Shown: piece by piece, positions 1 to 64,000 of the stretch
Layout of the letters: each line of letters starts with the position of its first letter
How positions within the stretch are numbered: position 1 is the stretch's first letter
The notes under the pieces: model-generated
Seen by the model: the letters and a program-made list of their open reading frames with translations, nothing else
Told to the model about the DNA's origin: nothing
Databases searched by the model: none
Position numbers and translations under genes: made by a program
From: Azolla caroliniana
Lineage: Eukaryota > Plantae > Polypodiophyta
Length of the DNA stretch: 64,000 bases
Assembly (NCBI GenBank): GCA_043228905.1
Contig: JBHGNT010000022.1
Coordinates: forward strand, 8,618,001 to 8,682,000
Reading direction: 5' to 3'

Positions 1-815
1 GATTTAGTATGCAAGCGTTCTGGAAATAAGCAAGATTTTTGTGATCACTGAAGACGATGACCTGGTGAGGAAGGCCCTCTAAGAAGTGCCACCATTGCAC
101 AAACAAATCAACGATGACTAATAACTCCTTGTCATGTATCTCGTAGTTGATTTCTGCGGCACCAAATTTGCGCAAGTGAAAGCCACATGATGTAACTCTT
201 CTTTATCTCCTTGTTGTGAAAGGATGCTACCGAGGGTGAAATATGACGCATCGGCCTCCATGATGAATGGTTTGTTTGTATCCACATGAGCTAGAATAGG
301 AGCTGATGTAAAGACTTTCTTAAGGTGCATAAAAGCCATGTCCACTTCATTGGACCAAAGAAATGACCGTCCCTTCTCTGTAAGTTGTGTGAGAGGCAAA
401 ATAATCTTCGAGAAATCCTGTATAAACTTGCAGTAGAAGTTAGGGAAGCCTAGTAAATGTTGCACATTTCAAAACGAACGTGGATTTTGCCACTCTAGCA
501 TGGTTTTGACTTTAGATGGATCCATGGAGATGCCTTTTGAGGAGATGACGTAGCCTAGAAATTACACTTGCTTGCAGTCAAAGCTACATTTTTCTAGTTT
601 GGCATAAAGACTATGCTCTCGGAGTCGTTTTAGTACTAATAGTACATGAGAATCATGCTCTTCCTGGGTTTTTGAATAAATCAATAGATCATCTAGATAA
701 ATGATCAAACAGATATCCAAGAGGTCTCTAAATATATCATTTGCCATGTGCTGGAAGACTGCGGACACATTGGTTAGACTGAATGGCATAACAGTATACT
801 CGAAGTGCCCATATC
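1..815 (-). mobile_element. Decayed RT/RNase H of a Tcn1-like chromovirus (Ty3/gypsy)
   Basis: RYGHFEYTVMPF, IIYLDDLLIYS, YAKLEKC and EADASYFTLGSIL motifs with frameshifts. Closely similar to the intact copy at 61723-64000. Confidence 0.9.
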
Positions 816-1862
816 GGATGAGAAGAATATCAATCCGTTTTTTCCGAGTTTCAGTGTCTAAAAGAAAAATTTGTTGCATTGAAACAAGAAAACCAATGAT
901 TCTTAGGGAATCTTCAACAAATCTCTTTACAAAAACAACAAACGTAGTTAGCGTTACGGGTGCAACAACTCAAAGCAACCATCATAGTGTTGCAACAATA
1001 GGGATCAAGTCCCCAAGGACTTCATAAAGAGCCCAAGATTGAACTTCCTGTGAAATTCGATGGAACACGATCACAATTCAGAGGATTCCTTAATCAGGTA
1101 CGTTTAGTCATTTAGATGCATCCTTCCCGATACCCCATTGATGCATCCCGAGTAGGCTTAATAGGCACATTGCTCAACGGCTCAACCCTGGCATGGTTCG
1201 CTCCGCTTTTAGGAAAACAATCTCCCTTGCTTAATAGCTTTGAAGACTTTATTAGCGAGTTTAAAGCCTGCTTTGGAGATACCGACAGCATCAAGACGAC
1301 GATCAACAAGATCCGAAGATTGCATCAAGGCGATCGTCTAGCCTCTACCTACGTGGGGGATTTCCATCTACTCACCTCAGATATCCCCTGGGATGATCAC
1401 ACACTAATGGAGCAGTTTCGCTACGGCCTGCGAAACGATGTTGAAGATTTAGTTTTAACCTTCCCCAAAGAACCAAAATCTCTCACAGAGGTAATCAGTC
1501 AAGCAGTTCGATGCGACAACTGCCTTTTTGAACGACGTTCGAAACGACAATTACAAATACCATGGACTAGGCTAGAGCCCACATATGCCTCAGTCGCAGC
1601 TAAACCGTTTGCACAAGATGTATCTCAGGCAAATACGCCGACACCGATGGAAATCGACACCATGCGTCGACGTGGCACGTTATCAGAAGAAGAAAAGAAA
1701 GGACAACGTGCAAATCGACTATTTCTTTATTATGGTGGACCAGGGCATATCACAATCAATTGTCCCCATAGGCCAAGAAGACAGATAAATCAAATGGTAG
1801 CCTATAATAAACCCGAGTCAATTCCCTTAGGACTGTCTGATAGTATTAATAGTACTAAGTAG
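811..1862 (+). mobile_element. Tcn1-like gag, inverted relative to the adjacent pol and LTR
   Basis: ORF 1116-1862 has LLNGSTLAWFAPL, FRYGLR, PTPMEID and a degenerate CCHC knuckle. A KFDGTRSQFRGF-type N-terminus lies at about 1050-1090. Confidence 0.88.
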
Positions 1863-1904
1863 CCCAAGTATCTCAAACAAATTTGAAATCCTTAGTCAAT
1901 TAGA

Positions 1905-2135
1905 GGAAGAGTAAATACAAAATAGCTATGAGGCTTAAGACTAGTGTTGAATCAATTTGGTTCGAAATAATGCCTTGTGCCTCCTTTTATAGTGTTGTTA
2001 AGAGTAGTCCTGAAGCTTCTAGAATGTTCCAGAGAAATCTGGAATATACATTAATTTTTGATAATAAAACTTAAATGAAAGAGCTTGACCCATATAACAT
2101 AAGGTCATGGGTTCGAGTCTTGCCATATCATGACA
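1905..2135 (-). mobile_element. Partial 5' LTR of the Tcn1-like element
   Basis: Aligns with 61445-61711 (GAAGCTTCTAGAATGTTCCAGAGAAATCTGG and GGTCATGGGTTCGAGTCTTGCCA) and ends CATGACA. Confidence 0.85.
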
Positions 2136-2732
2136 AATACCTCGACTGTGTATGTTCACCCTTATTTTTGGATGTTTCGTGTGTGTAGAGGCTATATGCC
2201 TCGATTACATCATTCGTTGGCTATGTTCTGCTACGATTTTTCTTAATATATGCATGTATGTAATCACGTTGTCGTGAAGATTCGTCACTACGTGCAGATC
2301 ATGAGGCGGAACCATCGGGGTTCTGGACCGGAAGGACTCGAAGTTTGCACAAGCTTTCGCGAGAAAGTATTTAAGATAGATTGAGAGAGAGAGAGAGAGA
2401 GATTGAGATAAAATAGAACGCTTGACTTTAGATTGAGAGAGAATAAGATTGAACTCTTGACTTTATATTTAAAGAACAAGATTGATACATCAATTGGAAA
2501 ACAAATTTCTTACTTTTAATTTCTTGATTCATACATCGCTTCCATTTTGCTAGATTCCTCCACTCTTTTATAGATGCCCCCATGCATATGGTGCATGTGG
2601 GGGTGCCAGACATGCACGGAATGCATGAAATGCATGCAATGCACATAATGCATGCTTGCCATGTCATCATCTAAGCTCTCACACATGAGAATTTACATGT
2701 AAAATTGGTGATAAAAATATAATTCTTAAAGA

Positions 2733-2810
2733 AATGATTTGGCTTAATGGTAAGCTTATAGACTCTCAAATTGGAGGTGCAAGGATCAAATCTTCACTTG
2801 CACTCCTTTT
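2733..2810 (+). promoter_or_regulatory. tRNA-like Pol III A/B-box cassette in LTR
   Basis: A box TGGCTTAATGG at 2740, D-stem GCTT/AAGC, degenerate B box GGATCAAATCT at 2783, then TTTT at 2807. Confidence 0.65.
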
Positions 2811-2845
2811 GAATATATATCTATATATATGTTTTTTATTATTAT

Positions 2846-4190
2846 TAGGAAATTGGTAAATTCACAATTTTTTTCGTATTTTCACAGTTTTTTTTTGGAA
2901 ATTGGTAAATTCACAATTTTTTTTCGTATTTTCACTGTTTCTTTTTTGAGTTCAGAAATATGATTATTTGCACTACAAATGAACGTAAAAATGAGTACAG
3001 TAAAGGTAATAATATGTTTTCCCTCTCCATACAATTCAATTCCTCCATGGAGTAAGCTCTAAGGTACTCTAGTTTAAGAGTAACTATAGATTTCATCACG
3101 ATCTTCACCCTTATTTCCTTATAAACCTCAAGGCAATACTCTATTCTTCCATTTACCTTGAGTCTATCCGAGATTACTAGAATCTTGTTACTGGTATCAC
3201 GATCCATTAGTTCCACATGTTGGATAGGGATGGAGCGGTATTCTGCACTGTAGTTTCATCATCTCCTATGGCCCCAATACTGCTAGTTAAATGTTTTGTA
3301 AGGTCTATGATCCTAAAGCTTTCGGTTAAGAGCCTCTTGTATTCCTCTTCCAACTTGAGCAATGCCTTATTGAGAGGGTCTTTCTTTATTATTTCTTGGT
3401 GGGGATTGAGGCACCTCGATTGTTCGAGTAGATCGTAGAGAATTTTGAGGCTATAAGGATCGAGAAGTTTGGTATCCACCAGAAACTCGAGGACCTTACC
3501 TAGCGAGTCCAATGATAGAGACAAGTTATCTGGGATCGTTTGAAGATGCCTTTCCATAGAGCAGACCATAGCCAAGTATTTGCGGAGGTCATGCTTCGGA
3601 TCTTCTGCATTTAGCGTCCATTGGATGGTGTGGATCGAATCGAAGATGTGGACGACCGACAATATGCTCTCAAGGGCAGCATCAAGTTGGGATGTGAGGG
3701 CTGATGCGACGGACACCTGGGTTTGGATGGGCTCCATGGCAGAGCGGAGGAAAGGGACCTTCTCCTCAATCCCAACCAGTCGGGTGTGAGTGCAAATTAA
3801 TCGTTCCTCGACCATTGCGAGCTCTCTGATGCGTTGGGAGAGGTTGGAGTGTGCAGAAATGAGAAGCTTATGTTGATGGTCATGGTCGACGGGGGGCATG
3901 GAGAATAATGACAAATCTGATGGTGATGATGGATGGATGGATGGATGGGGCATAACATGTACAAGTACTGGAATTTAGATGTCGCAAGCACTGCGTGGAT
4001 GCAGAGAATAATAGGCAAAGAGAGACAGACTAAGTCTCCTCGTCCAGACATGCGCAGAGGTGGCAGGGGCAGAGAGACATTATGAAATACACATGTGACA
4101 TGTCTATATGTATACAGAAATGGGATATATATAAATATACGGAAAAAACTGTGAAAATACAGAAAAAACTGTGAATTTACCAATTTCCTG
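2846..4190. mobile_element. Non-autonomous Pack-TIR DNA element (Pack-MULE-like) with a captured gene fragment
   Basis: About 50-bp TIRs, AGGAAATTGGTAAATTCACA... and ...TGTGAATTTACCAATTTCCT. Flanked by TTATTATTAT on both sides (TSD length ambiguous). Absent from the sister LTR at about 57480. Confidence 0.8.
3010..3953 (-). pseudogene. EXO70: Captured 5' fragment of an exocyst Exo70 gene (Exo70.3, G/I clade)
   Basis: DPKHDLRKYL, ALLKLEEEYKRLLTE and ISDRLKVNGRIEYCLEVYKEIR...LEYLRAYSMEELNCME resemble Exo70G/I. Frameshift near 3210; truncated near 3010. Confidence 0.75.
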
Positions 4191-5603
4191 TTATTATTAT
4201 ATATATATGTATTTTTACAAGGCGTTTCTCCGTTCGGTCGTCGTCTCACTGGCTCTGTCAGTCGTCGTTGCCGGATGATGCAAGTTGCCCTTGCCGAATA
4301 TGTTGATCGCCGTCGCCGGTCGCCGGTCGCCGTCGCCAGATGATACTAGATGATGCCGGTCGCCGGTCGCCGGATGTCGTTGCCGGATCCATCGCCGGTC
4401 TCGCCGGTCTCGCCGGCTCCGTCGGTCGTTGTCGCCGGATCCGTCCAAAACACATAGTTATATGCATTTGGGTACATCCATTCGTTAAGTCATACAACTT
4501 AACCTTTCTATGCTCCACACATAGACACAAAGATAATAACTTTTGCTCTGCCTTATATATGGTGGGATCCTTATTTTATTTTTCTCTTCTTCTTTGCAAA
4601 CTTCATACCCACATAACTTGACACTTAGATGTCTATTTCCTATGTAGTAAAATGCATTCAAAAGCCCTTCAAGACCTCTATCTGTTTGTACAAGATATTA
4701 AAATTATTTAAATAGTATCTTCACTATTATTGTTTTATATTTCATGAGAAGAACCACACTCGATTTCATATATTCCTCACAAGTTTCACACTATTGCAGA
4801 AAATCTTCGCGACAACGTGTATACGTATTCAATCGTATACATGTGATAAAACATAAATATGTGTATATTAATGTTTATTACGTGATTTGGTATATCGAAC
4901 ATTGTCCTTTTTGGGGAAAGGACCTTGGTGGCCGTCCTCACATTTTTGTCAAAATGGCATAGTCACCATTGGTCACTTCGATCTTACTATGCGTTATAAC
5001 AAAATGATCATAGCCACACTGATGATGAGAGCGTAGGGCCTGACCCAGTTCAAGTGAGGTCACTCCTATGACACATGCATCCCTCCCTCATTACATGGTT
5101 ACGATGCCACCATGAGATCATCATTACGAAAGGCATTAGTAATGATGTAACCATGTGATGGGCCACGTGTGCCTACTACGAAAAGAGGGCTTGTGTGGCT
5201 TGACCATGAGGTGGCACATTGGGGTATGGCATCATAATGATGAGCCTTGAGGTTGGGTAATGTACCAACATAGTTTTCTTGTTAACGAGGGGAAAATAAG
5301 GTTTCTTGCCACATATGTTTTCATTTAAAAAACATATATGGGCAAATTCCTTCACATATCTCTCATACGCATAAACATTAAACTTTCAAAAGGATGAAAC
5401 CATTTGGTTAGCTCAATTTTTTAATACATTTGTGCTTGAGGTCTCGAGTTCAAATATGACCAAGACCATACAACATTGTTGATACATATGACTATAAAAC
5501 ATGTTTAGACTTGAGTTCTAAGTGCACTTCAGGGTCCTAATAATAGGACATATAGAGTCAAAACCACATGGGTGGGCACATAGACATAGTTTATTGTTAA
5601 CAT

Positions 5604-7451
5604 TGTTTCACGGGGTCTTACGTCGGATCCGATGTTGACCGCCGGAATCTCTAACCCGGTGTGAGGTGACCCATAGGACCTATCTTTGTTCTTTGTTCTT
5701 CTCCCAGACTAGTCGTCGCTCTCCTTGTTGTGCTCCCGCCTCCATCTTCCATCTCTTTTGGTCTCACGTTGCCACGCCGGTTCACCGGAATCGGTTCCGA
5801 GGGCTTTTGTCCGCTCCTTCCTCGCATCATCTCGTTGGTGATTCTCGGTCTCACACCGCCGCCTTCCTCCTCTCGGGACTCACGTGGGCACTCGGGCCCG
5901 ACTGCCATCGTCTCGGGAGCAAGTGTGGGAAGACGCATAGAATCGCCCGTCCTATTTACGCCCTTGTCCGTAGCCACCGGCTCCTCATGGTCGGTGGTCG
6001 TCTTCTTCCCAATCGCGCAAGCCCCATCTGGGCTTGCTTCTCCAATGTCCGGAGTTTCGGGCTGACGTGCCCGAAACCGCAGGTCCCGGCATTCCAATTC
6101 TTCGATCGGTATCCCGGCCTTGTCCTCAGCCGCTCTATCTTTGGAATCTGAGAGGGTGTTTCATTCCGCACCCTCTCTCGTGGTACCGTCGTACCGATCT
6201 TCTGCCATCTCGTGGGGCAGGTCCATCTCCTCAGCGTCGGCTTGTGGCCTCTTCGGTCGTCCTCCATATGCCTGCAAGAGCGCCTCTTCGAAGGCCTCCC
6301 ACGAACTATGAGCTTCTTGGAGCTCCTTCACTTCCTCATGCATACGGACGGCAACAACCTGACAAAAGAACTCCAGCCTCAACGCTTCGTCTACATCTCG
6401 CTCCTCCATTTCCACATTGTAGGCTTCCAAGTAGAATGGGACTTTGTCCCCGTTGAAATGGTTGAATCTTTCGACCACTCGCTCAACAGCTTGTTACGAC
6501 GTCTCCCTTCTTGTTGTTGCTCGTCCGAACTCCCTCACCGCTTCGACAAAAAATTGCGCGAAGTCGTCTTCTTCCAACTCCATTCTCCCTTGCCGCCCTT
6601 CACATCGGGTTCACCAAAGATGTCGCGGTATTCCGCGAGTGTGTGTCGAAAGGGGCGAGAAGCCGACTTTTCTCTAGTCCCGGTTGCACTGGTTGCGGCG
6701 CAAACCGGAGCAATTCCGGGCGCGTACCGGCGACTACCGAACACGAGAGAGAGAGGGCACGCACGTGTCACCGACTCAACACACGCCTCTTATGTACAGG
6801 AGACGAAGGGAAAGAAACAGACCCGACACCAACAAAGACACAGATATGCACAACCCTTTATATATGTATTTACAAGAGAAAGATACACCCCCGGCTTCGA
6901 GCTGGACCAAGGTAGGGTAGGTTACAATAGCAGTCTGTTGCCAAGCCGCCGATCGGGGAGCTCTCGGGCTCGTCGTGCCGAGCGGGGTCTTGCACAGGAG
7001 ACCGAGCAGAAGCAAACCCTAAACAGACATGAACCCTCAACCCACGCCACGATGAAGAAGAAGAAGAAAGAAGAAACTCCCAAAATGAAACCCCAGAATG
7101 AAGCAAGAATAAGAGAAACTGCCTAACCCTAACTCTAATGGTATACCCTACTAACTCAAAATGGGACCCTCCCTTCCTTTTATAGAACAAGGAGAGGGAT
7201 GTGTAACAATGTGGGATAAATCCTGATTTACATGGGATTCTCTGTCCCGACTTAACTCCCACTTGACGCCATAAAGGCACCCCTATTATTCACACGTTTA
7301 TACAAGGGTGAGTGCACATGACGCACTCCGCCGATTCTTTCGATATTCCCCGGTTTCTCACCATGGCCCGGAATCTTCACGATAACGCGAACATACATGA
7401 TTGAGCCTCAGGGAGCCACCATGAAAAGATCGAGCTACAGATCGGGGAACA
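5604..7451 (-). mobile_element. Composite element: outer LTR-like remnant (TSD ACAT) holding a truncated tRNA-Trp-primed gypsy derivative
   Basis: TG...CA ends with ACAT on both sides. Inner LTR 6621-7384, PBS TGGTGAACCCGATGTG at 6616-6601, and gag FNGDKVPFYLEAY at 6478-6161 continuing in frame past one stop to 5651. Confidence 0.7.
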
Positions 7452-7659
7452 ACATTCATTTGTCACCCCCATGGTTTTTAAAACACCTTTGTGTTACCAT
7501 AATCACCAGATCTTGAACCTCATCTCATATGTCTTGAGGAATATTGACGTGAGATCATGAGATCAATTAATGTTTATCCATGATATGCTTACATCACGAT
7601 ATGATGTTATGACTATTTGTCTGACCTTATCCTATTTCTGTGCAAGAAATTATCATTCA

Positions 7660-8240
7660 ATGGCTCATAATAATGAGCCAATGGCATCCACACAAGCGGA
7701 GGGAATTCAAGGAAATCCTCTTGGGCCAATCCCGATTAAGTTGTATTTTTTACAAATACAAAATTTCCTTAATTCTACCTTACATGAGATTTCTGAACTT
7801 CGGCAATCTTATAGTGCTCTCGAGGCACATGTCATTAGTATACAATGTGATACTAATAGACCCGATGAGCATCAAGGTGAACCATCCTTTGTCGTAAATC
7901 CATTTACGGGAGAAAAAAAGGAAAGAACCGAAGAAGCAATCTACACGTGGTTGGGTCAATGTGAGTCTCATGTTGAGCTCTATCCCACGCCAAATAGTAC
8001 AAAGATTGCATATGTTGGTTGAGAACTAGGGCATAAGGCCGCCGCCTCGTGTCATGGGTTCCGCAGTATGGGAAAATTTCCAAATACCTAGACAAACTTT
8101 GTCAAGGTTTTCAAGGGCCAATTTCTACAACCTCCATCTCGAACTGAGGTAGCACCATCTTTAATGAACCTCTCTAACCGGAAATTTTCATTGCTAGAAG
8201 GCTATGTTCACCATGCTAGAACCCAAATCCAAAAATCAGG
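7660..8240 (+). mobile_element. Degenerate retrotransposon gag fragment
   Basis: Coiled-coil followed by PFTGEKKE...IYTWLGQCE...KIAYV, then a stop. Confidence 0.45.
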
Positions 8241-10343
8241 TCTAGAAGGGGACAATTGGTTGATAGCTTGTTTTGTCAATGGCGTCGTCGGGGGTGTGGA
8301 TCACTTCGATGCCGAGGAAGTAATGAAAGTCCCCCAGGTTCTTCATTTCGAATGCATCCGTCTGTTGGGAGTTCACTCGGCCGATTTCAGCAAGTTCGGG
8401 TCTGGTGATGACTAGATCATCTACACATAATAGGATACATACCAGACCATCCGGACCATTCCAGATGAACAGTGAAGAGTCTGACTTCGAGGCCACAAAC
8501 CCCATCTTACGCAACCGGTGCGTGATCTTAAAATTCCAAGCCCGGGGGACTTGCTTCAGGCTGTAAAACGACTTCTTTAGTTGGCACACTACCGACTTGT
8601 TCATCTCCGATAGAAAACAAAAACAGGCGGCTGGATAATTTAGACCTGTTCGTCAAGGTCGTCTTGAAGAAATGCATTCTTCTTGTCAATTTGGTGAAGA
8701 TGTCACCTCCTTGCCGCAACAACCGCCAACACCACACAAACCATCATCATCTTCTCTATCGTAGCGAAGGTCTCGTCGTAGTCAATTTCGTGGGTCTGTG
8801 TATATCCTTTGGCCACTAATCGGGCCTTATACCGGTTGATCGAACCGTCAGGATTATACTTTACCTTGGCCACTAATCGGGTTGCAATGTCAGGGAGGGT
8901 CAACTAGGTCCCATGTGTCGTTGGCATCAAGTGCCCGCATCTCTTTCTTCATTGCGGCACGCCAATGTGCGTCCCTTGCCGTTTTTGCGTAGCTCTACAA
9001 CTCATGCACTTCCGCCACTTTTGTCATGTACACATAGTGATGCGCCATGTACTCGTTATAACCATACCGTTTGATGGGGTTCTTTTGGCCGGTCGATCGG
9101 TGTAACTTCTCGTTAGCCGATTTTAAGGCCCTGTTGCCCAGATCAGCCTTCATCTCCGAAGGTCCGACCTCGTTCTGTCCGGAGTCGGATTCGCTCTAAT
9201 CCGACTTGTCTTTGCCGGTGTCGTATTCTGGCATCTTCTTTGCGCGTAAACCGAATCTTCATCTGACTAATCGATCCGAATCAGTCGCTCATTCGGCCCC
9301 CTCAGGCGAAATGAAATCGAACTCTCATCTAGAGTACCGAAGTCTTCTTCTTCTTCTACCCGGATCGGGTCGGGCTCACTGGCCTCATCTTCTAGAATCA
9401 AGTCGGAATCGGAGGTTGGAGTCGATAGAGAGTACCATGATGCCGACTCATCAAATTCAACATCTCGGCTTACTCAGGTTGTCTTTGTCCGGGGGTTGTA
9501 ACACTTATACCCCTTTTGCTCGTGTGAGTAGCCGACTAGAATGCACTTCTCTGACTTTGGGTCCATCTTTCTCTGCTTCTCATCCAGTACATGCACATAG
9601 GCAATGTTGTCGAATATCCTCAGGTGTCTTAAGTTCAACTTCCGCCTGAAATAGAGTTCATGTGCTGACACCTTCTCCTCGATCTGGTTTTGGATGTAGA
9701 CGGTTGTCCGAACCGCTTCGACCTAGTAGAATTTGGTCATGCTCTTTTCTTCCAACATTGCTCATGCCACCTCCACAATTGACCGGTTCTTCCTTTCGGC
9801 CACACCGTTTTGTTCCAATCTACATCGGCAACTGAATTCCCTCTTAATTCCTTTTTGTTGTAGATAATTGTTGTATTGGCCGGAAAAATACTCTTTTCCT
9901 CCATCTGACCACAAACACTTGATCTTCTTCTCTGTTTCCCGTTCAAGAAGACTTTGCAGGTTCTAGAAACAGTTGAAGACTTCACTTTTCTTCTATATGA
10001 AGTAGATCCATGTGTGCGAGCTATAGTTGTCGATGAAGGAAATGAAATATCAGCTCCCACCAAGAATAACATTTTGTGTCCGTCCCCATACATCCGAATG
10101 TATCAAGTCGAGTTTGTTACAGCTCCGATTTCTTTCGATGGGGAACGGAAGCTGGTGTTGCTTCCTGAGTTGGCAAGCTTCACATATTTGGGCCTTCAAG
10201 CAACTAAATTTCGGCAATCCGAAAACAACTTGTTTGGATTACAGGTCTTGAAGCCTCTAATAGTTAACGTGGTCGATCCGCTTATTCCACAAGTCGATAT
10301 CTGACTCGACTTTCTGTCCTTTTGCGAACAAAGCGGTGCTAAC

Positions 10344-10800
10344 TATTGGGAGACAGGTCCCTCCGGATGGGAAGGGAGAAGAACAGTGTTGATGAACAAA
10401 CTCGGCCGAGGCCGGAACCGGATTAGGAGTACCCGGCTTCGGAGAGCCGGATGGTGCAGACCCGGTGAGAACCGGATGAGGAGTACCCGGCTTCGGAGAG
10501 CCGGATGGTGCAGACCCGGTGAGAACCGGATGAGAAGTACCCGGCTTCAGAGAGCCGGATGGTGCAGACCCTGTGAGAACCGGATGAGGAGTACCCGGCT
10601 ACGGAGAGCTGGATGGTGCAGACCCGGTGAGGAGTGCTCACCGGATAAAAGACATATTCGTAAATATGCTTCTGAGAGTCCATCATGGCTATATTTGTAA
10701 ATAGCCGAAAAGTCATATTAGTATAAATATGACTTAGGGCAAACTTTTAGTGTGGTTGTTATTCTTGTTGGTGCAAGAAGAGAGAGAGTGTGTAACCGTG

Positions 10801-10841
<41 letters not shown>

Positions 10842-11105
10842 TGTTGCCTTTGTTGAAACCGCCGCCTATGGCGAAGATCGTGAGCACGAGGTCGTTGCCT
10901 CCGTGAACTCACTGTTGTACATTCTAACATAGTGACAGTTTGCAGCCTCTGGGCTGTCGTGGTTTTTCCCTAGTTTGGGGTTTTCCACGTAAACATCCTG
11001 TGTACTCTTCTCTTCTTTGTGTCGTGCATTTATCTCCCGTTTTCTGTGTATGCTAAGCTCCGTTGTGGCCGAGCGTTGCGTATACGGAGCGTGCAGTTCC
11101 TGTCA
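10344..11105 (+). mobile_element. Solo LTR (copia-type) inserted in the copia pol
   Basis: 5-bp TSD CTAAC at 10339-10343 and 11106-11110. Removing the insert restores the frame DTNDVSTALFAK. Contains TATAAAT and GGTTTTCCACGTAAA. Confidence 0.85.
10415..10630 (+). repeat. 54-bp tandem repeat x4 in LTR U3
   Basis: Unit GAACCGGATGAGGAGTACCCGGCTTCGGAGAGCCGGATGGTGCAGACCCGGTGA. Confidence 0.92.
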
Positions 11106-12993
11106 CTAACGTCATTGGTGTCGAGGATAAACATCCTACCGTCCCAGCGCCCTTGCACGATGATCCAACCCTCTTCCTCAATCAAACACCTAAGGTGCGT
11201 AAACCGCACCTGCATTCCCTAGTTGACGATCTGCCTGACCGATACCAGGTTCTTTGTGATTGTCGAGACGTGAAGCACGTTCATAAGCTTCCTTTGTTGT
11301 CTGACATGACTCAAGGGCACTTCTCCAACATGCACAATCGGGTGAGGAGTGTCGTCTCCGGTTTCGACAACTCCCAGTTGCTCCGTCTTTTCCAGAAACG
11401 AGAACCACTCTTCGTGGCTCGTCATGTGATTAGATGCTCTAGAGTCAGCATATTACACTTCCTCCAATCCGGAAGTGGTCTTCTTCATTGAGTTCGCCTT
11501 GTGCTTCATCACGAAGGTTGGCCTGGTTCCGAATCCTTCCGATCCTTCTGCGTAGTGCGAGTTTTACCAATTCCCTTGTCCGGCATTGCCGGATCAGGAT
11601 TTAGCCGAATCAGTGTGCTTTTTCTAGCACTCACTTTCTCTGTGGCCCTTTCGACCACAATACTAACATTCCGTTTCGGTCTTTGATTGCCGGTTTTCGG
11701 TGCCACGTTGACTCCCCCTGCTTATGGAGGTTCTAGAACTACTGTCGACACTATCTCTGCGCCTCCGGTTCTACTCTTGTCAGCTGCTACTATTGTGTGC
11801 CGACCCACCTCGTCCTCCATGCCCACGGGGCCGATCCGCCTTCATGTACAACATCTGGTTGTCCGATTGAGTGGTCCTCGACCCACTCACGTGGTTTTCT
11901 TCAACCATGAGCATTAGTTGCAGGTCGAAGAAGGACGGTGGCTTCTCCCGAGTGCCAAGTGTCGTTTGGATTGGCCCGTACCGGTGTGCTAGACCACCGA
12001 GGCAGATCTGGACCATCTCATCCTCGTCCACCATCATGTTGATGGACCCAAGCGCATCACAAATCTCCTTGATCTTGGTGTAGTCGGTGACCGACATGTC
12101 TCGTTGCCAGATACTGTTGAGCTCTTGGCGAAGCGGCAACTTCCGAGTTGTGGTACATGCAGTGAAAATCTTCCGGAGATTTTCCCAGGCCTCTTTCGGC
12201 ATTTTTTCATCCCTGATGTAACCGAGCATTTGGTCGTGCACAGAGGACATGAGGCAATACAACACTCTTCTCGCTCCTTGCTCCCATGTCGGGAAGTCCT
12301 TGTGTGCCGAATCCAACGCTCCTACATTCGCTCCTTCCAGATAGCTCCACTATCCATGCCCTAGCAGTTATGAATGCATTTTATATGAGCAGGATACATA
12401 GTTGCTCCGGTCAAGCTTTTCTATTGGAAGTGAGCTCACCATACTTCTATCCATATCTTCCTTCTTTTCGGTCTATGCTTTTCCAGAAGTTAGGGTTCGT
12501 CTGTTTCGAGCAGTTGTCGGCAGGCAGAGGTTCTCAACACTCGCGCTCTGATACCATGTGAAAATTAATATGCGGAAGCTTTGACAAACCAGTTTATCTG
12601 GATAGCAACAAAAAACGAAGATAAGATTTAATGGAAGCTTGATCACAGAGAGCGGGAGAGACAGAGAGAGCAGAACAGTAAAACTCAATTCAAAATAATA
12701 ACCCTCTGTACATACAGTGTCCTACATAACACTTTTTATACAAGTCCTTAAAAGGACTGACAGAAGTACTGACAAGTACTTCAATGCTCTTACGAGCGAC
12801 GGACACTAACTCCAAGGAATCTGCCTACGTACTAGGCTACATTCGTAGGCCTCTAACGGCCTACCGGTTCCAATCCGATCCATCTCTTTGATCTGGCTCT
12901 TGGTTCTGTATACTGATCCAGATACCTATCCGGTTCTCCATTCTGGATACCGATCTAGCTCTGGCTTATCCAGTTGAGCTTGTCCGCTCAACA

Positions 12994-15900
12994 GATGTCC
13001 ACTAAGCCCATTGTTATTTGATATTGTTACACAACCTTTATTAGTAATGTTGTCCGATCTTGTGGCCAGTGGTGATATTGTAGGTTTGCATCCTCCTTCA
13101 GGTGGACAATTGGTGGCACAAGCATTGGCTAATGATTCTTTTATGGTTTTACAAGCCTCAAAAGAAAATCTTGAAAGAATTATGCAAGTTTGGGATCAAT
13201 TTGCTTTGGCTTCAAGGTTAGAATTAGAATTAGAATTCTTATCATCCATAAAGAGGCCAATTTTGACCTATGGAACCAAAGTATACATGTGTTCTTGATA
13301 TCTATGTCCTTCCTAAAAAGGGGTATTCATACATTGAAGCATAATGTCTCTACGTGTGAATAAGGCATGCACATATGAGCTCAACCTTCTAGGTGGTTCA
13401 TTAAGTATGGAACTTAAGTTATCACTCCCTCTTAATATGTCATCATATCTTGAAAAAATTGCATTATATGTCGAGCATGTGAAGAGCAAGTGGCATTCAT
13501 CCTCTACCATGCCTTCATTGCATACTTTACATGCCCTCAAATTCATTACATTTTTATACCATGATGCAACTTTAATACCTACCTTGGGAGATCGAGTGTG
13601 AAGTAGTGTGAGGGATCAATGAGCATTACTACTCAGATTGGTAATGAGAGAAGGTTGGATACAATCAATAGGCATTCTTGCCTTATATTGAGACCAATAT
13701 TCAAGGTGGACATTTGCAATGTAATATTCTGGCTTTGTCCTCTTAGCATCTTCCCATTTCATCCTTAACGATTCCACCTACCTTTCGTCAATCATTACGT
13801 AATGCATAACATCGCTCGAAAGCTCTAAAAGATCATCCACATCCTATCTTTTGAACCATTTTCTTATGTCAACAACCCAACCGGATGAGAGAATTTTACT
13901 CTTATGATTCTTTTGTAGCCTACATCTAACAATCCAAGCAAGATGTGGTAATCAATGATTCACCATACTCTTGACTTTTGTAATGTATCTATATACTCTT
14001 TGGAGTGCCAATATCTCTATGGGCTAAACACCTATTTCCAAGAGCATAACATGGTAAGAGGTAGTGCATTTAATTCCTAATTGCATCCTTAAAAACATCT
14101 TTTGAATTTTCTCAATCTCATTCCATGCATTAAGAGAGATGGTGCCACCCCATACTTCTACTCCATAAAGCAATACTTGAGTTACTATGGCATTGAACAA
14201 CATTAGTTTACTTCCCATCCACAAGTATCACTTTGTTTGCATTGGTTCTCCAAAAGGTAATATGATCTCCAACTAGCTTGGAGCGTAGAATCAAATCATG
14301 CACTCCACTTATTTGTGGCGGGTACATCAATACAAATATATTTAAAGCTTTGAACAAATTGTATATTTTCACCTCTATATGTGAGCATAGGTTAATGATG
14401 GGGTTGGATGGGTTGTATATAAATTGGAGGAAGTCTCACTTTATGTCTTGTATGGAGAGTGATTTGGAATGTTTGGGATGGAGAGGGTCAATGATTACAC
14501 GAGGATCAATTTATCAACATCTGGGTATCCATTGGGTGTTGATGTTGCAAATTTTCAATTGATTGATTGGATTGGTAGTAAATTGAAGAACAAATCTACG
14601 TATTGGAAGTCTCAAGTATGGCCCTTTCATGTACGACTCAGAGTGGTGCTATGTATCTTGATACCCATGTTATTATATTTTTTACCATTACTACCTTGGA
14701 CTAAGACGGCATTAAAAAACATGTTACAACCTATTCGGTTCATGTTGTGACGAAAGGGGGAAATGATGGGAGTTACATGGATTCTATGGAGCATTTGGCT
14801 ACTCCCAAAAGGTTAGGTGGTGCAGCAATATGGGATTTGGAAATGCATTTGATGGCTCGTAAATTTGCATTATTACGAGATATATGTCAACAAGATCAAC
14901 CATAGATATCTATGATGCAATATTTTATTGAGCATGAAGGATTGGTGCACAAGAAAACAAGGGTTCAAGCATCATGGTGGTTATTACTCAATTGAAGTAT
15001 TCCTTTAAAGATTTGACATTCTATATGTGGACAACAATTGGTAAGATCATAACAAGATGCATTATCTCTTGTTGAGTGGGAACCATCAAGTGATCGAGAA
15101 TCTTGTAATTCATTGCAAAATAAATTGCTTGTTTCTTCTTGAGTGTTGTTTGGGCATGGGAAAGAGAAGTTAAGATCTCAATTCAATCGTTTATTTGGAT
15201 TTGGGATTGTATATTTGGAAGATGTGGTTGATAATGAATCTCAAAGGTAGTTAGAATTTGAAGATCCCAAGCGATGGTTATGTATTCCCCCAAACTATGG
15301 ATTTATTTGGGAGAAACTACAAGATATGTACAATTGTTGTAAGGATCTTTGGCATTAAAAACAAATGTTACACCTTGGGTGGATTGGCGGTTATAAGATG
15401 GTACACGCTTGTTACAGCTCACTCCAAATATATTGTATCATCATGCAATGACATCATTATCTTCGCTATCTCCTAAAGAAGAAAAGTTACGGAATGTATT
15501 TAAGTCGGATACAAGGTGGTGTAAAATATTACAACATTGTTGGCATTCCCATCTACCATTTCGTGCAAAGGCATTCATATGGAGTGTCATGATTGGTGGG
15601 CTCCCATTAGGTTTGGCCTTAAAGAGACGAGGACTAGGGTCTAGTACTTGTTTCTTTTGCATAGCTCCATTAGACGATAGTACACATATGGTCATTAAAT
15701 GTCCTATAGTGTGTACCATTTGGAAGTATTTATCGGACATTTGGCAAGTTTTTACCCGTTGTTATTTGAGACCTCAACAATGGGTTTTTTCTCAATATGT
15801 TCAAAATGGTTCAAATGATGAGATGGAAATATTGTTCCGATTTTTACGTTATTGTGGACTACAACACAATTAGAATATGTGTAATACTTTCATGTTTTAT

Positions 15901-16040
15901 AATAGACATGGGGTGAAAGCCTATATAACAAAGCTGAAAGGTATTCTCATGTGGGAATTTTGGATGTTAGAGCATGTGGGGATCATTTCCCTTAAATGCA
16001 TATTTAGGTTTTTTAATGGCATTACATGCCGTCCCTCTCC
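12994..16040 (+). mobile_element. Decayed L1-like LINE ORF2 (RT and zf-RVT)
   Basis: CPLSPLLFDIV, ALANDS (YADD position), GLYINWRKS and WHSHLPFRAKAFIW...CFFC...HMVIKCP. Confidence 0.8.
13218..14410 (-). mobile_element. 3' part of an RTE-like LINE inserted in the L1
   Basis: LFNAIVTQVLLYGVEVWG and CKVCNEGMVEDECHLLFTC. (TTCTAA)n tail at 13218-13237. Confidence 0.75.
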
Positions 16041-16130
16041 CTACATAGGCATATGATAGTTAGAGGAAACTAAAAAGTGTTGTAACTAAGTGGATTTTAC
16101 ATACAATTAATATAATTGTGTGCTTTACGA

Positions 16131-16167
<37 letters not shown>

Positions 16168-16174
<7 letters not shown>

Positions 16175-16630
16175 TGGTACCCAAATTAAAGAGTTGAAAT
16201 TAATTGATGATTGAGAGAGAAAACCATATGTACCAATGGTATGCAAGACGTTCGGGAGATGGTTCAATTACTTCGAGTTATGTCTTGTGGTTGTCCATAA
16301 GTAGATAGAGACTAATCATATATCACATTGAATTGTGTTTTGGTTGCTAATCAAATATCACATAGAGTTGTGAGAATGAAACCACATTGATATTGCACGA
16401 AGAAGATGGCAATGAATGGTCAATAAACAAATATATCAATCTAAATAAATACAAGGTATTGTATAAATGTACATATAAAAGATATTGTAGCCTCGAATCT
16501 TTTCCAAAGACTTACCAAAATAAAGGAGTATGTTAAAAATTTATATTTTCTCACCTAGACACAAAGACTTACCCAAATAAACTAGAAACAAAAAACAAAT
16601 GATAATCATCTCTACACTATGATCATCACA
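16168..16630. repeat. Direct repeat, copy A, downstream of the CYP gene
   Basis: Homologous to 19695-20198, sharing ACCAATGGTACCCAAATTAAAGAGTTGAAAT through ATCATCTCTACACTATGATCATCA. Confidence 0.85.
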
Positions 16631-17010
16631 AAAAACAAATGATAAACTAGAGTACAATATTGTCATATATGGGGATATAAAAACTTTACTCTTGTTTAAG
16701 TTTGAGTTTGAGAACGCAATTGATACTATGTAGGGAGCTAAGAGGCATGTACAATTTGTGGTAAGCAAATCATATATCATTAGCGAGTAAAAAATATGGA
16801 GGTAAATATCCATGAGTAATGTAAACATACATGGTAGATAAAACTCACTTTTCTTTTGTATTGGAAGGGTTAAACACAAAGTACCATCATATAGACATTC
16901 ATAACACACATCGTTCTTTATATTAATACTTCAAACTTCACTCATGTCAAGCTTGGGACAAATTTCATAAAGAAGATGTTGGACACATCACATATTCATA
17001 CCAAATGCTT

Positions 17011-17795
17011 TTAAGACTTCAGTTGTAACGTAGGGACAAATTCGGCGAGTCGAAATTTGCTAGGAGTGGCAATTAGTGGAGCTTGGCGGGGTAGGCTTAG
17101 GCCATTCCTCTCGGTCATGTCCACAACGTCGTGGACAACCCACTCAAAACAATGGACAAGGGTGGCTACAGTGAGCTCCACTATGCCCAATGCCAAGGCT
17201 ATGCCCGGACAAGCTCTCCGACCACTTCCGAATGGCACGAGCTCAAAGTGTTGACCGCGCACATCCACGGCCTTCTCTCGCCCATCCTCCAAGAACCTTT
17301 CCGGCATGAACTTCTCGGGCATCTCCCACGTGGCGGGGTCATTGGCGATCGCCCATGCATTGACCAACACGGTTGTCCCTTGGGGAATCTTGTATGAGCC
17401 GCCGTGGCCGCCGCTGTCCTCCACTAAGTCTAGCTCGCACTCTTCCATGGATACACGCGGAAGCAACAATGGCCCCGGCATATGCTTGCGCAACGTCTCC
17501 TTAATAACCGCCTTGGTGTATCGGAGGCTCGGAAGATCTTTCATCTCCACTATCCTCTCCTTCCCCACTATCATGTCTACTTCATCTTGGACCTTTTTGA
17601 GCACCCGCGGATTCGCGAGAATCTCCGCCATTGCCCAATCAAGTGTAGTGGTCGTCGTCTCCATCCCAGCTAAGAACAACTCCTGAAATCGATACAGGCC
17701 TCCCGAATTATGATCAAATAATCTTGATCCCACCCTTATTTATTCAGATCCTTAAAAGATTACAATTTACAAAACAAAAGGAAATACAAAACCGG

Positions 17796-17826
<31 letters not shown>

Positions 17827-18879
17827 GTATGCTTATAGAAATCTAATTGCTTAGATTGTCTCCATATATTTCTTAACATTTTTGGCAAAAACTTAATGAA
17901 TACTTACAAGCATCATTGCTTTGATCTTCACTCTGCTGTGTGGAGGGTTTGAAGCTGCCAAGAACACATCTAACATGTCCCGAGGTGTGTCCTCCTCCTC
18001 CTCCTCCGATGGCTTACAAGTACGATTCGCTGCTCTCACCTCCACTCGGTTCGACACGATCGCCTCCAACACGGTGTCTATGGAAGAGAACCAGCTAAGG
18101 AAGCGGCGTCTGGTGAAGTAATCGAGGAAGCTAAGGCAAGGAATAGCGTCGCCGATGAACTTGGCTCCAAGGTGAACACCTCCATGGTGGAAAAGCTCAC
18201 AGAGATGATGCTGATGGTTATGGTTATGGTGATGTGGATGATGATGATGATGATGTAATTTGGAGTTGACTTCGGACACACGTTCCCCGAGGACAATGCG
18301 AAACATAATGTTTTCCGTAATGTTGGACAAGCATGCCGTGACATTGACGGCTACGGAAGCCGCGGAGACCTTGAGATCCTCGATGAGGCGGCGCACCTCG
18401 TCGGATATCACTGGAATGTGGAGCTCCTTCATATGGCGGGAGCCGAGCAAATGAGTGTTGTAGAGCTTGCGCGTGAAGTGCCAATCAGCACCGTAAGGGG
18501 ACGTGAAGCACGCCTTGTCACCGCCATAGAGGAGCCTGATGGCACTCGTCGAAGGACGGCTTGCGAACACTTTATCGTGTGTGTGGAAGATTTGGCGTGC
18601 GACCCATGAACTCGACACGATAAGTGTCGGGCCAAAGCCTAGGTGGAGGAAGACTAGGGGCCCGTAGCGCTCACAAAGCGCGCCTAGTGACTTGTGAAGG
18701 AATGGGGAAGCGAATAGATGCGGGAGGTTCCCGAGAAACGGGAGCGGGAACGGTCCAGGTGGCACCCTCCCTCGCCTTCGGAGGACCACCCATCGTAACC
18801 ATTGCCCCATGGCCGTGATTCCGAACCCGATGACAAGTAGAGTTAGGGCACCGATGATGAACATTTTTGTTGATCCCAT
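17011..18879 (-). CDS. Cytochrome P450, CYP71 clan (A-type). Exon 1 18879-17908, exon 2 17682-17011, about 547 aa
   Basis: N-terminal anchor, PPGPFPLPFLGNL, AGMETT, ETLR, PERF and PFGSGRRACPG. Phase-0 GTAAGT...TTTCAG intron at 17907-17683, at the conserved A-type position in the I-helix. Confidence 0.95.
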
Positions 18880-19065
18880 TCAAAAACTTTGGAGGATATA
18901 TCTTTCGATGCAAATGAATTCATAAATACTAGAGATTTGGCATTTTAGGACAAAATATACAAAGCCTTATCGACATGACACATATGTTGAGCTTATTGAC
19001 ACGAAAACAATCTATGTATTTAATAATATAGGATCGCAATCCTGTGGAATGAAGGCATTATTTGA

Positions 19066-19480
19066 AAGTCCCAATATAATGAAATGCCTCTTGATTCGCT
19101 TATAAATGTGTTTTCTACCTCACAATTGGCTAAAATGTAGACTTAGAAATGTGGGTTCCACTTCAAAATGATCTTTACTTGATAATGGTTTACAGATATG
19201 AGTTCTACTTCATAATGGTTTACAAATGTGAGTTCAACTTCACAATGGTTTACAAATGTTAGTTCAACTTCATAATGGCTTACAAACGAGTCCTTTGGAA
19301 AGACGACATTACTTGACAGTCCCAATATAATGCAATGCCTTGATTCGCTTATAGATGTGTTTACTACTTCACAATTGGCTAAAAATGTTGGCTTAGACTT
19401 GTGGGTTCCACTTCAAAATAATCTCTATTTCATAATGGTTTACAAACGTGAGTTCAACTTCATAATGGATCACAAACGTT
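19066..19480. repeat. About 250-bp tandem duplication with internal 30-bp repeats in the CYP promoter
   Basis: AGTCCCAATATAATG occurs at about 19067 and 19318. 30-bp unit CTTCATAATGGTTTACAAATGTGAGTTCAA. Confidence 0.85.
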
Positions 19481-19694
19481 TCTAGATACAATCTATGCCC
19501 CTTACATTTGAAGATTCTTGAGGAGGAAAGAAACGTGCATGATGAATGTGATACGGGTGAGAGAAGGTAGATATCATTGAATGTCCAAAGGAGACCGATT
19601 GTGATCTGTGGGACTGGCCTAACATGGTCTAAGAGAGAGAGAGAGAGAGAGAGAGAATGATGTTTTGTAGAAGCAAGAAACAAGAAACATATAT

Positions 19695-20198
19695 AACCAA
19701 TGGTACCCAAATTAAAGAGTTGAAATCGATTGATCATCCACCTTGAGTTGTAGAAAAGAGAAAAACATATGTAACACAATGGTACCCCATAAAGTGTAGG
19801 AGATGGTTCAATCACCTCGTGTTGTGTTTTGGTTATTGTCCCAAAATAGATGGAGACTAATCATATATCACATTGAATTGTGTTTTGGTCGCTATCTAAA
19901 AGGACATGGAGAATAATTAAATATCACATTGAGTAGTTAGAATGAAACCACATCGATAGTGCATGAAGATGACAACAAATGTCCAATCACCAATCAATCT
20001 AAATAACTGCACGGTAGAGTACAAATGAACAAATAAAAGTTTTTTTGCCCTCACATATTTTCCAAAGACTTACCAAAATAGAGGAGAAACAATAACCAAA
20101 TGTTAATCATCTATATTTTCTCATGTATACAAAGACATACCCAAATAAACTAGAAACAAAAAACAAATCATAATCATCTCTACACTATGATCATCATC
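19695..20198. repeat. Direct repeat, copy B, upstream of the CYP gene
   Basis: Homologous to 16168-16630. A more diverged partial copy follows to about 20720. Confidence 0.85.
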
Positions 20199-22818
20199 AC
20201 TGACTTCATGGCACATGCTACAAAAGCTTTACAAATATGTCGCTATCGAGTAATCAATGACGTTCAATCACTAGAACTAAACCACATGGATTTTGCCACA
20301 AAGAAGATGGCAAAGAATGTTAAATAAGATAGTCCATCAATTAAAATAACTAGATGGTAAAGTACAAAAGTACAAATAAGAGCTATTTAATCTTTGCATA
20401 CATTACAAAGATTTATCATAATAAAGTAGAAACATAAAGCAAATGCTAATTATCTATACTCTGCCGACATGAGTGACCTTGTATCATAAAGACTTTACAA
20501 ATATTATGTCTTTCTCAAATAGGCAAGAAACATACATAACCAATGATACCCCAAAACATGTAAAGAGTAATGAATGACCTTCAATTGTGAGAAAGAATCT
20601 ACATACATTCTTTTAAGATGTTAAATAACCAAACAAGTCTTCCTAAATAAGCAAACGTAACTTTGGAAGGTAACATACAAACTAATAAACTAGTGCCACT
20701 TTATCATCATTGACTTCACATTACAAAAATCAAAACACTAATCATGATACATTATCATCTCTCATTTCACATTATACGATTGTGTACCTTTCGGTGAGGC
20801 AAATGGTAATAACACAAAAAGAATTCAACACATGTGATTTTGTTGTGATAAAAACATAAAAACTGTAACCTCATGACATGTAACAAACAAAGTGTTGTTA
20901 CGATTATGACAAATATTTGTTTCCGTGATAAGAATTTAAGGCATACTTCCATATATGCATAAATATATAATAAAAAATGATCACAAGTTTTTGTACTTCA
21001 AAAGGCAAAACACACCAAACAATTAACCCATGATCATGTTTAGCCAACCTCCTGCTTCCTATCAGCACGATTAATCAACTTTATTCATCTTGGGCATTGT
21101 AGCAAAATGAGGATGCGTATTCTATTAAAATTCCTACAAAATACTTAATTGAAGTGGAAAAAGACAAAAAGTAAGGCTAAATAGGATGTATTACCTCTTC
21201 ATTAATTGTAAACTTAGTTTTATAATTTATCAAGATCCCAAATTTAGTTTCGTAGTTAATTATATAGCCCTTATACACACATATAGTTATATAATAATGC
21301 CATTTGAATGTCCATGGGAGGGAAAATTTATGAACTATGAGATCAAAGAGACAAAGATATGATGATCATATTTCAATGTCATCATGGACGCTACGAAGCA
21401 TGAAAGATGAGGTCCAAAGAAAGGGTATTGATTTGCATTATATGTTTATTGAACCAATTGGAGTTTCTCTTCTTGCACATTGGTCTCTTAGCATGTTCAA
21501 TTACCCATGTTGTTGTCATGCTAAACTACTTTATTAAAATGTAGTGTTTAAAAATGCCATTAAAAGTAGTTTGTATGCTCTCACAAAAAAGAGGACAAAC
21601 AAGTGAGAAGAAGAAAAAAACCAATATTCATGTCTCTAAAATAGATACATGTTATAGCACGTTCGTTTCCTTAAGAGGTAAAAATGAACACTCGTAAGTA
21701 AAAAGTAAGATATATGTAGATAGGATAGAACATTGTTCATGGTTATCCATGAAGAGGTAATTGATGGCTTGTCGTGAATATATATATAATTGTGCTTAGG
21801 TGTCTCAACTCAAGCCTCTAAAATTTCCCAAGAAAAGTCATTTTTGGACTGAACTAATCCTCGTTGGATCTCAACAAAGCCTCTCTATGTGAGCCCATTA
21901 GCCTCATGTGTATCTATTGATGTTTATGTGGGTGCAAGAGTCTTTGGTATGTGGAGCAACTAAGGTAAAATCAATGACCCTACCTTGTTCCAAAAGATGG
22001 GGTTACCTAATCCTTTAATATAATTTAAATGGACCTCAAAAGTTCTTTGAAATATAAAATTCCCAATATTATCAATTCTCACATTGGATGACACGATACA
22101 ATAGTCCAAACCCCTTTTGAAAGAGACAATCTTATTTGTCAATGCCACACAGTTTGTTGTGAGAGCATGTAGATTATGTGGTTGGATTGCACAGACTAGT
22201 CTGTATATTTTCTTTTAGGGATTGAATAACATATCTTTAAAATTTGGAATAAAATTATGCACTTATTTTTTGGAAAAACATGCAACGTATAAAACCCTAA
22301 ACCACTTGACCAGTATAATCACGAGTTTGAAGCCTAGTAGGGGTAATAGAGGGGAAAAGATGAACTAAAACCCCACTACAACAAAGTGCATTGAAAGAAA
22401 AGGCAATCATGCATGTCAAAAAAGGCAACAATATTATTTCCAACAAGTATTCAAAGTACTATAAAAATGAGAGACAAAGCTCATTGTTTGGTTCCCTGTT
22501 TTAAGAATTTGATGCCTATACTTCAATAAATATGGAGGCCATATGGGAGGCGTTCAAGACCAAAAGGAAGATGGCAATCAATCCTAGACCCACCTTGCCC
22601 AACTTCAGGATATTTTTCTTTATCTTGATCTCTCTCATCATACATAAAGAGGTTATTTGATGTAAATTTTAATATAATGTCGATTTTATTCTCCTCGGCG
22701 AATGTCATGCAATTTATTCGAAATGTAACTATCTTGACCTTATGAATTTCAAAAGAAAATTGTAGATCATATTCTGAGTGTGATTAAGCTGAAAAGGAGG
22801 AATGTGGTGTAGGTTTGG

Positions 22819-23889
22819 TATTAAGAATAGCGTGCGGAAGCTTGTAGACAAACCGGCTCAGCCAGATTACAACAATAAAATAGAGATTGAAGGTTTAATG
22901 GAAGCTTAAGAACAAAGAATACAAATGAGAGACAGAGAGAGCAAAAAACATAAACTCAATTCAAAGTAATAACACTCTGTACATACAGTGTCCTACATAA
23001 CACCTTTTATACAAGTCCTTAAAAGGACTAACAGAAGTATTGACATGTACTTGAATGCTAATACGAGTGACTAACACTGACTTCTAAAAATATTCCTATG
23101 AGCTAGGCTAGATTCGTAGGCCTCTAATGGCCTACCAGTTACAATCCGATCCAACTCTCCGATCCGGCTCCTGGTTTCGGATACCATCCGGACACCAATC
23201 TGGTTCTCCGTTCCGGATACCAATCCGGCTCTAGCTTATTCAGCCGATCCGGATCCGGTTGAGCTTGTCTACCCAACAGTCCCCCTCAAGCTCAACTTGA
23301 GGTCGAATCGTTGTGTCGGTGTTAGTGTTTGGCGATCTTTCCCTATGGCTCCTCCTTGCGTCTTCCCGCCTTGCTCACGCTCCTCGACCCGTCTGGTCAC
23401 GCGCACCTCGACCTTCTCGGTCGGGTTCTTTGCTAAGAAGGCACATTTCAATTCCTTTGTTGTCACGACTTTGGTGCGTCTTGACCCGTTGGTTCCTTCG
23501 TGTTAGTGTCGACTTCCGCTGCCTTGTCCGTTTGGCCTTCAGTTGCTCCGGCTCCTCCGAATCAAGCACTACTTCTGAATCGGGTAACTCTGATTCATTC
23601 CAGCTTTTGTCTGAATTGGTTGTCTCCAATTCGTCCTCAATCGTCAAACACTTCACGACATCGGACCATGTCTATGTCTTGGTCTTCCCAGCTTTGCCTC
23701 CCCCTTTTTCGGTTGGGTTCGGCTTGGGCTCTCTGTTCCGGTGGCTCCCCCTACGTCCGGCCTCGACTTCTTTAGTCGTCCCGTGCACTCCGCCTTCTTC
23801 AGTCGGGCCAAAATCGAAATTGGTTTTCCACTCGTCTTTTCGGTCATCTTCCTCATTCCTCCTTTCATTCCTCCCCCTCAAGTTCGGCT
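22819..23889 (-). mobile_element. 3' end of a copia element: 3' LTR, PPT and 3' internal region
   Basis: LTR 22819-23278 is homologous to 12557-12993. PPT TTGAGGGGGAC is adjacent, and a second TTGAGGGGGAG (pol end) lies at about 23871-23881. Confidence 0.85.
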
Positions 23890-25916
23890 ATGTCCGACTC
23901 AACTAGTGAGTTAGGCCAAATAATGGTAGCCTTACGACAACTACAACTTGAAAATGAAGCTCTTCGAAATTCTTTACAAGAACTTCAAGTCGGTACCTCC
24001 CTATCCTCATAACCCCCGAACCCTAGTCTCCCACAACAACCTAGCCTAGAGCCCAATCTTCTACCAACATCTAGCCTAGCTTCGTCACAGTTTCTTGAGC
24101 CTAAGGTTAGCCTCCCAGAAAAATTTGATGGAACGAGGTCGTGTTTCCGAGGGTTCAACAACCAAGTTCGACTTATCATTCGGCTACAACCTCAACGTTA
24201 TGGAGATGGTCTTCGACAAGTCGGCCTTGTGGGCACCCTTCTCTCCGGTCCGGCCCAAGCTTGGTTTGCACCATTGGTAGAAACCTCGTCACCTCTATTG
24301 GAGGACTTTCCCGCCTTCCTCGCCGAGTTAGAGGCCACATTTGGAGAGACGGACCGACGACGTACAGCTCTTAACAAGATTTATGCACTCGAACAAGGTT
24401 CGTGTGTAGCTTCGTTCTATGCTTCAGAATTTCAACAACTAGCATGCGACGTCAATTGGGATGATCAAGCTTTAGCTGATCACTTTCGGCGCGGCCTTCG
24501 AAGCAATGTCAAGAATCTTCTCTTAAACTTTCCGGAGCCCACCTCGTTATCCCTAGCGATTTCACAAGCATTCCATTGTGACAATCGTCTTTTCGAATTT
24601 CGCCAAGAAGAGCGCCGGACTTGGGTTCCACCTCATTCACTTCCACGCCACGCCCCGGTCATACAGCCCCAGGCATCCTCACACTCGCCTACTTTGGCAG
24701 ATGCTCCTATCCCCATGGAAATTGATCAAGCCCGATTTCGGCCATTGACTGATGTTGAACGACAATTTTGGCGGGCTAATGTCTTGTGCATGTATTGTGG
24801 CGCCTCGGGTCATGTCGTTCGCCATTGTCCTAGGAGTACTCGCCCACAATTCCATCGAGCTAACGGACCCCAACATCCGGAAAATGACATCGTTCGGTTG
24901 CAGTAGGAGCCATGCAACTGGACATCTCCCGTCGCCCAAATTCTCTTGGTTCCATTGCCGGACCATCAGGCAATTTCACATTGGAGGTATGGCTTTCGTT
25001 TAACTCTAGTTCCATTCAGTCTGTTGCTTTACTTGATTTTGGGGCATCTTCTTGCTTCATCGACGTCGCGTTTGCCCAAGCACATGGCGTACCTGTCGTT
25101 GGCCTCTCAAAACCCATTCCAGTTGAAGCCATCGAGGAGTGCGTCCTCTCGTCAGGTGCAATTACTCAAGCTACAATCCCATTAGGGCTTCGGGTGGGCT
25201 CACACTAGGAGGAGCTCGCCTTTTACCTCATTGCATCTCCTCGACATCCGATCGTCTTAGGACTAACGTGGTTGGAGGTGCACAATACAATAGTGGATTG
25301 GTGCAACCGCTCGATCACATTTAGCAAGCCAAGATGCTCGTGCAAAAGTATGAAGGTAAATTCAGTTTCTTATCCTTCGGAGACGGTCAACTCCGAATTG
25401 ACTACCCCATCATCGGTCCAGGATGGGTTTGTTTGTGGCGCCATTTCTAACACACTCCATGTTATTCCCGAAAAATACCAACACTTCTCCGACATATTTG
25501 AAAAATGTAATGTTGATCGTTTGCCTGAACACCGGCTCTACAATTGTCCGATTGATCTTCAAGAAGGTGCGTGTCCACCCTTTGGTCCTCTATATGTGTT
25601 GTCTGCACCAGAGTTGAAGGCCCTTCATGTGTATCTCGATGAGAACCTCGAGAAAGGATTTATTCAACCTTCTAAGTCACCAGTCGGGGCCCCCATTTTA
25701 TTTGTGAAGAAGAAGGACGACTCTCTACGCTTATGCGTCGACTACCGAGGTCTCAACAAACTCACTGTGCACAACCGCTATCCGCTACCTTTGATCCCCG
25801 AACTCCTTGATCGGCTCTGAGTTGCGCGTGTCTTCTCCAAAGTTGATCTGCGTGGAGCGTACAATCTATTATGCATCAAGCCGGGGGATGAATGGAAAAC
25901 CGCATTTTGAACACGT
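23890..25916 (+). mobile_element. Decayed Tcn1-like chromovirus gag-PR-RT fragment
   Basis: [56 protein letters not shown] and DEWKTAF. Confidence 0.92.
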
Positions 25917-26247
25917 TATAACCAAGATATCTAGTACATAGTTATGTATGTAATTGGTCCTTATTATTTTGCTTGCATCATGTGCATAGTTGCTCCCTTG
26001 TAGTATTTACACTTGGCACATGCATGCATACCTACATGCTCTATTGTAGATTCACATGCGTGCAACAAGTATGCATGCCATGTAGTATAAATAGAGGAGT
26101 TCACCTTGAAGGAATTCAAGGTGAACAACACCAATTATGGAGTCTTTCCTTTAATACTATCTTCTTTCTTGTCCATTTGGTTATCTTCTTGCTTGTCTCT
26201 TGAGCTTATGATCCGTGACAATGGCTTACTATGCTAGTACCCCAACG

Positions 26248-28880
26248 TGTTACGGGCATGACCATATAATAACCCGTGTCGAGAATTTACCATAGTATTC
26301 TATACACGTGGATAAAGTGCGAGGGCTAAACGAGAGTGTAAAGAAGGGGAGGATTACATTTAATCCTCGGGATTGAGACAACCCATTTGGCCAAGTGTGA
26401 ACTTGCCTGGGGGCCTTAGGTCTGGCTATAAATATGAGCCCTAGCTACCCTCATTTGACATAGTAACGACTATGTTGAGAGTCTTCATTGTGGTGGGTCA
26501 ACTCTTGTAGCAAGCGCGCCAACACCAGGTACGACTCGACGCCGCAACGGTGGTATGGGACGCCGATCGAGGCTCAAGCCCTTCTCGATCCCTTCGCTCA
26601 AGGGTGATCAGGTGGATCGGCACCCTTCTTTCTCTCTCTCCTTTCTTATTTATCTACCTTTTATCCTTATCATATGCTTACATTAGTAGCTAAGCTCTAA
26701 CACAATGTGTGCCATCAAATTGAAGAAACGGGCATGATAGGATACCATGCCAAACAAGCCATCCAAACAGCAATAACTCCTCGCCAAACTGACCCCCAGA
26801 TAAACGACAAGGAAGTCATGGCAAACCAAACCAATTCCGGAGCCGCGGAGAGAAGAGCCAAAGAAAGCGGCGAAACCCATTAAATTAAACCTGCAAAGAT
26901 ATAACGGGGAACTAACAGAATTGGCAACGATGACACACCAGGAAACTGTAGAGGAGGAGAACCTAGTAGAAGAAGGGGAACCCCTCTAGAGACGTTCTAA
27001 GAAACGGGATAGGGAGCACCATGGGGAAGGATCGGGTTTGGAGAAGGACAATATACCGATTCCCTGCTCAAGGGTGGTGGAGCCAAGGCCATAGGTACAG
27101 ACAACAGAAAGGCCAGACACGGTGGACAGGGTTCAGTGGGAACTAGAGCAATAACATACTACTCAATCGGGTCTTTAGACACAACAACAGGAGGACACAC
27201 GAAAGTGGACGCCGGATTGGGAGATGGAAAGGGAGCCTACACATAGCTTCAGGGAGGAGCAAGGGCGGATGCTAGAAGTTGTACGGTAGTTCGTTGTACT
27301 CACACACAATGGAACCTATCGACAATGGTTGGATTGGCTAGCATGCAATTTTCTAGTGTGGTTGATTGAATGGACATACAACGGAGACGGGATCCAGAGT
27401 AGGCGGAATGCTTGCTAGCAGCAACCAAAGAGTTAGAAAAGGCCCGAAATCAAATCCGTATATTAGAGGAGGAGTTGGCCAAGGCAAATGAATTAGCGAC
27501 AATTATGTCAAACATGGGCCATAGCACCAGCCTAGAAACAGAGCCGGCAAAACCAGAAGGAACAAAAGAAAAGGATCTGGTGGCTACCACACCACGGTAA
27601 ACAAGTGTGAGTGGGAGAAGGAAATACAAACACTCAAGGTCAAATTGGTCACACAAGCGCCATTACGAGAAAGAGAACGGGACTTGAGGAAGACGGCAGG
27701 GGAGGAAAAACAGAGGACCGAAGACAGTCTCCGGAGACACAAGGAAATAATGATCGGCTGAAGGAGGAGAAAGATAGTCTGCTGCAAGAAAAAGACAAGC
27801 TCCAGCGGATGGCGGAAATGGAGATAGAGAGGCTAATGGAAGAAATCCTGAAACAAAAGGACCAGGATGATCAGTTGCGATCACAAGTCAACCAACGCCT
27901 AAAGTAGAAAACGGAGGACTTCGAAAAGTTGGACCGGGATCATAAGCAATTGGAGATGGACCACAAGAAGTTGGGGTCGGCCTATGACTGGCAGTAGGAG
28001 ACAATGGCAATGGTGTTGGAGGAAGCGGCAAAGGAATGCATGGAGCTCGTGTCGCAGCACTATTAGGAGGTAGAATGAGCGAAGACGGTATTGGATAGAG
28101 TGCAAATGACCTACCAAACCAAGCTGATGGAATATGAAATACAAGCAATGGCAACGACTAACCTCATCAAACAACTAAAGAACGAAAATGAGGCCACGGA
28201 AGACAAAGAAAAATGGGCATCAAGAGAATCTGGATGATCGTCGGAGCGTGGAGGGACCAGACGAAAACAAGGATAGACAATTGTTCCGTGGCGGTATGGA
28301 ATTAATGGTCGAAACAAGTGGCGGAACTCCAACTGCTCCGAGTGGATGTGGAAAACTGGAAGAAGGTCAGCGACAAGTTTTATAAGATGGATGAGGAAAG
28401 TATCATCACCATCTAGGAAGAATTATCAGATGATTTTTTTGCCTTGGCCAAAACTCAAATAGAGGTTGTCTAGAAGCTCATCAACGGACTTGAAGATGAT
28501 CAACTCGACGTGCAACTACAGTTGGAAGGTTATGAGCGGGAGAGACAACGGAAGGAAGCTGAACATTGAGGGGAGAAAATCAATATTGAGTGATGTGATG
28601 AGGAGCAACCGACGGAGCCGAGGACCTCTACACCACAGCAGCCGGGGATACAAGGGCAACAGCCGAATAAGCAGCTGGAAATCGAGCCAGAGCCACAGAG
28701 AATGAAGCAACATCAGCCGGAACAACAACAGCTGACGAAGGACAAACCGCTCAAACCCTTGGACCAGAGCATTCTGGACAAACTCGATGAAAATTGAAAG
28801 AGCTAACCCGTTGGTTGGACATGCAATGCACTATCCCACGAGCGTGTCATGTGTTGGCCTAGGAGTATGTTCCGGAGGAG
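26248..28880 (+). mobile_element. Heavily decayed LTR element with a coiled-coil gag-like region
   Basis: TG...CA segment 26248-26682 with TATAAAT and a degenerate PBS, followed by stop-ridden E/K/Q-rich coiled-coil frames. Confidence 0.45.
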
Positions 28881-29866
28881 TAATATGAACGGGGAGTGTC
28901 GAGGACGAGTCGGAGTATAATTATTAATATGTCTTAGTTAAGTAATTTTATAGAAACGGACGGATCCGGATAGTTGTACCGATTCGGATCCGCACCGATT
29001 GATAACCGGTAGCAGGTAGCAGGTACGACACCGTTTTGTAAGCTCTATCGGATGCCTATAAAAGGGTCCGGATCAATGTTTCAAAAGAGGGAGAGACGGA
29101 AGTAATACAAGATTAGTGCGTTATTCTTAGTGATATTGCTCCTATTGTGTACGTGCCATTCTGTGCTTTAATTATTAATCTTACGCGTGTTATAATTAAT
29201 CGAAGACGTATTGAGTAATTTGGAAGGTATCCAGAATTAGTTAGATCAGAATCGGATAAGCACTGGATAACATCCATATCCTAACCACCCCTTTGGAGAA
29301 GTGTTCCAGATCGGGCGCCCTGTGTTTGTGGCTAAGTCCAACCCAGGATAAACAGATGCCCTTGAAGGATCGAGAGTGATATGATGAAGCAAGGCTAATG
29401 AAGGTGTGAAGGCAAGAGGTGAAGAATGAGGAGCTTCAACCAAAGAAGATCGAGAGTGATTTGAGCCACACAAGGTGGAGGGCCAAAACATCTAAGTATT
29501 TGGGATCTAGTTTTGTAAGCATGATGGGGCTCAAGCTCTAGAGGACTCGAGTGAATGGGGTTCCCTTGCTCTATCCCAATTGGAACACAATCCACCAACA
29601 GAGCTATTCCCAATCCCAAAGGGGACACCACCATGATCTATCCCAACCCTATCCCAACAAGTAGTTTGTCCTAATGTCGGGACGGTTGTAAGCTTTTGGG
29701 TTCTAAGCATAATATATGAGCATTTTTGTCGCATGTTTCCATTTCACATGTTCTTGTGTGACCTATAAAATAGGGGACATAACATAAACTCAGTAAAGCA
29801 AAACTATGGCACATGTACTTGTGTCTTGGGTTCAATTCCCAACTTTCTTATATCCTCTTGTTAGTT

Positions 29867-30270
29867 TCATGGCAAAATTTTATGTTAGTGTCATGTTCCG
29901 TTTTCTTCTTTTTCTTTCTTTCTTTGTTATTAGAAATTAGCTCACCCTAGTGGTAAGTTGTTATGCTACTACTGCGTATGTCATGGCAAAATTTTATGTT
30001 AGTGTCATGTTCCTTTTTCTTTCTTTCCTTCTTTCTTTGTTATTAGAAATTAGGTCACCCTAGTGGTAAGTTGTTATACCACTACTGCCTATGTCATGTT
30101 TTCTTCATATTCTCGAATATATGTTTTATGAGTTTTTTATTGTTTCTTTTTTCTTTTCTTTTTTTCTTTCTTTGTTATTAGAAATTAGCTCACCCTAGTG
30201 GTAAGTTGTTATGCTACTACTGCCTATGTCATGTTTTCTTCATATTCTCGAATATACGTTTTATGCGTTT
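29867..30270. repeat. Imperfect tandem repeat x3 (about 115-140 bp)
   Basis: TTCTTTGTTATTAGAAATTAGCTCACCCTAGTGGTAAGTTGTTATGCTACTACTGC recurs three times. Confidence 0.85.
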
Positions 30271-30379
30271 TTGAACGTTTGATTATAATTTATAATGACA
30301 TATTTTGATTCAATCTCTATAGTTCATACTCATTTTTTTGTAAAGTTCTAAAGTGAGGATGATAGAGATGTCTTGATTC

Positions 30380-30490
30380 TTAAGAAGCATCCCAAAAGTA
30401 TGCATGTGATACAATGCAAATATTGCAATTTGCAACCATACTTATGTTGGTGGTTCACAATGTATTAGAGTCCACTTATTGGGATTGAGA
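30380..30490 (+). pseudogene. BED zinc-finger remnant of a hAT-like transposase
   Basis: QCKYC...YVGGSQCIRVHLLG across a frameshift. Confidence 0.4.
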
Positions 30491-31671
30491 GTGAATAAAT
30501 ATATAATATAGACCATAGTCAATCCAATCCAACTTGTCAATCCAATCCAACGTTGAAATGATTTACATACACGTTTGATTGAATCATTCTCGAATGTGAA
30601 TGCACGTATGATATGTATGGTTCATTCTATGACTATGGGTATAGGGAGAGTTTTAAATGATCACCTATGGACTTTGTAGAATTGCATAGAAGCCTAATTA
30701 AGAGAAGCCCATCGCATAGGAACCTAACTAAGAAAAGTCCACAAGAAATGGAAAAGCAAAATTATATGTTTTGGATTGTAATTACATTGTTTAAAATGTG
30801 TGACATATTAGCCTTAGTTTATGATGCTCTATAATGATGATTATTATTAAGAATTTAGGATGTTGTGATTCCAAATATTTAACTTACTTTACAATGATTT
30901 ATAATGGTGATTGTTATTGAGGATTTAGTATGCATGAGACTCTTGGAATTCCAAATACTTAACTTGGGAGACTCAATAAAACTAGTTGCCTTGTAGTAAA
31001 TCCTAAATCATTCCCTACTTAGTGATTCATCTTTAATTTACTTAATTATTGTCATATGCCTAATAATCGAAACCTTATCATCATAATCTCTCTCTAATCT
31101 AATATTTTGATATTCGGATAACAAATCTCTTCATAATGCAATTGTTCTATCTTAAACCCTCCCTTAATCCTTGATTTGATCTTCTTAAGCCACTTACCTA
31201 ATCCAAAACTCATTGTTAATCTATTCTATCCCAACCACTCATTTTAATATTAATTAAAAATCCCCATTTATAGATTATTAGCACTAATAAAGTTACATTT
31301 GAACAAGTCATTCTTGCACACAAATTTTTTGAAATGTCCTTTTTGAGGATTGCATAGAAGAGGGGTTATGATAATTAAGCTTTCAAAATTTAGGCATTTT
31401 GTAACAATGAGATTATTAAGGGGATGCTATTGAAAAACATATTATCTAACTGTTTGCGTCATATCGCATTTCAATGAGCATGTTGTTATTAAAAATTTGA
31501 AGCATGGGACAACATGTGACTTTAAATTGAAATATAAATGTCATTGATGAAATGTGGAATTCTTGTAAAAAATATGGTAAAGTACTAGATGATTAATCAT
31601 TCTAAAAGAGTGTGCATAGCTTGCACTATACTTAAAGATACATTTTATACATGTAACTCTCAAAGAGCATT

Positions 31672-34188
31672 TCATTTTATATCGATGTCCTCTGTTTCAC
31701 ACTCACATTGTTTACAAAACTCTGGATTCAAAAACTTAGCCACAAATGTCCAAAGTTTGTATACATCTGCAAAAGTAGTAAATAAACCTACAGTTGACGT
31801 AACCACTCTAAGCTTGGGTGAGGTTTTATTATACATTGATTCACTAATGCTCAATTTCCGTTCAAGATGACCTTCTAACTCTAACCAAGATGCCTCATCA
31901 ATGTGAGTAAGCATTCTAGTTCCAATTGAAATATTATGTGTCTTAGCCAACTTCTGCACTAGCCCTGGTGCTATTAAAGTTTCACATTGATCAAATAAAT
32001 TGAATGCAATAGAAGCACCTCTATCATATTTCAACTTTGGACCATATATTTTTACCAATGGTTTGTAGGACTTACTTGATACAAGATGTTGAAGCTTGAG
32101 CATTGAATTTACAAGCCAATTGATCAAAAACATCATCCTATCATTGATTCTATTCAAACCAAGTGCATCTGCATGGTTAAGTCCTCTACAATATATTTTT
32201 GGTTCCTTCCTATAAACCTCAGATACATCGTCCAATACATGACTTTGCTCTTCCTCGTTGTATGATTCATCTTCATCATATAAAGATGATGAGAAATCTA
32301 ATTCATCATCATAGTTTGATGATGAACCCTCACTCCGATTGTGAGTAAACGATGCATTCCTTTTAAATAGAGGTTGAGAGAAGGCGTCCAACCCTCCCAA
32401 AGTTACATTATTCAACGACCTTCCATAATTACGAATGTCATTCTTGTATTCATGACTACGAGATGCCATAAGTGTGGTCCTCTCATGGATTCTCTTTCGA
32501 GGATTATGAATAGGCATCAAATCTAACTCATGCCTCGAAGACTCCATATCAGTCAATACACTCTCTTTCGAAGATGTCTCACCAAGTTCAAATGTTGATA
32601 AATGTGTGGACTGCAAATTATGATAATCATATAATTGATTATCACTACCCTCAACACTATCTTTGTATAAATTGTGCACCAATTCAGTTGCATTGATATC
32701 CTTTGTTCGATTCCCACTATTTCCGAGAGGTACGTTGCACTCATTGAGGTCTTGGGAAATAAGTTGTCCATCTTGGGATGGGGAGAGATGCATCACCCTT
32801 ATGGTACATTCATCCTCCGAAGGATATTCATTTTCTCGTGTTTGACAGATCCGTCCCGAGAACGTCGCTACTACTTCGGCCGGCCTCATTTGAATTGGAT
32901 GATGAACAAGATTCTCTTTTTCCATAATAGCATCAGACATATCATCATCATTCATAATGTTATTGAGGGGTGCAACAAGCCTTACAATATTATTATCCCA
33001 ATTATTTTTGCCCCTAGATGAAGAAGAACAATTAGTAGATAATATACCTATGGATGAGTTCTTGACAAAGAGGCAACAAAACCCAGTCGGATCTGAGCCA
33101 AACGATTTATAAAAGGACGTGACGATGAAGTCAGGTGTGAAAAGAGAAATCCCAAGGGCATCCATATCCTTGGGGCCAAGAGCCGAGGCATCTAAGAGCA
33201 CGTGCCAACCATTCTCTTGCGCGAATGACATCCATTGGTATGAATACTTGGAACCCGAGGCTTGAGATTGAACCGGGAAAACGAACAACCCTTTCTCTTC
33301 TGATAGTATGGATTCAGTGTGTGGCGAGCAAAGCATGAAGGACGGGAAAGAGAACGTTGCATGGAGTGTCTTGGACACTCCTTTCCTTATTGCAATCTCC
33401 TCTAGGACACCTACAGACGCGCTCTCGTAATCAAACATTGTGAACAGACAAGTGTGCTCGACGTCAAACGGGTACGACTCTCCTATTAACTCGAAACACG
33501 AGGTTTTGCGAGGTGCGAACACCATACTGTATTCGCTCTCGTGGATATTAAGGAACCGGAAGACACGCATCCGTATGTCGGTCTCGACGGTTCCTTCCGC
33601 AGGGTCGGTGTTGAGATTCATTCGGGTCAGGGCGTCACGGAGGTTAGTCGGACATTGGGCTCCGGCGACCGAGTCCCAGTGTGAAAGCAAAAATGAAGAG
33701 GAGGTGGAATCCAGCTCTTGTTGCAGGTGAGTGAAGAGGCCAAACCCACTATAATCCAAGCATACATTATTGCCACTGCTTTTGTTGTTGCAGGATTGGC
33801 CTCCCAGAGCATCATCACTATGAAATTGCCCACTTACTTCTTCTTCTTCTTCTTCTTCATTAGATCTTGTGTTGAATTCCTCTTGTCGGAGCTCGTCGAT
33901 TAGCCGAGTGTGGAGATAGGCTGGATACAGGGTTGTGAAGCTATGGAACTCCTCTTCCTCACATGGGATAGAATGAGGGTTAGTGATGATGTAGGAGGTT
34001 ATTGCATTAGAGTTTCCAATTTCTCCATTGAAGCTCAGTAATGGGTCTATAATATGATCTCTTCTCGTTCTTCTTCTTCTTCTTCTTCTTCTTCTGCTGC
34101 TGCTCCTGCTTCTTCCTCTTAGCTTTGTGCATGAATTGAATTTCAGAATAAATGATCTTATGAACGCTAATGGAGAGAAGAAACCCAT
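31672..34188 (-). CDS. PLP-dependent transferase superfamily protein (plant Moco-sulfurase-like family without MOSC domain), single exon, 838 aa
   Basis: VCLDYSGFGLF, ESYPF, GLFVFPVQS...SGSKYSYQWM, WHVLLDASALGPKDMDALGISLF.PDFIVTSFYK and CRGLNHADALGL...LINWL...LVKIYGPK...RGASIAFNLFD. Confidence 0.93.
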   Translation of the reverse strand: MGFFSPLAFIRSFILKFNSCTKLRGRSRSSSRRRRRRRRRTRRDHIIDPLLSFNGEIGNSNAITSYIITNPHSIPCEEEEFHSFTTLYPAYLHTRLIDELRQEEFNTRSNEEEEEEEVSGQFHSDDALGGQSCNNKSSGNNVCLDYSGFGLFTHLQQELDSTSSSFLLSHWDSVAGAQCPTNLRDALTRMNLNTDPAEGTVETDIRMRVFRFLNIHESEYSMVFAPRKTSCFELIGESYPFDVEHTCLFTMFDYESASVGVLEEIAIRKGVSKTLHATFSFPSFMLCSPHTESILSEEKGLFVFPVQSQASGSKYSYQWMSFAQENGWHVLLDASALGPKDMDALGISLFTPDFIVTSFYKSFGSDPTGFCCLFVKNSSIGILSTNCSSSSRGKNNWDNNIVRLVAPLNNIMNDDDMSDAIMEKENLVHHPIQMRPAEVVATFSGRICQTRENEYPSEDECTIRVMHLSPSQDGQLISQDLNECNVPLGNSGNRTKDINATELVHNLYKDSVEGSDNQLYDYHNLQSTHLSTFELGETSSKESVLTDMESSRHELDLMPIHNPRKRIHERTTLMASRSHEYKNDIRNYGRSLNNVTLGGLDAFSQPLFKRNASFTHNRSEGSSSNYDDELDFSSSLYDEDESYNEEEQSHVLDDVSEVYRKEPKIYCRGLNHADALGLNRINDRMMFLINWLVNSMLKLQHLVSSKSYKPLVKIYGPKLKYDRGASIAFNLFDQCETLIAPGLVQKLAKTHNISIGTRMLTHIDEASWLELEGHLERKLSISESMYNKTSPKLRVVTSTVGLFTTFADVYKLWTFVAKFLNPEFCKQCECETEDIDIK

Positions 34189-34189
34189 C

Positions 34190-34300
34190 TTCTTCTTCTT
34201 CTTCTTCTTCTTCCTTCTTCTTCTTCTTCCTTCTTCTCCTCTTTTGGATAAAGGCTAAAGCTACATTAGTACAAATACATACATACATACATACATACAT

Positions 34301-34333
<33 letters not shown>

Positions 34334-34338
34334 TACAT

Positions 34339-34369
<31 letters not shown>

Positions 34370-34385
34370 TACATACATACACACA
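34190..34385. repeat. (TTC)n and (TACA)n/(CA)n microsatellites immediately 5' of the PLP gene
   Basis: Directly visible. Confidence 0.95.
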
Positions 34386-37300
34386 TAGGAAAGTGCATTC
34401 ATACATACGTACTATGCATACCATACATGTGCTTCATATGTACATCTTTTGTGCACACCTCTCCTCTTTAACCCCTAATACCAAGGTCCTACACAACAAT
34501 ATGTGTGTGGATGATCCACTACTCGTATATTTGAATGGTGCTTGCTTGCTCCATTAGGAGTGCCCTCCACAACCCTCGTGAATTGGGGGGACTACATGAA
34601 TAGTGCACTCTCATTCTATGTTGGCATTGGGAATGAGTTGACACACTCTCTTTCTCCTATCAGCGAATACCAATACAGACATGTCACGACGCATAACCAT
34701 GACTTGTGAAAATGTCCACATACTAAGACAAAAACCGAAGGAATGACATGATGTATATCTTGGGACAAGAACCAAAATATTGAAAGCATTGCTTTGATTC
34801 GTGATGTTATGATGAGTTAAAGCTTTCTCTTAAAAGCCAAACTTACTAGTTATAGATAGGTGGAAACTTATCAACAATGTTCTACAAACCTAAAATGCCT
34901 TAAGTGCCTAAAATAATCATAAATTTCCATACTTGTGTATTCAAACATAAGATGTCGCTATGAGGGGATAGGTTTCATATCATCCATGCATTTGATACCC
35001 TCATTTTCCTTTTCTCAACTATAGTAGTCCCCCAACTCTATAAAATCTACACTCCTAAGCCTAAAGATGTAGTCCACTATTTGGCATATCATAGCTAAGA
35101 AACTTTTTTTTTCCCAAAAACTTATTGTTAAGCCTATTCTTCAAGCTGAAATAATAGTTATCCGTTTGGTTTTGCTGAAAACAACTTGATGTAGTTGAAC
35201 GTTTTAATAAGAGGCATAGAATAGATGTAAATTGTCTTGTTGTGACCCTTTACATTGACTACTTGCACTCTACAAAGTTTGAATGAGTTTTGTGAGGATG
35301 GTTTATCAATTGTCATATCTATCAATCCTTCCATTGAGATGCAAATGAGTTATAGTTGTATGCAATTAGAATGATAAAGTCATTAGTATGCAACAAGTTT
35401 CAAGTGGGCCTTATTAAAATGGTCAAGTTTGTCCTTTTTCCAACGCATTTGTAGCAATGGCATGGTCAGGACCACCCAAATTTCCTCCACAAATCTTATT
35501 TCAAGGTATATTAATTTATCTTATGCTATTTTCTTCTATGTGCCCTCAGAGGTCGACGATTTCTTTTGTCTTTACACGTTATTCATTTGTCAACGGTTTC
35601 TAATGAAAAAACATTTTCATGTCATGTCACTAAGAATCTATCGAAATAAACAAATCATATATGTCTTGTAAACCTCGTAAAGAAATGTTCTCCAATATTA
35701 TTTCAATGCTTTTTTACATGTGTTCTACTTGTTCTCCATGCTAGAAGTTGGATCTTTCTCCTTTTTCTAGTGCACACGCTACCTTTATAACATATACAGT
35801 AATGATACAATGCTTTCCCTTATAAGAACTTGCAAAAAAAAAGACTATGGTCTGGAAGGTCTGACAAATTTGTAGAACTCTTTATCTTGGAACAATGACA
35901 AAAAGGCACATCAACATGGGGCCTTCGTGCTTTGCTCATTTTTGGCTATTGTACAATTTGTGGATGCAAAAACATAAACAATGACAAATGAAAGGAGAAG
36001 ATCATGACACCTTCATTCTCTTTTCACATTGCATATGATATAATTTCTATCCATGATTTTATAAAAGACATCATAGCAAACATTTAAAAATTCTCTAACG
36101 ATTTTGCTTTCGTTTTCAAACTAATACACAAGAATATCATGTTTTCAGTAATTGAGAACGCAATACCATTTCAATTTACAAAGCATAGATACCATTATGC
36201 CCATTCCTTTGTCTAATGAGATCTTGATTACAATGAATGAACTAATTGTGATATTATGTGAATCCCATTTATATGGAGTGAAGAAACATACTCATCAATG
36301 ATGTGATTAATGACTATTCCCATCAAATGATGTGTTTCCCAAACCTTGAATCACTATTAATGTGCAACGATTTTGTCGGAATGTATCCTTGAATATACAT
36401 GTCATTCTAACAAAGAAATCAAATATTTACCTTATCCAATGGTTTGTAAATATTTGGAATTATTTTATCCTCAATATAGGAACATTTAATAATAATGCTT
36501 AAAGAAATGCACTATCGAAGCATTAGCACAATCTCTTTGAAAACGTTTTTACAAAGCTTATTGTTGAGCATAAGAAACATTTATGCCTCTTTAATAGAAT
36601 TATAGATCAACAAGTTATTGTAAATCTTATGCTTCAATATGAGAATTACTTTTGTTTTTTATGTAAATAAGGTGGCTTCTTTCTTTCTATGCTGATTGAA
36701 GGGCCGACTCAAATGGATTGTTTTTTCCACTTTATATCTTATAAAATTATTCATAATGCATAAGTGACATTGCACCAATATATCATGTTATGCATATAAT
36801 AACTTGTTGCTAGTTAACAATTGAACTCCTTGAATTTATGTGTCCCCAACTTTTAGAGTATCGTGAACCAAAACCATCACGTATGAAATGACACCACTAT
36901 TCAAAAGATATCCATGATGTTGAAAATTCTTGGAAATGATAAATTCATGAATGAAAAAATACATTATGACCAATCATGAAATCCGTTTGTGTGAATAATG
37001 ATCTCATGAGTAACATTTGGTGAACAAGAAATAGCAAACGTTTAAGTTTTGATTTGTAAGTTATGTCTCATATCCTTAGATATAATCAAATTAAAGTTTC
37101 ACATATGAGTTGAAATCTTTTGCCTTTTACCACTCTGAACATTCAAAAAGGTCTTCTATGGCACACCACTTAACAAATGTTGGGAGGAAAGGACACACTC
37201 ACTTGAGACTCTCTCATATCTCTCTATGCTTTTACACTCATCTCTACGTAAACCACTAATAATAATAAAAATGTGAAGGTTCTTCCATGTTAAGTGTTCC

Positions 37301-37994
37301 TTTGCTTAAGATATAGAATTGTCGCGCTATGTAAAAAAAGAAAGAAATTTGTGGGGTATAAGGTAGAAAAGGTTGCTCGTGAAAATATGAGATGTTTCGA
37401 CATACTGCTTATGTCATTTTATCAATGTAACATGAAGATTGATAGTCATGCATTTGAAACATTGTTATCGAATATCAAATGGGAAGTATGGGGTTTTTTT
37501 GTCAAAATAAACTCCTTCCATTAGTTAAATTTTTTTACAGATGAAAGTGTTATATACAAATACTTGTAGGGATGCGATAGTTCCATCTGATGTGGATGCC
37601 CACTGACTCAAGATAGGGTGGGGTTTTAAGTATGACACGAATTTGCATGTGGGTAGGGTAATATCTTTATGGAGGTTTTTATTGCCAATAATCCCTCATG
37701 CAATATGTCATTTGGAATCTTTTATTGCTTTTGTCACATCTTCCACTAATTTTTCTACGATTCATCCAAACTTATTTGACTTATATACATATTTTTTTAT
37801 AGGTGATTACAAATAGTTATGCAACAAGTTTCAATGCCCTATCTACTATTGCGAGTTTGGAGCATCAATGGTTGAAGTCATGCCATTATTATCATTCTCT
37901 AGATTTGTCACTTTATAAAATTATGGGGTTAGTTATTGTTCATATTCTCATGCACATTCCAAAACTCTCTCAACTCTTAGTTACATGAATGCAA

Positions 37995-38214
37995 AAACAT
38001 AAGTAACTACAACTAGGTGTAATTGCATGTTTTTTTTTGTCGTTAATGAATGGATTATTCTTGTCCCACACTTTTTAGCAAAGCCTTATGGAGGCTCTTC
38101 AAGCACCAACGATTTATGATTAAACATAAGTAACTACAACTAGGTGTAATTGCATGTTTTTTTTTGTCGTTAATGAATGGATTATTCTTGTCCCACACTT
38201 TTTAGCAAAGCCTT
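37995..38214. repeat. Near-identical 93-bp direct duplication with a short spacer
   Basis: AAACATAA(A)GTAACTACAACTAGG...TTAGCAAAGCCTT occurs at about 37995 and 38122. Confidence 0.9.
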
Positions 38215-39349
38215 GAAACTTACTAATACAATGTAAGATGATGTAGATCGCATTCAATTATTCCATTTCACATATTATTAGCCTACGAATCCATTTAAAT
38301 CATCGATTTCACCCATTTTAAAACATCACCTTCTTTTCATCGAGAAATATTCATTTCTTAACTTTGTTGAATTCAATTTGGAACACTAGCATGGATGACT
38401 GAATGAAATGGACTTCACAACATTATAGAGACATTTTACCATTTATGTAATTGTTAATAGATGTTTTCAATTACTCACTTTTGGTTAAAATTAACAACAT
38501 GCTCATGGCTCGAAAATTAACAACTTGTAGCAAATAAAAAACTAAAATCCCTTTATATGGATTTCACGACATTATAGTCACATTATACCCTTTATGCCAT
38601 TATTAGTTGGACTACAAAGTCGAAGCACATGCTCCAAGTAGACCATACACTCAAAGTATGACATGTATCACTGTGATTCCAAAATGTCAAAAAGGAAAAG
38701 CTCCTTGAAACAAGATGTTTAAGCTCTACCCTAACCCACTTCTTGAAGGTAAAAGAAACTAGAGGTTAGTGATAAAATTCAAACCTTGAACAATCCCAAG
38801 TATAGAGCCTAAACACGTAGTCTACTAGCACCCAAAGGTCAAACATGCAAAACATAGGGCCATCTAGCCCATAAAAATGTCTGTTTCCCTAACACCAAGG
38901 GAACAAGATGAAGTAGTATTGGTACCTCTCCTTGACAATGGTAGTAGTAACTTTACCTTAATTAGCAAACTAGTATCATAATTGATAGGACATGAGATGC
39001 CTAGGGCAACATAAAACCTTTCAGATAGAAAGTTCAAGCATATGAGCTTCTTCCAATTGTAAATGCATGTCACAGCCTTTAAGCTCAAGTTCAACAATAA
39101 TTTTCTAGTTTTATTAGCCACTTCCAAGGATGTAGTAGAGAGCACTAGTCATGGACTATATAGAGAAAAGAAGAAGAGGGAACAACATGATATGGGTATA
39201 AAGTATTATGATTCAAACTAATGATTGTTAAGCCCTTGTCGTATGATACATGACATGCAATTGAAGAAAAAGTGGGGAATACATGATGGGTATAAAGTAT
39301 TATGGATTGAACTAATGATTGTTTAGCCAATTGATGGATATAAACCATG

Positions 39350-40606
39350 CATTATGTACAATAATGAGCAACTTGAATGTGTGGAAAGCTTGAAATATCT
39401 TGATCTTAAGTTCCTTCAAATCGTAGATTACTGCTTTCTACTTAAAGGACGGAAAGATAGCATATTATACATTTGAGAACACATGCAATCATACGTCCTT
39501 TAAAAATACCTTTTTGACACTTTGGTGACACGGATGCTTCTCTATGGGGTGGAAGTATGGCATGGTAGCATCCCTAAATCTACTTAGAAAGGGTTTGAAA
39601 ATGTCCAAAAGCATTTCCTTCCAAAGTTTCTCAAAGTCAAGAAAGAAACGCCATACACCCTCCTACTTATTGAGATGGGATTGCTTCCCATTGAGATCAT
39701 GGGCATGTGACGGGTTGTCGAATACATGCGTAAGGTTCAAAAAGAACTCTCACATCGACTTCCTCGAATCGCATGGGAAGCAAGAAAAAATATGTAAAAG
39801 GTGCACAAAAGCAAAAGTTAGTTTTCAGTTGGAAACAAGATATGGAAAAATGGTTTGGAAGATAAGATGTTACACACTTGCTTCACTAGATTCCTCTATA
39901 AATGAGGCGTTTTGCAATGTTAATGTATCATGACATTGGAAAATTATGGAGGCTCACACTTTACACATTATGCTACATATATTGCACCTAACTACAAAAC
40001 GATATTCTTCGTGGAACGGGGAAACTATAAATATCGATACATGCCAAATCCTGTTGTTTGACATCTGAACCATTGCTTCCATGTGACTAAGCTCACACAC
40101 ATTGCAATGTAAGACAAAGCATTTGGGCACAAGAGATGAGTGTGGTCGACTATGCACATTAGCAGAACAAGTTTGGGAGTCAGAGTATCACATTTTGATA
40201 CAATGATTTGCCTTTGATCACATTTGACTATGTTTCCTACACATTTTTAATAAAATCCAATCCTTGCACAAATTTCTCTCACAATCCCAAATTGCACTCT
40301 CGATTACAACATTCATTGGTAAATTTCTTGAGCATCGAGCGTTGCTACTCACTTTCACGTGAATACATGAAATATAATATTTTAGTCCGATAGTTCATAT
40401 TTGACCTCCAAAGATGATAATAGAATCTGTCTGTCTGTCTGTCTGTCTCTCACGTGTAAGTGTCCAACCTATGTCGAGATAAAGGCGGAATACCAAGACA
40501 TATTAGGACCCTCTCCCACCCTCTCCAAACTATTAGATACCCTGGATATAAAGAGACTAGGTAGGTATATCTTAGAGTCAAAACAACATAAGGAGAATAA
40601 GCTACA
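39350..40606 (+). mobile_element. Decayed RTE-like LINE 3' fragments
   Basis: LFDTLVTRMLLYGVEVW...FENVQKHFL and CPTYVEIKAEYQDIL. Confidence 0.6.
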
Positions 40607-41145
40607 GGGTGGAAGCACGCTACGGTGTACCAGAAAAATACTGTTTTTGGCCACAAAAAATGTCAGTCCTTTTGATACTGTTAGTACTAAATAATTGAGA
40701 AAAAAAATCAAAGAAAAAAAAATCGATTTTGGGGAGTGGGGTGAGTGTAGTACAAGTGTCATTTAAGACAAGGAGTGGGGGGAACACGTGAGGAGATGTT
40801 CTTTCCATTTTGAGGACTATTTTCCCCTCACGTCGTTTTTGGCGCTTCCCCTCAAACCAACTCCTCTTACTCCTCTTCCTCTATCCCTCTGAGCTCTTCA
40901 TCTCAGACATCCATGTCAGGTTTCTGGTTTTCCTCCAATGTAAGATGTTTGTTAGGGTTTAGGGAGCATATCTCAGACATCCATGTCAGGTTTCTGGTTT
41001 TGGGTTGAGGATTTCTTGTTTTGTTAGGGTTTTTGTTTTAGGGTTTGAGTTGAGGATGAGAGACTGTTCTGAGGCCTCTTATAACAGCCAATAGTGACTT
41101 CTTCGAGAACAATTTTCTTGCTTCTTCCACCGATTGTAGTTTATC

Positions 41146-41442
41146 TTCCACCGAATCGAGGCGGCATATCACATAGATTCAAGGTTCCCTCCACCATTGG
41201 ATGTTCCTTCCACCAAATCAAGGCGGCATATCACACAAATTCAAGGCTCCCTCCACCATTGGAGGTTCATTCCACCAAATCGAGGTGACATATCACACAG
41301 ATTTAACGCTCCCTCCACCATTGGAGGTTCCTTCCACCAAATCGAGGCGGAATATCACACAAATTCAAGGCTCCTTCCACCAAATCGAGGCGGCATATCA
41401 CACAGATTCAACGCTCCCTCCACCATTGGAGGTTCCTTTCCA
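41146..41442. repeat. About 62-bp tandem repeat x4.5 in the transposon leader
   Basis: Unit TTCCACCAAATCGAGGCGGCATATCACACAGATTCAAGGCTCCCTCCACCATTGGAGGTTCC. Confidence 0.9.
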
Positions 41443-42653
41443 GTACTAAATTTTAGAACTATTTTTTCATTTTCAGCACTAAATTTTTTCATTTTTAGAA
41501 ATTTGTGAATAAAGAAATGCTAATTGTCATCTTTGATCCGTAATTCTAATGTCCGAAATGAATTATTTCTCACTTTGCAGGCCGCATTTAAAAACATTTG
41601 ATTGTGATTTCTTAGTGTAGTCTATATAACATTAACTACTCTTGCAAGACACTTAATTTTTTTGGATAAATCTAGTGACCAAATGGGGATCCCCAACGAG
41701 AGTGAGTTGTCAAGTAACTCATGTATATCTGAAAGGACCAAGAGACGAGTGGTTCTTCACAAAGTCCGTAGAGTGTTACACCATCAACGTTTGAATGAAG
41801 ACATGGGGAGAATAAAATTTAGGGACCAATGTGTTTCAAAAGAGATTGTAGAGTCTATGAAGTCATCCCTAGACTTAGTGAAAGGTGTAGAGAGCATAGA
41901 CAAACTTGCTGCAAAGAGGGCAACCCTACACATGGTTGTGAAGGGTGCGAGAGAAAAAAAATATAGTGATACTAAAGTTGCCTTAGCCCTAGGTATTCAA
42001 AGAAGGAACTTGAGGAAACATCGCCAAAATATACACTCAAGCCAATTCAAGTGGCTGGGGTTGGGACGTAGACGACGATGCGATGCCTTATCTTAAGAGA
42101 TTATTGAGAAAGTGGATTCATTTTGGGCAAAAAATACGTGTGTCTCACCAAAAAAGAAGGACGTGTGTAGACAACGAATAAGTCAGGGTAAGCACCAGAT
42201 TTACCCTAGACACTTCTTGGAGATGACAGAGGTATTCCATTTTTTTATATCAATTCACATTCCATAAAGTTTTGTTTTGACCAAGTGTATATTAATGTTT
42301 GCTATATATATTGGTTGATGTAGGCTGAATTGTACATGAACTTTAAAGACCAACATCCAAGCTTGACTGTTGGATTCCGCAAGTTCCAAGGTTTGAAACC
42401 ATATTATGTTAAAAAATTAAATGAGAGGAATACATGTTGTTATGTGTGCCACCTGAAGATGGACATGTTAAGGCTTGGAGTGAATGCAATGCGTACTGAT
42501 TCTAAGGGTATACACGGGCAATTATGTGTCTGCACTTGTGAGGTTTGTAGACCGAATGGGGAGGATAATAGGTGTAATGCACGAAACATGACTTATGCAT
42601 CCGTTTCTCAGTTATGGAGGTCTTGTGTTTGTGAAAAAGAACCATCATGCGAG

Positions 42654-42786
42654 CATAGTTCTAGCCATACGTCCCATTCGTGTTATACTCAAACGCCAAT
42701 ATTCGTATCATACTCATACGTGAAAAGGCTCCAAGTATGATTGAAATCCATATGCGGTACATAGATATATACATATGGTGTACATA

Positions 42787-42864
<78 letters not shown>

Positions 42865-43150
42865 CTATGGGTTTTGTCTGTGAGGGAGTGTGTAATATGT
42901 ATATTAGATATCTAGATTTTGTAGAGATAGAAGATATGTCAATTCTCGTGTGAGAGAGAGAGAGAGAGTGTGTGTGAGAGACGTCACTTCTATAATCTAT
43001 TCACAAAGAATTATGAATATCAAAAATTAAAAAAACCCAAAAAAAGTCAAAAAAATAAACGCCAAACGAATATCGCGTATCATATGCGTACGTTTGCAAA
43101 CGTTCGCGTACGTCCAGTAAATTGGACGTACACGAATATTAGGAACTATG
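42654..43150. mobile_element. hAT-type MITE interrupting a transposase exon
   Basis: TIRs CATAGTTC...GAACTATG and an 8-bp TSD CATGCGAG/CATGTGAG. Removing it restores EKEPSCEWHRRTC. Confidence 0.85.
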
Positions 43151-43974
43151 CATGTGAGTGGCATCGTCGTACATGTCTTTTAAGAACATGTAAGGTTTGT
43201 CCGCTACCATTATTTTGTAGGCAGGAGCTTGATTTGGGAAACAATCATGTTATGGAAATATTTAGAGTATGTGACTGAAAATATTGGCCAAGGACTTGTA
43301 ACTAAGCGTATCAAGGAAGTATATAAGGAGACATGTGTTGCTACCCTTGTCTCAGAATTTAAGAAACAACTTGGGGAGTTCATTCCACATAACATCCGGA
43401 GTTATTGGCAAAATTCACAGTTCAAGGAATGTATTAATAACTTACCAACGGGTGTCATCATATCCGTTATTGACTTTGCAGAAAACTATACATTTAAAGT
43501 TCAAAATGAGGTTCAATCAATGCATTGGTACAATGATCAATGTACAATACTTGTACATATTTGCTATTGGAGACAAGATGGTGAGTTACATAAGAAATCA
43601 ATATTTTACATTTCAGATGATAAAAAGCATGATACACTATTTGTTCAACATTGTTTTAAGCTTCACCATGTAGATTTATTGTCTCTAGGGTTTAGCTTTA
43701 ACCGTCATTGGGTTTGGTCTGATGGTGCTGCCTCGCAGTTTAAGGCGGCACGATCATTCTACTTTATTGCCAGGTAATTTTTAATCCATATGTTTAGTAC
43801 TTATAATGCATTGTCTAAGGAAGTAAGTCTTGTGTTAGTGCATGCATACTAATTATGTTTGTAACTATTCAAACATAGTACTATTCAAATGGATGCATGC
43901 ATACTAATTATGTTTGTAACTATGTTAAGTGTTCTTGATTGATCACATAGTACCATCTTGTCACGTGGATCTGT

Positions 43975-44729
43975 GTTTATTATCTTTTAATCCATGTGAA
44001 GTGTTCTCCATAGACACATTGTACTGTGTTGTGTGTTGTATCTGTACTGAATTAGTATTTATTGAAGGATGTAAAGTACTCGTCTTGTACTCATAGTATT
44101 GGCCATTCTTAAGAGTTTGTACTAAGTATCTTTTAGTCCATGTTGAGTGCTCTCCATGGACACATTGTATTGTATTGTGTGTTGTATCTGTACTAAATCA
44201 GTATTTATTGAAGGATGTAAAGTACTCATCTTGTACTCATAGTCGTCTTGTACTCATAGTATTGTCTGTCCTTAAGAGTTAGTACTAATTATCTTTTAAT
44301 CCATGTTGAGTGTTCTCCATGGACACATTGTATTGTACTGTGTGTTGTATCTGTACTAAATCAGTATTTATTGAAGGATGTAAAGTACATGTCTTGTACT
44401 CAGTACTATCCTATATTGAAGAGTTTGTACTAATTATCTTTTAATCCATGTTGAGTGATCTCCATGGACACACTATATTGTACTGTGTTGTATCTGGACT
44501 AAATCAATATTTATTGAATGATGTAAAGTACATGTCTTGTACTCATAGTACTGTCCTATATTGAAGAGTTTGTACTAATTATCTTTTAATCCATGTTGTG
44601 TTCTCCATGGACACATTGTATTGTACTGTGTGTTTTATTTGTACTAAATCAATATTAATGGATGTAACGTACTCGTCGTTAGCAACATAGTACTGTCCAA
44701 TATTGAAGAGTTTGTACTAATTATCTTTT
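43975..44729. repeat. About 145-bp tandem repeat x5
   Basis: TATCTTTTA unit starts at 43981, 44127, 44290, 44435, 44580 and 44722. Confidence 0.92.
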
Positions 44730-47588
44730 AGGTACTCCCCCTCAAGCTTGGCAAGTCAAGGATTGTCAATCCAAGGTCTGACATGAATTCTTGAAGCTTG
44801 TCAGCTCCTAGGGCCTTCGTGAAGATGTCGACCGTTTGAATATTTGTATTGATGTGTTGAAGGTCGACATCTCTGGCTTGAACACGCTCCCGAATGAAGT
44901 GATAGTGCACTTCGATATGCTTCGTGCATGCATGGAACACCGGGTTCCAAGCCAGATAAATACTGCTCATGTTGTCGCAGTAAAGGGGAGTCGGATCCTT
45001 GATGGGAACGCCTAGATCCTTCAAAATCCTCTTGAGCCATACGACTTCACACACAGCTACAGCTGCGCCCTTGTATTCTGCCTCCGTACTCGAAAGAGCG
45101 ACGGTAGGCTGCTTCTTGCTACTCCATGAAATCGCTCCGTTGCTGATGGAGAAGACAAATCCGGAGGTCGATCGTCGATCGTCTTTGTAGCCAGCCCAAT
45201 CCACGTCTGTGCACCCTTCGAGTCATATTGGTGTGGCCGATGCGTAGAGAACGCCGTAATCCATTGTGCCGCTCACGTATCGTAATACTCGCTTAGCGCA
45301 ATCCAAGTGAGTGTTGCATGGTTTTTGCATGAATTGGCTGAGGAGTCCGACTAGATAGGTAAGGTCGGGTCGAGTGATTGTGAGGTAGATGAGGCTTCCA
45401 ATCAGTTGACGATAATTGAGTCGGATTGCACTCGTTTGTGCCGGAGTCGGCATCTAGTTTGAGGTTTCTATCGAGAGGCGTAGCGATCGATTTGCACTCC
45501 GTCATCCCGAACTTGTATAACAGGTTGAGAATGTAGTGCCGTTGAGAGATCATAATGCCGGACGGAATCCGAATTACTTCGATGCCAAGGAAGTAATGGA
45601 GCTCCTTCAAGTCTGTCATCTCGAATTTTCCGGAGAGGAGGGACTTGACTTTGTTGATGTTGACTAGAGTTTCACCTCCAATGACCAGATCATCCACGTA
45701 TAGGATGATGACAATTAAACTTCTAGAGTCATGTCGTACGTAGAGGGAGTTGTCGGATTTTGACATTCGAAAGCCGATTTGCTGAAGATAGTGCGTAATC
45801 TTTGAATGCCAAGCACGTGGTGCTTGCTTAAGGCCGTAGAGTGGCTTCTTGAGTTGGTATACGACTTTTGGATGAATGCGCGATTCGAAGCCGGGTGGTT
45901 GTACCATGTAGACCTCCTCGTCTAATTCGCCTTGGAGAAAGGCGTTCTTGACGTCCATTTGGTGGAGGTGCCACCCTTTTGTTGCTACAAGTGCGATCAC
46001 GGTCTGCATCGTCGTCATCTTTGCCACCGGGGCAAAGGTCTCTTCATAGTCGATGCCATGCGTCTGAGCGTATCCTTTCGCTACGAGTCAAGCTTTGTAG
46101 CGGTTTACGGAGTCATCGGCGTTATACTTCACCTTGTAGATCTATCTGCAACCGATTGCCTTCTTGTGCGGTGAGTGGGGAACAAGATCCCATGTCTCGT
46201 TCTTGCGTAATGCACGCATCTCCTCGTTCATGGCTTTGATCCATCGCGAGTCCTTCATGGCTTCGGAAAAGGTTTCCGGCTCTCGTACTGTTGCTACCTT
46301 CATCATAAAGGCGTAATGGTATGCCATATAATCGTTGTAGCCGAATTGGCTTACGTGCTTCTTTTCACGGGTGGATCGGCGGAGCTTCTCATTTGCGGAT
46401 ACTACGGTGTTCTCTGCTCCATTTGTCCAGATCTCAAGGCCGTCGAACTCACTATCGAGGGAGTGAGTTGATTCGTTGCCATCGAAGTGATCGTCTTCAT
46501 ACTCCGGCATTTTTGCCTTCCCTTTGTCCATCTTTGGACTCGGCCGAGATGTGCTTTGATCGCACAGTGGCTCTTGTGGCCCACTAAGCCTTGTCGTAAT
46601 TGGGCTTTCTTCAAACATGCGCGTGAGTCGATCTTCGGCTTCTATCTCTATTTCGGTGGAATCCGGGTCGAGCGGAATCGAAGTCGAAGTTGTCTCTGGT
46701 GTGTACCAGGATGCGGACTCATCGAAAGCGACGTCTCGACTTACGTGAGATTTTCGAGTTGAGGGGTTGTAGCACTTGTACCCCTTTTGCTCCAGTGAGT
46801 ATCCTACGAGGATACATTTCTCCGACTTCGGGTCTAGGTTCTCATCGGGGATGTGCACGTACGCAATGGAGCCAAATATCCGAACATGCAATAGGTTTGG
46901 CTTCTATCCGAAGAACTTCTCATGCGGAGTAAGTTCGTGCACACCTGATGTTGTACACCGATTCATGAGATAGACGGCGGTGTTAGCTGCTTCTGCCCAA
47001 TACGATTTCGGCATGTGCTTTTAGTTAAGCATAGCCCGTGCCACTTCGAGGATGTGCCGATTCTTGCGTTCGGCCACTCTGTTTTGTTGCGGTGTATGTC
47101 GACACGAAAACTCTCGCCGTATTCCTTCTTTTCGTAGAAACGCCGAAAATTCATCGGAGAAGTACTCCTCCATCCGACCAAAGACATCGTACATGTCGGC
47201 CCATGGCTTTCTCGACATCAGTCTTGAATTTTTGGATGTGTCCAAACACTTCGCTCTTTTGCCGCATCGGGTAGATCCAAGTGTGTAGAGAACTCGTCGA
47301 TGAAGGTCACGTAGTATCGGCTTCCGCCAAATGTCGCCGTCTGAGCCGGACCCCATACATCGGAATGAATTACGTCGAGTACGCCTTTGCTCACATTCCA
47401 CTCCTTCGGAAATGGGTGCCGATGTTGCTTGACAAATTGGCAAGCGGCACACACGCCTTCAATCTCTTTCTCCGCGAGTGTCGAGAGCCCGATGACGACT
47501 CCATTCGATTGCATTGCCTTGAGCTTTTGCAGATTTATATGGCCAATCCGCTTGTGCCATAACTCTATGTTGGAATCGGCTTTCACGT
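44728..47588 (-). mobile_element. Decayed copia pol (IN-RT-RNase H), no 3' LTR
   Basis: LWHKRIGH, IHSDVWGP, QMDVKNAFL, LYVDDL, LSSTEAEY and KHIEVHYHFIRE. Confidence 0.95.
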
Positions 47589-50500
47589 TGTCGTGGAGAA
47601 AACCGTCCCTAGGTGGAAACCGCGTATAACGTGCGTAAACCGGCCCTTACACGTGGGCACAAGTTTTGTTGTATAGTACGTAGATAGGTACAAGTCGGCT
47701 GAGGTGAAATCCTAAGTAGCACGCATTCAGTAGGGAGAAAATCGAGGCGTATCCTTGTCTGAAAGGACAGGGAATAAACATGATGTAACGGGTGGTAACG
47801 GCCTCCCTCCTTGGGCTATAAAAGAGAGGGAGAGGTATTGAAAAAGATATCGTGTTTGTGGAGGACGAAGTGCTGCCAGACTGGAACCGAGCACTTCTCC
47901 TCTCCTCTGTCATCTCCATAATCGTTCTATGCAGGTTTCGGGAGGCTGACTCAGCTCTGTGGGACGCCCGAGTGCTCTCGGCAGAGCCTTGATCTCGCGT
48001 TCTGTGTGTGTGTGCGTGCGCGCAGGCGTCGGAGCCCATCACTCACCGACTTGCCGGTTGTAACACCTTGATTTATATATACATAAACATTCGTTCTGTC
48101 TCCATCTCGCGTTCTGTAGCTAGTTGCAATTCCTGTGATTCTATGGGTCTGTGCGCGGGTGAATTACATCGTTAGTTTCCTTCCCCTCCCCTCATTCGGT
48201 TATTTCTCGGTCCAATGCCCCGGTGGTCCCACCTCGTTCTCCACACACGCGCGTAACAACGCGACATATTTGGTGAACCCGACGTGAACAGGTGGCAAAG
48301 GAATAGAAAGATGAGAGGGTCGGATCTTGCAGAAGCCATGGCTTCGGCTGTGGATCAGATAGTGAGTGTGCGCGAAGGCACAGGCGCCCTCAATAGGGCT
48401 ATTGAAGCGGTCGTTGGTTTGGTGGGAAGGATGCCACAAGCTATTTGGAGGCCTACCGAGCCGAAATGGTGATGAGGGACATCCCGGAGGACAGACGACT
48501 GGCCAGATTCCCTTGGGTGGCGATGCCGGGCATCCATGCGGAGGTGCTTGAGGTACGGGCTGAGAGTCGGACCTGGGAAGTGTTTGATGGTTGGCTCCTT
48601 GAAAAATACGGGGTTGATGACGCGCTTCGGCTGTCGAAGTGGGACTTCATGGAATGGGTGGAGACCCCCGAAAAGGGGAGAAACGTGTCGGTGCTCCTTT
48701 GGGAGTTTGAAGAACGCTTCGCACGACTTTCAGCGCTAGACCAGACCGTGCTGGACACGAGTCGTGTCCTATTGTTCGTTAAATCGGTGGACGCAAGGGA
48801 CTGGGAGCAAGTGGGCTTCCTGCTGGAGACCGATGACGGCCTAACAACCGACTGGGCTGTGGTCAAGAGAGTCTGCGGCCGTTTTGACAAACGGCGTGAG
48901 TGGGTCGATAAAGGCTTGACGGGGGCGGGTTCTGTTGCGACAAGGAAGGTCGAGGTACCCCCACCAGCGCGAAGGGAAGAGACCCGAGACTAGCTCGAGA
49001 CCAGCTCGACTTCGACCGGCATGGTCAAAGGCTCGTCTGGAGGAGCGGTTCTGGAGGAGCTGACTCAGATGGTGAGGGACCTCCAGATCGCGCAAGCACG
49101 GAGGGACGACGATGAACAAGTCCGTGACCGAAGGCCTCCGGCTGGGAGCCGGTGCTTGTGGTGCAACGCGGTCGGCCACGCCTGAAAGGACTGCGGGGAC
49201 TTCGCTGAAGCGATAAGATCTAACGTGGTGCACCTATGGAACGGTTGGGTGCACGCTAGCGAGACCCGAAGGGCCCTGGATCTGAATGTCAGACGAGGGG
49301 GTATGAAACGGCTGATGGAAGAAGCGGCGGCTCGTCACGCGGAGACCATCCACTACTCGGCGTCGATTGGAATCCGGGTCGGAAGCGATGAAGACCAAAA
49401 GACGAAGGAAGCCAGATTCTGGCCGGTGATGTTGGAAGGCCTCGCCGGCGTAAGGCTGAAGAAAGAGGAAGCAAACCGCGTGGAAAGACGGGTCCGGGAG
49501 GTAACCGGGTGGAGTGACCCGGGCGAAGAGAAGACGGGCTTCGTGGAAGCTGTGTGCCAGAACTACGAGGTTCTGGTGGAAGACAAGTGAGTGGGAAAGA
49601 CCGGGGGGGCCGGACACTCACAACGGTATGAGATCCAGTTCGGGCCAAAGCAGAGTGATGTCTGTGCATCCGGTGCACCGGACAAGGCCAAGAAGGTCGG
49701 TTATCGGTTGAGCACGGAGATCGAAAGGACCACGGACCTACGAAAGGCCTTGGAGTAACGGATCCTCGACAACAAAGTGGAGTTGTCGTTGAGGGAAGTG
49801 CTTGGTATCGCGAAGAAGGAGTTCCACGACTCCATCGTAGACTTGGTGAAGCGGAAAAGGCTTTCAACAGAGCTGGAGCCAGAGAAGCCGATGGAGGTGG
49901 GAACGACGTACCTAGAAGACATGATCTGGAGGATGAATTTGCGGAAAGCCACTACTTGAGGCTACATTGGGCTAGGGCCACTACGGAGACCCCTGTTCGG
50001 ATCGGGGACGTCCAGGAGTCGATGGTGGCGTTGGTAGACCACGGTTCGGAGATCAACTTGATGTCCATGGACTTCTACAAGAAGGGAAAGTGGCCGATGA
50101 ACACCAAGCACGGGTGGAAGATACAGGCAGCAATGCGCGCCACGAAGGAGCTACATGGAGCCTGCCCGAATGTACGAGTGAAAATCGGCGATGTTGAGAT
50201 CAACCAACACTTCTTCGTGCAGGAGACGTCCTCGCATCCGGTGATACTCGGAGAACCGTACATCACGGTGGCGCGCATGGAGACAAAGGTCTTGGACAAC
50301 GGTTTGGCATATGCACGAGTCAAGAGCCAGGATGGGCGTCACTCGGTCCAGTTCCTGACGGTGCGACCAAACCATGAGCGTAACAACGAGACCCTCGGTG
50401 CCGAAAACCGAGGGGATTTTTAGAGAGGGCTATCAAGGCGTGGGGCCGCGATAGTCCAGACACCCCGAAAAAACCCCATAGATGTACTATAGGCGAAAAG

Positions 50501-51701
50501 ACTTGTACCATAGGTAGAAAATTTTGGTTCTCCGATAGCGGAGGTTATACGATAGCCGGTGTAGTTGGCCGGGAAAAGAAGCGGGCGGAGGAGCGACTTC
50601 GGGCATGGGGAGTCCTCGGCCCTGAAGAGGAAATCAACGAAGCCGTGGAGGCGGTCTCTTTCGACGACACCTTGGGGAAGTTACGAGAGCTGTTCGAAGA
50701 AGGCCTTAATGAGGACCGCACGATTACGGTATGTTCGGAAAAGATGTACGAAGTCATCGCCGACTTCGGTAGTGGACTCGAGTCGGGTTGGTCGGCCCAA
50801 GTGGATACGAAGTACAAGACTGTGGACCGGAAGGTGAGGCCAGTCGCGGCACCCTTGTCGGAGGACAACGAGTTACGGGTAAAGGGGGTCGCGTCGGAAC
50901 CAAGTTTACGAGATCCGGCCAGCATGGGACACACGTTCACCGACATAACACTACGGGAGCTCAAGATCGGTGGGGGTAGTTTTCTACTGCCGACAAAAGA
51001 GGACCGGTTTCGGAGAATGCTCAGGAGGCACGGGAAGGCTTTCGAATTCTCACCGGAGGAGATCGGGTGCGTAGACCCGAAAGTTGTGGAACCAATGGTG
51101 ATCTTCACGGTACCGCATGTGCCGTGGAATCTCAAACCGATTCCGGTACCCAGAGCTCACATCCCGAAGTTGATGGAGCTGCTGAAACAGAAGGTGGTGA
51201 TGGGCATCCTCGAACCATCGAGTGGCCCATATTCAAATCGGTGGTTTACCGTGCCGAAGAAGAACGGCACACTGCGCTTCATACAGGACTTGCAACCAAT
51301 CAACAAGGTGACCATTCGAAACATAGGTATCGGACCGACCATCGATGAGTTCGCAGGGAGGTCGATCTACTCAGTTATGGACCTATACTCAGGGTACGAT
51401 CAGTTCCACCTAGCCGTAGAAAGCAGGGATGTCACAACGATGCGGACCCCTCTTAGCCTAGTTCGGATGTGTACCCTGCCACAAGGAGAAATGAATTCGG
51501 TGGCGCACATGGTGAATGAGATGAACAAGGTGTTGAGGGACTGCATCCCGGACATCACCATGCCGTTTCTGGACGACATCCTGATCAAAGGGAGTCTGGT
51601 GGAAGACAAGGACAAGTCGGTTGGGCCCGACGGTTGCCGGAGGTTCGTGACGGATCACATCCGCGACTGCGAGAAGGTGCTACAAAGACTCGAGAGCGCG
51701 T
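47589..51701 (+). mobile_element. tRNA-Trp-primed Ty3/gypsy element, 5' half (LTR, PBS, gag, PR, RT)
   Basis: LTR 47589-48266 (TGTCG...CGACA) and PBS TGGTGAACCCGACGTGAA at 48271. Protease ALVDHGSEINL; RT LRFIQDL, DLYSGYDQF, LPQG and PFLDD. Confidence 0.93.
50414..50467 (+). promoter_or_regulatory. Candidate programmed -1 ribosomal frameshift signal
   Basis: G GAT TTT TAG, a 6-nt spacer, then stem GGGCTATC/GATAGTCC. The -1 frame is open into RT. Confidence 0.75.
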
Positions 51702-51764
51702 TGTCGCGTTGTTACGCGCGTGTGTGTAGAAAGAGGCGGGACCACAGGGGGCCTTGAACCGAGG

Positions 51765-51800
<36 letters not shown>

Positions 51801-54034
51801 AGAGGAGAGGAGATTTGCAGATACGCAAAAGGGAGAAGGAAAGAGAAAGAAACGGCACACTTAATTACAGTAACAGTCGATTACAATATCAAGAGATTAC
51901 AAACTCTGACGATTACAACTGGCAAGGCGGCGATGGACCCGACACGGGGATCCTAGTCACGCACACAGATAGAACACACTGGACCCCAAAAAAAAAGAAG
52001 CGTAGAAGGGAGAGCCTCTGCTGGTAGCGCACGGGCTACCCTCGAAGGAGAGGCGTCGAACTCCCAGCACCCACAGAGAATGACGATCCGAGGAGGAGAG
52101 AGAGCTCGACACTCGGTCCTGCAACCCTTCTTCCTCCCTAACGTGCGATCCCTTTTCTTCCTTCTCTCCCTCCTTAAATAGTTCGCAAAAAGGGGGTGCC
52201 CCTTTCTCCCTAGTCAAAACCGCTTTATTCCATGTCCCTTTCGATAGAGATACGCACAATCCCTAATAAATGTATACTACCTAGTATTTACATCAACCGA
52301 TCCAATTATGAATCATGTTCAAAACATCAATTCACACATCCACCCATGTAAGAGCCGGTTCATGCATCCTTTTCTCTAATTCCGCCTATAGCCGGTTTTC
52401 TTCACGACATCCAAGCCCACCAAACTGCGCATCCACCGGCATGGCCTAGAGACGGGTAGATACCAAAGAAAACCGGCCTCACTTGTCGCTCTCCGATTCT
52501 CCCCCGGGCCCGAACCGATCGTCGTCGTCGTTCTCGCTCGCCGGCTCCGGCTCGTCTTCGAACCGCTTCTTGAACGCTTTGATCCGCTTCCCGGCCACCG
52601 GTACTACTAACCGTGTGCCGTCGAGTTCCACGAGGTGGTACATCCCGTTGTCGTTCGCGCTCGTCACCGTGTAGGGCCCGAACCATCTCCTAGCGAACTT
52701 TCGCACCGCCTTGTGCTGATTGTCGAGGTTGTTGTCGTATACCAAGACCCAGTCGCCTTCCTCGATCTTCTTTAGTCGCAACCGGTGTGTCCGGTTGAAC
52801 AGGGTCTTGTTCCGCTCCCTTGCCGCCCACAACTTTTCCTTCGCCCGTTTCACGTCCTCCGGCCTCCGCTCGAGTTGCCGAATCCGCGCCGCCAGCAACT
52901 CCTCCCGGCTCATCTCGTCCTTCCAATCTACCGCCGACCATGAAGAAATCGTCCGTTCCACCGGCATGATCGGCTTCTGTCTGTACATCAGCTCTGCCGA
53001 TATAAACCTTGTCACTGAGCTGTGTGTAGTTCGGTCCGCCCATAGTGCGTAAGGAAGGAGCCGCAACCAATTCCTGACCAACCCTCCGCATGCATGCACC
53101 AACGCCTTTACGATCGGCCCGTGCCCACGTTCTACCTTCTCGTTGGCCTTCGGATTGTATGCCGTAGTGAGGGAGAGTTTGACCCCTAGCCGGTCGAACA
53201 GCTCCTCAGCTTCCCGCGCATCTAGCTCTCCCCGGTCCACCGCGATCCTCCCGACGCACCCGTACCGACACACTACCTCTTCGATCAGGAACCGGCATAG
53301 CGTCGCGGTTTTCTTGTTTTGCAGTGCACGGCCTTCCACCTGGTTCGTTAAGTCTTCCCGCGCAAGCACCAGGTATCGCATCTGTCCTACTCCCATCGGC
53401 ATCGTCACCAAGTCCACCATCCACTTGAAATGGACCGCAGGCGGGTAAGTCGGGTGTAGCTCGTCCCGATGTCGGACTACGGAGTGCATTTGACAGCTTT
53501 CGCAAGTCGTTACGAACCGATGCACGTCCTGGTATAGCCTCGGCCACCAGTACTTCTCCTTCAGCTTCTCGAACGTGGCCCACGTTCCGCGGTGCCCGGC
53601 CCAGGAACTCTCGTGAAATGCCGCCAGTAGTTCCTCCTGTTCTTCTTTCTTTGCCACCACTCGGAGCGGGATGCCGTTTCTTTTCTTTGGGTGCCTCCAT
53701 ATGCACCCGTCCCGTAGGAAGAATCGGTACGCCTTCTTCCATACCCGGCTCGCCTCTTCTCTCGTCCACGTTGCGTCCGGCATCATCGCCCGTAGGAATC
53801 TCTCGATTTGGATCCACTCCCCGTCGTACCTGCTTTCATCAAATTCGTTAAGCGTCGGAGTGTCCCCTTTCCTCGTCGTCACATTAGTTGACTCGATGAA
53901 GTCCTCGCCGACTTCTTCGTCATCCGAAACCATGCCATCTTCGTCGTTTAACCTCGTTCTCGAAAGCATGTCGTCCATGGCGTTATCCTTTCCGGAGATG
54001 TGCCATATCTCCGGGTTCAGGGACTTAATGTATG
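51702..54034 (-). mobile_element. Second element of the same gypsy group, 3' half (integrase and 3' LTR)
   Basis: LTR 51702-52409. Integrase with HHCC, WMVDLV, VDRGEL, VERGH and RWFGPY. Confidence 0.93.
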
Positions 54035-57000
54035 TGTTGAGAATCAAGCTCAACTTGGTCTAGTGTGTGAACTCACCTTGAGAGTGAAGAGACACCTCAA
54101 CGGTCAAGAGTCACCATTATGTCACCACTTTGTATTCTAGCATTTAGTATGAGTCATAGAATCATATTCTATGACACATAACTTATGAGCTTTCACATTC
54201 CCCATGCTCCATGAGCCTAGTAGTTAATGAAGAGAGAGGGTGACTACATAAAGCACCCTCCTCCCACCTTGTAAAATGTTGGGTCTTTCTCCTTTGCTAA
54301 TAGAACTTTATCTTGCGTATTCTTTGTGTATTACTCCTTGTCTCTCTCATTCTCTCTCTCTCTCTCTCTCATACACACACAGTTCACACCTATTTCCGCT
54401 TCACAAGAATCCATCTCTTGATTTTTTACATGGTATTAGAGCAATTTGGTAGCTCGATCTAGCCCATTCGCCTCATCGTGATCATGTGTTGTGCTCTACG
54501 CCGACGACCAAGAACCGGCTCATAGCTATCATAGCTTTGCTACATAGCTCGCATTCGAAGAGAGAAGAAGAAGAAGAAGAATCGATATAATGAATACTCA
54601 AATGGGGAGTGCTCTCCCTACCGAGAAGTTGGATCGAAACAACTTCGCATCTTGGGAGTACAAGATGCACCAATACCTTGTCGGACAAGGCTATTGGAGC
54701 TACATCAAAGGAGCGCATGAAGACCGACCCGCCGAAGTGGCTCACGGATACGCAACATGGGAGCAAGCCGCAAGCCGTGTGATGTATTGCTTGGCTACAT
54801 GTGTTCATGATCACATGCTCGGTTACATTCGAGAAGCCAAGACGCCGAAGGAAGCATGGGAAAATCTACGAAAGATTTTCGCCGCCAACACGACCGCGAG
54901 GAAGCTTCAACTCCGCCAAGAGTTGAACAACATTCAACAAAGGGACATGTCCATCACGACATACACCTTGAAGATCAAGGAGCTTTGCGACTCGCTCGGC
55001 TCAATAAGCATAAGTATAGATGATGATGAGATGGTGCAAATATGCCTCGGCGGCCTCGCACCACGGTTCGGCGCGATGAGAACCGCCGTTCTAGCACGGG
55101 AGAAATCTCCCTCCTTCTTCGAGCTCCAATCAATGCTATTGGTCGAAGAAAACCATGTGCGTACAAGGAGCTATGAGTCGGAAGGCCACATGCTCTACAC
55201 GCACTCTAATGGAGGAAGAGGACGTGGACGGGCGAGAGGCCGATTCGGCCATGGACAAGGCAGACGAGGTCCGACCTACGACAACAACTCCCAATTTCGG
55301 CCGCAAAACGGAGGCCAAGGAGAAACCTTCGCAAGAAGGGGGAGCTTCCGCTTTGGCCTGAGCCGTCAAAACGCAACCCAATGCGAATATTGCGGAAAGC
55401 TCGGCCACCACGAAGAAGAGTGCCGAAAGAAGATGCGTGAATCGGCTTCCACAAGCCGACAACTCACGAATTACGCGCACAATTCCGACTACGAAGAGTA
55501 TAGCGGAATGTATGGGCACAACTCCGACTACGAGGATCATGGCGGAATGTACGCATACAACTCTGACCGTGGCGGAATGTTCATGATGAAACATAGAGCA
55601 AACTCTATGTCGGCCTCTACCTCAACTAGTGCCCTCAATCCGGAGGACGTATGGTTTGTTGACTCCGGAGCCTCAAACCATATGACATCCCACAAAGAAT
55701 GGTTTCTCGAACTTCGAGAGCCGGAGCGACGTGGTTATGTCGAAACTGGAGATGACACTACGCACCTGATTAGGCACATCGGCAATGTTCTATTCGGCGA
55801 AAGAGGTAAGCAAACATATATGAAAAATGTCTTGCATGTTCCCACCATCACAAAGAATTTGGTCTCGGTCGGCCAAATGGTTGAGCAAGGGATGCAAGTA
55901 CGATTTGACCAAGAAGGGTGCTTCATCGAAAAAGAAGGCCGAATCATCGCACGCGGAAGAAGAGAGGGCCGGATGTTCATTCTCGATTCGCATGAGATGA
56001 AATCTGCCATGTTCGCGAAAAGCACGAAAGCCGACTCCGACATAGACCTATGGCATAAGCGAATCGGCCACATCAATCTCAACAAACTCAAAGCAATGAA
56101 ATCGAAAGGAGTTGTCATCGGACTCCCGACATTCAGAGAGACGGAGATTGAAGGTGTATGCGAAGCGTGCCAATTCGGCAAGCAACACCGACACCCATTT
56201 CCGAAAGAGTGAAATGTGAGCAAAGGCGTACTCCACGTAATTCATTCCGATGTATGGGGTCCGGCCCAAATGACGACATTCAGCGGATGCTGATATTACG
56301 TGCTATTCATCGACGACTTTTCGAGGCACACTTGGATCTACCCGATGCGGCAAAAGAGCGAAGTGTTCGGACACTTCCAAAATTTCAAGAATGAAGTCGA
56401 GAAAGCCACGGGCTGGCATGTACGATGCCTTCGATCGAATGGCGGCAAGGAGTACTTCTCGGACGATTTCACGACGTATCTCCGAAAGGAAGGAATTCGG
56501 CGAGAATTCACTTGCCGACACACTCCGCAATAAAACGGAGTAGCCGAGCGCAAAAATTGGCACATCCTCGAAGTAGCACGGGCCATGATGAACGAGAAGC
56601 ATATGCCCAAGTCATATTGGGCCAAAGTGGCAAATACGGCCGTCTACCTAATGAACCGGTGCACAACATCCGGCGTGCACGAGGTCACTCCGCACGAAAG
56701 ATTCTTCGGAAAGAAGCCGAACTTATCACATATCCGGATATTCGGTGCGATAGTGTACGTGCACATCCCCGACGAGAAGCGTCAAAAACTTGACCCGAAG
56801 TCGGAGAAATGTATCCTCGTAGGATACTCACTGGAACAAAAGGGGTACAAGTGCTACAACCTCTCAACTCGAAAATCACGGGTAAGTCGAGACGTTGTCT
56901 TTGACTAGTCCGCATCCTGGTACGCTGTCGTGAAGATCTGTCACTACGCGCGGATCGTGAGGCGGAACCGCCGGGGTTCTGGACCGGAAGGATTCAAAGT

Positions 57001-57387
57001 CGGTACAAGCTTTGGCGTAAGCTTTAGCGAGAAAGTACTTAAGATAGATTGGGAAAGAGAGAAGTTGAGATTAAACGATCGAGAGAGATTGATTGAACTT
57101 TTAACTTTAGATTTAAGAAACAAGTTACACGATCAATTTGATAACGAATTTCTTCTTCTTAATTTCATAACAAAAAAAACCGTCCTTTTTCTCCTCCCCC
57201 TTCCTTCTTTTATAGATGCTCTCATGCATATGATGCATGTGAGGGTACAAGACATGCATAAATTGCATGTTTGCCATTTGGTGCTTATGTATTACATGTG
57301 GTGCGTGATAACCATGACACTCATTTTAGCTCTCATGTATGAGAATTTATATGTAAAAGTACAATGATAGAAATATAATTTCAACTA

Positions 57388-57460
57388 AATAGCATGGTGT
57401 AATGGTAAGCCAATTGACTCCTAACTTGGAGGTGCAAGGTACAAATCCTTACTTTCCCTC
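57388..57460 (+). promoter_or_regulatory. tRNA-like Pol III A/B-box cassette in LTR
   Basis: TGGTGTAATGG at 57395 and GGTACAAATCC at 57438, with T-stem AAGG/CCTT. Confidence 0.65.
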
Positions 57461-57504
57461 CTTGTATATGTAAATATTATATATTTATATATTTATTTAT
57501 CTAG

Positions 57505-57800
57505 ACGTCGGTTCGTCGGATGCCGTCGGTTACCGGTGCCTTGTCGGATGCCGTCGTCGGTTGCCGCCGGATACCCGTGCCGTCGTCGAATGTCGTCGGT
57601 TACCGGTGCGTCGCCGGATGCCGTCGGTTACCGGTGCCTTGTCGGATGCCATCGTCGGTTGCCGCCGAATACCCGTGCTGTCGTCGAATGTCGTCGGTTA
57701 CCGGTGCGTCGCCGGATGCCGTCGTCTCACCGGCGCCGGATACCGGTTTGCCGTCGGATGCTGCCGGATCACCGACTCCATCGCTGGTCCGGTTTTGGTT
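57505..57800. repeat. CpG-dense array with an approximately 98-bp duplication inside the LTR
   Basis: CGGATGCCGTCGGTTACCGGTGCC begins at 57517 and 57615. Confidence 0.85.
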
Positions 57801-59681
57801 GGCCAAAACCCTTTACGAGTAGCTAGCCCACCTCCACTCTTAGTTCAAGTTACCTTGAACTCTCTATGCTCCACACATAGACACAAAGATAATATCTTTT
57901 GCTCTACCTTATATATAATGAGAGCCGTATTTGTCGTGCCTATGTGGGATATCTCACAATTTTCTCTTTTCCTTTCACAAACTTTATACCCTCATATCTT
58001 GACATTTAGTTGTCCGTTTCTCGTGTAATAAAGTGCATTCGAAACCTCCATCATTTTGTACTTAGATATTAAATTTATTTAAAATGTTATCTTCATAATT
58101 ATTGTATTATGTGATTCATACTCGATTTCGTACGTTTTATGGGATTTTCACACTATTGCCGAAAATCTTCACGACAACGCACCAGAGACAACTCCAACTC
58201 CGACTCCGCTCGACCCGGAATCTGCCGATCAAGAGATTGGGGATGAAGATTGCCCTACGCGCATGATTGAAGAAAGTCCGACCACGACCCGACTGAGCGG
58301 ACCACAAGAGCCTTTGAGCGATCAAAGCACATTACGGCCTAGCCCGAAGATGGACAAAGGCAAGGCGAAAATGGCGGAATATGAAGAAGATCGCTTCGAC
58401 GACGATGAATCGACTCACTCACTCGACAGTGAATTCGGCGGTTTCGAGGTACCAATCGGAGCAAAGAAAGCCCTCATCTCTACAAATGAAAAGCTCCGCG
58501 GATCCACTCATGAAAAGAACCCCGTAAGCCGATTCGGCTACAACGATTATATGGTATACCATTACGCCTTTATGATGAAGGTAGCGACAGTACGGGAGCC
58601 AAAAACCTTTTCGAAAGCCGCGAAGGACCCGCGATGGATCGAAGCAATGAACGAAGAGATGCAGGCACTACGGAAGAACGAGACATGGGATCTCGTTCCC
58701 ACCTCACCGCACAAAAAGGCGATCGGATGCAGATGGATCTACAAAGTGAAGTACAATGCGGACGGTTCCGTCAACCACTACAAAGCTCGACTCGTAGCGA
58801 AAGGATACGCTCAGACACATGGCGTTGACTACGAAGAAACCTTTGCCCCGGTGGCAAAGATGACGACGGTGCGGACCGTAATTGCGATTGCCGCGGCGAA
58901 AGGGTGGCACCTCCATCAAACGGACGTCAAGAACGCCATTCTACAAGGCGAATTAGAAGAGGAGGTGTACATGATCCAACCACCCGGCTTCAACTCGAGA
59001 ACTCATCCAAAAGCCGTATGCTGACTCAAGAAGCCACTCTACGGCCTCAAGCAAGCACCACGTTGTCGTGCCTTTCGGCTCCGGATCGTTTGCATGAGTC
59101 GGGTGGGAACCACCGGGGTTTTGGACTAGGAGAAAGAAGAATATGAGATGAGGCTAGTAATGAATAGATTATTAGAAAGAGAGATAGAAATTTCGTGAAT
59201 CCCACGAGTGTATTGTATTCGATTAATCAATATTTAGATAAGAATATGTATTTAGATTGAAAGAAAGATATAAGAAACTTGTGAATCCCACAAGTATAGA
59301 TTATATTATTTTCGTGAATCCCACGATTATATTAATCGGTTGGTGTTTTCGGAAATATATCCAATTTCCAAATATTTCACACACACATTACATTGTGCTC
59401 CCCATCCTTATGTAGTGATGGGAGAGACTAAGCATAGCTACATGCTTTTTTTCTAATATGTTCATGCACACTAAATGTGCATGTGATGCTTTTCTAATCC
59501 TTGCTTTTATTTGCTAAATATAGTGCTCATGCACGCTAGATGTGCATGAGTCACTTTTTAGTTGCTTGCGTTTTTCTATAAAATATTCACGCACTCTAAA
59601 AAATGCATGATTTACCTTTTTAATAAAGGTAGGCGCAAATAAAGCACTTATAGTTATTAAATCTATTTATAGAACACTAAA

Positions 59682-59755
59682 GATCAGGTAGCATAATGGT
59701 AAAGTTGAGGTTTGGCTACGTGGAGGTACAAGGTTCAAATCTTGCCCTATGCACG
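59682..59755 (+). promoter_or_regulatory. tRNA-like Pol III A/B-box cassette in LTR
   Basis: TAGCATAATGG at 59689 and GGTTCAAATCT at 59732. Confidence 0.65.
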
Positions 59756-59807
59756 TGATAAATATCTTGATATTCTTATTTTATTTATTTATATGTAATT
59801 AAATCGG

Positions 59808-61241
59808 TTATATTATTTTTACTTTTTCACGTAGTGTACGAAATACACTACGACACTCGCCCCCTCCGAACCCGTACATCCTCCGGTATGTGCCGAAGTT
59901 GCCGATGCTCGTTGTCTCCCCTTCATCCTCCGTTTGTCCCGCTATGTCAACTTTGTCTCTCCATTTTGAGTAGACCCATTCTTTCCACCCGAACCATTGT
60001 TGCCATCCGATCCACCATATTCTTTGTTCTCTCTCGTCATATTCTTGGCCCTTGTCATTCGTGGTAGTGTCTTTTACTGGCCTCTTTCTTGTCTTCATCA
60101 ACCTTGACTTTTTTCCGGATCGCTCTCGTCCGATCGACTTTCGGTTTGATCGGCTTCCGATCGGATTCGTATTCGGCCGAATCGGAATCGGTTGTTCGGT
60201 TTCGATTGAGTCGGTCTCCTTCCAGCCCGGTTTCGATCTATCGGTTTTGGTTTCGGTTGGCTTTCTTTTTCTCGTTTTCACCAGCCTCGACCGGTCCAAC
60301 CTCCGGTTGAGTCGGATTAGCTTCTTTTCGGATCGGTTTCGTCCGATCGGCTTTCGGCTAGGTCGGCTTCCATCCATATTCGCGTTCGGCCAAGTCAGAC
60401 TCAGTCGATCGGTTTTGACCGAGTCGACCCCTTTTCGGGTCGGCTTTCTTTCGGGTCGTCTTTCGGCCGAATCCTCATTCGCCCGGTTCGGCTTTCGTTT
60501 GTGTCGTCTTTCGGCCGAATTCTCTTCCTTTCGGTTCGGCTTTCTTTCGGGTCGACTTTTGGTCGAATCCTCTTTTACCCGGTTCGGCTTTCTTTCGGAT
60601 CGGAATCCCGTCCGGATCACCTTCCATCCAAACCGGCTTCCGACTTTACCTTTCTTGCTGCCACCTCCCGTCTCTCCGGTCTCACGTTGCTTCTCAGACA
60701 CAACCGCCGAAGTCTCTAGAATTAGTGGGTAGGAATCCTCGGTATTATCATCCTCCATTATTTCACCCATAGCCATATTCTCGGCTATCTCTCCGTCGTA
60801 TGCATCGACTTCGACCTTTGTTTTCTCTCCGCCACCTTCCGTCTCTTCGGTCTCACGTTGCCTTTCGAACGCAACCGCCGGAGTCTCTCGAATCAGTGGT
60901 GGGGAAGTCTCGATATGGCCATCCGTCGTTGATTCGTCCATAGCCACCTTCGATTCGATGTCATCTTTTGTGGTGACCTCCTCAATCAAGTCCTCTTTGC
61001 TCTCTTTCACTGCATCAATTATGCAAACATCAATTATGCTTACCCCTTTTTCACCCGATGTTTCGGACACTTGTATTCCGAAATCTTCTTCTACACTTGG
61101 GTTATCGGCCTTATCCTTCACCGTCGTTCTTTCGCAAGACAAGAGGGTAGCTTGTTTTACACCCTCTTCCGTCACACCATCATGTTGTATTTCGGCCTTC
61201 ATATCGGCTCCATCGTTTGTCTTCAATCGACCATCCTTCAT
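59808..61241 (-). CDS. Retroelement-encoded low-complexity ORF (acidic half, RKPNR repeats, Trp-rich motif); N-terminus probably cut by an insertion
   Basis: 477 open codons running through the PPT into the LTR, with no pol motifs. Confidence 0.5.
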   Translation of the reverse strand: MKDGRLKTNDGADMKAEIQHDGVTEEGVKQATLLSCERTTVKDKADNPSVEEDFGIQVSETSGEKGVSIIDVCIIDAVKESKEDLIEEVTTKDDIESKVAMDESTTDGHIETSPPLIRETPAVAFERQRETEETEGGGEKTKVEVDAYDGEIAENMAMGEIMEDDNTEDSYPLILETSAVVSEKQRETGETGGGSKKGKVGSRFGWKVIRTGFRSERKPNRVKEDSTKSRPERKPNRKEENSAERRHKRKPNRANEDSAERRPERKPTRKGVDSVKTDRLSLTWPNANMDGSRPSRKPIGRNRSEKKLIRLNRRLDRSRLVKTRKRKPTETKTDRSKPGWKETDSIETEQPIPIRPNTNPIGSRSNRKSIGRERSGKKSRLMKTRKRPVKDTTTNDKGQEYDEREQRIWWIGWQQWFGWKEWVYSKWRDKVDIAGQTEDEGETTSIGNFGTYRRMYGFGGGECRSVFRTLREKVKII

Positions 61242-61244
61242 CGG

Positions 61245-64000
61245 TGTCAGGAATCAGTAGTAAGACGGAGACGGAATTAGTACTAAACGAAGGATTAGTA
61301 CTACAGAGAAGGGATTAGTACTAAACGAAGGATTAGTACTATGAGGGGTGTAGAACTTCTTGAGAGAGAAGGAAGAAGTGAGCGAGACAGAGAGACAGAG
61401 AGAGAGAGAGAGAGAGAGTAATGATGAGAGAAATATATGTATTACGTGAAGAGAATGTACAACTGTGGCTAGAAGGCTTAAGACTGGCGTTGAACCAATT
61501 TGGTTCAACATAACGCCTAGTGCCCTCTTTTATAGTATTTCTAAGAGTAATCCTGAAGCTTCTAGAATGTTCCAGAGAAATCTGGAATATACATCAATTT
61601 CTAAAATAAAACATAAATGAAAATAATATCCTACAACTTATAATGTATAGTCTAATGGTAAGACCTCGACCCATGTAGCATAAGGTCATGGGTTCGAGTC
61701 TTGCCATGACACTATCCCCCCCTTAAAAACGACGAGTGTCACGAGTCGTTTTGGATTGAGGACCCGGTTTGTGTGGATATCGACGATGGAAGTCTTCGAG
61801 AAGAGCACGAGCATTGGTCACATTCTCGATCGGCTCCCAAGTACGCTCGCTGGGACTATATCCTAGCCAATCGACTAGATAGTAGAGCTTGTTGCGAGTA
61901 ATCTTGGAATCAAGGATGGCGGCAACCTCGTACTCAGGTCCATCTTCAAGCTCGATCGGGGGTGGAGGTGGTGGAATACGGCCTGGAATGGTGCTTTCGC
62001 GATAGGGTTCGAGGAGAGAACTATGGAACACCGGATGAATCCGAAGGTGCGGAGGGAGTTCGAGCCGAAAAGCAACATCATTAATCTTCCCGATAATACG
62101 GAAAGGACCTAACCGCCGATAGTCCAACTTCTCACATGGGCGAGTAGTCTTGACGTGTCGTCGAAGCAGCCATACCCGATCGCCAATGTCAAAACTGGAT
62201 GGAAGTCGATGACGATCCGTATAAACCTTGTGTGCTTGTTGAGCTTGCTGGAGCTGAGTAGATAGATCCGCTTGTATCTTGTGTAATCGCTCCAAACGAT
62301 CCTCTGCGCAAGGATTCGTGGGCAATTCTGGGGTTTCAACTACACACCATCGGGGATGACAACCTGTGTAAGCATAAAATGGGGTAACCTTTGTTGAGGA
62401 GTGGACGGAGTTGTTATATGCAAACTCGGCGAAATGGAGAATATCTGCCCAATCATCTTGATGGTAACTTAGAAAACACCGAAGATACTGCTCCAACGTT
62501 TGATTTGTTCGTTCTGCCTGGCCGTCTGTTTGCGGGTGGTAGCCGGAGGAAAGGTTACAAGTCACTTGAAGCATTTTAAAGAAGTGCTTCCAAAACTTCG
62601 AAACGAATTGGGGTCCACGATCGCTGATGATGCTATCAGGGAGGCCGTGATGCCGACATACTTCGCGCATAACAATCTCGGCGGTTCCTTCACTGGATAT
62701 TTCTTTAGTACATGGTAGGAAATGAGCCATCTTCGTATAGCGATCTACGACTGTTAAGATCGCATCGAATCCCTTAGACATCGGGAGGTCCGTGATGAAA
62801 TCTAGAGCAATGGATTGCCACGGCTTACTCGGAATTGGTAATGGTTCTAACAAACCATATGGATGATGCCTTGGCATTTTTGCCCTGCAACATGTATCAC
62901 AAGTCCGAACAAAATCTTCGACAAATTGTCGCATGTGGGGCCACCAGAATGAGCGTTGTACTAAATCTAATGTTTTAGTACTACCAAAATGCCCAGCAGT
63001 ATATGTATCATGACAGCTTTGGACTACTTGAAGGCGACCAGTACCATTAGGAACATACAAGAGTGTCTTAAAAAATAGTAATCCATCATGGTATTGGAAT
63101 TGCCGATAATCCGTACCTGGTTGTTGCGATTCCGAACAAGATGCTTGAGAGGGATCGATTTGTTTTAGAATGGCTTGGGCGAATGCATCCGTCTTCAAGT
63201 CCTCCCGTATGGTATCGATAACGCGAGAATCCATGGGCATGTCGAAGATCTGTGCTGCTTGTAGTCGTGCCGGTCCCAAGATGACTTGCTTTTGGTTATC
63301 GAAGGCTGGCTCGCCGGGACGCGGTGCTAGATATGAACGTCGTGATAATGCATCCGCCTTCCCTTGGTGCTTCCCCGGTCGATAAGTAATTTTGAAGTCG
63401 AAACGTGTGAGGAAGTGGGCCCACCGGGCTTGACGTCGATTCAGCACACGAGCATCCTGAAAGTAGGCAAGGTTCTTGTGGTCACTGAATACAGTGACTG
63501 GGTGAGGGGATCCCTCTAGGAAATGCCTCCATTGCATAAATGAATCCACTATTGCCAAGAGTTCCTTATCATGTATCTCGTAGTTGATTTCGGCGGCGTC
63601 AAACTTTCGTGAATGAAAAGCCACAGGATGTAGCTTCTCGTCATTACCATGTTGTGACAGAATGCTCCCCAATGCGAAATCCGATGCGTCAGCTTCGATA
63701 ATGAATGGTTTTTCTGGATCGACATGACCCAGAATTGGAGCTGATGTAAACGCCTTTTTCAGATTCTCGAAAGCCAAGTCTGTTTCTTCAGACCAAATGA
63801 ACGCTTGCCCCTTTCTGGTAAGCTGTGTGAGAGGCAGAACGATCCTTGAGTAATCTTGTATGAACTTCCGGTAAAAATTGGCAAAGCCTAGAAAACACTG
63901 CACATCCCGCACCGAACGCGGAGTCTGCCAATCCACCACCGTTTTGACTTTAGCTGGGTCCATGGAGATGCCTTCTGAGGAGATGACATAGCCGAGAAAT
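61245..64000 (-). mobile_element. Tcn1-like chromovirus 3' half with an intact RT-RNase H-IN-chromodomain frame and 3' LTR
   Basis: ORF of at least 746 aa ending at 61723, with EADASDF, SIALDFIT, SDRGPQF, GPF and EYEVAAILDS...YLVDWLGY...TWEP. PPT GGGGGGGATAG at 61722-61712 and LTR 61245-61711. Confidence 0.97.
61641..61711 (+). promoter_or_regulatory. tRNA-shaped Pol III cassette forming the LTR terminus
   Basis: A box TAGTCTAATGG at 61648, D-stem GTCT/AGAC, variable loop AGGTC and B box GGTTCGAGTC at 61691. Confidence 0.75.

What the first reader, a model, noticed from the sequence alone, without database searches (positions are those of the whole stretch)
61641..61711. A tRNA-shaped Pol III promoter forms the outer end of a chromovirus LTR, antisense to the element
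Seen: the first 71 nt of this Tcn1-like LTR, read on the opposite strand, follow tRNA geometry. There is an A box TAGTCTAATGG, a paired D-arm GTCT/AGAC, a 17-nt anticodon-arm-sized gap, AGGTC and a B box GGTTCGAGTC, and the LTR terminal CA falls at tRNA positions 71-72. The acceptor and anticodon stems do not pair, so it is not a tRNA. It points away from the LTR TATA (61535-61527). A Pol III transcript would cross the PPT and stop at TTTT near 61749, giving about 110 nt. The older copy at 2081-2135 keeps the B box but has lost the A box. Known: Cassandra TRIMs carry 5S-type Pol III promoters in their LTRs, and TFIIIC-bound boxes can act as chromatin barriers. Inference: a built-in insulator or antisense small-RNA unit in an autonomous retrotransposon. 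I know of no description of this for Tcn1 elements, but I cannot search.
Basis: partly seen in the sequence, partly recalled or inferred. Interest (0 to 1): 0.85.

Follow-up and report, generated by a model that had tools for sequence, protein, structure and literature searches.

The report
Backward tRNA-type promoter inside retrotransposon ends
The end-repeat of an abundant, protein-coding plant jumping gene carries a conserved, backward-facing look-alike of a tRNA gene's promoter, and a second repeat family in the same DNA carries a similar one; it likely recruits the tRNA-gene transcription machinery to shield the element's own promoter, but no function has been tested.

Summary
Mostly confirmed. 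The U3 end of this autonomous chromovirus LTR (61245-61711) holds an antisense A box (61648) and B box (61691) at tRNA spacing. It is not a tRNA (ARAGORN, Rfam negative) and has no SINE tail or target duplication. In public DNA contigs of this very abundant family the B box shows no variant at 6% or more, and common A-box variants fall on loose positions. The closest relative keeps the whole unit; a more distant one keeps only the B box. Two details are not family-wide: the D-stem and the terminal CA at positions 71-72. Conservation is not unique: another U3 stretch is equally quiet, and an independent tRNA matrix gave weak window-wide significance. Best reading: a TFIIIC/Pol III site kept by selection as a boundary (0.5); function untested. 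Closest known: Helenus TRIMs (non-autonomous, sense) and foamy-virus LTR Pol III hairpins. The scan noted related LTR-borne units in other genomes, none for Tcn1.

The parts
61641..61711 (+). tRNA-shaped unit at the U3 outer end of the LTR, antisense to the element; folds as one long hairpin
61648..61658 (+). A box (type 2 Pol III promoter consensus, recalled)
61691..61700 (+). B box; no variant at 6% or more in the runs and none among the 40 rows shown
61245..61711 (-). 3' LTR (467 bp) of the chromovirus, TGTCA...TGACA ends
61712..61724 (-). polypurine tract
61527..61534 (-). TATA box of the LTR (Pol II promoter, inferred)
61554..61573 (.). four-unit heat-shock-element-like motif (nGAAn repeats; consensus recalled) between TATA and the unit
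   Evidence: high-depth bin
61749..61752 (+). first T4 run after the unit: possible Pol III stop, for 3' LTRs only
61726..63999 (-). open pol frame: RNase H, integrase, SH3, chromodomain with aromatic cage; runs off the window
1906..2135 (-). older LTR copy of the same family; B box kept, A box deleted, longer terminal form
59689..59742 (+). similar antisense A/B unit in the 3' LTR (59064-59855) of a second LTR family
57395..57448 (+). similar unit, decayed B box, in a solo LTR (56926-58176, 4-bp duplication) of the second family
2740..2793 (+). similar unit, decayed B box, in a solo LTR (2270-4814, 4-bp duplication) of the second family

Best explanation
The LTR carries a conserved, antisense, tRNA-shaped A/B-box unit, likely captured from a tRNA gene or SINE head, which likely binds TFIIIC and would act as a boundary that keeps the element's own heat-shock/TATA promoter open. 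Shown: position, orientation, spacing, family-wide presence and the pattern of change. Inferred steps: (1) TFIIIC binds the B box 11-38 nt from the element's outer edge; (2) with an intact A box it would load TFIIIB on the AT-rich stretch at about 61595-61640, between the unit and the heat-shock element, making a back-to-back Pol III/Pol II pair; (3) because U3 is copied to both ends in each cycle, every new insertion would carry this site at its outer 5' edge, where it could hold off silent chromatin; this would matter to an element whose chromodomain type is reported to aim at H3K9-methylated chromatin (MAGGY; passage in PMC3350952). Pol III cannot make the genomic RNA from it, since it faces the wrong way. 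A short hairpin RNA may be a by-product in the young subfamily.
For: B box without variants at 6% or more in X1, X8, X16, against 11 of 18 polymorphic sites just upstream of the A box and 5 of 8 in the loop. Common A-box variants (61649 A>G 68%, 61652 C>A 62%, 61651 T>C 7% in X16) fall on R, N and Y positions; the two that break the consensus stay under 1% in these three runs. L015 (81% aa) keeps both boxes, its B box with one C>T change. L006 (60% aa over the integrase end) keeps AGGTC plus a B box in the same place and orientation while A box and hairpin register have decayed (score 40.5 against background 22.6 +/- 4.4, max 36.5). The B box lies 11, 16 or about 30 nt from the end in different forms, so it is not simply the integrase attachment site. 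Three LTRs of a second family carry antisense units with the same 43-nt spacing upstream of their TATA side, with weaker folding (z -0.3 to -2.4). All 5 strict-pattern hits in the window and in 665,406 bases of 106 related loci lie in LTRs.
Against: No occupancy, chromatin or stranded RNA data. 61610-61629 is as invariant as the boxes (0 of 20), so conservation is not specific, and one search missed variants near the edges of its stretch that one search showed (61604, 61705). The phage-tRNA matrix gives 7 of 60 controls as good. The hairpin explains much of the same conservation (paired 6 of 50, unpaired 9 of 21 polymorphic). 62 of 64 related LTR starts lack an antisense B box at this place, including L007 at 56% aa, so the unit is dispensable for the clade. 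Two of three second-family B boxes are decayed. A-box substitution G>A at 61650 reaches 9% in X1.
Confidence: 0.5

Rival explanations
1. The unit is a Pol III gene for a 70-110 nt hairpin RNA, antisense to U3 and the PPT, that would be diced into small RNAs tuning the element's own activity or a host target, as in foamy-virus LTR cassettes.
For: Hairpin z -5.81, 0 of 200 shuffles, stronger than all 22 phage tRNAs (z -0.1 to -3.9) and than any other 71-nt window along the LTR. Variation gathers in the loop and outside the stem (Fisher p 0.008, sites not independent). On six units the hairpin keeps 73.8% of cells paired (0 of 500 shuffles) against 52.6% for the cloverleaf (273 of 500). SFV LTR hairpins depend on A and B boxes (PMC3993851, passages).
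Against: No terminator at the hairpin's base; the first T4 lies 38 nt beyond the LTR and exists only for 3' LTRs. Folding is weaker in L015 (z -2.2) and the register is lost in L006. The tested structure came from the window's copy, and pairs changed on both sides are not beyond shuffles (63 of 500).
Confidence: 0.2
2. The constraint is structural in reverse transcription: the hairpin just after the PPT (in genomic RNA or minus-strand DNA) helps plus-strand start, strand transfer or packaging, and the boxes are left over from a tRNA-derived origin.
For: The element-sense strand folds too (z -4.85); the hairpin abuts the PPT; stem positions are quiet. A tRNA-complementary stretch in HIV-1 U3 that aids strand transfer is recalled, not found.
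Against: Plant Tcn1 elements are predicted to self-prime, without a tRNA primer to bridge (PMC6317226, passages). In the second family the unit lies 105 to over 700 nt inside the LTR, away from the PPT. L015 barely folds in element sense (z -0.4). A-box positions outside the core stem still follow the promoter consensus.
Confidence: 0.15
3. A neutral relic: a tRNA or SINE head landed in an ancestral U3, was trimmed to the end and looks conserved only because the family expanded recently.
For: Another U3 stretch is as quiet; the older copy lost the A box; most related elements lack the unit; window-wide significance is model-dependent.
Against: Neighbouring sites differ between subfamilies while the boxes do not; the B box survives at 60% aa identity where the rest of U3 hardly aligns; the same arrangement in a second family.
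Confidence: 0.15

Closest known systems
Helenus TRIMs ('TRIMp3'; Kojima 2024, PMC10886601; parts 1-4 of 6 of the text, further passages and supplement passages read)
   Same: tRNA-derived, non-functional-tRNA sequence inside LTRs with conserved A and B boxes; proposed origin by SINE insertion into an LTR; one plant family (Selaginella). The paper also says that 'not a few LTRs' in Repbase hold tRNA-like parts, and follows up only TRIMs under 1000 bp.
   Different: Helenus is short and non-coding, and the unit is in sense orientation in the LTR sequences shown in the supplement passages, so it can drive the genomic RNA. Here the element is autonomous, has a TATA box, and the unit is antisense at the U3 edge. 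The paper expects autonomous partners to use Pol II promoters.
Cassandra and Ajax TRIMs (as described in PMC10886601)
   Same: Pol III promoter in LTRs
   Different: 5S type (A, IE, C boxes), non-autonomous, drives the element's own RNA
Simian foamy virus LTR miRNA cassettes (Kincaid et al. 2014, PMC3993851; passages read)
   Same: Autonomous retroelement with A/B-box Pol III units in the LTR that overlap hairpins
   Different: Shown to be transcribed and processed, with terminators at the hairpin base; animal retrovirus; here no RNA shown and no terminator inside the LTR
Tcn1 clade chromoviruses (PMC2864245, PMC6317226, PMC3350952; passages read)
   Same: Ty3/gypsy pol order, group I chromodomain with aromatic cage, short LTR with TG...CA, PPT right after the pol stop
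   Different: No tRNA-like U3 unit in the passages returned for these papers; self-priming could not be checked here
tRNA genes, SINEs and lone B-box sites as TFIIIC-bound chromatin barriers (recalled; PMC8136502 and PMC4041453 seen as search listings only)
   Same: B box next to a Pol II promoter at a chromatin boundary
   Different: Here carried by the mobile element itself; binding not tested

Membership tests
tRNA gene | cloverleaf with acceptor, anticodon and T stems | tested here: not met
   (anticodon stem 33%, acceptor 41% of cells paired over six units)
tRNA-derived SINE (independent insertion) | own target-site duplication and 3' tail | tested here: not met
   unit runs straight into the LTR end and PPT; present family-wide
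Type 2 Pol III promoter | A box and B box at tRNA spacing | tested here: met
   (consensus recalled)
Type 2 Pol III promoter | TFIIIC binding and Pol III transcription | not testable with these tools
   only contigs among the 23 runs listed
Helenus / TRIMp3 | tRNA-like sequence with A/B boxes in the LTR | tested here: met
Helenus / TRIMp3 | non-autonomous, no protein coding, about 300-1300 bp | tested here: not met
   758-codon open pol frame
Helenus / TRIMp3 | unit oriented to transcribe the element | tested here: not met
   antisense to pol, PPT and TATA; sense in the Helenus LTRs shown
Chromovirus (Ty3/gypsy) | RNase H - integrase - chromodomain order | tested here: met
Tcn1 clade | group I chromodomain with aromatic cage | tested here: met
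   Y, W, Y present in residues 690-715; Chlamyvir and some Galadriel share it
Tcn1 clade | phylogenetic placement with named Tcn1 elements | tested here: inconclusive
   closer to unnamed fungal-type elements than to L103/L106, but no named reference in the tree
Tcn1 clade | self-priming site after the 5' LTR | not testable with these tools
   5' LTR lies outside the window; no genome held
Foamy-virus-type Pol III miRNA cassette | hairpin over A/B boxes with terminator at its base | tested here: inconclusive
   hairpin met; nearest T4 is 38 nt past the LTR

The most novel reading that the evidence does not exclude
Autonomous plant LTR retrotransposons of separate lineages carry a tRNA-type promoter in U3 as a standard part: a portable, self-made chromatin boundary (with or without an antisense hairpin RNA) set back to back with a heat-inducible Pol II promoter, which lets elements that insert into silent chromatin stay able to fire. 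It would also seed thousands of TFIIIC sites across the host genome.
Probability: 0.3. Interest if true: 0.8.

Novelty: new variant of a known kind. Interest (0 to 1): 0.55.

Why it matters
How heterochromatin-targeting retrotransposons escape silencing is an open question. A conserved B box at the element's edge gives a direct test (factor occupancy, one point mutation). It extends tRNA-type LTR modules from tiny non-coding TRIMs, where they are thought to make the genomic RNA, to coding elements where they cannot, so another function is needed. It also warns that SINE and tRNA-pseudogene counts in such genomes can come from LTRs.

Tried and rejected
No whole genome is held, so genome-wide LTR alignment was replaced by laying public contigs. 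RNA: of 23 runs listed one is on record as RNA (share 0.04) and all are contigs; X15 and X16 were laid, 8 and 371 contigs, but X16 is probably DNA and contigs give no strand or start: no evidence either way. Rfam on this unit and on three others: only chance-level matches, the miRNA ones reflecting the hairpin. Relaxed ARAGORN is noise (217 calls). Pattern scans: viral contigs 5 and 16 loci; of the first five, L002 is a phage tRNA cluster and none matched the integrase end; L112-L127 were not examined. Genome contigs 0. Related-locus scans gave 80, 26 and 7 loci, mostly distant; the metagenome scan covered 2 of 64 parts. The host group could not be narrowed beyond Streptophyta-like. Cloverleaf rejected. 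tRNA-primer bridging considered and set low because Tcn1 is predicted to self-prime. L027 (sense) and L078 (antisense, 114 nt in) have B-box-like words that were not followed up. The first tree attempt failed and was rerun on 33 sequences, 21 loci picked by hand. Literature: ten searches found no description of an antisense tRNA-type unit in autonomous plant LTRs; the library lacks most subscription papers and Repbase reports, and supplements of the Tcn1 papers were not read, so this is not proof of absence.

Full report
Setting. The window is repeat-rich plant-like DNA (a P450 nearest to Streptophyta clusters). From 63999 to 61726 the - strand has an open 758-codon frame with RNase H, integrase, SH3 and chromodomain; the chromodomain has the three cage aromatics. 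A PPT follows, then a 467-bp LTR (61245-61711) with inverted five-base ends. This fits a Tcn1-like chromovirus; a named placement was not possible. No genome is held.

Observation. The A box (61648) and B box (61691) are there, 43 nt apart, on the strand opposite to the element, in the first 71 nt of U3. ARAGORN and Rfam see no tRNA. A strict A/B pattern built from recalled consensus has 2 hits in the window and any hit in 1 of 200 shuffles; a loose one has 7 against 3.15. A matrix from 22 phage tRNAs ranks the site first, but 7 of 60 controls match it. So single-site significance depends on the model; the case rests on conservation and recurrence.

Family-wide state. Public contigs show a very abundant family: 3428, 3700, 2653 and 896 contigs laid for four runs (40 of 120 variant rows shown). 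The narrower one search lists 34 rows at 6% or more in any run. Counting sites polymorphic in X1, X8 or X16 (X15 left out for its 8 contigs): 11 of 18 at 61630-61647, 4 of 11 in the A box, 2 of 16 after it, 5 of 8 in the loop, 0 of 8 before the B box, 0 of 11 in the B box, and 0 of 20 at 61610-61629. Common A-box changes sit on loose positions; the two consensus-breaking ones stay under 1% in those runs. Caveats: contigs are weighted by depth and cannot be phased; one search missed edge variants seen (61604, 61705), so zeros near its edges (61610-61629, 61702-61711) are less sure; and the boxes are not shown to be quieter than all of U3.

Relatives. Of 113 related loci, 69 had a PPT plus LTR start and 64 at least 100 nt of LTR; 1 of 64 (L015, sister to the window's element, 81% aa) has the strict unit. 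A core B-box word in the first 150 nt occurs in 4 of 64: L015, L006, and two not followed up. L006 (60% aa) aligns to the unit above background, keeping AGGTC and the B box about 30 nt from its end but not the A box or the hairpin register. L007, sister group of L006, lacks it. The unit is therefore old but optional, and the B box outlasts the rest.

Hairpin. The 71 nt fold as one hairpin, -32.1 kcal/mol, z -5.81, and the element-sense strand at z -4.85. It is the strongest of 24 windows along the LTR and beats 22 real tRNAs; L015 gives -2.2, the older copy -1.3. Polymorphic sites: 6 of 50 paired, 9 of 21 unpaired. On six units the hairpin keeps 73.8% pairing against 52.6% for the cloverleaf, but it was derived from this copy and two-sided changes are not beyond shuffles. 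In the young family boxes and hairpin cannot be separated with these data.

Recurrence. The second strict hit (59689) lies in the 3' LTR of another family with longer LTRs and 4-bp duplications; two solo LTRs of it carry the unit at 57395 and 2740 with decayed B boxes. All are antisense, on the U3 side of the TATA and GA-repeat region, with the same 43-nt spacing and a shared A-box/D-loop word. A distant chromovirus LTR that looks angiosperm-type (label from recall), L103, has two such units in sense orientation upstream of its TATA. A strict pattern, widened by one base after L015 was seen, has 3 hits in 665,406 bases of 106 loci, all in LTRs.

Mechanism. Facing outward, the unit cannot make the genomic RNA. 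The part kept longest is the B box, the main TFIIIC site (established knowledge), at varying distance from the end, which argues against a mere integrase site. TFIIIB would land on the AT-rich stretch next to a four-unit heat-shock element and the TATA box. I put a TFIIIC-based boundary or promoter-opening role at 0.5, a Pol III hairpin RNA at 0.2, a structural role in reverse transcription at 0.15 and a neutral relic at 0.15. No step beyond sequence pattern is shown.

Known systems. Helenus TRIMs carry tRNA-type boxes in LTRs but are non-coding and, in the sequences displayed, sense-oriented; that paper notes other Repbase LTRs with tRNA-like parts without describing them. Foamy viruses have functional A/B-box hairpin units in the LTR (passages). 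Plant Tcn1 is predicted to self-prime (passages). A sugar-beet preprint mentions only the TRIM cases (passages). Ten literature searches found no account of this arrangement. The scan's own notes hold related LTR-borne or antisense tRNA-like units in other genomes, none for this sequence or for Tcn1; they are unchecked leads.

Verdict. A real, conserved LTR module; a new variant of a known kind; function open but directly testable. Interest 0.55.

Noticed in passing
window 61554-61573 and 2011-2030; L006 LTR: Four-unit heat-shock-element-like motif about 20 nt upstream of the LTR TATA, in one of the highest-depth bins; L006 has 3 three-unit matches. Suggests a heat-inducible family.
   Followed up: partly
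window 59064-59855, 56926-58176, 2270-4814: Second LTR family with 4-bp target duplications (ACGT, ACGC) and an antisense tRNA-shaped unit; its 3' region has a 481-codon frame without Pfam match (59811-61253, -), into which the chromovirus inserted.
   Followed up: partly
L103 4834-4888 and 5002-5054: Two sense-oriented tRNA-shaped A/B units in U3 of a distant chromovirus LTR; may point to a wider pattern in seed-plant LTRs.
   Followed up: partly
window 1-2135: Older chromovirus copy with gag (1116-1859) on the + strand while pol and LTR lie on the - strand: a rearranged copy.
   Followed up: no
window 2820-4200: Insertion with 57-nt inverted ends and a 255-codon frame, about 30 nt downstream of the B box of the unit at 2740.
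   Followed up: no
window 61726-61752: Short inverted repeat over the last pol codons, just before the T4 run, forming a second hairpin in the predicted 112-nt RNA.
   Followed up: no
window 61466-61510: Palindromic, high-depth stretch just downstream of the TATA, near the expected transcription start; could hold the self-priming sequence.
   Followed up: no
window 31675-34254 (-): 860-codon stop-free frame without Pfam match.
   Followed up: no
L027, L078: B-box-like words within the first 150 nt of two distant LTRs (one sense, one antisense).
   Followed up: no
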